A stretch of 64,000 bases of DNA, taken from contig CAWEXO010000011.1 in NCBI GenBank assembly GCA_963813025.1, forward strand, positions 544,001-608,000. Reading direction: 5' to 3'. How positions within the stretch are numbered: the stretch's first letter is position 1; the number at the start of each line of letters is the position of its first letter. The notes under the pieces are model-generated. The model was not told the origin of the DNA. It was given only the letters and a program-made list of their open reading frames with translations, and did not search any database. The DNA is from an uncultured Verrucomicrobiae bacterium. GTDB taxonomy: Bacteria; Verrucomicrobiota; Verrucomicrobiia; Chthoniobacterales; JAFAMB01. The position numbers were made by a program, and so were the translations under genes. Positions 1 to 64,000 of this stretch are shown in pieces.

Positions 1-553
1 TTTTCTAACGCTGAGCCTCGACCATGTCTAGGAGGCGGCGTTATGCACTCAGCGTAACTGCTGGCGAAAGGCAAGGCGGTCGATGATTTCGCAGTCACGG
101 AATCACCGTGACACGGAAAAGAGAACTGCTTTCCGCGTGAACCGATAACGCCCCTTGCTCCGCGCAGAGCGAGCACGGTCACAGGTGGAGCGCAGCAGGG
201 CGAGCAATACCTTGACGGTGCACAGCGAGCGGTACAATCGAAAGTCGGTTCAAGCTGATCAGCAAAGGATCAATTAAACGCTGATTAGCGCGCATAAAAT
301 TCAGAAACATCGACAGCGGTTGAGCGCGCCCCGATGCGGCTACGCAGTAGCGGCATCATGAGTCCGGGAACCAGCCCGCAAAGTCTCCGGGCGCGCGCAG
401 GCGCACGCGTTGCGGAAGTCCCGGAGTCTTCGCGTTGGCGTGCGCTTTTAGGCCTTTGCGCCTGTGGTTTGTCTACGCGGCATGATTTGTACAAGCGCGC
501 GAGCCGCGTTTAGGACGAGGTTGATTTGTTTGTTCATAAGAGGCTGCGTTCAA

Positions 554-991
554 TCAGAGGTTGTGAGGATTTGCGATGCGCCGTCCGCGAATGCGTGATC
601 TTTCGGATGGCACTGCGGTTTGTTGCGGCGAAGCTGTTTGCTGTCCTGTCGGTGGCGGTTCGGTTACCGCAGCGAAGGCCGCGTTTTGTTCGCCATTTGC
701 ACTGCGGACAGCGTAGCGCGTTCGTCCGGATTGTTTCGCCGAGCGCGGTTTCGTTTTTACGCCATTCGCTTCGGCGAGAAAACGCGCGATCGTGTCGATG
801 CTCACGGCCACATCGACGGTTGCGAGTAGCTCGCGAATCAGCCGCAGAGATGCGCCCTTTTCGCGTAGTTCAACCATGCCTTCTCTCAGCGGCATCAGCT
901 TTGCGTAACGCTTCGGTGGCGGCGGCGTGAATGCGCGAACAGCGTCGCGAAAACACTGCGTGCGCGCTGCGATGTCCGCGAGATCACTCAT
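554..991 (-). CDS. Hypothetical protein with HTH-like N-terminal half; loosely resembles plasmid/ICE mobilization accessory (TraK/StbA-like) proteins
   Basis: ATG-started 145-aa ORF. Helical segment LREKGASLRLIRELLATVDVAVSIDTIARFL is followed by a low-complexity tail. The family call is from recall only. Confidence 0.45.
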   Translation of the reverse strand: MSDLADIAARTQCFRDAVRAFTPPPPKRYAKLMPLREGMVELREKGASLRLIRELLATVDVAVSIDTIARFLAEANGVKTKPRSAKQSGRTRYAVRSANGEQNAAFAAVTEPPPTGQQTASPQQTAVPSERSRIRGRRIANPHNL

Positions 992-1309
992 ACTTATGGC
1001 AGGCGTTCAGCGACAAGTCGGTTTCCGTAGCATGGCTACGGGGTAGGGCGTCCCTCCTTAAAAACTCTGCTTTGCGAGCGTTTCTCAAAGAGGCACCGAG
1101 AGATCGATGAGAAGACGCGTGCGTTTCTCGCATCACATCCGGACAAACAAGCCGGAATTGAGGCTGCGATTTGGCCGGCACATTGCACACAAAGACCGGA
1201 CGCGCAAAACGTCTGACGTGGGTTCAAAGACACGCCCCGCGAATAAAATGGAAGCCACCACCCGTTGGTGTAACTTTTGAGAGACGTAAGCAACAATTAG
1301 CAAACCCAC

Positions 1310-4300
1310 ATGAGGGCGAGTGAGTCCCTTCAGAACGATCAATCGACTGCGACTGAAAACGCACTTCGCCGCGCTGTTGATACGACTCCCGCGTTTATTC
1401 ACACTGCCCGACCCGATGGATACTTGGATTACTTTAATCGGGGATGGTTGGATTTTCTTGGTAAGTCACTCGAAGACGTTTGCGGTTGGCGCTGGACCGA
1501 ATCGGTTCACCCGGAAGATGTAGCTTCATTAGTTCAAAAATGGCGTGCGGCTTTGGCAAGTGGAGAACCGTTCGAAGCCGAAGCGCGCGTTCGGCGCGCG
1601 GACGGAACATATCGGGCGCTTTTACATCGGAAGGAGCCGCTTCATGACGAACAGGGGAACATAGTGAAGTGGTTCGGATCGAGTATCGACATCGAGGACA
1701 GCAAGTGCGCTGAAGAACAGCTTCGGCGAAATGCCCAGGAGCTGCAAAGAAGCGAGTTTTATCTCGCCGAAGGGCAGCGCCTTGCCCATATGGGAAGCTG
1801 GGCCCTCGATGCCGCCGGCTTCGACTACTGGTCTCCTGAATTATTTCGGATTTACGGCCTCGAGCCAACTAGCACAGCGCCTACTGTTGAGGAATACCTG
1901 GATTATGTCCACCCAGATGATCGCGAGTTCATGGCAAACCTGATCAAGCGAATCCTGGTGGAACCTTCGCTGTTCGATGCCACCAAGCGCATCGTGCGCC
2001 CCGATGGTGAGGTTCGGTACATTCGCTGCGTCGGTGCTCCCGTTGTCGAAAACCAAAAGCTAAAGAAGTACATCGGCAGCGCCCTGGACGTTACCGAGCA
2101 CGAGCTTCTGACCCAAGAGCTGCAGCGTCGCGAAGCGTACCTGGCAGAGGCGCAAAGGCTCAGTCACACCGGCAGTTTCGGCTGGGATGTTTCAAGCGGA
2201 GAGATCTACTGGTCTGAAGAAACCTTTCGAATATTTGAACTCGATTCGAAGACGAAGGTAACGATTGAGCTTATCGTTCAACGAACTCATCCGGATGACA
2301 GACAAGCTGTCCAGCAAGTCATCGAGCGTGCTTCAAGTGAACGGAAAGAATTCGCCGTCGAACATCGACTGTTGATGCCTGATGGATCTATTAAGTACCT
2401 CCAGGTCGTCGGTCGCCCTTCGACAGATGAGGGGCGCCGCTCCGAGTTCGTGGGCGCGGTGACTGACATCACGAACCACAGGCGAGCGGAAGAATCCTTG
2501 CGGAAGAGCGAAGCGTATCTGGCAGATGCGCAGAAACTCAGCCAAACGGGAAGCTGGGCATGGAATCCTGAAGCCGGTATCAGGCATTGGTCCGAGGAAT
2601 TTTACCGCGTTCACGGGTACGATCCACGGGATGGTCTGCCCCAATTCGAAGAATTGTTCCAGCGGATTCATCCCGATGACCAACCCAAGGTGAAAGAACT
2701 GAGGGAGAGGATGGCCCGAGAAAAGATAGAGTTCGAATGGGACTACCGAGTCGTGCATCCCGGTGGCGCCGTCAGAGACATTCATTCCATTGGTCATCCT
2801 GTTCTCGGCCCTTCAGGCGACCTCATTGAATTCATGGGGACTGTGATCGACATCACTGAGCGCAAACGCGCGGAAGCGTTGTTCGCCGGTGAAAAGCGTC
2901 TTCTTGAGATGATCGCCACCGGTGTTGCGCTGAACGAAATCCTGAATGCGTTGTGCTTGATCATCGAGGAATACCGTCCCGGCAGGCTTGCTTCGATTTT
3001 GTTGCTTCGCACCGACGGTCTTCATCTCGATTCCGTGGCGGGACCGAGTCTTCCCAAGGCATGGAGAGAGGAAATGGAAAGACTTCCAATTGGTCCGTGT
3101 GCGGGCTCATGCGGGACCGCGGCCTATCGCGGCTCACCCGTGATGGTTTCCGACATTGCCACTGATCCGCTTTGGGAAGTGCCGGAGCATCGCGCGGCAG
3201 CATTGAGTCATGGGCTGCGGGCGTCCTGGTCGAATCCAATATTGTCGTCCGACAGAAAAGTCCTGGGAACGTTCTGCATTTACGGTCGCGAAACGCGAAG
3301 CCCAAGCGCGCAAGACCTCGGACTGATTGAAAAAGCAACGCACCTCGCACGGGTCGCAATTGAACGCGATCGGGCGGAGGCGGCGGTGCGCACCAGCGAG
3401 CAGAAATATCGCGATCTGGTAGATACAACTCCGGCATTTGTTCACACGAATTTACCAAATGGAGACCTCGACTTCGTTAACCGTGGCTGGCTGGAATACC
3501 TCGGTCTCTCTAATACAGATTTGGTCGGCTCGCGATGGACCTCCGCGATCCACCCTGAAGATGTGGAAGATTTGGTTGCCAAGTGGCGCGCCGCGCTTGA
3601 ATCCGGGGAAGGTTACGTGGCCGAGGCGCGCGTGCGGCGGGCTGATGGGGAATATCGCTGGTTCCTTCATCGTGAAGAACCACTGCGCAACGAAGCGGGA
3701 GAGATCGTCAAATGGTACGGCTCGGCTATAGAAATCGAAGAGCGCAAAATTGCGGAAGAAAAAATCCGCGAACAAGAAATAGAGCTTAGACAGATTCTGG
3801 ACCTCGCGCCGCAACACATCAGTGTTTTCGGGCCTGATGGAACCCCACTCTATATCAATCAATTAGCGCTCGAGTATTTCGGCGTCACTATCGACCAATG
3901 GCGAACCGAAGCGGCTCTGCCTCAAGCCAGTTTTTCATGGCTCGGATCTCGACTTGACCTCGTTCACCCCGATGATCGTGAACACTTTCTCAGCGAAAGA
4001 AAGAAAGGCTTTCTCAAGGGGGCGCCCTATGAGTTCGAAGTTCGGTTCCTCAGACACGACGGGAAGTTTCGCTGCTTTCTGTGTCGACTAAATCCCCTTA
4101 AAGATGAACGTGGACACATAACTCGATGGTACGGCACAGGCACGGACATCGAAGATCGCAAGCAAGCGGAGGAAGAAATACGAAGGGAGAACATCGTCCT
4201 GCGTGAAGAACTCGGTAAGAGTTCGATGTTTGAAGAAGTGATCGGCACTTCGTCGGTCTTGCAAATGGTCCTGGCGCGCGCAGCCAAGGTCGCCCCGACA

Positions 4301-5169
4301 GACTCAACCGTTTTGATCATGGGTGAAACAGGCACAGGGAAGGAACTCATCGCCCGCGCCATTCACAAACGGTCAAAGCGCTCCGAGCGCCCGTTCATCA
4401 GTGTGAATTGCGCAGCGGTTCCTTCTTCACTCATCATGTCGGAGTTGTTTGGCCACGAAAAAGGAGCGTTCACTGGAGCGGTTCAGAGGCGGCTCGGTCG
4501 ATTCGAATTGGCTGAAGGCGGCACGATTTTTCTCGATGAAGTAGGAGATCTGCCAATGGAGACGCAAATCGCGCTGCTGCGCGTTCTACAAGAACGCGAG
4601 TTTGAACGCGTAGGTGGCACGGAAGTTTTGCGCGCTGACGTCCGCGTCATCTCGGCGACGAATCGTGATCTGCAGGCGGCTATCGCAGACGGCGCCTTTC
4701 GCAGTGATCTTTACTACCGGCTCAATGTTTTTCCAATCAAACTGCCGCCGTTGCGGGAGCGAAAAGACGATGTTCCACTGCTCGTAAATTATTTTGTCGA
4801 TCGCTATGCGAAGAGAGCGGGAAAGAAGATTAAGCATATTCAAAAGAAAGCTCTCGAAGCGCTTCAAGAGTATTCATGGCCGGGCAACGTGCGCGAATTG
4901 CAAAACGTCATCGAACGTTCACTTATCATCTGCGAGACGAACGAATTTTCGATCGACAAGAGTTGGGTGGCGAACGAACCGCAATCATCCACGGCAGCGA
5001 CCGAGTCGAAATCAAATGAGCGCCAACGTATCGAAGCGGCACTTGCTCAAAGTAACGGAAGGATTTCCGGAGCACACGGTGCCGCGGCCAACTCGGCATA
5101 CCGGCTTCAACCCTCGAATCGAAAATCCGCTCTCTGAGGATTAACAAATTCCAATTCAAGGGAGTTTAG
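1310..5169 (+). CDS. Sigma-54-dependent transcriptional activator (about 6 PAS + GAF + AAA+ + Fis-type HTH; FhlA/NtrC family)
   Basis: Repeated PAS/PAC motifs (HPED/HPDD...DIT/DIE), a GAF segment (GSCGTAAY), Walker A GETGTGKE, GAFTGA and WPGNVRELQN. One missing A at ~5089 shifts the HTH; the corrected end LGIPASTLESKIRSLRINKFQFKGV stops at 5169. Confidence 0.93.
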
Positions 5170-5287
5170 TGCGCTAGTACCTAGCTGATTTCATTTCACG
5201 CTTGCTGACGCAGCTTCCTTCGCGCAATGCCAGAATTTTTCCGCAACCGAACTGAGGCGTCCTTTTCGCCCGACGATGGGTGAACTT

Positions 5288-5530
5288 GGGGACAGGTCCG
5301 AGCCGGAGACGGGTCGAGCCGAAGCGCGCGAACCTCAGACAGGCCCTTAAAGCGCAAACAGGCCGAGGCTGTCCACGTGACAGCCCTTTTGCTCGAGCGA
5401 GGAAAGATCCTGACCGTCAACAAGAACAGCGCCGCCGATCTGGAAACAGGCCCAAGCTATGGCGGGGACAAGCTATGGCGGGGACAGGTCCTTAAATTAA
5501 AAGTGCTGGAAACCCTTTGGGGGACAAATC
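5288..5530 (+). repeat. Left cluster of GGGGACAGGTC short-repeat motifs flanking the Y1 HUH gene
   Basis: GGGGACAGGTCC at 5288 and 5480, GGGGACAA at 5464 and 5520, and a 16-bp tandem duplication AAGCTATGGCGGGGAC. Confidence 0.8.
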
Positions 5531-5796
5531 GTCGAACACGCGGACAAGGCGAGGTCGTTCGCGTGACCGGCTTTTGCTCGAGCAACGAGAGATCCTGACC
5601 GTGGAACAGAACAAACAGACAAACTATTCGAAAAAGCCTCCCTCAATAGACTCGGAGACCGCAATCGCGTTCGAGCGGTGAAGCTTGAGACCAGAGCCTT
5701 GGGCGAACGGTTACGATTCTTAGGCGTCCCGAACTGTGTCGTTAAAGAATTGCCGCCCGAATCACCCAAAAGGGGACTTTTTTTGCGACAGCAATA

Positions 5797-6789
5797 TCAG
5801 CTGGGCGCACGTTGAAAGGCGCGAAGCACCCAGATCTGCTGGTTCTCCGAGCCGTGTAATTGTCGAGGCCGAGGGTCACGGGCTTGCGGAGTGCGCAGAA
5901 GGCTCTTCCAACGAGCGAATTGTTCTTGGACAAAGGCGCGACTTCCAAGAATACCGCCATCGGTAAAATAGCGGATGCGGCACCGCAGCAATTCCGGCAG
6001 CGGAATTTCGCCGTCCAGTTCCTCGATCACGTGCGCCGCAACCCGAGGAGGAATTCTTACCGCATCAGCCTTCGAAGCCGAAGTTCCCGTTTGAAAAAGC
6101 AGCTTCCGATACTCCTTGCCAACCCTCGACCAGGGTGTTTCGGCGCTCAAAAGCAACGCGCGGCTTAAGCCCTGCTTGGCCTGTGGGCAATTTTTGGCCA
6201 CTGCTTCGGCGTATCCGCAATAGCGATAATCCTTCGGGTCTCGGCACAGACCAGCTCGCAACGGGTTCAGATCAATATAGGCCGCCACGGCGCGCAGGGC
6301 GGGTCCTTCTTCGATCAAGGTGCTTTTAAAACGCTCGGCCCACAGCGCGCCATAGCGTTGATGCCGCCGGTTAAACCATTGAGCAAAGCGACTTTTCAAC
6401 TCTTTGAAAAAAACCGATATGTCGAAGAGCTGGCGTGCATAGCGCTCTCTGAGCGTCTGCGCCGCCGGCGGCGCCAATGTTGCCAACTGTTCGGCGACCA
6501 TCGCGCGGTGAATCTCTCCGTAGCCTGCGGCAATGCAGTCCAGCAATTCGGCATTCGACAAGAGCCGCCGTTGGGGGATATAGCACAAAATGTGGAAATG
6601 ATTGGACATCACGGCATAGGTTAAAACCTGTACGCAGCAGGCTTGTTCCAGGCGGCGCATCAGATCGCGGAAATGTTCCGCTTCAGCCGAAACCATCGAG
6701 TGATTGGGAAAGATGGTCAGCCCATCCACGGCGCGCGACATGCAGTGGTAGAAACTATCGCCTGGGAGCTTGATTCGAGGATGCCGCAT
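5797..6789 (-). CDS. HUH Y1 tyrosine transposase/nuclease (REP-associated, RAYT/TnpA-REP-like, long type)
   Basis: YHCMSR N-terminal motif, YAVMSNHFHIL HUH motif, LWAERFKS, and YIDLNPLRAG catalytic-Tyr motif. Confidence 0.9.
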   Translation of the reverse strand: MRHPRIKLPGDSFYHCMSRAVDGLTIFPNHSMVSAEAEHFRDLMRRLEQACCVQVLTYAVMSNHFHILCYIPQRRLLSNAELLDCIAAGYGEIHRAMVAEQLATLAPPAAQTLRERYARQLFDISVFFKELKSRFAQWFNRRHQRYGALWAERFKSTLIEEGPALRAVAAYIDLNPLRAGLCRDPKDYRYCGYAEAVAKNCPQAKQGLSRALLLSAETPWSRVGKEYRKLLFQTGTSASKADAVRIPPRVAAHVIEELDGEIPLPELLRCRIRYFTDGGILGSRAFVQEQFARWKSLLRTPQARDPRPRQLHGSENQQIWVLRAFQRAPS

Positions 6790-7009
6790 TGGTGATAGTA
6801 ATAACGTAAGTTTTATAAGTTATCAATTTCAATTGCGGCGTTCGGGGGCGCGCGATCCGAGTGCCTCATGCTTCCCATCCTGCTTATCTGATCTCGAGGT
6901 CTCAAGCGTACCTATCCCTCGACTTGTCTTCGGCGCGGGTGTTCGAAGCGAGGAGCACCTGCTCCCAGAAAGGTCCCTTTCCTGGTCTCCAAAAAGTTTC
7001 CTTCGAATT

Positions 7010-7278
7010 GACCTGTCCCTCGTTTGCCAGTCCCTCGTTTGCCAAAACGGAAACGTATAATCGACGCGCCCGCCAGAGTGGACGCGCGAGACTGTACGTC
7101 TCGCCAGATCAGCCACCCCAGGTAGTTGGGTTGGCGCTGAGTGCCTTGCCTCTGTCCTGTGCACCGCTTACTTTCTGCCGTCGGCAGCTCGTATTTTTTG
7201 CGTTGAATGGACCTCTCCCCAAAACAGCGCATTTGTACCTGGCCAAAGAGAGGTGGACCTGTCCCCAGAACGGCCCCT
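7010..7278. repeat. Copy A of a ~250-bp non-coding direct repeat bounded by GACCTGTCCC motifs
   Basis: 7037-7278 aligns by eye with 8171-8429 (e.g. aaaacggaaacgtataatcgac vs aaaacggaaatgtataaccgac; agagaggtggacctgtccccagaacggcccc identical). Confidence 0.85.
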
Positions 7279-7474
7279 TGTCACTTAGTTCAGTCGACAG
7301 CCGATCCGTGTATATGAATTCCGGGTTTCTTCAACTAATCGGCGTACTCGAAAGTCAAAGAACTGCCTCCGGTAAGGATTGGGTCTACGCTGAACACGAC
7401 CTACCGTCACCTTCTCGAACTTTCGCTTAGTCCGCTAGTGTTCCTCGATTCCTCAATTTCCCAAGTTAGCGAAG

Positions 7475-8014
7475 CTACAAACGTATCCCAACCGCAGCGT
7501 TCTCTTCGGGAGTGGCGTTCCAGTAATTATATTTTGCGGAGACGCTCTCGTAGCACGAAAGGAAGTGCGCAAGTTCCTCGGCGGTCACTGGTTGAGGTGT
7601 AGCCGCAACCGGTCTCCCGACCTCTTGAAAGAATTGAGCCAGTCTTGTGGTCGTGATGATGAATGCGACCAGAGGCTCGCTGGAAACGTTGCGCCAGGCG
7701 TGCCCTGCGCCACTAAGCACGTGGAGGTGATCGCCCGCTTTTACCACAATCCATTCATAGCCCTGTGTGCCTTGCCTCAGCGCCTTTACCTCGCCGGAAA
7801 TGACAAAGAAGTCCTCCGTGTCAGGGTGACCGTGAAGTGGAACTGAGACGATAGGCGGGATCTCTCCCCTCAGCACGCAGAAATCAATGCTCGCCTCTTG
7901 CGGCGACGTCAGAAACTCCATCGTTGGTCCGAAGAGTCGACGCGCAGGCCGGTTGTGGGATTTACTTCGGTACTCATATGGCTCTATCCTTGGTTTCATG
8001 GTTCTAGTGCTCAT
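7475..8014 (-). CDS. Cupin domain protein (quercetinase-like)
   Basis: PLHGHPDTEDFFVISGE and GDHLHVLSGAGHAWRN cupin motifs. Confidence 0.8.
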   Translation of the reverse strand: MSTRTMKPRIEPYEYRSKSHNRPARRLFGPTMEFLTSPQEASIDFCVLRGEIPPIVSVPLHGHPDTEDFFVISGEVKALRQGTQGYEWIVVKAGDHLHVLSGAGHAWRNVSSEPLVAFIITTTRLAQFFQEVGRPVAATPQPVTAEELAHFLSCYESVSAKYNYWNATPEENAAVGIRL

Positions 8015-8170
8015 CTCAGACAGTATATGTTAACGGGCGGACCGTCAGACAAAGATTAAACGGAACGGCGCTAGCTGCTAAGCCCGACCGTTTTCATGTA
8101 GCTTGGCAAAAGCTCACGGATTAAGCGCTCGGCTCTGTTGACCGTTTCATCATCGAATAAACTGTGCCTT

Positions 8171-8548
8171 GTTTGCAAAACGGAAATGTATAACCGACAC
8201 GCGCGCCGGAGTGGACGAGCGAGACCGTACGTCTCACCAGGTCAGCCGCCTGCAGGTAGTTAGGTTGGCGCTGAATGCCTTTGTCTCTTTTGCACCGCTT
8301 ACCTCTTGCGATCGGCGGCCGGTTTGGTTTGCGCCGAATTGACCTGTCCCCAGCGGCCAATTTTGACCTGTCCCCAGAACGGCCCCTCCCTGACCCAAGA
8401 GAGGTGGACCTGTCCCCAGAACGGCCCCTCCTGTCCCCAGCGGCCAATTTTGACCTGTCCCCAGAACGGCCCCTCCCTGACCCAAGAGAGGTGGACCTGT
8501 CCCCAGAACGGCCCCTCTGTTATGGAATCGCTTAGTAGACCTGTCCCC
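8171..8548. repeat. Copy B of the direct repeat plus an array of (GA)CCTGTCCCC motifs containing a perfect 87-bp tandem duplication
   Basis: 8344-8430 is identical to 8431-8517. Seven CTGTCCCC motifs lie between 8341 and 8548, inverted relative to the left cluster. Confidence 0.9.
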
Positions 8549-8641
8549 TAGCCGGGGCGGCGCCCCATGTTTGCTGTTCGGACAGCAGATCGAGCAGAGC
8601 TTTTTGCATTTTCGATTCTTTGAAGCCTCGGATCCAAGGTC

Positions 8642-10600
8642 TTAATTGGCAAAACGCTGTCGTAAATCGTTGTTTTGGTACGTCTTGATCAGGCGTTCCA
8701 ATTGCGCAATTCTCGATCGGAGGCTTCGGCCACGTTGACTGTCGGCTAACCTTTTAGCTCGGTTCCACTCGCGCACCACGGTAATGCTCGGAATGATATC
8801 TGCACCCTGGAGGATCGCGGCTTCTACTGACTCGAAATGATGGTGGGTCGCGAGAAACGTACGTTGCGGTTCAAGGACAAGCGTAAAACCCCTGTCTCCG
8901 TAGGCTTCCGAGAACGCGCCATCGATTGTTATTGCTTTTCCGCTTTGCTTCAGCGGCGATTCTCCCTTTTCCACTTCCACCGGCACGTGGCCATTGACGA
9001 TCAGACCTTGGCCCGGGTCAACGCCGAACTCAGTGAGGATCTTTTCACAAAACCACGGCTCATGAATCAGGCGAAAATACGGATTCTTCGTTTCGTGGTG
9101 AGCTCGTTTATCTACGATCAAGTCGCGTTCGAGGGCCGCGATGCGATCTTTACCAAAAAGCGGCGATTGCGGACCGCACCATAGGTACCAAAGGAGATCC
9201 AGATCGTGGGGCGATCGCTGGTCTATTAGCCGGTAGATCGCGCTTTCAATCGCTTTGAACATTGCGCTGCCGGACACAGGTTGGCCATCGACGTTCATCG
9301 ACAGAAACTCGCCGCGCTCGTCCACAGGAACGCACCCGTGAAAGATCAGGTGTTCCTCTCGCTGGAGATACATTGCTCCGTGGCTAATCATCCAGCGCAT
9401 CTGGCTCCAGAGTTTCTGGCTCGCCAGAAATGAGCTGCGGATGCGGTCCAGGCAGACTCGTTCATTCTCCGTAAGTCGGTACGCATCCCCTTGACCGATT
9501 GTGGGAAACTTCGTGTCCTCTAGAGAATAAGAGATGCCGTCGATGGAGATCGTTCCCGCCTTACGGTCCATCCGATGCAGCAGACGGCGGTGATCCATCT
9601 TCCATTCTGGGTGGCGCGCAATAAGCTGTCCTTCCAGCTTATACTGCATGATGGCCGCGGCTTTCTGCATGCGAGCCATCATGACTTTTTCGCGCATACC
9701 TGCCCCCCTTATCGCGAAACTTGATGCCGGATCATCGGCGTAATCTTGTCGTGCGAGTTGATCGAGTGCTGCCAGCGGAATTCCATATCCTTCTTCGAGT
9801 TGCAAAAGTCGGCGGTAACGAATCGAGAGCCGCAGTACCTGACAGATGAGCGCGTCTTGTCCAAGACAGGCCCCTAACCAGGCTACATCGTGATTGCCCC
9901 AGACAAAGGAAACGTTCGGCTGTTGCATGAGATAGTCCATTACGCGGTCGCCACGTGGTCCGCGGTCCCAGCAATCTCCGGCGATAACCAGTTCGTCGAT
10001 CGCGAGGTTACGGATGACGCGTCCAGTTAGATGGACCAAGTGCAGGAGCCGGCCCCGGCGAACCAGTTCTTCGACGATTGCGCCGAGATAATCCTTATCA
10101 CGCTCGGTGGACGGCGCATGCAGAATCTCCACCAATAGCTCCCGATATTCCGCGGGAAATACATTCATGGCGCGCTGAAGGCTCCGGCGCGTCGCCAACA
10201 CCCGCACGATGTCGAATAAGTCGTTCAACACCCTCATCGCGTACCCTTTCTGCTCCTGAGCAGTGCGCAATGTTTGCTCCAGACGATTCACCACCTCGGC
10301 TGGATAGAAGATTAGCGTCAGAAACTCCTGGAACTGCTCCGGCGACATGCGCTCCTTCATCAGTCGTTCTACTAGAGGGCGCAGCGTACCGGACGCGTTG
10401 TTGATCACGTGGCGAAGCTTCTTATCGTCTCCGTGGATATCGCTTATGACGTGAATCGTGCCTTTCGGAAGCGTGAGCTCGGCTGAAAGGCGCGCAATCT
10501 CCGCGATCGCGGAATCGATATTCGGAATCTCGCGAGCTAACGGCTCCAATCCCGCCAGTTCGTTATCCTCAAGCGGAGTGTGATCTCTCTTCAGCTCCAT
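8642..10600 (-). CDS. fbp: Fructose-1,6-bisphosphatase class III
   Basis: LTLPKGTIHVISDIHG, GDCWDRGP, WGNHD, HGCVP, NGHVPV and IDGAFSEAY motifs; 652 aa. Confidence 0.88.
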   Translation of the reverse strand: MELKRDHTPLEDNELAGLEPLAREIPNIDSAIAEIARLSAELTLPKGTIHVISDIHGDDKKLRHVINNASGTLRPLVERLMKERMSPEQFQEFLTLIFYPAEVVNRLEQTLRTAQEQKGYAMRVLNDLFDIVRVLATRRSLQRAMNVFPAEYRELLVEILHAPSTERDKDYLGAIVEELVRRGRLLHLVHLTGRVIRNLAIDELVIAGDCWDRGPRGDRVMDYLMQQPNVSFVWGNHDVAWLGACLGQDALICQVLRLSIRYRRLLQLEEGYGIPLAALDQLARQDYADDPASSFAIRGAGMREKVMMARMQKAAAIMQYKLEGQLIARHPEWKMDHRRLLHRMDRKAGTISIDGISYSLEDTKFPTIGQGDAYRLTENERVCLDRIRSSFLASQKLWSQMRWMISHGAMYLQREEHLIFHGCVPVDERGEFLSMNVDGQPVSGSAMFKAIESAIYRLIDQRSPHDLDLLWYLWCGPQSPLFGKDRIAALERDLIVDKRAHHETKNPYFRLIHEPWFCEKILTEFGVDPGQGLIVNGHVPVEVEKGESPLKQSGKAITIDGAFSEAYGDRGFTLVLEPQRTFLATHHHFESVEAAILQGADIIPSITVVREWNRAKRLADSQRGRSLRSRIAQLERLIKTYQNNDLRQRFAN

Positions 10601-11190
10601 AAAGCCACACTAAGCTGGACGGGCCCGAACCAGCGTCGTATTGCTGGAAACTCGCGACCCGACCTGACACAGAGTACATAATACAGCTTACTGGTCCATT
10701 TCCAGTCGGCGGACCTTCGTTCACGCCGCCCGAGAGCGGATCCAGGTCCAAAGGATCAGCCGGGCTGCCTGCGGAACTCACACGCAGTCTCCGGAATGAA
10801 ATTGCTGGCAGGCGGTTGCGCTGCACCCAGAGAAGGATGGATCTGTTGCCTTTTTGCCATGCCTGTCCAAAAGCAGGCATCCAATTCCCTGCTTGAGAGC
10901 ACGGACCTAGTGACTGACTGCTGTCTGCGCCGGAGAGAGCTGGTCAGCCACGGCCTCTAAACTACCGGGTTGCGACAGCACTCGAAGCCGCGAGCTGCGT
11001 GGAAGCAAGGTTTGCCGGAATGATGAAAATTTTCGCGAAGCTAATCACGCTCTGCACAAGGACTTGGCCCAATAACCGCTGATCAGGTACCCGATGCCAA
11101 TGCTTGTAGCGCAACTCATTTGTTTCCCGTTGGCCTCCGGATGGCGCACCACTTGGGGAGCTGTGGCCAATGCGCGGATCTAGCTCGCCG

Positions 11191-12966
11191 ATGCAAACGC
11201 AACGTAGTTCCTCCGACCAAGGTTTCGCCGCTGAGCAGAAAGAGTACCTGCAGGGTTTCTTTGCTGGGGTCGCCGCGACGCGATCCTTGCCCTTTGTCGC
11301 GCATACTGTGGACGGAAAGATTACCCACCTGCCCGCGGAAGGTTTTGCCAATGCGGCGGTCCCGCCCAAAGAAGAAGCGGTTTTTGGAACGCCGGTATCG
11401 GAACTTTGCGAGCAGGAAATCTGGAAACTGGAGCAGAATGGTTTGGATATCTGGGACCGACTGCTGGAACACGCCCAACAGGACAAATTTCCGGACAAAA
11501 CGGATAACTTTTTTTTCGTTACCACGGCCTATTCCATGTTGCGCCGGCACAAAACTCATTCATGCTCCGGTGCCGCATCGCGGCCGGCGAACTTACTGCC
11601 GCTCAGCTGCGCGGCTTGGCTGGCATCGCGGAAGATTGGGGCGGCGGTTATGCCGATCTGACTACCCGAGCCAATCTCCAGATCAGAGAAATTCAGCCGC
11701 GGAACATCATAACGGTTTTACTCCGTTTACAGGAGCTGGGACTTACCTCGCGGGGAGCTGGTGTTGATAATGTTCGCAATATCACCGCAAGTCCGACCGC
11801 GGGGATTGATCCGGCGGAGTTGATCGATTGCCGGCCGATGGCCAAAGGCCTGCATTACTATATTTTGAATAACCGCGATCTCTACGGTTTGCCGCGCAAA
11901 TTCAATGTCGCGTTCGACGGAGGCGGCGCGATCAGCGGTGCGGCCGACACGAATGATATTGGGTTTCGTCGCGGTGCGCGTCAAAGAAGGCCATTCCGTT
12001 CCCGCGGGAGTGTATTTCAGAGTCGAGCTGGCCGGTATCACCGGGCATCAACAGTTTGCTCGGGATGCCGGAATTGTTGTTCGCCCAAGCGAATGTGTCG
12101 CGGTCGGCGCGGCGATCATCAGAGTCTTTAACGAGCATGGCAACCGGACCAATCGCAAGAAAGCACGACTCAAATACCTGATCGATGATTGGGGGATCGA
12201 AAAATTCATGCATCATGTTGAGGAAAAGCTGGCTTTTCCGCTGACCTCTCTTCCGAAAAGCGAATGCATGTCGCGGCATCCGGTTGTTCTTCACGGCCAC
12301 ATCGGAGTCTACAAGCAGGCACAACCGGGAAAAAACTACATTGGCGTTGCGATCCCGGTTGGAAGAATGAAATGCCGCCAGATGTGCCGGCTAGCCGATC
12401 TGGCGGAAAATTACGGTTCGGGAGATCTTCGCCTGACGGTCTGGCAAAACCTTGTTTTGCCTGGTATTTCGGACGCGTTTCTTGAGACAGTTAAGCGCAA
12501 CCTTGTCCGTCTCGGTTTTCACTATCAGGCGGGCAGTCTGGCTGGCGGGCTGATCGCGTGTACCGGCAACACCGGTTGCAAATGGTCCTCGACCAACACT
12601 AAGGGACATGCGGTCGAGCTGGTGCGAACACTCGAGAGGAAACTCGCTCTGGATTTGCCGATCAACATCCATCTGACCGGATGTCCAAATTCCTGCGCCC
12701 AGCATTACATGGGGGATATCGGTCTGCTCGGCGTCAAGCTTGGTCCGAATGCCGTCGAAGGCTACCACGTTTTCGTCGGAGGCGGCTTCGGCGAAACCCA
12801 AGGCATCGGGCGGGAGATCTTTCACGGCATTCCTTTTGCCGACTTGCCTCCCTTGCTGGAAGGGGCGCTGCGCGTCTATCTCGCGCGACGGCGCCGTGGT
12901 GAAGCGTTCGTTGATTTCACTCGCCGGCACGAGCTGAAAGAACTGCAGGAAATGTTCTCCGAATGA
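11191..12966 (+). CDS. nirA: Ferredoxin-nitrite/sulfite reductase, NirA family (split by 2 frameshifts)
   Basis: Three consecutive segments (11170-11661, 11562-12131, 11905-12966) with [28 protein letters not shown] and TGCPNSC siroheme/4Fe-4S motifs. One shift lies in the T run at ~11509-11517. Confidence 0.85.
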
Positions 12967-14854
12967 ACACAGAAACGACAATCAGCAGCAAAGCGGCGAC
13001 TGTGCCGGTCATTCCGGAGAATGCTCCTTTCACTCCCGCACAGCGCGCTTGGTTGAACGGCTTTCTGGCCGGCATGTTTTCCGCGCGGATCGCCGCTCCT
13101 CCAGCAAAGAGACCGGCCCTCATCATCCATTTCGCCACAGAAACCGGCAACTCTGAAGGTCTGGCGAAGCGTCTCAGCAAAACGGCGAAGGCAATGAACT
13201 TCGAAGTAGCGGTCATGGGATTGGATCGGGTTTCTCCGGAAGATCTGGCTCAATCGGCAAGCGCACTGTTCATTGTGAGCACATTTGGAGACGGCGATCC
13301 GCCAGAGAACGCGCGAGCGTTTGCCGACGCGCTCGCGCAAGCGGACGCGCCGTCTCTGCAGAGTCTGCGGTATGCCGTCTGTGCGCTCGGGGACACGAAT
13401 TACCCCAGGTTCTGCCAATTCGGCAAACAGCTGGATGGTAGACTGGCTGAACTCGGCGCGGAACGTTTGTACGAAAGGGCGGATTGCGATGTCAATTACG
13501 AGGCGACTTTTGAGCGCTGGCAGGACGGCGTCCTTGGCGTACTCGTGGCGAATTCCGATTCGCCTGGAGCGAGTCAAGCCGAGAGAAGCAATCCGCTTTC
13601 GAGTGCTCCATTGCCACGCGACGTTTCTTCGAAGTCAGGCGGGAACGGGACCGGTCACGCCGTCCTCGTCCGCGCTGAGGAAGAAAACCAAAAAAAGAAT
13701 GGCGCGGAGCCAGGACCAACCCTGGCGGATCGAACTGCGGAACCGGCCTATTCCCGGAACGCGCCTTTCCTGGCACGTCTATTGGAAAACCGTCTCCTGA
13801 CGGCAAGCGGTTCGGGCAAGGAGACGCGGCATTTTGTATTGGATCTCACCGGCTCGGGGGCTGGTGTATGAACCAGGGGACGCGCTCGGAGTACTACCGA
13901 CCACTTGTCCCGAAGCGGTTGAAGAGATTTTGCGCGCCTTGAACTGTGACGGGGAAGAAGCGGTCCCGGCCGGCGAGGACCGCGAACTGCCTCTGCGCAA
14001 AGCGCTCGGCGACTACTACGATATTACCCGTATTTCCAGTGAACTGCTGGGCGTCATTGCCGAAAGGGCGGGTGATCCGGCGCTGAAAGAGATGCTGAGT
14101 GATCCGGCGGCTCGGCAGGCTTATCTCCTCGGGCGCGAGCCGATCGATCTGCTGGAGCAGTTTCCCGCGGCCCAGTTCGACGCATTAGAATTCGTGCAGT
14201 GTCTCAGAAAACTGCAACCGCGCCTGTACTCCATCGCTTCCAGCCTGAAGGCGCACCCGGAGCAAGTGCATCTGACAGTAAGCATCGTGCGGTATCACAG
14301 CCATAATCGTGCCCGCCGAGGGAGTATGCTCAGTTTTTCTGGCTGACCGGGTCCGGGGCGCAGTCCCGGTATTTGTGCAAATCTCGCGCAGCTTTCGTCT
14401 CCCCGTGAATCACGAGGTGCCAATCATCATGGTTGGGCCTAGTACCGGAGTTGCGCCTTTCCGTGCTTTTCTACAGGAGAGGAGCCACAACCCGGGGAAA
14501 AACTGGTTATTCTTCGGCGAACAGCACGCCGCGACGGATTTTTTCTACCGCGAAGAACTCGAGGCGATGGTAACCGACGGACATCTAACCAAACTCACCA
14601 CCGCCTTCTCGCGTGATCAAGCGGACAAAATCTATGTGCAGCACCGCATGATCGAGCATGCCAGGGAATTGTGGGATTGGTTGGAAAACGGGGCGCACTT
14701 CTACGTCTGCGGAGATGCCGCTCGCATGGCCAAAGACGTCGACGCGGCACTGCACAAGGTGATCGAGACTGCCAGCAACCTGAAACCGGCGGCTGCCGCG
14801 GACTATGTGCGGATGTTGAAAACCGAAAATCGTTATCAAAGGGACGTCTACTAA
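12963..14854 (+). CDS. NADPH-dependent diflavin reductase, sulfite reductase flavoprotein (CysJ)-like (2 frameshifts)
   Basis: Flavodoxin motifs TETGNSE, STFGDGDPP and ALGDTNY; RLYSIAS; MVGPSTGVAPFR; YVCGDA; RYQRDVY C-terminus. Confidence 0.88.
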
Positions 14855-14885
14855 GTTTTTCGGGAGACAGAACTCATGCCGGACT

Positions 14886-15707
14886 TTACGGACCGCCAAC
14901 TCGCGCGCTCACCACTGGAACCATCCATACAGCATAACCGTAAGAATCGCGGATATTGGCAATCATCTGATCGAAGTACTCCGCCGCTGACTCTTCTGTA
15001 ATCGGCGTAAGTTGGCCGATCGACTCAGCATACCCATCGCGCCAGGCCTCGATGATGGCAGCGAATGTTTCCCGCGGTACTCTCAGCGTGTCGACGATGA
15101 CGTATTCTACTTTGATCTCCTCAAGTTCCATAGCAGCAAGCATCCCAAAGATGTTGCGACCGATGAAGAGGTCACTCTGAGTCGCTGATCCGAAAGCCGC
15201 CGGCACGACATGCCAGAAATCGCGCGGATCGGGTGTTCCACGCTGGAAGTGGAGCATCCCGTAGTCTTCCGGAATCAAATGCAGATAGCCGCCACGACGG
15301 GTCACCCGCACAAGTTCGGCCATTGCTCGCTCGGGATGGGGTATGGAATGAATGACGTGCCGACATACGGCCAAGTCGAAACTTTGGTCAGCGGCTCTAA
15401 GTTCAAATATACTCTGATGCTCGAACGCCAACCGCGGCCCCAAGTCACTGTAACGCGACCTAGCCAGCTGAAGGTGAGCATCGATGATATTGACTCCGAG
15501 CACAGAGGATTTCGTAAAGAGTGTGGCCAGCCGCGAGGCTCCTTCCCCGGTGCCGCAGCCGGCGTCAAGTATTCGGGGCTCAGAAGGAAGGGTGTAGCGC
15601 CAAAACAACGCTGACTCCTGCGGCCAAATTGCCCGCGCTTGTGCCTCGAGATTTCGCACCATCGATTCATCGGCCATTTGCTTTGCCTGCGGATTGGGAT
15701 CGGTCAT
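14886..15707 (-). CDS. Class I SAM-dependent methyltransferase
   Basis: ILDAGCGTG motif I, SFDLAVC, RVTRRGG. Confidence 0.85.
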   Translation of the reverse strand: MTDPNPQAKQMADESMVRNLEAQARAIWPQESALFWRYTLPSEPRILDAGCGTGEGASRLATLFTKSSVLGVNIIDAHLQLARSRYSDLGPRLAFEHQSIFELRAADQSFDLAVCRHVIHSIPHPERAMAELVRVTRRGGYLHLIPEDYGMLHFQRGTPDPRDFWHVVPAAFGSATQSDLFIGRNIFGMLAAMELEEIKVEYVIVDTLRVPRETFAAIIEAWRDGYAESIGQLTPITEESAAEYFDQMIANIRDSYGYAVWMVPVVSARVGGP

Positions 15708-15898
15708 TTCCGTACCTGGATTTTATTTTGGGAATGGTTTCCTTTTCGGTCGACCCACGTAGCACCGTTATTTCCATTGTTCTTCGGTTTTCGCGAACGC
15801 TATGGCGGAAAAGTCCGGAAGGGAAAACGAGAATGCGATCGGATCGAAGGGAATTGCACGCATCCCGGCCGTGTTGGCCAGGTATTTGTGATCACGAA

Positions 15899-16447
15899 CT
15901 AGCCAACGATAATCTCGTCCAGCCAGGAATCGTGCGGTTCCACTGGGAGGGAGTCCAGGAGCTGAAATTCAAAGCCGACGCCAACCTTGCGGGTTCGGCC
16001 AGCCAACTTCGAGAGCAAACGATCATAGAATCCATCGCCCCGCCCGAGACGAGACCGGTCTTTCCCAAAGGCAAGCCCAGGTACCAGGATCACGTCGGGC
16101 TGTTCACCCGTCGGCGAGGTAAGCGGCTCGCGAATGCCAAACCGGCCGAGACGCAGCTGGTCGAGAGAAGAAATCGGGCAGAAATACAACTCTTGCTCCT
16201 CCAACCGCGGATACAGGATTAACCGATGAGCGAACAAACCTTCCGACCAGAGAGGATCGAGATTGGGTTCTTGCCAAGTGCCGGCATACAGCGCGATGAC
16301 CTGAGGTTTTTGCAGCTGGCAAGCCAACTGGTGGCGGACCTCCGCCGAGCATCTCTCTCGTTGCGTTGGTGAGGTTGCCCGCAACAATTGCTTCATCTGA
16401 AAACGCAGTTGTTGCTTCTGGCGCTTGATTCCACTGTCATCTGTCAT
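15899..16447 (-). CDS. ygfA: 5-formyltetrahydrofolate cyclo-ligase
   Basis: KQQLR N-terminus, GRFGIREP, and DVILVPGLAF...RLGRGDGFYDR. Confidence 0.88.
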   Translation of the reverse strand: MTDDSGIKRQKQQLRFQMKQLLRATSPTQRERCSAEVRHQLACQLQKPQVIALYAGTWQEPNLDPLWSEGLFAHRLILYPRLEEQELYFCPISSLDQLRLGRFGIREPLTSPTGEQPDVILVPGLAFGKDRSRLGRGDGFYDRLLSKLAGRTRKVGVGFEFQLLDSLPVEPHDSWLDEIIVG

Positions 16448-17379
16448 TGAAGTTCCAAGAAATCCCAGTCGTGTCGAGTAGTCCTAAACATCGCGGGCAC
16501 CGCGTCGGTCTTCGACCGGGTAAAGGTTGGTTACGCCGTAACTTTATCACGGAAGTGTATCTGCCGTCTCTTTTCACCCGCCGACAAGGACGCCGCTATC
16601 CTGGCGAACCGGTCTACCCGGTCCTTGGCGATGGTCGCGTAGGCGTGACCTGGATCGGACACGCCTCGTTCTTAATAACCTGGCGCGGGCTAAATATTCT
16701 CGTCGACCCGATCTGGTCACTCTGGCTGAAGGTCGTAAAGCGGATCAAGCATCCTGGCATTCGCCTGGACCATCTGCCGAAGATTGACCTGGTTCTGATC
16801 ACTCACGCGCATTTCGATCATCTAGACAGGCGCACTCTGCGGAGAATTGCGGCAGCGCAACCGATCATTGTGCCATCCGGAGTGGCTTCTCTGGTCCGTG
16901 GGTTGGGCTTTAATCGTGTCCACGAAATGAACGCCTGGGAAAACCTAAAAATCGGAGATGTCACCGTAACCTTGACCCCTTGCTATCATTGGGGCGCGCG
17001 CGTCTTGCACGATCGCTACCGCGGCTTTGGCGGCTACCACCTCAGGCTCGGGGATCGCACAATTTTCCATTGCGGCGATACCGCCTATTTCGAGGGGTTC
17101 AACGAGATCGCCGAACATTTATCGACCGAGATTGCCCTCTTGCCCATTGGTGCGTATGAGGGGCCCACCCGGCGGGAAGTCCATATGAATCCGGAGCAGG
17201 CAGTCCGAGCATTTCTAGACCTGAAAGCTCAGCGGCTCATCCCGATGCACTACGGTTCTTTTCGATTGGGCTATGAGCCGCTGGATGAACCGCTGGCCCG
17301 GCTGCAGGCCGCGGTTCAGCGACATGGGATCGAGTCGCGGGTGAGTATCTTGTCCGAAGGACATCCCGCGGTGTTTTAA
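16447..17379 (+). CDS. MBL-fold metallo-hydrolase (NAPE-PLD/RomA-like); start uncertain
   Basis: TWIGHASF, THAHFDHLD, GDTAY, LPIGAY, HMNPEQA and PMHYG motifs. Confidence 0.85.
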   Translation: MKFQEIPVVSSSPKHRGHRVGLRPGKGWLRRNFITEVYLPSLFTRRQGRRYPGEPVYPVLGDGRVGVTWIGHASFLITWRGLNILVDPIWSLWLKVVKRIKHPGIRLDHLPKIDLVLITHAHFDHLDRRTLRRIAAAQPIIVPSGVASLVRGLGFNRVHEMNAWENLKIGDVTVTLTPCYHWGARVLHDRYRGFGGYHLRLGDRTIFHCGDTAYFEGFNEIAEHLSTEIALLPIGAYEGPTRREVHMNPEQAVRAFLDLKAQRLIPMHYGSFRLGYEPLDEPLARLQAAVQRHGIESRVSILSEGHPAVF

Positions 17380-17471
17380 TTTGGGCGGCGCTCCCATGGG
17401 GCAGTTGGGTCATATAGAACGTATGGGTCCTCTGGGTTGTAGCGGGCACCAGCCCACGACATGGCTGTCAT

Positions 17472-18665
17472 CTATTTTTTCTGGCGCGACTGCAGGCTGA
17501 GCCGAATCTCCTCCTGGAGTTTGCTCACCTCTTCTGGTTTGCGATTGCAAAGAACGGCCGCCACCAGGGTGTCTCCGCGACGGTACCGCACGATGAAGTT
17601 GGCTTTTTCCCTGGAACCGTCCAGATCTCCGAAGGGATGTGGGGTATTGAAGTCGCCCACAAATTCGAAGTGCATACCGAGCACCAGGCTCGAGCACCAG
17701 GGAACCACTTCGAATTTCTGGCGTTTGCGTCCAGTCATGTTTGCGCCGGCGGTCAGGCCCTGGAGTTTGGCCATTTCGTAATTAGTAATCCGTCGGGCGC
17801 CACCGAACAGCCGGTCGGGGTAGAACGCGATATCGCCCACCGCGTAAATTCCTTTCTCGTCGCTCTCCAGATATTCATTCACCGGGCAACCATTAACGCT
17901 GCTCAGCGGGGTATTGTTTACCAGTTGAAGATTAGGTTCGGTGCCGATGGCGACAATCGCTAACCCGGCCGGAAAGCGCAGGCCGCTCTTGGTCTGAACG
18001 TTGCGAACGGCAGTCTTGCCTTCAAAACCGTTCAGGTTCTCGTTTAAGAGCAGTTGAATACCAGCGCGACTGAACCGGTTTGTGAGCCACTCGGCGGTGA
18101 TCGGGTCAAGCATCTCCTGCCAAACAAACTTATCCCGGCTCAGTAACGTGAGCTTGTTTCCGGATTTCAAGAGTGAGGAAGTGATTTCCGCGCCGAGAAA
18201 TCCGGTGCCAACAATTACGACATGTTTCTCTGAACGGAGAATTTCTTTGATCGCCAGGGCGTCGCGAAAGGTTCGCAGATAAACAACGTTCCCGAGAGTC
18301 GCTCCCGCTACGGCCGGACGCCGGGGCCGACTGCCGGTGGCGAGGCAAGCTTTTCGGAACTCGATTGTCTGGCCGTTCTCGAGAACGGTGAGACGCCGTT
18401 CCAAATTGAGCTCGCGAACCAGTGTTCCGAGGCGCAGTTCCACTCGATGTTTTTCGTACCATTCCTCGGGTTTATCGGCCAGCTTGCTGATAGCGGGTGC
18501 ACCGTCCTTTAGCACCGCTTTGGAGAGAGGTGGCCGCTGATAGGGCAAGTAAGGCTCGTTGCTGACGAGGGTAACAGTTCCTTTCGGGTCAAATTGGCGC
18601 AATGCTTCACAAGTACTGGCGCCGGCGATGCCTCCGCCGATGATCAAGTAATCACGCAAGATCAT
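17472..18665 (-). CDS. FAD-dependent pyridine nucleotide oxidoreductase (ferredoxin-NAD reductase-like)
   Basis: GGGIAG, PYQRPPLSK, LATGS, GTGFLGAE and YAVGDIA motifs. Confidence 0.88.
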   Translation of the reverse strand: MILRDYLIIGGGIAGASTCEALRQFDPKGTVTLVSNEPYLPYQRPPLSKAVLKDGAPAISKLADKPEEWYEKHRVELRLGTLVRELNLERRLTVLENGQTIEFRKACLATGSRPRRPAVAGATLGNVVYLRTFRDALAIKEILRSEKHVVIVGTGFLGAEITSSLLKSGNKLTLLSRDKFVWQEMLDPITAEWLTNRFSRAGIQLLLNENLNGFEGKTAVRNVQTKSGLRFPAGLAIVAIGTEPNLQLVNNTPLSSVNGCPVNEYLESDEKGIYAVGDIAFYPDRLFGGARRITNYEMAKLQGLTAGANMTGRKRQKFEVVPWCSSLVLGMHFEFVGDFNTPHPFGDLDGSREKANFIVRYRRGDTLVAAVLCNRKPEEVSKLQEEIRLSLQSRQKK

Positions 18666-18846
18666 GGAATAGAGACAACTATACTGAGGGTGCTTTGGAT
18701 TCTCGACGAAAATTTGTTACGGAGCGTTGGTAAGCTGCTGATCGATAAACACTAAACGCTGGCGAGCCGCGTCGCAGACCGAGAAGACTCGAGGGGGTGA
18801 GCATGGCGCTGGGCGCTGGTTCCCGTGGTCGAGCGGCCCGACTAAG

Positions 18847-19828
18847 TTAAAACGTCCAGGCGCGTGTTCGTGGAATCCAAGTCGCTTCGTGCTGTTGGAG
18901 TTCTCTCTGCGAGTTGTATTCAACCGCGGTCTGGTACGCTGGTTCCGCGACGATTAGCAAACTGTCAACAGACACCTCCCGGCGGATCTCGTGGCGTTTG
19001 ATTTGATCTAGTCTGCGGTTTTGGTGTTCCTGCCGGGCTGCCTTGATTCGTGCTCGAGTCTTGCGCGAGTTTCGTCGCGTTGGGTTCGACCCAGGCGTAT
19101 AGTCAATTCCGTGACGTAGTCGTTGAAAAAGCGATCGATTCGGCGCAGCTCGCGTTCGAGATATTCGGATTGGCGTTTCTGGATAGCCTGCAAAAGTGGC
19201 GCAGCTTCTCTTTTTAAATTCAGAAGCGTGCTCACGTAATCCTCGGGACGCAAAACGGGCCACTCGAAGGCGGCGGTATAATTCCACGGAGAAAGACCTT
19301 CCAGCTGATCTGGAAGGGCGGAGTCAGATTTTCCGTTCACCAAATCGATCGCCAATCGATGTTGCGTCCAGTGCTGGTCGACGGCCTGAATTTCGCAGCG
19401 GAGCGCGAAAAGGAGCGAAAAGTGCGGTTTCAAAAGAAATGGCCTAAGCATGTGCCATCGTTCCGCCCGCGCATTTTGCAGGTACCAACGCCTTTCGGCG
19501 ACGGCGAAATCCGGAATCTTTTAATCAAGAGGAGCTAGTGCCGCATGGGAAAGTACTCGGACCGGTTAGCAGGGTGTCGCAGATGGCAAAGGTCAGCGGG
19601 GAGCCAGGAAACACTTCGCTTGCCGGATCGACCATACCGGTCTCTTGATCCCGATCCGAAACGAAGGCTGACTTCTGGCGTTTGCCAGAACGCGGCCCCT
19701 TTTCCATCCGGCAGAACAAACATCCGATCGTGCCAAGTCCGTTCACACAGGCATCCGAGGAAGCTGAGACTGTCGTCATAAAAGTCGATCAATTTCGCGG
19801 GATCGTAGGGAAAACGCGAAACTCTCAT
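18847..19828 (-). pseudogene. Fragmented YqhG-like coiled-coil protein, partner of the adjacent SNF2 helicase
   Basis: Collinear ORF pieces (19535-19828, 19525-19779, 19008-19451, 18847-19287), including ERELRRIDRFFNDY and a charged helical C-terminus. It starts 6 bp after the helicase. Confidence 0.5.
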
Positions 19829-19833
19829 AGGGC

Positions 19834-21540
19834 TTACAACATTTCGAAGTCGCGGGCGAACAATGATCGATCGGTCTCCTGAATTTCGTTGTGGCGCGTC
19901 CTTGCGGCGACCAACTCCTCGCCAAGCTCGGTCAAGTTTAGGGAGAGACCGTCATCCCCCTGCTGCCAGCCTTCGAGGATAGCCTCCGAAAATTCCTCTG
20001 CGGAGTAGCGCTCACCGAGGATCAGGCCAGTCTCGCCAATCGTAAGCTCGAAAAGATTAAGTTTCTCCACTAGCAAGGTGAGAAGATGCTCTTGAAGGCT
20101 CTTTGCTCGGATAAAATTGAAAATGTCGACCCGCTGCTTTTGCCCCATTCGGTGAAGCCTTCCGATGCGTTGTTCGATTTCCATGGGGTTCCATGGGAGA
20201 TCAAAATTGACGATCTGGTGGCAGAACTGCAGGTTCGTTCCCTCACTTCCTGCGCGGGTCGACACCAGGGCGCCACCTTTTAGCCGAAAAGCTTCCACAA
20301 TTTCGTTTCGCTTACGGCTGGGAACAGATCCGTTGATCGCGAACACTGGGACGCTCTCTTCAGCCAAGGCTTTGGCCAGAGCGAGTTGTGTGAGCCGGAA
20401 TTGCGTGAACACGACCACCCCGCCTGAGCTGGACGCGAGCGCTCGGAGAGGTCGAAACTTGGTTTTCCATGATCGTTCTGGACTTGAGTCGCACAGCCAG
20501 TCAGCGCCATCAAAGAGATCGCGGGTTCTAGTTGCCGCCTCTCTCCAAGCAGCAGGACTGCTGCCGGCAGCTTGCAATAATATCCGTCCACGCATCGCCG
20601 CTTCCGCTTTCGGGATTCGGGTCAGGCGGGAGCGCAATTCGTTCTCCCAATTTTCCCAAAATCGGGTTTCTTCTTCATCGGCTTCAAACAGAATTGTCTC
20701 TGCGCGCCGAGGAGGCATGTCGATGTCCGCGTTAGCGCGAGTGTTGCGGATCATGACCTCACGAAGTAGGTCCCGCAATCTTTCCGGATCTTACACTTTC
20801 CGCGGATTCTCTTTGTTGATAAACCGCTTCCGGAACTCGGCCGGCGCGGGCAACTGACCCGGTCTCAACAGCGTGCCCAGATTGTAGAGGTCTTCTAATC
20901 CATTATGAATCGGGGTCGCGGTGAGCAACAGCATGAATTGTCGCTGGATTTGATTGATGGCCTGCCACGACGCGGAGCTTCGGTTCCGCAAATAATGGGC
21001 TTCGTCCACGATCAGCATGTCCCATTTGATCTGGCTCGCGATCTTCAGACGTTGAGGCGACTTGAGAGTGTGCAGCGAGCTAACAATGCCAGCGTTGTTC
21101 CAAAACGTGGTGTCTCCAGGTTTCAACTCATTGGTCGAAGCTGCGTCGATGCCGAACCGATGCTTGAGTTCTTCGAGCCACTGATCTACGAGCGAGGGCA
21201 TCGTAATGACCAGGAAACGTTTCACCATGCCGCGGATCACGAGTTCTTTGAGCACTAGCGCAGCTTCAATGGTTTTCCCGAGCCCGACTTCATCACAAAG
21301 CAGGGCGCGACCACGCAAAGGGCCGATTACCCGCAACGCCGCACGCAACTGGTACTGATGCCTTTCGATCTCGCAATTAGGCAGGCAAAGAAGTTCATCC
21401 GTCTGGTTCGCCATCCACCATGACGCGGCGCGTTCCTGCCTTAGAAAATCTTCAAGTCCATTGTTCGAAGGGGGCGCTTGCCCTGAATATTCTCCGGCAA
21501 CCGCAACGCGGAGACAATCTCGATCTGCGGAGTTGTCCAT
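19834..21540 (-). pseudogene. SNF2-family helicase (YqhH-like) interrupted by an in-frame TAA at 20791-20793
   Basis: LCDEVGLGKT, IVDEAH, LTATP, VVVFTQF, GSEGTNLQ and DLPWNPMEIEQRIGRLHRMGQ motifs. Both halves are in the same frame (KV*DPERLRDLL). Confidence 0.8.
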
Positions 21541-21916
21541 TTCTGCCGAGGAACCAGTTCGGCAATCGCCGAAGTTTGTTGCGCTCCTTTTCGGTTTTCT
21601 GCGTCACGAAGCCGCAATCGCTCCTGCCGCTTCTTTTCGCGGAGCAGGTCGGCAAGCGCATTTTGTCGGACACGTTCTGCCTCCGCCCTCTGGCGGTGGA
21701 GACGTTCCAATGCCCGAGCTGCTCGATCCTGCCGTTCGCGTTCCAAAAATGCTTCTTCTGCCGGACTGAGCTGGGCACGCTCTTCGGCGAAAAAGGGGCG
21801 CGTTTGACGTTTCGCACTAAAGAGATCGCTGAAAACGAAGCAGACTTACGAATCGTCGAGACTTAAGCGCCAGAGCGGCTTCCAAGGTCGAGCACCTGTC
21901 GAGCAGCAATTGCTAA

Positions 21917-22180
21917 GTGAGCACTGTAGATGTTGTTCTTTTGATGGGAAAGTTATCGAAGGAGAACTACGAAGACTGGCGTCCCGGCCGCGTTCCTTAC
22001 CTGGAACGTGCCATTTCAGGCAACCTCCGGCAGACGAAATCCTTGTTCGAACAGTCCGCAAGATGTGCCTGGCAAAGCGCTTTCGCGAAATCTAGACTGC
22101 CTATCAGACGCTCAACGCTGTTGCGTTTTCTCCAAGACCGGCCATCCGCTGTCGGAGAAACTCTAGGCGCTCCCCTACGT
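21917..22180 (+). pseudogene. Degraded conserved hypothetical gene (WR.GRVPYLER...LRFSKTG type)
   Basis: YEDWRPGRVPYLERAISGNL, then after a frameshift LRFSKTGHPLSEKL followed by TAG. The family is recognised from recall only. Confidence 0.4.
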
Positions 22181-22299
22181 CGTTCCGAGGCCAAGCTCTG
22201 TTGCGGGTCGGCACCGCGCAAATTGAACGACACGTCTTTGTCCGCTCGTCCTTCGGTCGCGGAGGTCTGAGATGATCTCTTCAAGTGTTTTAAGTGGCC

Positions 22300-22376
22300 T
22301 GGAGGGACGATTGGGGACAGGTCCACCCGCCTTGGGGACATGGAGGGACGATTGGGGACAGGTCCATCCCGCCTTA
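22300..22376 (+). repeat. 41-bp tandem duplication carrying GGGGACAGGTCC motifs (distal copy of the RAYT1 repeat)
   Basis: tggagggacgattggggacaggtccacccgccttggggaca | tggagggacgattggggacaggtccatcccgcctt. Confidence 0.85.
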
Positions 22377-22452
22377 GGAAACGGTTCCATCGGCGGTGGA
22401 ATAATAGGTCGACAAATTCACTGCCGATTTACTGCCGGTACGATGCCTAAGA

Positions 22453-24390
22453 TTACGGTGCTGCGAACCGCTCACCGAATTGGTTTTCCAGGTTTGCCCG
22501 GATTCGCTCGAACTGGTCGCCGCCGAGATAATCGATGTAGCCCACCGGTCCGCCCTTGAAAGCGGGATAAACCCAGCCCAGGACGGAGGCGAGATCAGCG
22601 GTGTCAGGTTCCCGAATGATGCCCTCCTTCAGAGCCGAGAGCGTCTCCAAGGTTTGAATCACGAATAGCCGTTGCGCAATGATCTCTGGCTCAGCCGTCT
22701 CGGGATGTTGAGGAAACAGACTCGCCAAGCCCGGCCAAACCATCGGTCTATTGTCTTTGGGATAATCATAGATTCCGCCTCCAGTCTTTCGTCCGAGGCG
22801 GTTTCGCTGGACAAACGCCGAGAGGATTTCGACTGTTCGAGAAGCGTACTTGGCCGCTCCCCGGCCGTGCGCGGCCAAGCTGCGGGCAATGTCCAGATGC
22901 AAATCGAGGGAAAGTACATCAGCCATGGCTAAGGGACCGATCGGCATACCGGCATTTCGGGCGACGCTGTCAATCAAGATCGGAGAAACTCCTTCCCGTA
23001 CTAAGAAAAAAGCTTCCTGTGCATACGCCATCACCACTCGGCTCGTATAAAAACCAGGTCCGTCCCGGGCGACAATCGGCACTTTCCGCAAGCTTCTGGC
23101 CAGCCCGAGCGCCCGATCGAGTGTTTCTTCGCTGGTTGCCGAGCCCACAATGATCTCCAGCAACTCCATCCGTTCGACCGGTGAAAAGAAATGCGTGCCG
23201 ATGAAGCGTGTCGGATCCCGGCAGGCCTCGGCCAAGGAGGAAATCGGTAACGTGGTCGTGTTTGAGGCAAGCACCGAACTTGGCCCGAGCAGCGTTGACA
23301 CGGTCTCCAGAATGGCTTTTTTAATCGCTAATCGTTCAAACACAGCCTCGATCACGAAGTCCGCGTCCGCGATTCCGTCGATCTTCTCCAGAAAAGTGAT
23401 TCGCTCCAGGAGGACAGGGCCGTCGGTTTGTTTGAGGATTTTTTTCTTTGTACGGTCAAGCGCTTCGGCGGAAACATCGAAAAGCCGGACGTCACAGCCC
23501 GCGCGCGCGGCGGTCAGGGCGATTCCTGTTCCCATGAGGCCTGACCCCAGAATCCCCAGCCGGCGGACTGCGGCTTCGGCAGCAGTACCGCCTTTCGAGG
23601 CTTGTTGCCGCAGCGAACAAATGCGTTCGCGATTCCGTGCGGCCGGGGACTTCGCCAGCCGTTGAACTTCCTCCGCTTCGATTTTCAGCCCAGCATCAAA
23701 ACTCCTTTCCCAGCCATCATGAAAACAGCGAAGCAAGGAGGAAAAAACCTCGTCTTCCGGAGGAAATTTTTCCCGGATGCGCAAATAGCTTTTTTGAAGA
23801 AGCCGCTGGACAGACGGCTCCTGGCTATGAAAAGCGGGACGCGTACTCGTGTCCCAGGGCTGCTGCGGTTTAGGGTTCCGGCGGACCCACTGCTCGACAA
23901 CGTGAATCGGATTACTCCTGGATGCGGCGCCCCGTAAAAGTTCGCCGATGTCAGCGGCCAAAAGCGCTTCTTCAAACAAGAGTACCTGGACAGCCTTATC
24001 AGCGCCAACCAGCCACGGCAGCCGCTGCGTGGTGCCCAGAGCGGGAATATTCCCGCAGTGGATTATGGGAAAACAGGCCCGTATTGCCGGGTCCGAGAAA
24101 AAGCGGGCGTGACAGGCCAGAGCCAGTTCAAAGCCGAAGCCGCAAAGATCTCCTTCGACCATCGCGAGGAATGGCGACTCGCGCTGTTCGAGTCGGCGCA
24201 GAGCTGCTCGGAGGCGTCCGATGTAGGGTTTGGCGCTATGAAAATCCTCTATCTGCGACGTTCTCTCGCGATGGCGCACCAGCAGCGGCGCAGCGCCTAC
24301 CGCCGCATTTTCAAGGGCCGAGACGAACCGCTCGGTGACAACCGCCGGAAGCTCGAGGATGGCTATTCGCGATTCGTCTGGCGGCGGCAT
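22453..24390 (-). CDS. 3-hydroxyacyl-CoA dehydrogenase / enoyl-CoA hydratase multifunctional protein (FadB/FadJ-like)
   Basis: GFGFELALACH, GILGSGLMG, VIEAVFE, ASNTTTLP, HFFSPV and PGFYTSR motifs. The crotonase domain looks divergent or short. Confidence 0.88.
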   Translation of the reverse strand: MPPPDESRIAILELPAVVTERFVSALENAAVGAAPLLVRHRERTSQIEDFHSAKPYIGRLRAALRRLEQRESPFLAMVEGDLCGFGFELALACHARFFSDPAIRACFPIIHCGNIPALGTTQRLPWLVGADKAVQVLLFEEALLAADIGELLRGAASRSNPIHVVEQWVRRNPKPQQPWDTSTRPAFHSQEPSVQRLLQKSYLRIREKFPPEDEVFSSLLRCFHDGWERSFDAGLKIEAEEVQRLAKSPAARNRERICSLRQQASKGGTAAEAAVRRLGILGSGLMGTGIALTAARAGCDVRLFDVSAEALDRTKKKILKQTDGPVLLERITFLEKIDGIADADFVIEAVFERLAIKKAILETVSTLLGPSSVLASNTTTLPISSLAEACRDPTRFIGTHFFSPVERMELLEIIVGSATSEETLDRALGLARSLRKVPIVARDGPGFYTSRVVMAYAQEAFFLVREGVSPILIDSVARNAGMPIGPLAMADVLSLDLHLDIARSLAAHGRGAAKYASRTVEILSAFVQRNRLGRKTGGGIYDYPKDNRPMVWPGLASLFPQHPETAEPEIIAQRLFVIQTLETLSALKEGIIREPDTADLASVLGWVYPAFKGGPVGYIDYLGGDQFERIRANLENQFGERFAAP

Positions 24391-24574
24391 CTTTAGCGGG
24401 GTTACTCTCTAGCGAAGCCGCACTGAGAACCAGGAGATTTAGGTGATAAGCATAGCGCTGCGCGCCTGGTCCAGCGGCCTCGCTGAAGAGAGTCGTTGAA
24501 AAGCAAAAAAAGAAATATTTGAACGACAGAGGCGTCTGACAAAACTTGATTCATCCACGATCAATTTTCGGTGT

Positions 24575-25798
24575 TCAAGGACTCGAGGAGACTCGTTCGA
24601 CGACAGTCGCAACGCCCATACCCAAGCCGGTGCACATCGTCACCAGTCCGAGGCCCAGGTCGCGCCGCTCCAACTCATCGATCAACGTCCCCAACAGCAT
24701 GGCGCCAGTCGCTCCTACCGGATGTCCCATGGCGATCGCGCCACCGGCCACATTCACCTTTTCCCAAGGTACTTTGGTCTTTTCCATAAAGTATAAAACG
24801 ACCGAAGCGAATGCCTCGTTGACCTCGTAGAGATCAATATCGGAAAACCAGAGACCGGCGCGATGCAATGCGCGATGAGCTGCCTCGGCCGGAGCGGTCA
24901 GCATTATGCATGGGTCGTCCGCCGCTGAGGCGGTCGCCAGGATACGGGCGCGCGGCCGTAGTCCTAGTTTTCTACCGCCCTCCTTCGAACCGAGCAGGAC
25001 GACCGCAGCACCGTCGGCGATCCCGGACGAATTACCGGCATGATGCACATAATTGATTGAGCCCACCTCCGGATAACGGTATCGGACGATTTTGGCGTAG
25101 CCTTCTTCGCCGGCTTTCTGGAAAGATGGTGAGAGTTTGGCCAGGCTCTGCGTCGTGACGTTGTCGCGCACGAGTTCGTCGCGAGTCACAGTGTCGCCGT
25201 GAGCGAAGCGTACCGGGACAACCGATCGATCAAACCAACCCTTGTGCCAGGCAAGCGAGGCGCGCTGCTGCGAAGAAGCAGCCAGAGCATCCACGTCGGT
25301 GCGCGAGTATCCTTGTCGGGTGGCAATCAGATCGGCCGATAACCCTTGTGGGATGGACACGATCCGGTCTTTGAAGCGCACGTCAGACAGCAAGGGTCCA
25401 CCCGAACCGAAAATCGTAAAGAGCGAGAGCATCTCGACACCCCCGGCAATGACCAGTTCTTCCTGTCCAGCAATTACTTTCGCGGCTCCGGTATTCACCG
25501 CATCGAGAGCGGAGCCACAGAAACGTGAAACCATGAACCCAGGAGTAGCGATCGAATAACCGGCGTTGAGCGCAGCGGATCGGGCGAGATTGCCGCCCTG
25601 ATCATCGTATTGTTCACAGCAGCCGAGAATAATCTCTGATTCGGAGTCCTCGATGCCAGGGTACCGCTCTCGCAATTCGGCGAGCAACAAAGTCGTCAGG
25701 CCCACCGGAGTTTGGGTATGCAAACTGCCGGACGTCTTCCCACGTCCACGAGGAGTGCGGATCGCATCAAAAATCAATGCGGCTTCGGTGTTAGCCAT
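24575..25798 (-). CDS. Acetyl-CoA C-acyltransferase (thiolase)
   Basis: RTPRG, RFCGS, AGNSSGIADGA, NEAFA, GGAIAMGHP and MCTGLGMG motifs. Confidence 0.93.
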   Translation of the reverse strand: MANTEAALIFDAIRTPRGRGKTSGSLHTQTPVGLTTLLLAELRERYPGIEDSESEIILGCCEQYDDQGGNLARSAALNAGYSIATPGFMVSRFCGSALDAVNTGAAKVIAGQEELVIAGGVEMLSLFTIFGSGGPLLSDVRFKDRIVSIPQGLSADLIATRQGYSRTDVDALAASSQQRASLAWHKGWFDRSVVPVRFAHGDTVTRDELVRDNVTTQSLAKLSPSFQKAGEEGYAKIVRYRYPEVGSINYVHHAGNSSGIADGAAVVLLGSKEGGRKLGLRPRARILATASAADDPCIMLTAPAEAAHRALHRAGLWFSDIDLYEVNEAFASVVLYFMEKTKVPWEKVNVAGGAIAMGHPVGATGAMLLGTLIDELERRDLGLGLVTMCTGLGMGVATVVERVSSSP

Positions 25799-25955
25799 GC
25801 GCTCTAGTTCTGTTCGCTTTCGCAGATTACCACAACCATCGTGTCCGCCATAGTGTCGGCGTCTTGAATAGAGTCCCTGTTAGCTTCCTTGTGCGAAGGG
25901 CTTAGAGAACGGGCGACGTGTTGCTCCGCTTGTGCGGCGAAGGAAAAAAACCAAT

Positions 25956-26564
25956 TTATCCAAAGTCCAGCTGGGACAGAAACGAATTCTGTTTGACCGT
26001 GGCCGCGACATAGAGCGGATGTCTTGGGAACCCTTCCTTGGATATGCCCAGACACTTCAACCGTGTTCCCCGGATGAGCCGCAGAACTTTGCGATCGCGT
26101 TCCAAAAACTTTCCGCCTGCTCCCCAGGCAACGAAAATTGTGGAAACGCGGGCGGCGGCGCGGAGTAGATAATCATCGTTTTCCGGTCCGATCGGATCTC
26201 TATGTCGCCGTAATGCTTTTCGGTCTGTTGAGACCAACGCAAAAAGGTTAGTTAAATAAAGCGCGTTGAAACCCGCGGCTGCGCTGAAATCGCGGATCCG
26301 GAGCAGTGTCCGATCGAGCCGGCGTTCGTCGGCCAAGGACGGGTTTAATCCGATCCACAGACAGGCCTTTCGTGGGCACGCGTGATCCCATCGATGGACT
26401 AAGAGATAGCGATAGGTCCGGTCAGCGGAGAAGACGCAGAAATTCACTGGCGCAAGACCCGGAGCTTCACTGGATCCTCGGCTCATTGCTTGCCGGCCGG
26501 CCGCGCTGGTTGGGTCATCATATGCGAGCTTGGCATCATGTTGCCGCGTTTTCACAAGGCGCAA
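25956..26564 (-). CDS. DUF1643 domain protein; start uncertain
   Basis: YRYLLVHRW, IGLNPS, NLFAL, VAWG and PRHPLY motifs. Confidence 0.8.
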   Translation of the reverse strand: MRLVKTRQHDAKLAYDDPTSAAGRQAMSRGSSEAPGLAPVNFCVFSADRTYRYLLVHRWDHACPRKACLWIGLNPSLADERRLDRTLLRIRDFSAAAGFNALYLTNLFALVSTDRKALRRHRDPIGPENDDYLLRAAARVSTIFVAWGAGGKFLERDRKVLRLIRGTRLKCLGISKEGFPRHPLYVAATVKQNSFLSQLDFG

Positions 26565-26584
26565 AAACGATGCTAGCTGATCCG

Positions 26585-27700
26585 CTAAGAGCAGGGGACG
26601 AAAACCTCTTTCCCCAGCTGACTCGACCGGTAAATAGCGTCAAGGATTTCCATGAGCTGAATTGCCTGGCTCGAGCTGTTCACTGCGGGTTCATCGCCGC
26701 GAATCGAGAGAAGAAAGTTCCGGTCTTGCTCGCTGAATTCGTAGGCCCGAAGGGCGTCACCACGTAGATTCTCGACTTCAATCTGATTCTCCACTAAAGC
26801 TCCGTCCTGGTCCTCGAAGAACGAGAGCGCCGAGGGGCACGTATTCGAATCGATATTAAATACGTCCGTAACTTTCAACGATCCCTTCGGCCCGTAAGTG
26901 GTGGTCGTGAACAGTGAGCGGCCACGCTGCGGACTGAGTGGAATGTCGTTGGTGAGGTTAGCGGCCCAGCTGGTCTTGAACAGCAATGTCGCCCCGTTTT
27001 CGAATCGAATCATTCCGTAAGCGTTATCTTCAACGTCAAAAGTCTTGTTGTTAACCAGCTGGGGAAATTTCTGGTAGGTCTGAGCTGAAATTGCTCGCGG
27101 CTGCGGGGTTCCCATAAGGTACCATGCGGCATCAATTGCGTGTATGCCGAGGTCGATAACCACACCTCCACCTGCCTTCGATCGTTCGGTGAACCAGCCG
27201 TCCAAGCCAGTGGGAGTGCCTCGGGACCTGACCCAGAGGGTCTCGGCAAAGTAGATCTCGCCTAACCGGCGCTCAGCGACAATTCTCTTCGCCCTTTGCA
27301 TTGCCGGAGAAAAGCGCATCTGACGCCCGAAGTAATAAAGCAGTCCTCGTTTTTGCGCTTCTTCGTGGAGCGTTCGCATCTGCGCGGCGTTCATCGTTGG
27401 TGGCTTTTCGCACAGCACATGCTTTCCTGTCTGGAGGGCTTTCAGCGAACAAGGGTAGTGTAGAGAGTTCGGCAGACTGATCACGATGGCTTCCAGGTCT
27501 CGATCCATCAACATCTCATCAAACGAGGTGAAAGTGTGCATTGGTTCAAATCTCGCCGCAAAAGCCTTGAGTCGTTCGGCATTCAGATCGCAGACGGAAT
27601 AAACGATTCCCAACGATGATCCATTGATCGCTTCCGCGTGACGTTCTCCTGGCCAACCTAGGCCGGCGATTCCGACGAGAATGGAAGATGTCGAAGCCAT
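26585..27700 (-). CDS. Gfo/Idh/MocA family oxidoreductase
   Basis: GIAGLG, GKHVLCEKP and GGGVVIDLGIHAID motifs. Confidence 0.9.
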   Translation of the reverse strand: MASTSSILVGIAGLGWPGERHAEAINGSSLGIVYSVCDLNAERLKAFAARFEPMHTFTSFDEMLMDRDLEAIVISLPNSLHYPCSLKALQTGKHVLCEKPPTMNAAQMRTLHEEAQKRGLLYYFGRQMRFSPAMQRAKRIVAERRLGEIYFAETLWVRSRGTPTGLDGWFTERSKAGGGVVIDLGIHAIDAAWYLMGTPQPRAISAQTYQKFPQLVNNKTFDVEDNAYGMIRFENGATLLFKTSWAANLTNDIPLSPQRGRSLFTTTTYGPKGSLKVTDVFNIDSNTCPSALSFFEDQDGALVENQIEVENLRGDALRAYEFSEQDRNFLLSIRGDEPAVNSSSQAIQLMEILDAIYRSSQLGKEVFVPCS

Positions 27701-27938
27701 TCCTCAATTACGTACGACTTTCCTGGTCTGCGAATGAAAGTATTGTCAAACCAGCTCGAAAATCATCGCGAAGCAGTGATGGCGATGACTGGCGTCATAA
27801 AACATTCCAGCGCTGACCAAAAGTTTGACTGAGCCTTTTGGAGGAGGCTTTCATGGGAGCCTCGAACGCCGCAAAATAATGCTATTAAGAAGAACGATTG
27901 TAACCTCCGGGATGGCTCCCGCGTCGGCTTACATTGCT

Positions 27939-28412
27939 ATGAGACCTCTTCTAATTTCGATTTGTCTAATGCTTGCCTGCGGATCGCTCCAGGCGCAGAG
28001 CTCGGATGCGACGCCGGCACAAAGCCCTTCCTTCGAACAGCACGGTAGGTGGGGGAACCATCGTGGCGGCTGGATCTGGAAAGAGCTGAACCTGACTGAT
28101 ACCCAAAAAGCGGATCTTAAAACGTATCGACAACAGCATAAGACCGAGTTTCGCGCGGCGTTGGCCAACGTGCTAGCCGCCCGGCTGAAGCTGCAACAGG
28201 ACATCAACGCCAATGATCAAACGGCGATTACGACCGATGCTACGACCCTGGGTCAAGCGGCGGCCCAATTGGCTAAAGCGCGTGCCGCGGAGTTTAGTTA
28301 CCTGGCAGGCATTCTAAATCCCGATCAAACTGCCACCTTGCAGAGCCTGCAACAGAAACGCCAGGCCCGGATGCAGGACTGGATCAATAAACTAAACCAA
28401 CCCGGCACTTAG
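27939..28412 (+). CDS. Spy/CpxP family periplasmic chaperone
   Basis: Signal peptide MRPLLISICLMLACGSLQAQ; LNLTDTQK and ILNPDQ (LTxxQ) motifs. Confidence 0.75.
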   Translation: MRPLLISICLMLACGSLQAQSSDATPAQSPSFEQHGRWGNHRGGWIWKELNLTDTQKADLKTYRQQHKTEFRAALANVLAARLKLQQDINANDQTAITTDATTLGQAAAQLAKARAAEFSYLAGILNPDQTATLQSLQQKRQARMQDWINKLNQPGT

Positions 28413-28786
28413 CCGTCGGCTTTCGTCTGTGCAGGTGCAGAATCATGCTGCTCCGGCAAGAACAGCGCCGCGTCCGAATAGTTCGTGAAGTCTCGGAACG
28501 TTTGTAAATCGATGGAGCCCGGCGTGACACGATCACGCTGGCAAAGCCGAGGGCCACTGCGCTGCTGCAAATAAGTCCGCTGCGATTCCGGCAACTCTCG
28601 GAGAAGCGAGTTGGACGCGCCTTTTAAGGTAATCAACCGACGGGATTATAACAGGCCGGTAAGCGAGATTCCGAACGTCGGATTCGATGGAGGTGGCGTC
28701 GCCGCCGAGTTGTTGGACCAATAATCGACATGTTTCACGGGCGACAACCGTGAGGTGGCGAAGTATGGTCCCCAACGAATCCGTCG

Positions 28787-30484
28787 ATGACCGAACTTGA
28801 CAAAGAAGAGCAATTCTATCGCGATACGGAGGGCATTGCCTTTCCGAAACTCGATGATCGGCAGCTCGCGATGCTGGAGCCCCTCGGTACGCGCCGCATC
28901 GTGCGGCGCGGCGAACTGGTATACAAAGCTGGCCAGCGTGATCTCGGGCTGACGGCGGTCCTGCGCGGCGAGCTGGAAGTTTTCGAGTCGCGCGACGGGC
29001 AAGAGCAAATCCTCGCGACGTCAGGCCCGCGCGGTTTCATCGGAGACGTTGCGATGCTTATGGGCACCGCGGCGCTGGCCAGCACGCGGGGCAAAGCGGA
29101 TGAGAGCGAAATTCTGGAAGTACCCGCAGATAGGCTTCGCCAGGCGCTCGCGGAGCTGCCCGGCGTCAGCGAGCCGATCGTGCGCGCGTTCATCATGCGT
29201 CGGCAGCGGCTGAAGCGCGACCGGGAGTTTGCCGGGCTGCGCATTCTCGCGCAGGACGGTTCGCGAGATGGCCACCAACTCGACGATTTTCTCGACAAAA
29301 ATCACGTCCCGCATCGATTGATCGATTTTGAAAGCGAATACGGACGAGCCTTGTGCGAGCGCTTTCACCTTGCGAGTCGCGATCTGCCCGCACTGATCAC
29401 GGCGAACGGCAGGCCGCTGCGGCGCCCGTCTTTGCGCGAAGTCGCGCGGGTCGCCGGGCTGCTTCGACCGCTGGCGGCGCGAGGACGAGAGCGAAATTAA
29501 GTGCGATCTCGCCATCATCGGCGCAGGTCCGGCCGGTCTCGCCGCCGCGGTTTATGCCGCGTCCGAAGGGCTCAGAACTGTGGTTTTGGAAGGTTATGCG
29601 CCGGGCGGGCAAGCCGGATCATCTTCGCTGATCGAGAACTTTTTCGGCTTTCCCGCCGGCATCAGCGGCGGCGAGCTGACTTTCAGCGCGCAACTTCAGG
29701 CCTATCGTTTCGGCGCAAAGTTCTCCACGCCCGCGCAGGCGCTCTCGCTCGAATTGAGCGACGGCGAGCACCGCGCGTCCTGGAAATCGAGGGCTGCAGC
29801 GCCACTCTTCTGGCTAAGTGCGTCATCATTGCGACGGGCGCGGACTACCATCGTCTGGAAGCTGAGGGGCGCGAGGACTTCGAGGGCTCCGGCGTTTACT
29901 ACGCTGCCACGGCGCGCGAAGGGCAACTTTGTCGCGGCTCTACCGTCGTCGTCGTCGGCGGCGGGAACTCTGCGGGCCAGGCTGCGATGTTTCTCTCCGA
30001 AAGCGCGAAGAGAGTGCTGCTGGTAATTCGCGGCGAAGATCTCGCCAAAAGCATGTCGAGTTATCTCTCGCGTCGCGTCGAGGCGAAGGAGAACATCGAA
30101 ATTCTGGCGCAAACCGAGATCCGGAAAATGACGGGCGGGAAGGTGCTGGAAGCTGTCGAACTGGAGAACACGCAGACGCACGAACGGAGAACTGTGCAGA
30201 CGTCTGCCGTCTTTTCCATGATCGGCGCAAAACCATGCACTACTTGGCTGCCGTCCGAAATCGAGCGCGACGAAAAGGGCTTCATCAAAACCGGTCACGC
30301 TGTCCTTGACGCGCCATCGTGGAAAGGCATGGGCCGTTTGCCTGGGCCGCTGGAAACGAGTTGGCCAGGAATTTTTGCGGCGGGCGACGTGCGCTCTGGC
30401 TCGGTGAAACGCTGCGCCGCCGCCGTGGGTGAGGGTGGCATGGCGGTCGAGGGCGTGCACGAGGTCCTCAGGACTTACTCCTAG
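28787..30484 (+). CDS. Cyclic-nucleotide-binding domain + thioredoxin reductase fusion (2 frameshifts)
   Basis: cNMP-like N-terminus (FPKLDDRQL...), [40 protein letters not shown] and [13 protein letters not shown] motifs. Confidence 0.85.
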
Positions 30485-30633
30485 ACGCGTGGTCATCGTG
30501 TGTCACGGCACGCGCGATTGACAATTGCCAGCTGGCTAATTGCACAGCTACCTCCCTTTGCCACGGCCCACTCCCTATGCTCGCTCCCTCCGCTTTTATT
30601 GACTGTTTTCTCTCCGGCTGATCAGCTGTATTC

Positions 30634-31698
30634 ATGAAAACTTACCATATCGCGGCGATTCCCGGGGACGGCATCGGCAAGGAAGTCGTGCCTCAGGGCA
30701 CCCGGGTTCTCGATGCCGCCGCAAAACGGTTCGGTTTTGCAATGGACTGGCAACACTTCCCTTGGAGTTGCGAGTACTATCGGGAGACCGGCAGGATGAT
30801 GCCGGCCGACGGCCTTGAGCAGCTCCGGTCGTTTGACGCGATTTTTCTCGGTGCGGTCGGTTTTCCGGGTGTGCCGGACCACATCTCGCTTTGGGGTTTG
30901 CTGATACCAATTCGACGGACCTTCGAACAGTACGCCAACGTTCGGCCGGTGCGTCTCATGCCGGGGATCGTTTCTCCTCTCCGCGACCGCAATCTAGGGG
31001 ATATCGACTTCATCATTGTTCGCGAAAACAATGAAGGTGAGTACTCCTCGATCGGGGGAAGGATCTTCGAAGGCACCCCCAACGAGGTCGTCACTCAGGA
31101 GTCGGTTTTTACCCGGCGCGGCGTGGACCGGATCTTGCGTTACGCCTTTGAACTAGCTCGCAGCCGCAATCGCAAACACTTAACGTCAGCCACCAAGTCG
31201 AATGGCATTACTATTACCATGCCGTTCTGGGACGAGCGTTTCAATGCAATCAGTGCCGATTATCCAGATGTGCGGACGGATCAATTTCACATCGATATTC
31301 TAGCGGCCCATTTTGTTCTGCATCCGGACTGGTTCGAAGTCGTGGTCGGTTCAAACCTGTTTGGCGATATTCTTTCCGATTTAGGCCCAGCGTGCACTGG
31401 CACGATCGCGATCGCGCCTTCGGCTAATCTGAATCCCGAGAGGAATTATCCTTCGATGTTTGAACCGGTGCACGGATCGGCTCCAGACATCGCTGGGCGC
31501 GGTCTTGCTAATCCGATTGGCCAGATTTGGTCGGGTGCGATGATGGTTGAACATCTGGGCGAAAGCGAAGCGGCCCAAGAGATCGGGCGCGGAATTGAAC
31601 ACACGTTGCTCAAAGGTCTCCGGACAAGGGATCTTGGCGGGACAGCGACAACGGCGGAGATTGGAGCGGCGATTGCTGAAGCCTGTGTCAAGTCATAG
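30634..31698 (+). CDS. ttuC: Tartrate dehydrogenase / D-malate dehydrogenase (decarboxylating)
   Basis: IPGDGIGKEV, VPDHISLWGLL, TKSNG, NLFGDILSDL and EPVHGSAPDIAG motifs. Confidence 0.88.
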   Translation: MKTYHIAAIPGDGIGKEVVPQGTRVLDAAAKRFGFAMDWQHFPWSCEYYRETGRMMPADGLEQLRSFDAIFLGAVGFPGVPDHISLWGLLIPIRRTFEQYANVRPVRLMPGIVSPLRDRNLGDIDFIIVRENNEGEYSSIGGRIFEGTPNEVVTQESVFTRRGVDRILRYAFELARSRNRKHLTSATKSNGITITMPFWDERFNAISADYPDVRTDQFHIDILAAHFVLHPDWFEVVVGSNLFGDILSDLGPACTGTIAIAPSANLNPERNYPSMFEPVHGSAPDIAGRGLANPIGQIWSGAMMVEHLGESEAAQEIGRGIEHTLLKGLRTRDLGGTATTAEIGAAIAEACVKS

Positions 31699-31855
31699 AT
31701 AGAGGTCGCAGCCCAATTCTCCGGTTGAGATTGTGGACGGGGGCCCGGTCTGTCGCGAAAATTCATTCGAGCGACAGGCGAGAACTTACTTGACGTGTCC
31801 GCCATAACCTTGGCGAAGGCGGAGCCATCTGGAGCGGGTGGTTCACCCAAGCGTC

Positions 31856-31882
31856 CGGCTCAAATAAATTTTCGCCCTACCG
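31856..31882 (-). repeat. REP copy (CGGTAGGGCGAAAATTTATTTGAGCCG)
   Basis: Same family as the REPs flanking RAYT2 at 60.8-61.8 kb. Confidence 0.8.
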
Positions 31883-32135
31883 CCACAGGACAGTGCGGCA
31901 TTCTGAGACGATCTCTAGCGCTCGCGCGACCAAACGCTTGATGGCGCAGGACCAAAGACGGCTTGGGACATCCCTCGAACCTCTTTTCCCGAACCCTAGC
32001 TCGATGCGCGCACTACAGATTGCCCAAAGTCCGACAGACCCGGGGGCCGTCCGCCTCTGTCCTCCCTTTCGGGGGACTACGGCGCGACAAGTTTCGCGCA
32101 GGTGACCCTGCGATGGCGACCTGCGGGAAGCAGAG

Positions 32136-32966
32136 TTAATGCAGTTTGATCGCTTTGTAGGACTGCATGGTTTCCACGAGCGCTTTTTCCACCGGCAGAC
32201 GTTCCATGCTCGAGGCGCCATAGAAACCGTGAATGCCCTTGGTGTGATGCAGGACGAACTCAGCATCCTCCGGCTCGGAGATTGGACCGCCGTGACAAAG
32301 CACCAGGATGTCGCGGCTGACGGACCGAGCAGCATCGGCAATCGCCTGAACCCGCTCTGGCGCCTCTTCCAAGGTGACCGCCGTGGAGGCGCCGATGGAG
32401 CCCTTCGTGGTGAGTCCCAGGTGAGCAACCACGATATCGGCCCCGGCGCGAGCCATCGCCGTGGCCTCACCGGGATTGAAGCAATAGGGCGTGGTCAGAA
32501 GGTCGAGTTCCCGAGCAGCGCGAATCATGTTCACCTCTAAATCGTAGCCCATACCTGTTTCCTCGAGGTTTTTCCGGAACAAACCGTCGTAAAGGCCAAC
32601 TGTAGGAAAATTCTGTACTCCGGCGAAACCGATTTCTTTGATCTGCTTCAGAAACAAAGGGATCTGTCGGAATGGATCGGTACCGCATACGCCGGCTAAA
32701 ACCGGCACGCTCTTGACGATCGTCAAAACCTCGCTCGCCATCTCGAGGACGATCGCGTTAGCATCTCCATAGGGCATCAATCCGGCAAGGGACCCACGGC
32801 CGGCCATCCGGTAACGGCCGCTATTATAGATGACAATCAGGTCAACACCGCCGGCCTCCTCAAACTTGGCCGAGATCCCAGTACCGGCGCCGCCACCGAT
32901 AATCGGTCGACCTTCCCCGATGATTTTTCGAAACCTGCGCAGAATCTGTTGGCGTGTTTTGGACAT
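32136..32966 (-). CDS. Phosphoenolpyruvate hydrolase-like TIM-barrel protein
   Basis: [36 protein letters not shown] and [12 protein letters not shown] motifs. Start taken at MSKTRQQ. Confidence 0.85.
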
Positions 32967-33043
32967 TTTGAGGGAGCTGGTTCGAACTGAGATTTTGCCT
33001 GTTCCAGCCCTCCGTGCAAGGTAAGACGCACGAGCCGCGTGTC

Positions 33044-34288
33044 TTACGCTCCCATGCGCCAACTCTTCTTTTGCTCAATGAGTTGGCCGATCAATTCGAC
33101 CGCCTTCGCGGCGAACTCCGGATCGTTGATGTTATGCTCACTTTTAACAATGGGAATGCCGGGATTGAGCGTTTGCCGGATGGCGTCGAACATGGCTCGG
33201 TCGGCCGCGCGGTCGCAAAACGGCTGGCCGTCGCCGTCAAGCATCGAAACGCCGCGCAAAGGAAAGAGGAAAGCAACAGGACCCTTCGCCGCGTTCGCTT
33301 TTTCGGCAAAAATTTCGCCCATGCGCCGGTTTTCGGCTTCATTGGTCCTCATCAAGGTAACGGAAGGGTTCCATTCATAAAACAGGCGGCCGGCTTCGCG
33401 GTACCGCGCGGGGACCGTGGAAGGCGCGCCAAAGTTGACCATATCGACACAGCCCGGCACGATCAGATGCGGAACACCGCTTTGGCCCGGAGCGCTCAGC
33501 CGTTCGGGACCAGCGCTGAACACCCCTCCGCAAAGTTCGTCTGCCCACTCTGTCGTGGTGATGTCGAGGACTGCTTCGACCAAGCCATCCGCGACGAGCG
33601 TCTCCATGGCGCGGCCGCCGGCGCCGGTGGCATGAAATACCAGCACCTCAAAGCCTTTCTCGTTGAGCGATTTTACGCAGGCGTTCACGCAATCAGTGGT
33701 GTTGCCGAACATCGAAGCAACGATCACGGGCCGATCCGCTTCGGGATGGGGTGGTTCGCTTTGGACCATCCCGGAGATCGCACCGGCCGCTCTGGTATAA
33801 ACCAAACGGGAAATGCGGTTCAGCCCGGCCACATCGACGATTGCCGGGAACATGACGATATCTTTGCCACGCACATAAAAAGAAGCGTCTCCGGAAGCGA
33901 CGGTTGAGACGAGCACCTTGGGTACTCCAATGGGCAAGGCGCGCATGGCCGAGGAGATAATGGCTGAGCCGCTGGAGCCGCCCATCCCGATGATGCCGTC
34001 AAACTTTCGCTGGGCGTAAAGCTGTTCAATAAAGCGCGGAGCGGCCTGATCGAGCGTTTTCATTGCTTCGGCCTTGTCATGGCGGGCGCGCAACGCATCC
34101 AGATCGACGTTGATCGCCTGGAGAACGGCGGCGGTTTCGAAATCTACCGGCAGGCGGTCGGTCGAGCTGAGGAAGCCGATGTTGACGGTCAGAACTTGGT
34201 GACCGAGTTGCTGAATCTGTTCACGGAGGAACGCATGATCGTCGCCTTTGGTATCGAAGGCGCCAATAACACAGATAGTTTTTGCCAT
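33044..34288 (-). CDS. UPF0261 / Tm-1-like ATP-binding domain protein
   Basis: [36 protein letters not shown] and [10 protein letters not shown] motifs. Start taken at MAKTICV. Confidence 0.87.
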
Positions 34289-34506
34289 AGGGGAGAACGA
34301 AGGCTTCAATCTCACACAAAGACACGAAGACACAAAGATCGACTGAATCCGGGAGAGCTCCCTGAGTTGACAACGATCCTTTTCTGTGGCTTTTTCCACG
34401 TCCCGCGCGAGCCGCACAAAAGAACCGTGCCGTTGGTCCCTGGGTCGCAGCTTGTTGGCTGTGATCGCCCGCGCCAGGGGGAACCCGGCAAAAGGATGTT
34501 ATTACT

Positions 34507-35544
34507 ATGCCCGTTCGTCTAGGACGATTCGAAATGCCGAAGAGCCTCTCCAAAGATGAGGCCACGGCCACCGAAACCTACGCCAAATTCATCGCCGAAC
34601 CCTTTGAAGCCGGATACGGTCACACGGTGGGAAATTCACTCCGTCGCGTGTTGCTTTCCTCGCTGGAGGGCGCGGCCATAACGTCTGCCCGGATCACGGG
34701 AGCCCAGCACGAATTCGCATCGCTGGCCGGCGTTGTCGAGGATGTCACCGACATCGTTTTGAACCTGAAGAAGATCAAGTTCAAGGCGGTTGACCATGAT
34801 TTCCGCACGGTCGCGATCAATGTGACCAAGGAAGGTCCAGTTACGGCCGCGGATATCCAGACAGTGACGGGGGTTGAAGTGCTCAATCCCGAGCAACTCA
34901 TTTGCACGCTTGATAAAAAGCAGAAGTTCGAAGCCGAATTCGATGTGCGCGTCGGACGCGGCTTTGCCTCGGGGGATGAGAACAAGCGCCCGGACACCCC
35001 GATCGGTGTCATCCCTATCGATTCAATTTTCTCGCCGGTTTTACGGGTCAAATACGCCGTCGAGAACACCCGGGTCGGTCAGCGAACCGATTATGACAAG
35101 CTGGTCCTTGAAGTGTGGACCGATGGCAGGATTACTCCGGACGAGGCACTCTTGCAGGCCTCATCGATCCTGCGTCATCACCTCGACGTGTTTGTCAATT
35201 ACGACGATTCGCTAGTTGAGTTCGACGAAACACCCGAGGAAATCAGCCAGGAGAACACCCGCCTGAAGAAACTGCTCAATATGAGCGTGAACGAGATTGA
35301 GTTGTCGGTCCGGGCCGCCAATTGCTTGAATAACGCCAATATCACCACGGTGGGCCAATTAGCGATGAAAACCGAGGCAGAGATGTTGAAGTACCGCAAC
35401 TTCGGAAAGAAATCCTTGAACGAGATCAAGGAAAAACTTCAGCAGCTTGGGTTGAGTCTGGGAATGAAGTTTGACACGGGATTGGTCGACACTCCGATTG
35501 GCGGTGATCGCAACAATGACGACTCCAGACTCATTGCGATCTGA
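34507..35544 (+). CDS. rpoA: RNA polymerase subunit alpha
   Basis: EPFEAGYGHTVGNSLRRVLLSS, IDSIFSPV, LSVRAANCL and RNFGKKSLNEI motifs. Confidence 0.98.
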   Translation: MPVRLGRFEMPKSLSKDEATATETYAKFIAEPFEAGYGHTVGNSLRRVLLSSLEGAAITSARITGAQHEFASLAGVVEDVTDIVLNLKKIKFKAVDHDFRTVAINVTKEGPVTAADIQTVTGVEVLNPEQLICTLDKKQKFEAEFDVRVGRGFASGDENKRPDTPIGVIPIDSIFSPVLRVKYAVENTRVGQRTDYDKLVLEVWTDGRITPDEALLQASSILRHHLDVFVNYDDSLVEFDETPEEISQENTRLKKLLNMSVNEIELSVRAANCLNNANITTVGQLAMKTEAEMLKYRNFGKKSLNEIKEKLQQLGLSLGMKFDTGLVDTPIGGDRNNDDSRLIAI

Positions 35545-35593
35545 GCAATTGGAAAATAAGACCTGCTGACCCGGCTTCTGACTCCTGACTCTT

Positions 35594-35980
35594 ATGCGGC
35601 ACCAGAAAAAGACCTTAAAACTCGGCCGTAAAGCCGAGCATCGGAACTCGTTGCTGGCAAACCAAGTTTGCAGTTTGATCGAGCACGATCGGATCAAGAC
35701 AACCTTGGCCAAGGCTAAGGCCGTTCGACCATTTGCGGAAAAAATGGTGACCCTCGGCAAGCAAGGTAATTTGCATGCTCGGCGCCAGGCGCTGGCCTTC
35801 CTCGGTCATAAAGAGCTTGTTCGGAAATTGTTTTCGGACGTTGCGCCGCGGGTGGCGAACCGCCAAGGCGGTTATGTTCGAATTGTCAAGCTGGGGCCGC
35901 GCGGTAGTGACTCGGCCCCGATGGCGTTTCTGGAATGGGTGGATACGGCAGTGCAGGAAGAGAAAGTCGCCGCGAAGTAG
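35594..35980 (+). CDS. rplQ: 50S ribosomal protein L17
   Basis: MRHQKK..KLGR, IKTTLAKAK, GGYVRIVK and DSAPMA motifs. Confidence 0.97.
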   Translation: MRHQKKTLKLGRKAEHRNSLLANQVCSLIEHDRIKTTLAKAKAVRPFAEKMVTLGKQGNLHARRQALAFLGHKELVRKLFSDVAPRVANRQGGYVRIVKLGPRGSDSAPMAFLEWVDTAVQEEKVAAK

Positions 35981-36439
35981 CACGAAGCGCGACGCATCCA
36001 TTCTGCACATTTTCTCGGTCTGCACTGACGCATTGATCCTGGAGCTGCCGGTCCGCTCCAAGGAGGAATCTCACGGGAAATCACCGAGAAATTTGTGCAC
36101 ATCTTCCAAGGTGACCCGCGTTGAGCCAGCAGCACCTTGAACCGTTAAAATGCCGGTTTTGGTACTGCGCCGCAGGTGCGCGGGGACCTGTGAAGTGCTC
36201 TGGCCCGCAAAAACTCGGAAAAGTTTTGTTTCTGCTGGCGGGCCTGCGAACGGATTTCGGCCATTTCCTGAGCGGAGACTTTAAATGAAAGCGTCGGCAC
36301 GTAAGACGCCATTACCCATGGGCACTCCTTTCAACGTGAGCTTTGCAATCTACCGCGCACCAAGTCGCCCCGACTCCGAATGCTTAGCGGACCAGGCATT
36401 CGGTGCTGCAACTCTGCAGCCGCTTGATATTGTTTGGCG

Positions 36440-37608
36440 ATGAGCGCTTCTATCGCCCTTCCACGTTTACTGCTGGTGGGGCCGGCGCTCGCCGGGAGAT
36501 TGGATCTCTACTGACGACATTGGGGCTGCGGAAACCGGTAATCATTACCGACCATTATCTTTCCAAGCAGCCAGTGATGCGCGAATTTCTCGACTCTTTC
36601 CAAGAGATAAAGCTGCCGCCGCCCTCGGTTTTCGACGGGGTGGTGCCGGACCCGACTTCAGGCTCGGTCAACTCAGCCCTCCACTTTCTTCGCGAACATC
36701 GGCCCGATTCGGTCATTGGATTCGGCGGCGGAAGTTCCCTCGATACGGCGAAAGCCGCGGCGATGCTTGCCGTGCATGGCGGCGAGATGCGCGACTACAA
36801 AGCTCCCCATCAACAGGACACCCCGGGGTTGCCGGTGCTGGCCGTCCCGACGACAGCCGGTACGGGATCCGAAGCCACGCGGTTTACCATCATAACGGAC
36901 GACCCGACTGGAGAAAAAATGCTCTGTATCGGTTTAGCTTACCTGCCAATCGCGGCCATCAGCGACTACGAACTGACGCTGACCAAGCCGCCGCGCCTGA
37001 CCGCCGATACCGGGGTTGATTCGCTCACGCATGCGATCGAGGCATTTGTGAGTCGTCGGGCGAATCCTTTCGCTGATGCCTTTGCGGTCAGCGCCATGCA
37101 AGCGATCTGGGCCAATCTGCCGGTGGTCTTTTTCGAACCGCAAAATCGCGCTGCTCGAGCGGCCATGATGTTAGCAGCTACTCAGGCGGGCATTGCCTTT
37201 TCCAATTCAAGCGTTGCGTTGGTCCACGGAATGAGCCGTCCGATCGGAGCGCGCTTCCATGTGCCTCATGGGCTCTCCAATGCGATGTTGCTGCCGGCAG
37301 TGACCCGGTTTTCGGTCCAAGGCGCGCTGGACCGTTATGCCGAATGCGCCAGGGTCCTGGGGATTGTGGAATCAGGCTCGACTAACGCAATAGCGGCGAA
37401 GACGCTCGTCGACGCGTTGCGTGATTTAAATCGGCGATTGGAAGTACCGACCCCGCAGACTTTGGGCATTACGGCGGCCGACTGGGACGCCAGTTTGTCA
37501 ATGATGGCAGAGCAGGCGATTGCCTCTGGATCTCCGGCAAACAATCCGCGGGTGCCGACGCTGGATGAGATTATTGAGCTGTATGGGCAAGTGTGGCGTG
37601 GAGAGTAA
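36440..37608 (+). CDS. Iron-containing alcohol dehydrogenase (frameshift in G run at ~36478)
   Basis: Corrected start MSASIALPRLLLVG-AGARR; GFGGGSSLDTAK, PTTAGTGSE, DSLTHAIE and HVPHG motifs. Confidence 0.9.
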
Positions 37609-38155
37609 CAAGGCAGGACCGGCAGGAGGCGGTCCCGCCGATCCACTGCGATCGGAGTGCGGTAGGGACGAGCTCTTACGCGACCTCTCTATTTTGCTAA
37701 GTCAAGTCTTCGAGCGCGGAACGATGCCGGCGCAGGAATGCCAGGTCGGCAGCGTCAGTGAAGTCGTGTCGAGAGGCCAGTAAACGCTGGCGAGCTGCGA
37801 GATCTTGTTGCCGCCGGCCTCTCAGCCAGTTGATCTCGTGAGCCAAACGAAGTTCCATCTGTTGAATTGTTGAATCAAACTGGCTGGATTGGGCCAACCA
37901 TAAACGGAACAAAACATGCGAGCGCGCCAAGGATAAGTGACTATCTTCCCAGCGAGACAGTTTCGGGGTGAAATTAGGCCAAGAAAGCTGATTACTTTCC
38001 AGGTTCCAAATTGCGTGATTTGGACTCGGTCCAGTGATTCTGGCACCGATCGATCAGATCGATCTCACCTGGGCGACGTTGATGAGCACGACAATGTTCC
38101 GCCATTTAGGTATGGATGAAATCATTGAGCCGTATTGGCAAGTGAGCGTGGAGAG
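37562..38155 (+). repeat. ~44-bp imperfect direct repeat of the adh 3' end (37562-37605 and 38113-38155)
   Basis: tggatgagattattgagctgtatgggcaagtgtggcgtggagag vs tggatgaaatcattgagccgtattggcaagtgagcgtggagag. Confidence 0.75.
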
Positions 38156-38180
38156 GAGCGGGTAGATCACGCGCTCAATC

Positions 38181-38234
38181 AAGACGGCTCAAACAAGTTC
38201 TCGCTAAGGCTCGAATGAATTTTCGCCCTACCGG
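38181..38234 (-). repeat. Fused double REP of the RAYT2 family
   Basis: aagacggctcaaacaagttctcgctaaggctcgaatgaattttcgccctaccgg; same architecture as 60852-60905 and 61726-61772. Confidence 0.8.
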
Positions 38235-38255
38235 AACAGGGTCAAATCAAAAGGC

Positions 38256-38595
38256 GTTCTGCTCAAGGGCGCACAAATCGCCATCCCGGTCGGAGATCTA
38301 AGTAAAGCCGAGACAATCGTTCTGCACGTCAGGTTTCCACCCCATTTTCAAACTTCCGCCGCACAAGCATTCTTATTCGGAATTCGTCACTGTGCTTAGC
38401 GGCACTCTTTGGAACGCGATGGGTGATGATCTGGAGAAAGGCGTGATGCTAAAGCCGGGATCAGTTTTAGTGCTTCCTGCAAATCACAGTCATCAAGTCT
38501 GGACAACGGACGAGGAGGCAATCATCCAGGTTCACTTCACTGGCCCGGGAGATATTACCTTCATTAATCCGGCTGACGATCCGCGAAAAAAGTAG
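38256..38595 (+). pseudogene. 5'-truncated cupin domain gene
   Basis: GAQIAIPVGDLSK... then after a frameshift LPPHKHSYSEFVTVLSG...LPANHSH...GPGDITFINPADDPRKK. No start codon or signal peptide follows the REP. Confidence 0.6.
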
Positions 38596-38813
38596 GATAT
38601 TCTTCTCGACCGACATTGCCGAGTCATGGCGACAAATGGATCTGCACGGTCGGCGTATTCATGTCCGTATCGACGAAGGCGCGATCGCCAGGGTACGACT
38701 GCTCTCCGGCGCTTGAGCGCCCCTGAAACCCTGGAGCGCCCTTAAACCCGAAACAGACGTTGGGCACCTGTTCTTAAAGGAATGAATTGCAACGAACTGT
38801 TCCAAACCCCTCT

Positions 38814-39902
38814 CTAGCAGATCCGCGGCAACTGTTCGCCCGAGAGCATGTCGACGATCCGCGTGCCGCCCACCCTGGTTCGCATCAGGACCAGACCCGG
38901 TTCCTCGGCCGTGACTTCACCAATAACCGCGGCGTTTTTACCAAGCGGATGCTGGCGCATCGCGCATAAAATCTCATCTGCGTCTTCGGCTGCGACGATC
39001 GCCACGAGTTTCCCCTCGTTTGCGACATAGAGTGGATCAAGCCCGAGGATCTCACAAGCGCCTTTTACCTCCTCGTCGACCGGGATGTTTGCTTCGTCAA
39101 TCAGGATGCCGAGGCGCGCACTTTGCGCTATCTCGGTCAGCGCGCTGGTAATTCCTCCGCGGGTCGGGTCACGGAGCACGTGGACGGTTTTGCCGGTGCC
39201 GAGAATCTGCTCAACCAAACCGTGAAGCGGCGCGGTATCGCTTGCGATCTCGGTCTCAAACTCCAAGCCTTCCCGGACCGAGAGAATGGCAATTCCGTGG
39301 ACCGCGATCGTGCCGCTAACGATGATGCGGTCGCCTGCGCGCGCCCGATCCGGAGCGATTCGCAGGTTGTCGGGCACCAGCCCGATCCCCGATGTGTTGA
39401 TGAAGATCCGATCCGCTTTGCCTCGATCAACTACCTTGGTATCTCCGGTTACCAGGCTTATACCCGCCGTGCGCGCTGCCTCGCGCATAGACTCGACGAT
39501 TCGGTAAAAGTCGGTCATCGGCAGACCTTCTTCGAGAATGAAACCAGCCGACAAGTAGAGTGGGCGTGCACCGCACATGGCGAGATCGTTGACCGTGCCG
39601 TGGATGGCCAACTTACCAATGTCACCACCTGGAAAAAAGATCGGGCTGACGACAAACGAGTCCGTGCTGAAGGCAAGGCGTGCACCATTGATCGAAAACA
39701 CGGCTCCATCATGCAAGGGCGCAAGCAGCTCGTTGTGGAATTGCGGCAGCACAACGCCCTGAACCAATTGCTGACTCAGTTTACCCCCGCTGCCATGGCC
39801 TAAGACAATTTCTTGGTATTGTGAGATGGGCAAAGGACAGGAACTCATCAACTCGCCTGGTTCAATGCCATCTCCCACCGCTGGTCGTGCAACCCTTGTC
39901 AT
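38814..39902 (-). CDS. hypE: Hydrogenase maturation carbamoyl dehydratase
   Basis: HGSGG, TDSFVVSP, GTVNDLAM, GDTKVV, RDPTRGG and C-terminal PRIC. Confidence 0.96.
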   Translation of the reverse strand: MTRVARPAVGDGIEPGELMSSCPLPISQYQEIVLGHGSGGKLSQQLVQGVVLPQFHNELLAPLHDGAVFSINGARLAFSTDSFVVSPIFFPGGDIGKLAIHGTVNDLAMCGARPLYLSAGFILEEGLPMTDFYRIVESMREAARTAGISLVTGDTKVVDRGKADRIFINTSGIGLVPDNLRIAPDRARAGDRIIVSGTIAVHGIAILSVREGLEFETEIASDTAPLHGLVEQILGTGKTVHVLRDPTRGGITSALTEIAQSARLGILIDEANIPVDEEVKGACEILGLDPLYVANEGKLVAIVAAEDADEILCAMRQHPLGKNAAVIGEVTAEEPGLVLMRTRVGGTRIVDMLSGEQLPRIC

Positions 39903-41044
39903 CAGCGTGATGCCGGTTGGGTAATCAGTGCGGCGGCTGCAGCGGTTTCCGCTTTGCGCAGGTGCCGTCCATATGCGTAGTAGGCCGCGCAGGCACCTTC
40001 CGCGGAGACCATGGTGGCACCGAGAGGATGCTCGGGCGTGCACTGCGTGCCGAAGGCGGCGCAATCATGCGGCTTCTTCACGCCCTGTAAAACCAATCCG
40101 CTGATACAGACAGCCGGCTCGGCGGTGTCGATCTGCTCCACCTCGAAAATCTTTTCCGCGTCATGCTCGCGAAATTCCTCCCGCAGCCGGTAACCACTTT
40201 CCGGGATCATGCCCACTCCGCGCCATTTACGGTCCGATATTTCGAAAACTTTGTTAACCAAATCCTGTGCCACGAGGTTGCCATCCCGTTTCACGACGCG
40301 GGGATACTGGTTTTCCACTTCCGCCTGACCGGCCTCGAGCTGGCGAATCGTCATGAGTGTGCCTTCGAGAATATCCAACGGCTCAAAACCAGTGACGACA
40401 ATCGGCACATGATACTGTTCCGCGATGGGTTCATACTCGCGATAGCCCATGACTGTGCAAACGTGTCCGGGCCCCAGGAATCCCTGAACCCGATTCAGCG
40501 GCGAGTCCAGAATAGCGCGCATCGCCGGCGGCACGAGCACATGCGACACCAACACCGAAAAATTGGTGAGACCTTGTTGCCGAGCGTTCCAGACTGACAT
40601 GGCATTTGCCGGCGCCGTTGTCTCAAAGCCGATCGCGAAGAAGACAACTTGTTTGTCCTGGTTGGCTCGGGCGATCTTGAGGCAATCAATCGGCGAGTAT
40701 ACTACCCGGATATCGGCGCCATGCGACTTCAGGATTAGCAGGTCGCTGTGCGAGCCGGGTACGCGGAGCATGTCGCCAAACGAGCAGAAGATTACATTCG
40801 GCCGTTGCGCGATGGAGTGAGCTTTGTCGATCATCTCCAGAGAAGTCACGCAAACGGGACAACCGGGGCCGTGCACCAGTTCTATTTCCGGTGGCAGGAG
40901 TCGATCGATTCCATATTTGATAATCGAGTGGGTTTGTCCGCCGCATACCTCCATCAGCACCCAGGGTTTAGTGACCGTGCGCCGGATTTCGGCGACGATC
41001 GTGCGAGCGAGGGGTTCGTTTCGATATTCGTCCAGGTATTTCAT
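39902..41044 (-). CDS. hypD: Hydrogenase maturation protein
   Basis: [25 protein letters not shown] and [11 protein letters not shown] motifs. Confidence 0.97.
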
Positions 41045-41055
41045 GGGAAGGGGTA

Positions 41056-41361
41056 TCAGGTCAGGTTTTCCGCCACAGGGGAAGGGACAACTGCGTCGTC
41101 CAGTTCATCGAAGCCGGGAGTGTCCAGTTCGCTTAACTGTTCCATTTCTTTTAATAGCTTGAACGTGCGCTCGGCCTCAGCCTCGTCCACTTTCCCAAGA
41201 GCAAAACCGACGTGCACCAGGACATAGTCGCCCGGGATTACCTCCGGGGTGTACTGCAGGCAGACCTGCTTGACGATGCCGCCAAAATTTGCCTTACCCA
41301 TCCTGACGCCGTGCGCGTCATCACTGACTTCGATCAATTTACCTGGTATGGCCAAGCACAT
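41056..41361 (-). CDS. hypC: Hydrogenase chaperone
   Basis: MCLAIPG and [11 protein letters not shown] motifs. Confidence 0.95.
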
Positions 41362-41551
41362 AGTATTCCTCTTTCTCTGGTTCCACTTTACTCAAGGCGA
41401 CTCCGTCGCATAACAGGATCCGGTCGCCTGGTTTCGCCTCTGAAACAAGGTCGAGCCACACCGTTCCAATGGCGCCCGCAACCCAAATCTTGCCGCAGCG
41501 CATGCCGCTTTCCTCGGAAACATGCAAGAGCTCGCCAAATACGAGATTCAT
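41339..41551 (-). CDS. Divergent HypC/HupF-like small protein
   Basis: VWLDLVSEAKPGDRILLCDGVALSKV parallels the HypC OB-fold. It overlaps the hypF stop and the hypC start. Confidence 0.65.
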   Translation of the reverse strand: MNLVFGELLHVSEESGMRCGKIWVAGAIGTVWLDLVSEAKPGDRILLCDGVALSKVEPEKEEYYVLGHTR

Positions 41552-43870
41552 TCGGCTATTGCTCCTTCCAAAGTTTCGGATCGAACTCCCTGCAGACTGG
41601 CGGCGGCGCCGATCACCTGACCAATCGCCAATCCACCGTCGTTTGGCGGCACGCGTTGATGCCAGTATGGTCGAAAGCCTGCGCTCGTCAGTTGCTGAAT
41701 AGAACGCTCCAGCAGATAGCGGTTCTGGAAACAGCCGCCGGTCAGGAGAACACTTGCTTCCGCGATCAGGCGAGCCGCCGCTACGATAATCTCTGCGAGC
41801 GTGTTATGAAAACGGGCAGCGATCACGCCAACTGGTTCTGCGTTTTCCGCATCGCGAATGATCCCTTCGATCATTGGCTGCCAGTCGATCACCAATGGTT
41901 TCTCCTGGCCCACTTCGAATGGATAGCCGCCATCGATCCCTTCTAACACCCTCGATTCAAGCTCTAGTGCCGCCTGACCTTCGAAACTGGTCCGTTGCCG
42001 CAAGCCGAGGATAGAGGCTACGGCGTCGAAAAGCCTTCCGGCGCTTGATGTAAGCGGAGCATGCACCCTTTTCCGCAGCATCTGCGCCAGCAACGCGCGC
42101 TCGCGCTTCGGCAAAGCTCGGATCGAAGCAAGATTAGCGCGCGTAAAAACGGCGTCGCCCCACATCTCGTGTAGCAGGCCAAAGGCTGTCCGACAAGGTT
42201 GCCTAATGGCCGCCTCTGCGCCTGGCAGCCGGAACTGACGAAAATGCGCCGCCCGCTCAAACGACGCGAGGTTAGAGTGCGGGACAAGGAATTCGCCGCC
42301 CCAGATTGTGCCGTCGAGTCCGAGGCCGGTACCATCCCAGGAAACTCCGAGCAAGGGGGGCGCCAAATCATTTTCCGCGACGCACGCGAGCACATGAGCC
42401 CAATGATGTTGCACGGGAACGCAGGGCGGTCCGAGCGCAGCGGCGTATTTTGTCGACAGATATTCCGGGTGCAGATCGCAGGCGACGGCCTCGATCTGGA
42501 CGCCGTAAAGTCTCGGCAAATCGCTGGCGACCCGTCGAAAAGCCGAGTGAGCCTGAACAGTTCCAAGGTCGCCGATGTGCTGACTGACAAAAACGTCCTG
42601 ACCGATACTCAACCCGACCGTGTTCTTCAGGTGTCCACCAACGGCCAGCACTGTCGGCAGCGTCGCCGGCAGATGTGAGGGCAGGGGAGCATATCCTCTA
42701 GCTCGGCGGAGCATTAGTTCACGGCCGGCAGCGATCCGAATGACGGAGTCGTCGATTGGTCGAACGATCGGACGATTGTGCACGAGAAACATGTCGGCAA
42801 TGCCCTTCAGCCGATCGACGGCTTCTTTCTCTTCCGTACAAATTGGCTCATCGCTCCGGTTGCCACTGGTCGCAACCACCGGGAAACGAACATCAGACAA
42901 GAGCAAATGATGCAGCGGCGTATAAGGAAGCATTACTCCCAGATAAGGATTTGCCGGGGCCACGGAAGGAGCGATCTGCGATCGAGCCGACCGTGGCAGA
43001 GCAGTTACCAGCACGATTGGCGTCTCCGGTGAAAGCAGAGCACGCTGCTCGAGCTCCGTTATCCGGCAATCTTGCCGTATCGTAGCAAGATCAGGGTACA
43101 TCAGCGCGAAAGGCTTTTCTTCTCGTCGTTTACGGTTTCGGAGCCGGACGACGGCTCCGTCGTTGCGTCCGTCAACGATGAGCTGAAAACCGCCGATCCC
43201 TTTCAGCGCGACGATCAGGCCATTCTCGATTGCCCGGCCGGCCTTTTTCAGTGCGGCGTCGCCTTCCGCACGCGAGATCCCATCTGCGGCTCCACAGCTC
43301 GATCCGAGGTCCGCAGTGTGGGCAGGCATTCGGTTGGGCATGAAACCTCCGGTCGCGCGGATCGCTGTATTCGCGCTGACAATCCGGGCAAAGCGGGAAC
43401 TGCTTCATCGAGGTGTTCGCTCGATCGTAAGGGAGGGCTTCGATGATCGAGAACCGTGGACCGCAGTTCGTGCAGTTGGTAAATGGGTAGCGATAGCGTC
43501 GATCTCGCGGATCAAGCGTCTCACGCAGGCAATCTTTGCAGGTAGCGATATCCGGAAGAATCAGGACCGACTTTGTACCCTGATCCTGGCTGTAATGGAT
43601 CTCGAAATCTTTGTAGCCGAGAGCGTCCAGAAGCGAAAATTCAGAGCTTTGCACGACGGCTCGCGGCGGCCGAGCCAGATCGAGCGCGAGGCGAAATTGA
43701 TCGAGCACCTGGCGTCTCCCTTCGACCTCAACGAAAACTCCCTGTGCCGAATTGAGTACCCATCCGGTCAGGCCGAGCTCGGTAGCGAGGCGGTAGACAA
43801 AGGGCCGGAATCCAACGCCTTGAACTGCCCCGCGGATGACTCCGCGCATTCGTTGGATAGGGGGCTGCAT
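41548..43870 (-). CDS. hypF: Carbamoyltransferase (frameshift at ~43280)
   Basis: GAVQGVGFRPFVY, CKDC, CTNCGPR, RRFHAQPNAC, KGIGGF, RRARGYAP and PPNDGGLAIGQ motifs. Confidence 0.94.
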
Positions 43871-43888
43871 CTGGAGTTTAAGAATCGG

Positions 43889-43940
43889 GTGGGACAAGCT
43901 TCCAGCCTGTCGGGGCGACCGGCAGGATGCCGGTGTCACG
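43889..43940. repeat. REP-like inverted doublet inside the hyp operon
   Basis: gtgggacaagcttccagcctgtc ... gaccggcaggatgccggtgtcac, an imperfect inverted pair. Confidence 0.5.
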
Positions 43941-44026
43941 ACGCTCAGAACGCGGCTCGCACGCACTCCGCGACACGCCTGTGCGAGCCGTCTGTGCGAT
44001 AGAGCGAAGGAAATGTTGGGCCCGGC

Positions 44027-44941
44027 TCACAGTTCGACAGCTCCGGCGTCAACATTCATCGGTACCGAAACCTTTACCGTTCCATTTTCTGCTATCAGAG
44101 GGAAAGGCTCAAGGTGGATAGACGGCTGGTCCAGGCAGCGGCCAGCCTCGAGTGCACTGAAGCGATGACCGGCGCGGCAGGTCAGCGTCTGAGCGGTCAA
44201 GATACCCAGGTGGAGTGGTCCATTGCACTCGGGACAGCGATCGCGATAGGCGTACAGATCCTGGTTGACCCGGCAGATCACGAGGTGATGTCCAGCAAGG
44301 TCGACGGTAATCAAGTTCTCCTCCGCGAGCCGCCCAGCATTTTCCACCACAGTCCAGGTCGCCACATTTATCCCCCCGATGTCTGAGTCCTTCTTGACGG
44401 CCGTCAAGCCGTCGACTTCGAAGCCGGCCAAGTCCGGGCAAGCTTCTTCGATGGCCTGACGAAGCGCGAGTTCCAGCGTGACGGCCGAGGAAGGGCAGCT
44501 CTGGCAGGTTCCCACGAATCGCAATCGTGCGAAACCGTCAGAAAAATTCAGCACCTCGACGTTACCCCCATGGCTTTCGAGATAAGGGCGCACCTTCTGA
44601 AGCGCCTCTTGCAGGCGCGTCTCCAGACTAACGGGATGAAGGCCGTGGATCAGCAGCAATCCCCGGACAACGGTGTCGTTGATCAGATCGTGGTAGGGTT
44701 TCTGGCCGTCGATTCCCGAACGCTTGATGATCTGCAGGATCCGGTTCAGGCCGATGCCGTAGAAGCTGACTACCGATTCAACGCATTCATGCATCAGAGA
44801 ACGAGCAGCGGGATTCGGCAGCTTATCAATTTCCTCGATGATCTCTTGAATTCGTTGGCCGTAATGGTTGATGTCGTCGAGTTGTACCGGCGAACTCTCG
44901 AGATCATTCGGACTGCCGTTTCTGCTGGAGTAAGGATTCAT
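44027..44941 (-). CDS. NifU-like + Rieske-like Fe-S protein of group 1h hydrogenase clusters
   Basis: LLLIHGLHP, VRPYLESHGGNVE, GTCQSCPSS, then YAYRDRCPEC...LTCRAGHRF. Confidence 0.85.
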   Translation of the reverse strand: MNPYSSRNGSPNDLESSPVQLDDINHYGQRIQEIIEEIDKLPNPAARSLMHECVESVVSFYGIGLNRILQIIKRSGIDGQKPYHDLINDTVVRGLLLIHGLHPVSLETRLQEALQKVRPYLESHGGNVEVLNFSDGFARLRFVGTCQSCPSSAVTLELALRQAIEEACPDLAGFEVDGLTAVKKDSDIGGINVATWTVVENAGRLAEENLITVDLAGHHLVICRVNQDLYAYRDRCPECNGPLHLGILTAQTLTCRAGHRFSALEAGRCLDQPSIHLEPFPLIAENGTVKVSVPMNVDAGAVEL

Positions 44942-45342
44942 GCGGGAACTCCGGTGCAGGTTTGCTCCGATCGCCCAATAAATCTGATCGAACGGATCGA
45001 GCATTCGTGTCCGGCGATCGGCTCGGTCGCCTGACCGCAGGCTGGGCATTGCAGAGTCGGAACCCGCTTGCCGGAGAGTGCGCCATCCCAGTAGGTCGGT
45101 GTGCCTTCGTAGGAACAATGCGCACAACGGACCGTCGCAGCCATCGTTTCAATCTCGAGGAAGGCTTCGGCCAGAGCGGTCTCCGTCGTGATGGCACCGA
45201 AACAAAACCGAAGCTGCTCTGACTCGATATGCGTCAGCTCGCCGATCCATAGATTGACTTGGAGAACTCGATCGATTCCATGCGCATCCGCGAAACTAAG
45301 CACGGCCTCGGCCAGAGAAGACGCAATGGAAAGTTCATGCAT
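44938..45342 (-). CDS. hypA: Hydrogenase nickel metallochaperone
   Basis: MHELSIA start and two CxxC motifs (CAHC, CPAC). Confidence 0.92.
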   Translation of the reverse strand: MHELSIASSLAEAVLSFADAHGIDRVLQVNLWIGELTHIESEQLRFCFGAITTETALAEAFLEIETMAATVRCAHCSYEGTPTYWDGALSGKRVPTLQCPACGQATEPIAGHECSIRSIRFIGRSEQTCTGVPA

Positions 45343-45356
45343 ACATCGATCCTTTC

Positions 45357-46063
45357 TTAGATGGCGAGCAGAGCGGCTCCGACTTCGTCGAGCCCTTCAC
45401 CGGTTTTGCAGCTGGTCGCGATCACTTTGATGTCCGGCTTGAGCTGATGCACATCACTGCGGAGCGTCTCGACGCTCACCTCCATCGCAGAGGCGAGATC
45501 CACCTTGTTGATCACCACGATCTGGGCCCCGAGAAACATGTGCGGATGCTTGCGCACCATCCACGGGCCTTCGGTCACGCTGATTACTACGACGCGCGCT
45601 TTCGACCCCAGCGGAAATTCCGCAGGACAAATCAGATTTCCGATGTTCTCGATGAAGATCAGCCGCAGATCGTGCAGATTGATTTCTTGAGGGCCTTTCC
45701 GACCAGGTTGGCGTCAAGGTGGCAGCCATTGACCGTCGCGATCTGCACCACTTCGACGCCATGCCGGGCGATCGCGTTGGCGTCTTCACTGGTGGTCGCG
45801 TCGCCATTAAATACCGCTATTTTGTGTTGACCTTTCAAGCTGCGCGACCAGCCCGGCGATGAGTGTCGTTTTGCCCGAACCGATCGCGCCCATGAAATCG
45901 ATCGCCGTCACTCCACGCTCGATCGAGGTATTTCGCGATTCTGGCGAGCTATCTTTGCGTTCGCCTCCAGCAAGCTGTGTTCCAGCTCGATATCGTAGAT
46001 CTCCTCCGGAGACGCTTCGATCGTCGGCAGGCTGCCAAGGGGTGGGACAGCCGCGGAACTCAT
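45357..46063 (-). CDS. hypB: Hydrogenase nickel-incorporation GTPase (several frameshifts)
   Basis: Reassembled motifs: DFMGAIGSGKTT, GCHLDA, IENIGNLICPAEF, VINKVDL. Confidence 0.88.
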
Positions 46064-47860
46064 TGCGCCAGCCCGAGCAATCCGGTGGGGGTATGGAGTT
46101 GTTTCAATAGCTTGCCTTCGCCCAGATACATGTGGACTCCGCACGGCAGGCAGGGATCAAAACTTCGCACGGTGCGCATGATATCGATTCCCTTGAAGTT
46201 ATCCGGCCCATTCTCTTCGAAGATCGGCGTGTTTTGCACCGCGTCTTCGTAGGGTCCGGGCGTTCCGTAGATGTCCCGCGGATTTGCATTCCAGGGTGTC
46301 GGCGGATAGGGATGGTAGTTGGCGATCTTGCCGCCACGGATCACCAGATGGTGCGAAAGGACGCCGCGAACCGCTTCGTGGAATCCGCAACCGATCGCTT
46401 CATCCGGTACCTTGAAAGGCGTGAACGTCTGTGTCCGGCCCGCGTAAACTTCGCGAATCGCCTGTTCAGTGAAATAGAGCGCACAGGCTGCCGCATAAGC
46501 CTGGAAATAAGTGCGGGCGCGATCCCGCTCGATGGCATTGCTCCACTTCGGGATCTTCCACTCGAATTCCGCCTCGGGCTTGAGAGCGGTCTTGGGCAGC
46601 CGGATTTTCACGCTGTCGCCAGTGGCTTTAACATAACCGATGTCGACCAGATTGGCGAGCGCGGTGCTCCAAAGCCGGGCGATTGGGCCGCCGCCGGTAT
46701 CCAGGGCCAGATGGTCGCCAGTTCGCTTGTCGAGCCAGCGTGGTGACATGACCCAGGTGTATTTGTCGTCAAAGTTACGGCGCTGCGGTTTGGGAATAGT
46801 GGTCTGGTTCCACGGATGCTTTTTGTCTATCGGGTTGCCCAGCGGGTCGTGGGTAACGAATGTTTCTTCGTTGTTCCAATCGTCGTAATAGGACGAACCC
46901 AGCAGGATGCGGATCCCGAGATTGATGTCCACAAGATTGGTCGTGACCAATTTCCCGTCGACACGATGCCTGGAGTAACATACATCGCTTTGCCCCACTC
47001 ATTCATCGTGCGGTAGTTGTAGTCACATACCGCCGGATCCTGAAATGAACCCCAGCAGCCGAGAAGCACTCGACGTTGCCCAACTTTTCGTAGCCCGGCA
47101 AAGCCTCATAGAAAAAGTCAAACAAGTCATCGTGCAGCGGGACCACCTTTTTCATGAACTCCACGTAGCGCATCAGGCGCACCTGGTAGTCGGTGAAGAC
47201 CTGAATGGAAGGAACGGTGCCAACTCCTCCGGGATAGAGCGTCGACGGGTGGACATGGCGACCTTCCATCAGGCAGAACATCTCGCGGGTCAGGCGGCTC
47301 ATCTGCAGCGTCTCGCGATAGAACTCGCCCGAAAACGGGTTCAGCGACGCCATGATATCCGCGATCGTGCGATATCCGTGATCCTTGGCGTGAGGGGCTT
47401 CTTTCTTTTGGGCCTTTTCCCAGACGCCGGGGTTCGTCTCCCGCACCATCGTCTCGCAAAAGTCCACCCCAACCAGATTGTCCTGAAAGATGTTATGGTC
47501 GAACATGTACTCGGCCGCTTCACCTAGATTGATGATCCATTCGGCGAGCGGGGGCGGTTTGACACCGTAAGCCATATTCTGAGCATAGACCGAGCAGGTT
47601 GCATGGTTGTCGCCGCAGATCCCGCAGATCCGGCTAGTGATGAAGTGGGTATCTCGCGGATCCTTATTTTTCATGAAAATGCTATATCCGCGGAAGATCG
47701 AAGAGGTGCTGTGGCACTCGACGACCTGTTTCTTATCGAAATCGATCTTCGTGTAGATTCCGAGACTGCCGACAATGCGGGTAATTGGATCCCACGACAT
47801 TTCGACGACGTTGCCGCTTTCAGTAGGAGCGGCCGTTTTTGGTTCGGCTAGGGCTGGCAT
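46060..47860 (-). CDS. hhyL: Group 1h [NiFe]-hydrogenase large subunit (frameshifts at ~46965-47075)
   Basis: WDPITRIVGSLG; L1 TSRICGICGDNH; L2 SFDPCLPCGVH with a C-terminal extension. Confidence 0.92.
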
Positions 47861-47932
47861 ATTTGACGACCTCCGGGCGTTAGGGGGATCTTAGTAAAGA
47901 CACTCTGGTAAGTTTAGCTGGGTTAGTTCCGG

Positions 47933-49003
47933 TTAGTTTTGCGCGTAGTGGCGCGGTGTGTACCCGGTGGTAAGCGCCTTGCGGGGATGCCGCCATTTAG
48001 GCTCTTTGTTGACGGTGTGATTGGTGATTCCTCGCAGCAGGCGGATCACGCTACCGTAAACTCCCGATACCGCGCTCGACACGGCTGAGCCCGGCGGTGC
48101 ATCCATGAAAGGCATGAACTTGTCCGGAAATCCCGGCATGGTGCAGCCGATACAAATTCCGCCGACGTTCGGACAGCCACCAATACCGTCCATCCAACCT
48201 CGCTTGGTGACATTGCAGTTCACGACCGGACCCCAACAACCGATTTTCACCAGGCACTTGGGTGAACCGTATTCGCGGGCAAAATCGCCCTGCTCGTAAT
48301 AGCCGGCTCGATCACATCCTTCATGAACGGTTTTCCCGAAAAGCCAGGTTGGACGCAACTGGTCGTCGAGCGGGATCATCGGGGCGAGTCCGGCTACTTG
48401 ATAAAGAAGGTAGAGGACCGTCTCCATCATGTTATCCGGCTGAACCGGGCACCCTGGAACATTGATGATCGGAAGACCGGCCTTTGACTTCCAGTTCCAG
48501 CCAAGATAATCGGCCAGGCCCATGGCACCCGTGGGATTACCTTCCATGGCGTGGATGCCGCCATAGGTCGCGCAGGTTCCGCAGGCAATAACTGCCAGCG
48601 CCTTCGGCGCCAGGCGATCGATCCATTCGTTAGTCGTGATTGGTTGGCCGGTATCCGGATCGGTCCCCATTGCGGCCCAATAACCTTCACTTTTGATCCG
48701 CTCGTTCGGAACCGATCCCTCCATGACGAGGACAAAGGGATCGAGGCGGCCGGCCGCCGCTTGAAACCAGTATTTCATGAAATCGTCGCCGACTTCATAC
48801 GCGAGTACGGGGTTGTGTAAATGCACTTTGGGCAAACCCGGAATGGCGCCGAGAACAACGTCTTCGATGCTGGGCAACGAAGCCGCCGTGATGGAAACCG
48901 AATCACCATCGCAGCCCAGCCCGGTTGTCATCCAAACGATATGGACTTCGGAGACATCCGGCGGACGATCCGCGAGGATTTGGGGAGTTTGTGCGGGGGA
49001 CAT
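47933..49003 (-). CDS. hhyS: Group 1h [NiFe]-hydrogenase small subunit
   Basis: GLGCDGDS, GTCATYGG, PGCP, HEGCDRAGYY, CLVKIGCWGP and GGICIGC motifs; no twin-arginine signal. Confidence 0.92.
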   Translation of the reverse strand: MSPAQTPQILADRPPDVSEVHIVWMTTGLGCDGDSVSITAASLPSIEDVVLGAIPGLPKVHLHNPVLAYEVGDDFMKYWFQAAAGRLDPFVLVMEGSVPNERIKSEGYWAAMGTDPDTGQPITTNEWIDRLAPKALAVIACGTCATYGGIHAMEGNPTGAMGLADYLGWNWKSKAGLPIINVPGCPVQPDNMMETVLYLLYQVAGLAPMIPLDDQLRPTWLFGKTVHEGCDRAGYYEQGDFAREYGSPKCLVKIGCWGPVVNCNVTKRGWMDGIGGCPNVGGICIGCTMPGFPDKFMPFMDAPPGSAVSSAVSGVYGSVIRLLRGITNHTVNKEPKWRHPRKALTTGYTPRHYAQN

Positions 49004-49094
49004 AGTTTTACTTTTTCTAGCTGCGAACAACTTTTGGATTCAGATGCACTGTTCAAAAAATCGAGGGGCAAAGCACCTGAACGGAGACGGGTCA

Positions 49095-49205
49095 CTACAT
49101 CCGGCGAATCCGGAGATAACGTCTCAGCTCTGGCAGATTCGCCAGGATCGCGACGCCGAGCACCACCAGTAAAGCGGTGAAAATGGCTTCTAATGTATGG
49201 TTCAT
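49095..49205 (-). CDS. 36-aa single-TM small protein (DUF6893-like), absent from the ORF track
   Basis: Translated by hand: MNHTLEAIFTALLVVLGVAILANLPELRRYLRIRRM*. The ATG overlaps the protease stop and AAGGAGG lies just upstream. Confidence 0.75.
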   Translation of the reverse strand: MNHTLEAIFTALLVVLGVAILANLPELRRYLRIRRM

Positions 49206-49723
49206 GGTAAAATCACCTCCTTTCCGAGGCTGGGTTGGAAATCACGACGAGCGGACCTGTGGCTAAGCAGATCGCGAACGAGGTCTTGAATCAGGTCAAC
49301 CGCTTGTGGAACCACGGACTGCACCGTTTCGCAGAGGCCGATCTCCTCCGCTTCCAGGATAGCCGGTTCGCAGCCCACGACATACATCCGTCCGGTTTTT
49401 GCTCCGAGGTTTTGCACCATTTGCAGGACGCTTGCCGGACTCAGTCCATGCGCGTTGATCAATTCTGGACTCCCCTTTTCACCCGGATCGGCTTCGATCA
49501 GCGACAAGGTTCCCGGCGCTTCTCCGCGCGGCATCGCATCCACCAGAATCACGGCGTCATAGCCGTCCATAATCGCGTAAGCGAGATCGTAGCTGCGGAT
49601 TCCGAAATCCTCGACGTGAACTCCGTCGGGCAAAGTGGTGAGCAGCAACCGGCGAACAACCTCACCACCAAAACCGTCGTCGCCGAAGAAAATGTTGCCC
49701 ACGCCGGCAATCAGGATGCGCAT
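49202..49723 (-). CDS. Hydrogenase maturation endopeptidase (HupD/HybD family)
   Basis: GVGNIFFGDDGFG, ILVDA, NAHG and VGCEP motifs. Confidence 0.92.
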   Translation of the reverse strand: MRILIAGVGNIFFGDDGFGGEVVRRLLLTTLPDGVHVEDFGIRSYDLAYAIMDGYDAVILVDAMPRGEAPGTLSLIEADPGEKGSPELINAHGLSPASVLQMVQNLGAKTGRMYVVGCEPAILEAEEIGLCETVQSVVPQAVDLIQDLVRDLLSHRSARRDFQPSLGKEVILP

Positions 49724-51033
49724 GGCTCACCTCTTTCCAAGGGTTCAACCTCATCGACCAAGTAGAAGAAGCGATGGCCCGGCTGGCGGATCAGGCCAAG
49801 GTCTTTCCCAGGGTCATCGTCCAGAACGAGCGCAAGATGCACCTGGCCGTCGACGGCTTGCTCGATCGCTTCAATGGCCGCGATTTTTCCGTTCAGAATA
49901 AGGTCCATGGCGTCAGCCCGGCGTTTCGACCGGATGCGGACGCGGTCACCCGGCTTGAGACTCACTTGTCCAATGGTTACACCTTCGAGCTTTGGGTCCC
50001 GTTCAAAAAAGGCTTGTTGAGCGGTTTCCCTCATCATGCCATGCATCCCGAGCCAGCTCTCTTCCGCTAAGGCCTCGGTGCGTTCCAGAATTCGGCGCGC
50101 GTGATCGTCGACCTGACGCATCTCGAGCTTTTCTTCCTCACTCATGGCCAGGATCCGTAGGCTGAGGATCTCGTCGATTTCTGTGCCGTCAAACAGGTCC
50201 CCCGGGCTCTCAGTGGCTACTTTCGGATAATCATAGAGGATAATCGGCGAAGACAGCAGCACATTCCGCTCACATGCCTTTTCGTCGCCGACCAGCACCG
50301 GCCAGGTGCCGATGTTCTTACAGGCGAGCGCGATCTCCCGGAGAGTGTCCGGCGGCTCCAGCAGCGAGACGAACTCGCCGCCGGTGACGGTGAGCACGGT
50401 GTGCGTGCTGGCGCAGGTTCGCATCACGATGGCGTCCTGGTCGTTTAAGAAAGATTCGGCGACGGATGTCGTATTCACTACACAAATCCTGAGTTTCCAG
50501 AGGTTGCAGCCAACTGCTTCGGCGGTCAGTTCGACGGTGCCTTGTAGCGGGTCGTTGCGTAGCCGGATTCTGATGGAATCGTCATCCGGATGATTTGCGA
50601 TTTGCTCCGACGCCGGAAACGCGAACTCGACAACGTGCGGAGATTCGGAGAGTAACCGTGGCTCCGCCGCCGGGAGATCTATCTGCCGCTCGATCGCCTC
50701 CTGCCAGGTAAGCAATCGCTCGTTGGCCCGGCGAATCTCGGGCACGACTGCAAAATTTTTGCCTTCTGATGTCCGAGTCAGAATTTCCCGCCAAATCGGC
50801 TGCAGAAAACGAACTCGGACGGTCAGCTCGGCCTGCGAGATCTCACTCACCAGGCACTCGGTTTGCATCCGGCAAGGTTCGACGCCGTTCTGTGATCGGC
50901 TGTAGACCTCGGGATAAACGCGGCCGAAAGTAAAGCGCTGCTGGTTCTTTTTGGACGACGCTCGATAAGGGTAGAGGATGTACCCCTCGTAGAGCAAGGC
51001 CAGGACCAGTCGCTCGACAAGCGGTGTATTCAC
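49711..51033 (-). CDS. Conserved group 1h hydrogenase accessory protein
   Basis: LLYEGYILYPYRASS.KNQQRFTFG and LSSPIILYDYP...DLFDGTEIDEIL motifs. GTG start overlaps the upstream stop. Confidence 0.8.
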   Translation of the reverse strand: MNTPLVERLVLALLYEGYILYPYRASSKKNQQRFTFGRVYPEVYSRSQNGVEPCRMQTECLVSEISQAELTVRVRFLQPIWREILTRTSEGKNFAVVPEIRRANERLLTWQEAIERQIDLPAAEPRLLSESPHVVEFAFPASEQIANHPDDDSIRIRLRNDPLQGTVELTAEAVGCNLWKLRICVVNTTSVAESFLNDQDAIVMRTCASTHTVLTVTGGEFVSLLEPPDTLREIALACKNIGTWPVLVGDEKACERNVLLSSPIILYDYPKVATESPGDLFDGTEIDEILSLRILAMSEEEKLEMRQVDDHARRILERTEALAEESWLGMHGMMRETAQQAFFERDPKLEGVTIGQVSLKPGDRVRIRSKRRADAMDLILNGKIAAIEAIEQAVDGQVHLALVLDDDPGKDLGLIRQPGHRFFYLVDEVEPLERGEPCAS

Positions 51034-51725
51034 GGCGCGCCTTTCAGAACGTTTTCCGCGATTTGGGCATTTTCCCAGCGGGCTTCCTCGCCACCAGCGG
51101 CATCCAGGAGTTTTTCGATAACGGCTTCCCAGGAAGCTGCACCCGCCCGGCGGCGAAATGAGTAAAGCCGATCGAACACGTCGCGAGACAGGTAAAGCCA
51201 GGAAAGATTGGGATAAAAGTGCTCCATCAGCTCGTGCCAAGTCCGCACGGGCATGCGGTACTCGCATTCTTTGTTCCAGGACACCTGTTGCACCTGCAGG
51301 CGATTATCAGGACCTCGATAAAAAATGGTGCCGCTGAAGAGAAACAGGAGCGGAATTTCCCCTTGCTCGAGGGCGTAGAAATATTTTGTGGCGCTGACGT
51401 TGAGATCAAACGTACAGGGTACCGGAAGAACGGCCTCGGTTGAACCGGCGAAAGTGCGCAAAGTAGTGCTCGCGTGGGTCCAGAGGCGGTTTCGCAGGGT
51501 CTGGCCCCAGCGGTCCGGTGAGCCGAAAAGATCCACGAGCTTTTCTTTTTCCGCCGGAGCATAGGAGCGGTGGGCCGATTGGACCTGGATCTGCGCTTGC
51601 ACCATCGCCGAGTGAATGGTTTCAGCAGCCGGAGAATTTTTTACTTCGAGATTGAAGTGGAGCAAAGGAGTTAGCCCGCGCGCCGCCGCTGCCACCCCAG
51701 TGATTTTGAAATCGAGCTCAGGCAC
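51030..51725 (-). CDS. DUF6084 family hydrogenase-associated protein
   Basis: LVDLFG.PDRWGQTLR, PCTFD and KYFYAL...PLLFLFSGTIFY motifs. Confidence 0.8.
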   Translation of the reverse strand: MPELDFKITGVAAAARGLTPLLHFNLEVKNSPAAETIHSAMVQAQIQVQSAHRSYAPAEKEKLVDLFGSPDRWGQTLRNRLWTHASTTLRTFAGSTEAVLPVPCTFDLNVSATKYFYALEQGEIPLLFLFSGTIFYRGPDNRLQVQQVSWNKECEYRMPVRTWHELMEHFYPNLSWLYLSRDVFDRLYSFRRRAGAASWEAVIEKLLDAAGGEEARWENAQIAENVLKGAP

Positions 51726-52374
51726 CGGGAACCTCCTTGACGGCGAAATTTTCGCGTCGCGCTTCCGTTTTGAGCTTCGCGAAAAAGGAATCGATTTCTT
51801 TCCAAACCGTTTCTCCCCCGGAGAATCCGCGCCAGTGCAGACGGATGAGCCCGACCAACTCAAAGCAAGTATCGATTGGGACAACAAACGCCTCACGTGC
51901 TGTACCGACGCGATTCACCAGCAGGGCTTCGACATCCGGCTCCAGTCGACTCAGTGCCGGGTTCCGCGCGACCAGAGATCGCCACGCGGCCAGCGGCAAG
52001 AGCGAAGTAGTTGCACCGGCCGCTCCAGGATAGATCGCGTTCACCTTGTCTTCCGCGCTGTTCCAGAAGAAGAACGCCAGGTTAATCGGGAGCGCCAGAT
52101 CATCCCACTGCTGATCGGTGATGAGGAAATCCGCTAAAACCTTTGACTCACGAGGAATCAATTTGAACCGGCTTTCCACCACATCCTGGAAGCGCAGCGC
52201 GCACGGGTCACAGGAACAAACGATTTGCCGATTGGCCATTTCCAGCAAGTGCCGATGTCTCGGAGGGAGAGCGAGGCCGCAAAGTCCGCAGTGCTCCTTC
52301 ACCGCCCGCGGCTGCGCGAAACGCCGAAGCGTAGCAAGAGCGCTCGACCCGATCGGAGGAGCGACTGCTTTCAT
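51718..52374 (-). CDS. DUF5947 family hydrogenase-associated protein
   Basis: CGLC...HRHL...CSCDPC, WDDLALPINLAFF, YPGAAGAT and PIDTCFELVGLIRLHWRGFSGG motifs. Confidence 0.82.
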   Translation of the reverse strand: MKAVAPPIGSSALATLRRFAQPRAVKEHCGLCGLALPPRHRHLLEMANRQIVCSCDPCALRFQDVVESRFKLIPRESKVLADFLITDQQWDDLALPINLAFFFWNSAEDKVNAIYPGAAGATTSLLPLAAWRSLVARNPALSRLEPDVEALLVNRVGTAREAFVVPIDTCFELVGLIRLHWRGFSGGETVWKEIDSFFAKLKTEARRENFAVKEVPGA

Positions 52375-52461
52375 AGGAAGCGGGGAAAACTCTAGCGCTG
52401 CATCAGAAGAAAACGCGAAACATCAGCCCTATGGACCGGGGTTACGCGCGGACAAATTCAA

Positions 52462-52659
52462 TCAGGCCGGCGGAAGGTTCGCCATTTTGGGATTGATCGG
52501 CTCTCGGCGTGATGCGTTGATTCCGGTGGAATCTCTCGCTGAACGATAGTTTTTGGCGTGCAGATCGCGGCCCGGTTCTTTGCGGAAACCCGCTTCTTCG
52601 CCTCGCTTGGTTCCTTCGACATGAGTCGGCTGCGGCGGTCTGTTGGGGAATTCAGGCAT
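52462..52659 (-). CDS. 65-aa small protein heading the hydrogenase cluster
   Basis: MPEFPNRPPQPTHVEG...ARDSTGINASRREPINPKMANLPPA; co-oriented and first in the cluster. Confidence 0.6.
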   Translation of the reverse strand: MPEFPNRPPQPTHVEGTKRGEEAGFRKEPGRDLHAKNYRSARDSTGINASRREPINPKMANLPPA

Positions 52660-52739
52660 ACAGTGTTCCTGGGGTTCGATGATTTGACTGTGAGAGAGAG
52701 AACGAGAGAACGATACGGGCAGGGGGAACCAGCCGTTTC

Positions 52740-52772
52740 CGATTATAGCCCAATCCATTCCAAGCCCAAATT
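52740..52772 (-). promoter_or_regulatory. Candidate promoter of the hydrogenase cluster
   Basis: Minus strand TTGGGC-N16-TATAAT. The same stretch also holds a GG-N10-GC spacing (TGGAATGGATTGGGC). Confidence 0.3.
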
Positions 52773-53062
52773 TTATTTGGAACAATTACGCTGCTTTCTC
52801 GCATTGTGGTGCAACGCGCAATTCGGAGGATCGGCCCTCTTGCCGGTGACTGAACGCGGGTGACAAGCTGAAAGCACCTGACGTTCCCTGCGCCAGCTCA
52901 CCCAGATGCTGTAGTCGTCGTAGCGTTCCGGATTTTGTCGTTCGCGGCAGAGGGCGGAAAACCGCAACAAACGATAAAGAGAGTCTTCTCGTTTTTGCTG
53001 CTGGCCCGATGGAGATTCCAGCGCGAGGTCAGATACTCTCGTCTGTTCAGATCCATCAAAAC

Positions 53063-54715
53063 TTACGCCATGACTTGCGCGGCTAAACGCTGCATACCGG
53101 TCGCGCCTTGCGGGACAGTGCCGCGTTCTTCGGAGCTTTGCCTCTGACCGTTCCCATCATAGGCCCGGACAGCAAAGACCACCTCACCCGCTTTCTCCGG
53201 AATGAAAGGAAAACTCCACAGACTCCATGATATTTTCGTTCCCGGATGGATAATGGTCGCCTCTTGCCACGTCTTTTCCTTGTCGTGGCTCAATTCGACC
53301 TTGCTGAGCCCGCGATCGCCTCCAAACGCAATACCGCGAATTTCCACCGACTCACCAACGTGGAACGGAGCATGGAACCGGCCGTTCCGTGCCATTGGAC
53401 TATCAATCCGGGAAAACGTCGGAATGGTAAAGTTCGGTCCCCAGCCTTGCTCTTTGTAGAAGCCGCAGCCGTGTGTGCGAACCAGCCTCGGATCGTTTGC
53501 TGCGAGCAGTTCGATCTTGGTCAGCCATTTCGGATTCTTCTCGCCATACAGCCCGGGCACAACCATTCTCAGGGGAAAGCCATGGATTCGCGGGATGGGT
53601 TCGCCGTTCATGTCGTAGGCTAGCAGCGTTGTTTTCTCGGAAGCTTTGGCGTACGGAATCGTCTCGTAATAGCCGTCGGCTGCGTGAAAGAGGAGAGCCT
53701 CGATGCCTGGCTTTGGCTTTGTCTGCGCTAATAGATCCGGAAGCGGCACTCCTTTCCAGACAGCATTGCTCATCAGCCCGCCACCGATCGGATTGCTGAT
53801 GCACATCAGGGTGGTTTCCTGTTCGACTGGTGGCATGGCCGCGATTTCGGCGAAGGCAAACGTCTTCGGTTGTTCCACCAAGCCGCCGACCTCCAGCCGC
53901 CAGAGGTCGCGCACCACGTCCGGATCCACAATGTTTTTGGTCACCGAATAGAATTTTTCAGTAGGCGTGACCTGGGCGATGTCGGGACCGTCGTAAGTGT
54001 GCCCATCGTAAAAGAATGTGCCCAGCTGATAAAGCCGTCGCAAAACGGCGGCGAACGCGACGCCGATTACCGCCATCAGGCCGAGCGCCAGGAAAGAGCG
54101 GCGAGAGGTGCGCGGGCGAACGGCGGTCGCTGGTAGAACTTCAACGGGGGTGGCATCGAGTAAACGATAGAAAAAGGCTATGCCCAGAGCGCACGCGCTG
54201 AAGTCAATCAGCAAACCCAGAGCGCCGAGCCACGTTGCGATTGACGGTGGCACGCCGTGGTACTGGGTCAATAACGTTGGCCAAAGAAAAATCACGAAGG
54301 CTAACCAGACGAGGAGCAGGAGTGGTAAAACAGTCCGCAGATCTCCGCGTACTTTTTGCCGGCGATCCGCGATTGGCGATTGGCGAATGCGCAGCACGGC
54401 ATAGAGAACTCCGGCAATCATCGCGACAATCAGTTGGCCGGCCAAGGCTCCCACAGCACCGGAGATTTTGAGCGGTGTGTAACCGCCGGCTAAAACGATG
54501 GATTTGATAAACACATCGATCGACACAAGAGGAAAAGCTCGATCGAAAATCATTTCCGTTGGCGTCGGGAAGCCGAGCAGCCAGCGGAGCAGGAGCGCTA
54601 CCAGCAACATCAACAGCCCGCCGCCCAAGCCAGACAACAAACCGATTAAAAGCAGGCGAACTATACCTCGGTTTCGCGAAGAGGTCTTTTGCATCATTTT
54701 GTCGAGTTGCCCCAA
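53063..54715 (-). CDS. Membrane-anchored molybdopterin-dependent oxidoreductase (sulfite oxidase family)
   Basis: N-terminal TM helices; TLMCISNPIGGGLMSNAVWKG and HGFPLRMVVPGLYG.KNPKW motifs. Confidence 0.88.
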   Translation of the reverse strand: MGQLDKMMQKTSSRNRGIVRLLLIGLLSGLGGGLLMLLVALLLRWLLGFPTPTEMIFDRAFPLVSIDVFIKSIVLAGGYTPLKISGAVGALAGQLIVAMIAGVLYAVLRIRQSPIADRRQKVRGDLRTVLPLLLLVWLAFVIFLWPTLLTQYHGVPPSIATWLGALGLLIDFSACALGIAFFYRLLDATPVEVLPATAVRPRTSRRSFLALGLMAVIGVAFAAVLRRLYQLGTFFYDGHTYDGPDIAQVTPTEKFYSVTKNIVDPDVVRDLWRLEVGGLVEQPKTFAFAEIAAMPPVEQETTLMCISNPIGGGLMSNAVWKGVPLPDLLAQTKPKPGIEALLFHAADGYYETIPYAKASEKTTLLAYDMNGEPIPRIHGFPLRMVVPGLYGEKNPKWLTKIELLAANDPRLVRTHGCGFYKEQGWGPNFTIPTFSRIDSPMARNGRFHAPFHVGESVEIRGIAFGGDRGLSKVELSHDKEKTWQEATIIHPGTKISWSLWSFPFIPEKAGEVVFAVRAYDGNGQRQSSEERGTVPQGATGMQRLAAQVMA

Positions 54716-54768
54716 CGTGAACTTATTCCTTTAGTCTGCGTCGCTCGCAACCCCTTACAGACCAGTTA

Positions 54769-54793
54769 GGACGAGCGGGAGCTCGTCCATACC
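54769..54793 (-). repeat. REP-like hairpin GGTATGGACGAGCTCCCGCTCGTCC
   Basis: Perfect 8-bp stem. A related degenerate copy GGTAGGGACGAGCTC lies at ~37661. Confidence 0.55.
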
Positions 54794-55018
54794 ACATTCT
54801 GATCGCTGTTGATCGGTAGGGATCGGCTCAGGATCGGCTCCTGCCGGTCCAGCAGATCCTCCTGGTCGAAGTCTGGTTTGATCTCCGTGCCGGGAGTCAG
54901 ATCTGTTTACCCAGAATCACTTAGCCCGAAACTCCGGCCCAACTCATCCTCCACCACCTCGGTTGGTCTTTACCCGAACAACCACCTCCAAAAATCTATC
55001 GCGACCAAAATCTGCGAC

Positions 55019-55714
55019 TCAGGCGCTTGTTCTCTGTCGGCTGACCCGCAGGAAGGTTTGCATGATCCGGATAGCTGCGCGGATGGTTCCGATGAATGAG
55101 CCGGACACTTTTGATTTGCCGCCCCGCCTGTTCCGATGATCGACGGGCACTTCGAGAATTCTTGCTCCGCGCCGGGCCACGAGCATCTGCATCTCGAGAT
55201 TCCAGCCGTACGTTTCCTCGTGCATGCCGAGTTCCTGGAAGAGCGTTGCCCGGATGGCTCGGAACGGGGACATGTCGGTGAAACGCACTCTGTAAGCCCG
55301 CTGGAGCAACCAGCCGGCCACGTGTGCGGCCATCAGTTGTGAAGTGTTCATGCTCCCCGGTTCACGATGACCGCGAGTTCTCGAACCGATGACAAAGTCG
55401 TACTCGCCCGACGCCACTGGTGCCACGATCTGCGGCATAAATTCCGGGCGATCGCTCCCGTCGCCATCGATAAACACCAGAACGTCCGCGCCTGCTTTTA
55501 TGGCGGCATTTGCTCCCGCTCGGCAGGCCCGCCCATAGCCGGGGGTCGGTTCGGTTACTACCTGTGCACCGGTCTGACCCGCCACAGCGGCGGTTCCATC
55601 GGTGCTGCCGTTGTCCACCACGATGATTTTATCGATGACCGTATGCGGTATTGAGCGAATGACCTCGGCGATCACTTCGGCTTCGTTGAGCGCCGGGATG
55701 ATGAGGAAGACCAT
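55019..55714 (-). CDS. Glycosyltransferase family 2
   Basis: IIPALNE, VVDNGSTDGT, FIDGDGSD and VIGSR motifs. Confidence 0.9.
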   Translation of the reverse strand: MVFLIIPALNEAEVIAEVIRSIPHTVIDKIIVVDNGSTDGTAAVAGQTGAQVVTEPTPGYGRACRAGANAAIKAGADVLVFIDGDGSDRPEFMPQIVAPVASGEYDFVIGSRTRGHREPGSMNTSQLMAAHVAGWLLQRAYRVRFTDMSPFRAIRATLFQELGMHEETYGWNLEMQMLVARRGARILEVPVDHRNRRGGKSKVSGSFIGTIRAAIRIMQTFLRVSRQRTSA

Positions 55715-55717
55715 GCG

Positions 55718-55759
55718 AGTGGCAGTGTTAGTGTCAGTGCTAGTGCTAGTGTTAGTGTT
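55718..55759. repeat. 7 x 6-bp AGTGNN tandem repeat just upstream of the GT2 start
   Basis: agtggc agtgtt agtgtc agtgct agtgct agtgtt agtgtt. Confidence 0.85.
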
Positions 55760-55859
55760 TCGTTCATTTTTGCGCGATCGCTAGTGGTTAATCTTGAACG
55801 AGCGCTGTTCCGAGCTGCTGCTGGTTAGTGAGAGGACTGCAGGAATGGATAACGCTTAA

Positions 55860-57071
55860 TCAAGTTTTTTGCAGCGCCCTCGATCCCGCCCCGCTTGCAC
55901 CGGCACTTGCAGTGAGATCCACTTTTTGCAAGATCCCTTTCGCGCGCAGGATTTGCTCTGCTTCTGCGAAGTATTCCCGAATACTACCCTGGCAGCGAAT
56001 CCAGGAGAGGTATCGCTCGATCCCTTGTTCCAGTGCAACCTGGGGTTGGTAACCAGCTGCGCGAATACGCGTGGTGTCCGAGATCAGGTGCCGCATCTCA
56101 CCCGGTCGAAACTCGCCATTCAGAATCGGCTCGAGACGGACATCAAGCGCTTCGCTGATCAGCTCAGTAAGGCGGCGGATGCTGACCGCTTGGCCGCTGC
56201 CGACATTCAAGGCAAGTCCGTCTAGTTGCGAGCTGGTGGCGGCTAGCAGATTCGCGCGGGCGATATCTTCAACGAAACTGAAGTCGCGGGTTTGCTCGCC
56301 ATCCTCATAGATTATCGGAGGCAGGTTGTTCAACAGGCGCGTGCAGAAAATAGCAATCACCCCGGTATAAGGATTGAAGATCGATTGACGGGGGCCATAG
56401 GTGCAGGAGTAGCGTAGAGCGACCGCCGGAATGCCCGTTTGGCGGCCCCAGATCAAAACCAATTTTTCCTGGTCGATTTTCGTAATCGCATAGACTGTTT
56501 CGCCGCTCAACGGTGTGTTCTCGGGCGTGGGGACGGAAGTCGTACCCGCGCCGCAAATCGGACAATGCACGGAGAAATCGCCTTGGCGCAGTTGAGCTAC
56601 CGGGCGGACGGGCGGGAACACCAGCCCGTGACTCGGACACCGTCCAGCTCCTTCCGGGTAAACAACCTGCGAAGAGGCAACGATGACTTTTTTTATGGGC
56701 AAATGTTTCTCGCGAATCAGCTCGAGCAGTTGGGCTGTGCCAAAGCTATTCACCGAAATGTACTTGGAGAGCTCCGGCATGTAACCGCCATAGGCGGCTT
56801 CATGAAAGACCACATCGACATCCTGCAGAGCCGCTTCCACCGCTGTTCCATCGCGGATGTCGCCCGGCAGAAACTCAAACGAGGCGTTCTGGCGGTTCAG
56901 CCAGGGAGGAGAGCCGTGGCGATGAGTTTGCGGCTCAAGATTGTCAAAGACGCGGACCGTCCAGCCCTGGGCGAGCAAGAGGTCGGTTATATGCGAGCCA
57001 ATCAGCCCTGCGCCTCCGGTGATTAGAGCACGCCGGCCGTGGCGAGCAGGGTCAAAGAGGTGGTGTTTCAC
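55860..57071 (-). CDS. NAD-dependent epimerase/dehydratase
   Basis: ITGGAGLIGS, YAITK, YGPRQ and GEQTRDF motifs. Confidence 0.9.
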   Translation of the reverse strand: MKHHLFDPARHGRRALITGGAGLIGSHITDLLLAQGWTVRVFDNLEPQTHRHGSPPWLNRQNASFEFLPGDIRDGTAVEAALQDVDVVFHEAAYGGYMPELSKYISVNSFGTAQLLELIREKHLPIKKVIVASSQVVYPEGAGRCPSHGLVFPPVRPVAQLRQGDFSVHCPICGAGTTSVPTPENTPLSGETVYAITKIDQEKLVLIWGRQTGIPAVALRYSCTYGPRQSIFNPYTGVIAIFCTRLLNNLPPIIYEDGEQTRDFSFVEDIARANLLAATSSQLDGLALNVGSGQAVSIRRLTELISEALDVRLEPILNGEFRPGEMRHLISDTTRIRAAGYQPQVALEQGIERYLSWIRCQGSIREYFAEAEQILRAKGILQKVDLTASAGASGAGSRALQKT

Positions 57072-57101
57072 GTTTTACGTTTCACGTTTCGCGGAATTAG
57101 G

Positions 57102-58559
57102 TCACTCGTCTCCCTTCAGCCGTTCAAGCCGCTCAGCCCGCTGATCATTTCCGAGCCGCCAGATGCCGAGACCAAGCAATACGAGAAAAGGCAGCCAGAT
57201 CTGCGAGTGTAACATGAAATAGTTTTGTCGAGTGTACTCGTGAATTGCGCGGTAGAGAACAAAGCATGACAGAGTAACAAATAGACCGGCGGCGGAAGGC
57301 ACAAATACCAGGAAAGGCACCAGCCAAGCGTTGTACCATGGGTAATCAAAGGACAGCAGGGCGGTAAATGCGAGCACCAAAAGGAAAGCCTGCCTGAGCA
57401 TCATTGTGTTCTGCGCGATGATTGGCTCGAATGCTTTCTCCGAACTCGGGCCGGTTGGATCTGGCGTTCCCAATTTCCAATTTATTTTGAGAAAAGCGCG
57501 GAAAGCGAGTGCGCCCAATCCCATGAGCGCGGATACGATGAACACCAGCGGCGGGATGCGGAAAGGGAGACCGCTCCAGTGGAGGAGATGATTGAGCAGA
57601 TTTAAGAAGTAATAGCGCTCGCCGGTCTGCAATCGCTCCTCGCGCGCATAGCTTGGCAAAAAACCAAGCACTTTGGAACCAACGCCAACAAAGTAGATGA
57701 GATAGAGCAGCGCCACAATTAATCCAGCGGAGATCGGCATTTTCCAATCGCGTTTTCGGTAAAGCACCGGAAAAAGCAGCAACGGAATGAACTTCGTCAC
57801 CATGGCGCAACCGAGGGCCAACCCGGCCGCGACGGGCTCGTTTTCGGCCCTGGCCAGGAAAGCTAGGACGAGAAACAAGATCATCACTGAATCGATGTGG
57901 CCAGCACTGGCAAATTCCCAGATTGGTAAAGGATGCCAGGCGTAGACCAGGACGCGTTCCCGCGGCAGATGCAGGACAGCCAAGAGTCGCACCAGAGCGG
58001 CGACGGTGGTCAGATCGATCAAAGCCATCGCCGCTTTGAACCAGCAGACCGAGTTGCTTAGGCAGGCAATGGCGTAGAACCACAGTTCGGCGAGCGGCGG
58101 ATAAATGGTTGGTGCGTAGTCTTTCCGATTTATCTTCGGATAGATCTGCGGATCGCGCAGCAACGCCAGATGCTGGTCGGCTGGTATATAGGCGTAGGGG
58201 CTAAATCCGGCTCGTTGTACTCGGCCGTCCCAAAGATAACGATAGAGATCGGTGGAGAGCCGTGGCGGATCCAAGGGCACCAGTAACAGTCGCGCTACTA
58301 CGGCAAAGATGAGAATAACGGCCAGGCAACCTTTGCCAAAGATAGTTGCCCGAAAACACCGATAGACGGCCAAGGCAAACGGAATGCCGCTCAATAACAG
58401 AAAGGTAGTCAGGAGGAAGATGTTATCGGCCAGGTAGGCGCTAATAGCCGCTAGTTCAAAGCAGAGGCAGGCGAGCCCAAGCCAAGTCAGACTTGGCCAG
58501 CGGAGAACGCTTTGTTCGCTTTCTACCGCAGAGGTCGATCCTGGATTCGGGCGATCCAT
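57102..58559 (-). CDS. GT-C membrane glycosyltransferase (GT87/DUF2029-like)
   Basis: Polytopic; STDLYRYLWDG, TIYPP, YAWHPL, GHIDS and YPWY motifs. Confidence 0.8.
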   Translation of the reverse strand: MDRPNPGSTSAVESEQSVLRWPSLTWLGLACLCFELAAISAYLADNIFLLTTFLLLSGIPFALAVYRCFRATIFGKGCLAVILIFAVVARLLLVPLDPPRLSTDLYRYLWDGRVQRAGFSPYAYIPADQHLALLRDPQIYPKINRKDYAPTIYPPLAELWFYAIACLSNSVCWFKAAMALIDLTTVAALVRLLAVLHLPRERVLVYAWHPLPIWEFASAGHIDSVMILFLVLAFLARAENEPVAAGLALGCAMVTKFIPLLLFPVLYRKRDWKMPISAGLIVALLYLIYFVGVGSKVLGFLPSYAREERLQTGERYYFLNLLNHLLHWSGLPFRIPPLVFIVSALMGLGALAFRAFLKINWKLGTPDPTGPSSEKAFEPIIAQNTMMLRQAFLLVLAFTALLSFDYPWYNAWLVPFLVFVPSAAGLFVTLSCFVLYRAIHEYTRQNYFMLHSQIWLPFLVLLGLGIWRLGNDQRAERLERLKGDE

Positions 58560-58567
58560 GCGGACGC

Positions 58568-59344
58568 TCAGGGCGGGAATTTGCCAGCGGCGTTTTCCCG
58601 GAAACGCCACTGTTCCAGGAATTTGCGCGTAATCGGGGCGGGATAACAAGATTCTTCCGCAGCAGATCGGGACATGAGTTCACGCGACAGACGTTCCAAC
58701 GACGCGGCGTCATCCACGTCATACCACTCGCCCAGAGTGACGACCCGCAAGCCGAGTTCCGCGGCCCTTTGGAGAGTCTGGCTGAACACGCGGTCCGTGC
58801 TCCAATCAATATTGGCAAATAACGCGGGGTAAAGCGTGGTCATCCCGATCAGATAATAACCTCCGTCTTCGGTCGGACCGAGGACGAGCCGGTCAGCCGG
58901 CGCACTAGTTAGCTGATCGATCAGCTCCTGGTAGTAATGTACGGGCAAGGACGGGCTATCGGAGTCGATCAACGCCACGCTCGAAAAGCCCACGGAGAAC
59001 AGGTCCCGGAGAGCATTGTGCAGGCGTTGGCCAAAATCGGAACCTCGTTGAGGGATCAAAAAGAATTCCGGCGGGACCGCTCCGAAAAATTCGTTTTCCG
59101 AACCGGCCGGCGTATAGATCGCTACACCCACAGCCTGGCCGGCTTTGCGGCAGGCCAGTGCGATATTCGCGGTTGTGTCCCGGAGAAAACATCGGCTCAG
59201 ATCAGCGGCTTGCTCCGGTCGAAGCGGCGGACACAATCTTGTTTTGGACTGGCCGGGTCGAGGCGCCTTGATCATGACCCCGAGTGCGCAATACCCGATC
59301 AGGCCCTTGACCGTTTTGTCTGGTTCAAGGAGTGCGAAGCTCAT
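58568..59344 (-). CDS. DUF2064 / TIGR04282 CofC-like transferase
   Basis: KAPRPGQSKTRL, QRGSDFGQRL, DSDSP, LGPTEDGGYYLIG and DVD motifs. Confidence 0.85.
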   Translation of the reverse strand: MSFALLEPDKTVKGLIGYCALGVMIKAPRPGQSKTRLCPPLRPEQAADLSRCFLRDTTANIALACRKAGQAVGVAIYTPAGSENEFFGAVPPEFFLIPQRGSDFGQRLHNALRDLFSVGFSSVALIDSDSPSLPVHYYQELIDQLTSAPADRLVLGPTEDGGYYLIGMTTLYPALFANIDWSTDRVFSQTLQRAAELGLRVVTLGEWYDVDDAASLERLSRELMSRSAAEESCYPAPITRKFLEQWRFRENAAGKFPP

Positions 59345-59499
59345 GGCTCGACGTTCCGTGGTTGAGAATCAAAGTTCAAGGCTGTCGCGCCAGATCGTTT
59401 TGGCTGAGCGATTTATCACGCCAGTCTGGCCAATGCAGGGTATCGAAGCGCGTTTAAGCGATGGGAAGGACCCGATGCCGGTAGATACGGTCTTGGATG

Positions 59500-60510
59500 T
59501 CAAGGGCATTGCTTTAAGGAATGGCGGGCCAGGTTAGGATTGTAGGGTTGTTGGTGAGCGAGAACACCGAAGGCGATGTGCAGGAGTTTTCGCATGACGG
59601 CACCGCGGATAGCCAGGGAGTGGAGCTTGCGCGACTCGAGACCTGCGGCCCATTGCTGGATGGGTTTACACCAGCGGCGAGCAACGGCGGCCGGCAAATA
59701 GAGTGCTTTGCGCAGGAAAGCGTTGCCGATTTTGCACAGGGTGGTTTTGCCGTAGAGCGAGACACCGGAACGGAATTCAGAAGGATTCAGCCCAGCATAG
59801 GCCGCCAACTGCCGAGCCGATTGGAACTCTTTACCGGCCAGCTCGGCCAGCAGCTTGGCGGCCGTGAGCTGGGCAATGCCGGGAATAGAGCACAGCAGTT
59901 GGCTTTGGCGGCTTAAAGCCTGATCAGCCGCGACTAAGCCGAAGATGGCCGACTCCAGCTGAGCGATTTCTTTCTTGAGCTGGGCGAGTCGTTGGCCACG
60001 CTGTTGGCTGATAAGCTCGGGCAGCGCAATTTGGTAAGGGTCTTTTTTCACCCGGTTCTGTTCCCGGATGAGCTTGCCAACCCGGCTTTCGCGCTCCCGC
60101 ACCAGCAGTTTGAATTCTTCCTCAAGGGGGCGCAGCGGCCGAGTGGCCAGTGGTTTTCGCTCCAGACAAAACTGGGCAATGATGGCCGCATCAACCCGAT
60201 CATTTTTGGTGCGGCGCAGGACCGAGAAAGCAAAGTATTTGACTTGGGCGGGATTGAGCACGCTGACCGCCAAGCCTGCTTGGTGCAGAGCGGCGATCAA
60301 TCTCTTCCCGTAGACCCCGGTGGCTTCCAGGGCGAAGTGGATCTGGGAGAGCGGCCAAGAGCGGGCCTGGAGTTGGGCTAAAAATGCTCCAATGCCGGTC
60401 GCATCATTGCTGAACTTTCCCCGCCACAGGCGAGTGCCATTCTTGGAGAGCAGGCAAAAGTCAAAGCTTGCTTTTGCCATATCAATACCCATGCAGTAGC
60501 GTTTTTTCAT
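59500..60510 (-). CDS. IS110 DEDD recombinase/transposase (336 aa)
   Basis: GIDMAK, LEATG and KNDRVDA (DEDD tetrad); SIPGIA, AYAGLNPSEFRSG (catalytic Ser) and GNAFLR. Confidence 0.95.
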   Translation of the reverse strand: MKKRYCMGIDMAKASFDFCLLSKNGTRLWRGKFSNDATGIGAFLAQLQARSWPLSQIHFALEATGVYGKRLIAALHQAGLAVSVLNPAQVKYFAFSVLRRTKNDRVDAAIIAQFCLERKPLATRPLRPLEEEFKLLVRERESRVGKLIREQNRVKKDPYQIALPELISQQRGQRLAQLKKEIAQLESAIFGLVAADQALSRQSQLLCSIPGIAQLTAAKLLAELAGKEFQSARQLAAYAGLNPSEFRSGVSLYGKTTLCKIGNAFLRKALYLPAAVARRWCKPIQQWAAGLESRKLHSLAIRGAVMRKLLHIAFGVLAHQQPYNPNLARHSLKQCP

Positions 60511-60559
60511 CAGACAGGAATTCGCGTTGAATTGGTTCTTTGTTTGATGAAGCGCTTGG

Positions 60560-60790
60560 GCGCGCGCCTGCTGACAGAGCCTTGTGAACACGGGCTTATG
60601 TTCCAACCCTGTTTGGAAGGGCCTAAGATACGGTACGGTCTTATGCAGGTGCGGCACGAGGAAGGGTGGACTAATCTACCGGACAGGTTCTACCGACCTT
60701 TGGGCGAGGCAGTTTTCCACCCTCCTCGGCCAAGTTCTTCACCTCCAGAGTTCCGCCCTTGCGGGCGGCTTTAAAAGGGAAAAAAAATTG
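60560..60790 (-). ncRNA. Bridge RNA of the IS110 element (5' hairpin, target-binding loop, donor-binding loop); ends approximate
   Basis: CCGCCC-GCAA-GGGCGG hairpin. The AGGGUGGA/UCCACCCU stem encloses CCUCGCCC and CCGGUAG. The CCUGC/GCAGG stem encloses ACCGUAUCU and ACAAG. Confidence 0.82.
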
Positions 60791-60807
60791 GTGGGGCAAG
60801 GTACAAG

Positions 60808-60956
60808 GGCGAACACTTGTTTTGAGCCGGACCCCGGAGTTGCCACCGTCCAAGACGGCTCAAACGAGTCCTCGCTGAAGCTCGGATAAGTTTTCGCCCT
60901 ACCGGTCGTGGACCAGCGGGATTTTGTGAGACAGCCTCTAAATTTTTGCCCTACCG
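60808..60956. repeat. REP cluster downstream of RAYT2 (split REP, double REP, degenerate REP)
   Basis: GGCGAACACTTGTTTTGAGCCG (+); cggctcaaacgagtcctcgct...ttttcgccctaccgg (-); tttttgccctaccg (-). Confidence 0.85.
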
Positions 60957-61017
60957 AAACAGGGCAAATAGTGAGTCAACGAGTGCTTAGAGCCGTCACC
61001 ACCAATCAGCAATCGGG

Positions 61018-61458
61018 TCATCTCACCTTGGAATCGCCAACGCGCTGGCTCGTCGTCAAGCCCGCCCTAATCGGATTCACGAGTATATACCGGTACCTTG
61101 CTTCAGCGCTGTCGTGGGCGCGAATCCGATGATGGAATGCCCCGGACTGCCATCTGCACCCTGGCTGATCGAATCGTAGTGAGACCCGCGATTTCCAAAT
61201 CTTGATCCAAAGATCCAGTCCGGCTGGGCCTGAGCCTGGCCAAGCAAAGAAATGCAGGTGATCAGGCATGATCATGTAGCGCCCGATGTGCCAGTCAGTT
61301 GCTTCTCCCCACGCTGCAACGAGCAATGTGTGTACCGTATCGTTAGCCAGCCATCTGACTCGCTTTCGGGTGCACACGGTGACAAGCACCAAAGTGGGCT
61401 GTTCGTCGATAAAAAGAACACCTTTTGCCGGGTGTTTGCGTGGCGGCCGATAATCCAT
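61018..61458 (-). CDS. REP-associated tyrosine transposase (RAYT, short type); probable frameshift near the C-terminus
   Basis: VTVCTRKR, YMIMPDHLHF (HUH), WQSGAFHHRIR and YILVNPIRAGL motifs. An alternative frame gives WRFQGE. Confidence 0.88.
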   Translation of the reverse strand: MDYRPPRKHPAKGVLFIDEQPTLVLVTVCTRKRVRWLANDTVHTLLVAAWGEATDWHIGRYMIMPDHLHFFAWPGSGPAGLDLWIKIWKSRVSLRFDQPGCRWQSGAFHHRIRAHDSAEARYRYILVNPIRAGLTTSQRVGDSKVR

Positions 61459-61560
61459 CTAACACAATTATTCGATGTGTTTTCGATCGGCGATTTAAAA
61501 CTTGAACTTTGGCCGCGTCAGATGAAGAGAGTGTGTCGCAACATTGGCCCGATCCCGCGC

Positions 61561-61772
61561 CGGTAGGTGAAAACTTTATTTGAGCCGTTTTGCGCGCGTG
61601 GCCTACCTTTTGGTCCGGCTCAAACAAGTTTTCGCCCTACCGATCTAGGGCGTTGCGCGACATGCTCTTTATTCGAGTGCCAAGCGAGAACTTGTTCGAG
61701 CCGGGCGCTGAGGCAGGTCACACCTAAGACGGCTCAAACAAGTCCTCGCTCGAATAAATTTTCGCCCTACCG
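61561..61772. repeat. REP doublets (REPIN-like) upstream of RAYT2
   Basis: cggtaggtgaaaactttatttgagccg (+61561) is inverted to cggctcaaacaagttttcgccctaccg (61616-61642). A second pair spans 61683-61772. Confidence 0.88.
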
Positions 61773-61863
61773 ACATCGGGCACGAGGGCGATTTCGTTGC
61801 ACTTATGCCGCGCTGTGATCTGCGATTGCTATCTGCAATCGCGAGCGCAACGTGGCAACATAA

Positions 61864-62256
61864 TCATCCCAGCACCTGCAATGCTTTTTTGAGATCGTTT
61901 GGCCGAAAGATCAACGTGCCGAGTTCCATGTGCGGTCCGCTGGCGAGGTAAGCGTACTCGATGTTTATACCGTGTTCGGCCAGCGTTTTTGCGACGGCTG
62001 ACAAGGTGCCCGGCTTATTGTCGTGCTCGACCATGAGCACTTCGTTCTCGACCACTAGGGTGCCATGAGACTCGAAAATTCCGAGCGCCTTGTGCGGATC
62101 GCTTACTACCATCCGGACCACGGCATGATCGACCGTATCCGAGATGGTGAGTCCGTAGATGTTTATCTTTTCGGCGGCCAAAGCGTCGCAAACCGCGGCC
62201 AGCGTTCCCGGTTTGTTAGCGAGAAACAGGGCGAGTTGAGTAGCAGTTTCCACCAT
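61864..62256 (-). CDS. Tandem ACT domain protein
   Basis: LANKPGTLA...INI and DNKPGTLS...GINIEYAY motifs. Confidence 0.87.
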   Translation of the reverse strand: MVETATQLALFLANKPGTLAAVCDALAAEKINIYGLTISDTVDHAVVRMVVSDPHKALGIFESHGTLVVENEVLMVEHDNKPGTLSAVAKTLAEHGINIEYAYLASGPHMELGTLIFRPNDLKKALQVLG

Positions 62257-62259
62257 ACT

Positions 62260-64000
62260 TTACTCCTTGGCCGCTGGGGCCGCAGCCGGTTCAGTGACCG
62301 CCGGAGCCTTGGGCGCCAACGGGATGGGGATGATCTTCCGGAACTTTTCCTCGTGAATATTCCAGTCGGCGAGAATCGATTGAGCTAGTTCACTGTCGGT
62401 TCGTTCAAGGTGTTTGTAGATCAGCTTTTTTACCAGGGTGATGTCGACGGGGTCTTCCAAAGGCAGAGCGTGCACAAGTTCCCGATTCAGGTTTATCGGC
62501 AAGCGTTCGTGCTCGTCCAAAACGTAGGCGACTCCTCCGGTCATGCCGGCTCCGAAGTTTTTCCCGGTCCGCCCAAGCACCAGCACAACGCCGCCGGTCA
62601 TGTACTCACAACCATGATCGCCGACGCCTTCGATGACGGCGATCGCCCGAATTTCGAACCGCAAACCGTTCTCCGGCTCGCCCAGCCGCGAAAAATTCTC
62701 CGCCGGTCGCGCCATAGAGGCAGGTATTGCCGATGATCGAATTCTCATGGGCGACATATTTTCGTTCTGCGGGCGGCCGGACAATGATCTCGCCTCCGCC
62801 CATGCCTTTGCCGACGTAATCATTCGCTTCGCCGGTCAGAATAAGCTTAACGCCCGGCTCAAAAAGGCGCCGAGACTCTGGCCGGCGCTGCCACGAAGCT
62901 CGAGTTCGATCGTTCCGTCGGGAAGACCTTGCTCGCCCCAAAGATAAGCGATTTCACCGGAGAGCTTTGTCGCCGACGGCGCGGTTGGTGTTCTTAACGC
63001 GATAGCAGAGCGAATTGGCAACTGATCGTTCATCGCCTCGCGCGCGTCCTGCAGGATGAGCGTCATCCAACCTCCGGCCCCAGGCGGATCATTGCGGTCC
63101 CAGGTATTATGGCGATGGTGCGAATCGTCGTCGCGCGCGACATTGACCAACAGTCGGCTAAGGTTCAGACTTTGTTGGCTTTAGGGTGATCCTTGAACGT
63201 CGCTGCCGCAGATATTCGACTCGGCCAACTAATTCGTTGAAGGTGGCCGACACCGAGTCTGCGCCATGATCTCGCGCACATCCTGGGCGACGCCGTTGAA
63301 GTAGTTGACCACATACTCCGGCTTACCCTTGAACTTCGCGCGCAGCCGTTCGTCTTGGGTCGCGACACCGACCGGGCAGGTATTCAGATGGCACTGCCGG
63401 ACGTAAACGCAGCCGGAAGCAATCAGCGCCGTTGTGCCAAAGTTGAATTCTTCGGCTCCCAGCAGCGCCGCAAAAACGATGTCTTCGCCCGTCCGCAGCC
63501 CGCCGTCGGTGCGCAGGATGACCCGGTTGCGCAAGCCGTTCAGCATCAACACCTGATGGGCTTCAGCGACACCGAGTTCCCAGGCGCTGCCTGCATTCTT
63601 GATGGAGCTTAGCGGCGAAGCCCCGGTGCCGCCTTCGTGGCCGCTGATCAGGATGATGTCTGCGTGCGCCTTGGCTACGCCGGCAGCGATAGTTCCGACC
63701 CCAGCTTCCGCCACCAGCTTAACGCAAATTTTTGCCCGCGGATTAACCTGTTTCAGGTCATAAATCAGTTGAGCCAAATCCTCGATCGAATAGATGTCAT
63801 GATGCGGCGGCGGCGAGATGAGGCGACGCCCGGCGTGCTCTTTCGCAGCCGGGCAATGAGTTCGGTGACTTTGTGTCCGGGAAGTTGCCCGCCTTCGCCC
63901 GGCTTGGCGCCCTGCGCCATCTTGATCTCGATTTCTTTGGCGGTTGCGAGGTAAGCCGCGGTCACGCCAAAGCGTCCGGCAGCGACTTGCTTGATGGCGC
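62260..64000 (-). CDS. gltB: Glutamate synthase large subunit, 3' portion (multiple frameshifts)
   Basis: [53 protein letters not shown] and [11 protein letters not shown] motifs. Confidence 0.93.

Follow-up and report, generated by a model that had tools for sequence, protein, structure and literature searches.

The window, by which we mean the whole 64,000-nucleotide stretch of DNA that was analysed, very probably carries a complete insertion sequence of the IS110 group and IS621 type. Its predicted bridge RNA spells both the REP into which the element is inserted and the element's own joined ends. The element covers window positions 59485-60805 on the minus strand (1321 bp), and it resembles IS621 in its anatomy, its recombinase, the conserved structure of its predicted RNA and the place at which it splits the REP. 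Across related elements, the guides covary with the targets.

The element and its insertion site

On the minus strand, CT is duplicated at both edges of the element (60807-60806 and 59484-59483), the left junction following the target GTTCGCC and the right junction being followed by ACCGG; the element itself begins with TGTAC and ends with ACCGTAT. As proposed in the first-pass annotation, excision of the element together with one CT rebuilds a REP, beginning CCGGTAGGGCGAAC, the head of which is the same as in the neighbouring REPs at 60896, 60948, 61634 and 61764. Everything which that annotation had listed from the sequence was present when the coordinates were recomputed; its left end of about 290 nt is indeed non-coding, with a length that is now set at 295 nt. 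The parts of the element and of its insertion site are as follows.

60806-60814, minus strand: left half of the interrupted REP, GTTCGCC (60814-60808) and core CT (60807-60806); other copies have T(C/T)TCGCC-CT there
60511-60805, minus strand: left end (LE), 295 nt, non-coding, putative source of the bridge RNA; fold -96.3 kcal/mol, z -4.09
59500-60510, minus strand: recombinase gene, 336 aa and stop, with catalytic D10, E62, D104, D107 and S248; reading frame intact in 7 of 7 full-length copies
59485-59499, minus strand: right end (RE), the 15 nt past the stop codon, of which the final 7 nt, ACCGTAT, are the left donor
59478-59484, minus strand: right-hand half of the split REP, with CT (59484-59483) as core and ACCGG (59482-59478) as right target; the same in 11 of 11 copies

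A long left end (295 nt), a short right end (15 nt) and CT at both junctions (11 of 11 copies) are the layout of the IS110 group and not of IS1111. Elements of the IS1111 group belong to the same recombinase family and have RNA-guided site choice through a 3' seekRNA, according to Durrant et al. (2024, PMC11208160). In IS1111-group elements the right end is long, inverted repeats lie subterminally and the RNA is downstream of the gene, whereas the window element has a right end of 15 nt and its predicted RNA upstream of the gene.

The annotation of the gene as an IS110 recombinase is borne out by matches to Pfam PF01548 (E 1.7e-31) and PF02371 (E 1.1e-21) and by a score of 204.5 bits, against a cut-off of 140, for NCBIfam NF033542 ("IS110 family RNA-guided transposase"). 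Residues 5-325 match the IS621 structure entry 8wt6 (E 4.6e-46) and the ISCro4 transposase (PDB 9t56, E 2.2e-44), the latter being a full-length sequence match. In the N-terminal RuvC-like DEDD domain (PF01548), D10, E62, D104 and D107 align with D11, E60, D102 and D105 of IS621, and in the C-terminal Tnp domain (PF02371), which holds the catalytic serine, S248-G249 align with S241-G242. Protein identity to IS621 is about 37%, an estimate from related tblastn matches and the phmmer alignment. Among plasmid records the best match to the recombinase protein had at most 41.4% identity, and the exact 336-aa protein was absent from the protein collection, where another start was probably called.

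The window element shares with IS621 of Escherichia coli its domain order, catalytic residues, long LE and short RE, and CT core. The donors are nearly alike (ACAGTAT-CT-TGTAT in IS621 and ACCGTAT-CT-TGTAC in the window element), and both elements cut the REP head at the same place, CT-AC (GTAG on the opposite strand). The target word differs, being CTCGCC-CT-ACCGG for the window element as compared to ATCAGGC-CT-AC for IS621, as does the host, which for the window element is probably a member of the Verrucomicrobiota, to judge by the labels on the records of its relatives.

REP and RAYT surroundings

The proposed REP setting also held: the target is a repeat, of which this genome has 95 exact copies that are empty, and its head motif clusters at RAYT-like genes. 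Within 600 bp of each of three close RAYT-like paralogues there are 3-6 REP heads, as compared to 1 per 13.5 kb genome-wide (327 sites). The gene in the window is given here for context only.

61018-61458, minus strand: RAYT-like gene, 146 aa, with the four neighbouring REP heads named above distributed on both sides

Its match to NCBIfam NF047646 (E 1.8e-16) reached 60.4 bits, under the cut-off of 80, and Pfam returned no match to it even at E 10. An H-x-H motif (PDHLHFF), which we take to be the HUH motif, is visible in the translation. One sub-threshold Rfam match, at 61613-61706, is an inverted REP pair.

Predicted structure of the left-end RNA

The consensus structure folds the left end as a 5' hairpin followed by two internal-loop modules. 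The two loops had been seen by eye in the first-pass annotation and are retained, with limits that comparative structure now places at 60731-60653 and 60652-60564.

60753-60768, minus strand: 5' stem-loop (CCGCCC/GGGCGG); helix 1, where present (7 rows), is always paired and is invariant
60653-60731, minus strand: target-binding loop module, with an outer stem of 60731-60716 with 60670-60653 and an inner hairpin at 60699-60685
60564-60652, minus strand: donor-binding loop module, with an outer stem of 60652-60645 with 60571-60564

This structure is conserved among the relatives. In the alignment 20 pairs are compensatory, as compared to 5-7 in slid controls, and 89.5% of cells are paired, as compared to 34-51% with slid partners; helix 2 of the target loop has 16 pairs with compensatory changes in 9, and helix 5 of the donor loop has 9 pairs, of which 4 are compensatory. 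A covariance model, R1, trained on 8 verrucomicrobial left ends with IS621 left out, finds the experimentally defined IS621 bridge RNA (L071:393-593) at 22.1 bits, with E values against the IS621 left end of 1e-6 to 1.8e-5 that vary with the number of bases searched. In the R1 alignment all four guides of the window element (LTG, RTG, LDG and RDG) stand in homologous columns of the IS621 RNA. The claim of an IS621-type RNA architecture is therefore upheld by a covarying consensus fold and by the match of R1 to IS621, with the guides in shared columns. A search of Rfam 15 over 58500-62000 at E up to 10 found no family in the bridge-RNA stretch, and three sub-threshold chance matches elsewhere.

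The 5' stem-loop, target loop, donor loop and homologous guide columns are common to the IS621 RNA and the predicted RNA of the window element; according to Hiraizumi et al. (2024, PMC11208158), the structure of the 5' stem-loop is conserved across IS110 orthologues. The modules of the window element are longer, the predicted stretch that begins with the 5' stem-loop and closes with the donor loop measuring about 210 nt, as compared to 177 nt for the bridge RNA of IS621 (Durrant et al., 2024, PMC11208160; Hiraizumi et al., 2024, PMC11208158).

Guides and their match to target and donor

The first-pass annotation had claimed that the guides could be read from the sequence, and they can: the RTG matches at 7 of 7 positions, the LDG at 9 of 9, the RDG at 5 of 5 and the LTG at 6-7 of 8.

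60701-60709, minus strand: LTG CCUCGCCCA (DNA word CCTCGCCCA at 60709-60701), in the same sense as the left target and first core base; R1 aligns it with the IS621 LTG AUCGGGCCU
60674-60682, minus strand: RTG CCGGUAG (60682-60676), reverse-complementary to CT-ACCGG, with the handshake bases AU directly after it (60675-60674); R1 aligns it with the IS621 RTG and handshake guide
60626-60634, minus strand: LDG ACCGUAUCU (DNA word ACCGTATCT at 60634-60626), identical to the left donor (the 7 nt that close the element) and the core CT
60579-60585, minus strand: RDG ACAAG (60585-60581), reverse-complementary to CT-TGT, where the left end begins, and the next two bases, GC; R1 aligns it with the IS621 RDG

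Adding AU extends the RTG match to 9 of 9 against the actual right junction, AT-CT-ACCGG. Natural RTG pairing is 7 nt in the window element, as compared to 4 in wild-type IS621 according to Hiraizumi et al. (2024, PMC11208158). Both elements have AU as handshake bases behind the RTG and a -35 box in the right end. The G that follows ACAAG in the RDG can, in principle, pair with left-target position 7 after strand exchange. The LTG match is inexact. Its word CCTCGCCC matches the element's own left target and C at 6 of 8 positions and TCTCGCC-C sites at 7 of 8, and the second core base never pairs with it (A opposite T), a difference from the LTG of IS621. The imperfect match counts against the guide reading; at empty sites, moreover, TTTCGCC (75) is far commoner than the better-matching CTCGCC (12).

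If the guide words were chance resemblances or a captured piece of REP, the recombinase would recognise the REP by protein-DNA contacts or DNA structure. We consider this very improbable. The 295-nt left end was dinucleotide-shuffled 20,000 times. CCGGTAG occurred in 339 of these shuffles and ACCGTATCT in 5; TCGCCC and ACAAG occurred in 3064 and 6614, respectively, and are weak evidence alone because they are so common, which is a point in favor of the chance reading. All four words, however, occurred together in 0 of the 20,000 shuffles, and in the window element they occupy the columns of the experimentally defined guides of IS621.

Copies and target sites in the genome

The flanks of other copies had been set in advance as a test by the first-pass annotation, and 11 of 11 two-ended copies read TCGC(C/T)-CT at the left and CT-ACCGG at the right; two left-end fragments are likewise placed after TCGCC-CT. 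Empty TCGCCCTACCGG sites (12-mer) number 95, as compared to about 1 expected. Full-length copies (n = 7) differ at 22 of 1321 columns, with the 336-aa reading frame intact and the guides identical in all of them. The earlier description of the element as apparently intact holds for the reading frame and the guides, and we limit it to those two. Degraded copies are present as well: one has a 77-bp internal deletion, in one a part of the gene is replaced by an IS3-family element, and two are the left-end fragments. In addition, a sister element with a defective recombinase has kept its own putative bridge RNA and occurs in two copies, 99.4% identical and with the same in-frame deletion, at two different REP sites. 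A preference for CTCGCC among occupied sites (3 of 9 window-type, as compared to 12 of 95 empty) was considered and set aside, the numbers being too small and 2 of the 3 having the same 40 nt as left flank.

Every site in this genome belongs to one repeat, so that site identity within it cannot alone separate RNA guidance from some other recognition of the REP, and to this extent the reading of the guide words as chance is favored. It also draws on ISPpu10 of Pseudomonas putida, for which a preprint (10.64898/2026.03.19.712850) reports that a target stem-loop adds specificity and is needed besides base pairing; ISPpu9 and ISPpu10 are IS110-family elements that, like the window element, lie in REP or conserved intergenic repeats, with all copies in one repeated intergenic sequence (PMC12288879; 10.64898/2026.03.19.712850). 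The sites of the window element are without a consistent stem-loop, a hairpin directly 5' of the site being found at 11 of 95 empty and 3 of 11 occupied sites, as compared to 34 of 300 random stretches.

The same precedent bears on a further alternative, in which RNA guidance is real but insufficient and a feature of the REP/RAYT context adds to site choice or to the control of copy number. In 2 of the 3 close RAYT units the REP that lies downstream of the RAYT gene, at about 200 bp, holds an IS110 copy, and only about a tenth of the matching sites are occupied. The placement at 2 of 3 units has a rough chance of about 0.03 (about 106 matching sites, 11 insertions); however, this comparison is post hoc, the two elements belong to different subfamilies, and no consistent structure lies beside the site. 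A contribution of this kind is, in our view, unlikely.

Covariation of guides and targets among relatives

RNA guidance can be told from other recognition of the REP because guides and targets covary across genomes, in a small sample of seven element groups, some of them closely related, that were scored at fixed positions (the window element, C15v, L035, L039, L040, L054 and L031). The RTG matches the group's own right flank at 7 of 7 positions in the window element, C15v, L035 (CT-ACCGT), L039 (CT-CCGGG), L040 (CT-TTGTG) and L054 (CT-CCAGG), and at 5 of 7 in the exception, L031, which was scored against five known right flanks; scored against groups with different right flanks, the RTG matches at 2-6. 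The LTG tracks the target in L040 (GGCGCCT with TGCGC-CT) and in L054 (8 of 9). The left junction of L039 was left out because the adjoining left sequence is the end of another repeat, present elsewhere in that genome. Sampling of 400 other genomes of the phylum at E 1e-40 matched one further genome (2 of 401 including this one), so that one orthologue, L054, was gained. Relatives with other targets carry correspondingly different guides, which argues against the chance reading.

Putative promoter across the joined ends

Two candidate promoter elements lie at opposite ends of the element.

60798-60803, minus strand: -10-like hexamer TACCTT, paired with the right-end -35 box only in the circle
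59498-59503, minus strand: -35 box TTGACA, which shares bases with the stop codon and stands 13 nt ahead of the core

TTGAC stands at an equal distance from the element end in six of six verrucomicrobial groups. The computed circle junction, TTGACA-17 nt-TACCTT, matches at 9 of 12 positions, with only 3 of 6 in the -10 hexamer, and the promoter rules of the host may differ. No such -35/-10 pair is present in the integrated left flank, and a simple scan for sigma-70 promoters and terminators over 59300-61000 in the integrated state found nothing.

This last result would fit an IS621-type element that is now silent or dead, its copies being left over from a past burst, with no bridge RNA made today, as would the degraded copies described above. 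We regard such an end state as quite unlikely. IS621 has a right-end -35 box and, as Durrant et al. (2024, PMC11208160) describe, its promoter is to be expected on the circle alone, so that the absence of a promoter in the integrated state says little; moreover, the seven full-length copies with their 22 variable columns include no broken reading frame and no changed guide, and the catalytic residues are intact. Among public sequencing runs, no RNA run was listed with this stretch; Logan contigs of three others, soil metagenomes and one further run, covered it in fragments with no joint at either end of the element, and are uninformative on circles, empty sites or expression.

Proposed mechanism

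By homology with IS621, the recombinase would excise the element as a circle, and the joining of its ends would make the donor site ACCGTAT-CT-TGTAC and bring TTGACA of the right end to 17 nt from TACCTT of the left end. Transcription of the left end would next yield a bridge RNA, about 210 nt long, on which recombination would depend. In this RNA the first internal loop would read the target, with CUCGCC-C on its bottom strand and CT-ACCGG on its top strand, and the second would read the junction of the element itself. By recombining at the CT core, the element would enter the conserved REP head, splitting the GTAG of the opposite strand.

Implications

The element brings nothing new in principle to what is known from IS621, where the mechanism, the targeting of REPs, a promoter at the junction and handshake bases have been described. 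The mechanism was described in 2024 and orthologues are already catalogued in thousands; Durrant et al. (2024, PMC11208160) analysed 5,511 target-ncRNA pairs and describe REP elements as IS110 targets. Our literature search found no bridge-RNA report for this phylum. Bridge recombinases are in development as programmable tools for DNA insertion, and each intact natural orthologue with readable guides is therefore a candidate for testing. The element also comes with a natural dataset, consisting of 11 sites with a copy and 95 without in a single genome, four other right-flank targets in relatives, and a defective sister element. More tentatively, it is possible, though we would not presume it, that the window element is an active, reprogrammable bridge recombinase with a guide geometry usefully unlike that of IS621 (a 7-nt RTG and two handshake bases, which make the target loop's 3' side complementary at 9 of 9 positions to the right junction after exchange, and an LTG with which the second core base does not pair), perhaps mobilising the defective sister in trans. 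If so, it would provide a naturally long-guide orthologue together with a natural pair of autonomous and non-autonomous bridge-RNA elements.

Recombinase, insertion site and the neighboring REP family

The element is an IS110-group insertion sequence of 1321 bp that runs on the minus strand from 60805 to 59485, with a CT dinucleotide on either side (60807-60806 and 59484-59483).

Parts of the element
Up to 60805, before the gene, minus strand: left end, 295 nt, non-coding
60510-59500, minus strand: recombinase gene, 336-aa protein, the only gene of the element
After the gene, to 59485, minus strand: right end, 15 nt

A longer, GTG-started frame was rejected as the gene, as relatives share the ATG start and the IS621 match begins at residue 5 counted from it. 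The protein matched the Pfam domains DEDD_Tnp_IS110 (E 1.7e-31) and Transposase_20 (E 1.1e-21) and the NCBIfam model "IS110 family RNA-guided transposase" (204.5 bits, cut-off 140). Its residues 5-325 aligned with 8-320 of the best match among solved structures, the transposase of IS621 (8wt6, E 4.6e-46), and the ISCro4 transposase came next (9t56, E 2.2e-44). Residues D10, E62, D104, D107 and S248 align with D11, E60, D102, D105 and S241 of IS621, which were shown to be essential by Hiraizumi et al. (PMC11208158).

Taking out the element together with one CT rebuilds CCGGTAGGGCGAAC..., the head of which is identical to that of the REP copies at 60896, 60948, 61634 and 61764, on both sides of a RAYT-like gene (61018-61458), as the first-pass annotation had proposed in stating that the deletion restores an intact REP. 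The insertion point splits the GTAG on the opposite strand of the REP head, which we take to be the RAYT recognition tetranucleotide, and the same split is seen in L071, a natural IS621 copy of E. coli.

The 146-aa RAYT-like ORF matched the NCBIfam REP-associated tyrosine transposase model with E 1.8e-16 but at 60.4 bits, below the cut-off of 80, and had no Pfam match. In the source genome this gene unit is present as three close copies, with 93-96% nucleotide identity over 540-680 bp, plus a distant fourth.

Close RAYT-like copies
Window 61018-61458, minus strand
C14:454669-455073, another contig of the source genome
C15:124821-125225, another contig of the source genome

Genome-wide, 327 REP head motifs were counted (1 per 13.5 kb), whereas 3-6 heads lie within 600 bp of each close copy, and this clustering makes "the RAYT's REP" a fair description, with the sub-cut-off model score as the reservation. 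At two of the three close units, the REP ~200 bp downstream of the gene is occupied by an IS110 copy, the two copies being from different subfamilies; at the third the site is empty and reads CT-ACCAG, with one mismatch to the right target guide (RTG). A sub-threshold Rfam microRNA match at 61613-61706 corresponds to two inverted REP bodies that fold together into a long hairpin with a REP head in its loop.

Structure and guides of the predicted left-end RNA

The left end folds at -96.3 kcal/mol (z -4.09), better than its shuffles. Alignment with seven other left ends, from two diverged copies in the same genome and five relatives (39-77% protein identity), gave a consensus of a 5' hairpin, a long stem around internal loop 1, which has a small hairpin inside it, and a further stem around internal loop 2. 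When the alignment was cut to the RNA, 89.5% of cells were paired and compensatory changes were found at 20 of 50 pairs, vs. 34-51% and 5-7 pairs in controls with the pairing partners slid by 1-3 columns; its covariation score was reached by none of 500 shuffles.

Because no matching family was present in Rfam 15, a covariance model was built from the eight left ends alone, without IS621, and searched against L071, which was identified from its protein sequence and the published target ATCAGGC-CT. Along its full length the IS621 left end was matched by the model (L071:393-593) with 22.1 bits and an E value that, according to the number of bases searched, ranged from 1e-6 to 1.8e-5. Left ends from Rhodanobacter (~19 bits) and Deinococcus (34 bits), which are more distant relatives, were matched too. 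The two internal loops, which had been folded by eye and likened to the IS621 bridge RNA, are borne out by the consensus fold, the compensatory pairs and this match.

Guides of the window element
60709-60701, minus strand: left target guide (LTG) CCUCGCCCA, same sense as the left target plus first core base
60682-60676, minus strand: RTG CCGGUAG, 7/7 reverse complement of CT-ACCGG
60675-60674, minus strand: handshake AU, last two donor bases; with the RTG, 9/9 against the right junction AT-CT-ACCGG
60634-60626, minus strand: left donor guide (LDG) ACCGUAUCU, 9/9 identical to the last 7 nt of the element plus core
60585-60581, minus strand: right donor guide (RDG) ACAAG, reverse complement of CT-TGT at the start of the element

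The model places the IS621 LTG, RTG with handshake bases, LDG and RDG, at the positions given by Hiraizumi et al. (PMC11208158), in the columns of the four guide words read in the first-pass annotation. When the left end was dinucleotide-shuffled 20,000 times, the RTG word occurred in 339 of the shuffles and the LDG word in 5, and the short words were frequent (TCGCCC in 3064, ACAAG in 6614), but all four jointly were never found. The handshake logic follows that described for IS621 by Hiraizumi et al. (PMC11208158), and the G after the RDG can, by predicted pairing, bind left-target position 7 once strands are exchanged. The LTG is imperfect, with 6-7 of 8 positions matching the left target plus first core base and the second core base never paired; among empty sites the better-matching CTCGCC is the minority (12 vs. 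75 TTCGCC). The inner hairpin of the target loop (60685-60699, AGGUCGGUAGAACCU) contains CGGUAG, a near copy of the RTG, which is also present in the relative L035 and absent in L039, L040 and IS621.

Copies and target sites in the source genome

Seven full-length copies were found in the genome, with 22 of 1321 columns variable and with the ORF intact and the guides identical in all. The others comprise a copy that has lost 77 bp internally, a copy in which an IS3-family element stands in for part of the gene, two left-end fragments, and two copies of a sister element that is diverged and has an internal deletion. All 11 copies with both ends are flanked by T(C/T)TCGC(C/T)-CT on the left (GTTCGCC-CT for the window copy) and CT-ACCGG on the right, both fragments follow TCGCC-CT, and no copy in the genome lies at a site unrelated to the guides, which agrees with the flank NNTCGCC-CT-ACCG predicted beforehand. 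The 12-mer TCGCCCTACCGG has 95 further, unoccupied occurrences, where base composition predicts ~1; the target is thus a genuine repeat family, of which about a tenth of matching members are occupied according to these counts.

In the IS3-bearing copy (C9:67091-69145) element positions 297-1011 are swapped for a 1449-bp element with a pair of overlapping frames, the latter of which resembles a transposase by eye; three copies of this element are present in the genome at >=99.6% identity. The two sister copies (C15:123620-124627 and C9:218161-219169; ~1008 bp, 99.4% identical) have left ends 90% identical and right parts 82% identical to the main element. An in-frame internal deletion common to both takes out the coiled coil and the D104/D107 region; both retain their own bridge RNA (LTG CUUCGCCC) and occupy two different REP sites. 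The shared deletion at different sites indicates that the sister element moved once the deletion had arisen, presumably in trans; the 80%-complete assembly contained no full-length member of the subfamily.

Guide-target covariation among relatives

As all sites in the source genome belong to one repeat, relatives that land elsewhere provide the separating test for RNA guidance. The RTG was read at fixed positions (GU-NNNNNAG-AU) in seven groups, some of them close kin.

RTG and right flank by group
Window element: CCGGUAG, CT-ACCGG, 7/7
L035: ACGGUAG, CT-ACCGT, 7/7
L039: CCCGGAG, CT-CCGGG, 7/7
L040 (8 copies with right flank): CACAAAG, CT-TTGTG, 7/7
L054: CCUGGAG, CT-CCAGG, 7/7
L031 group (5 right flanks): UAGCUAG, CT-ACCT(G/T), 5/7

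The sister element also matched at 7/7, but its target is the same as that of the window element. Against the right flanks of groups with other flanks, RTGs matched at 2-6 of 7 positions. The sole exception to a full match was the L031 group (L031, L032, L033, L034 and L037; relatives at 76% protein identity), in which one change is compensated and a mismatch falls on the second base past the core. The LTG tracks the target as well: GGCGCCU for TGCGC-CT in L040, CGCCGCACU for CACCGCA-CT in L054 (8/9), and UGCGCUCCU for TGCGCTC-CT in Rhodanobacter L047 (9/9 by eye). Additionally, L054 has a different donor (TCACCAT-CT-TGTTAG), and both its donor guides have changed accordingly. The L039 left junction was dropped from the comparison, as another repeat abuts it. 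The upstream region of L045 (~1150-1250), a relative from a Verrucomicrobiae MAG, shows a tandem triplication at the start of the copy; the repeated unit is the first 11 nt at the left junction, core included (CTTGTATCTTC).

A possible promoter at the circle junction

Joining the ends in silico creates TTGACA, 17 nt and TACCTT across the core, which matches the consensus at 9 of 12 positions (-10 hexamer 3/6), a consensus that may not reflect the promoter rules of the host. No such pair is found in the integrated left flank, and in all six verrucomicrobial groups TTGAC keeps the same spacing to the element's end. This putative junction pair matches the account of Durrant et al. (PMC11208160) that a promoter is re-formed over the core upon excision. 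The left end itself contains a weaker candidate, TTGCCC-18-TTTAAA (8/12), which stops immediately ahead of the 5' hairpin. A check of public sequencing runs listed no RNA run that contains the stretch, and the contigs examined, from soil, were fragmented.

A DUF2064 gene (58568-59344; PF09837, E 5.9e-29) on the same strand starts ~140 bp past the right end, whose outward-facing TTGACA could in principle form part of a hybrid promoter; the flank hexamer 17 nt downstream is CGGCAT, a poor -10 as read by eye.

Relationship to IS621

The element and IS621 have in common their domains, catalytic residues, end architecture, CT core, near-identical donor word, REP-head target, RNA modules, handshake bases and right-end -35 box. 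They differ in protein sequence (~37% identity), target word, and host phylum, which for the element is probably Verrucomicrobiota, judging by its nearest relatives. The RTG of the element is naturally 7 nt, whereas wild-type IS621 pairs 4 according to Hiraizumi et al. (PMC11208158), and its LTG, unlike that of IS621, stops at the first core base. A full-text search found no paper joining Verrucomicrobia with bridge recombinases or IS110 bridge RNAs; the clade may already be listed in supplementary orthologue tables of the 2024-2025 papers. Taken together, the sequence comparisons support the first-pass reading of a REP-programmed IS110 bridge recombinase of IS621 architecture. The element is, at the level of sequence, the same kind of system as IS621, and is as such a candidate for RNA guidance, circle formation and present activity.
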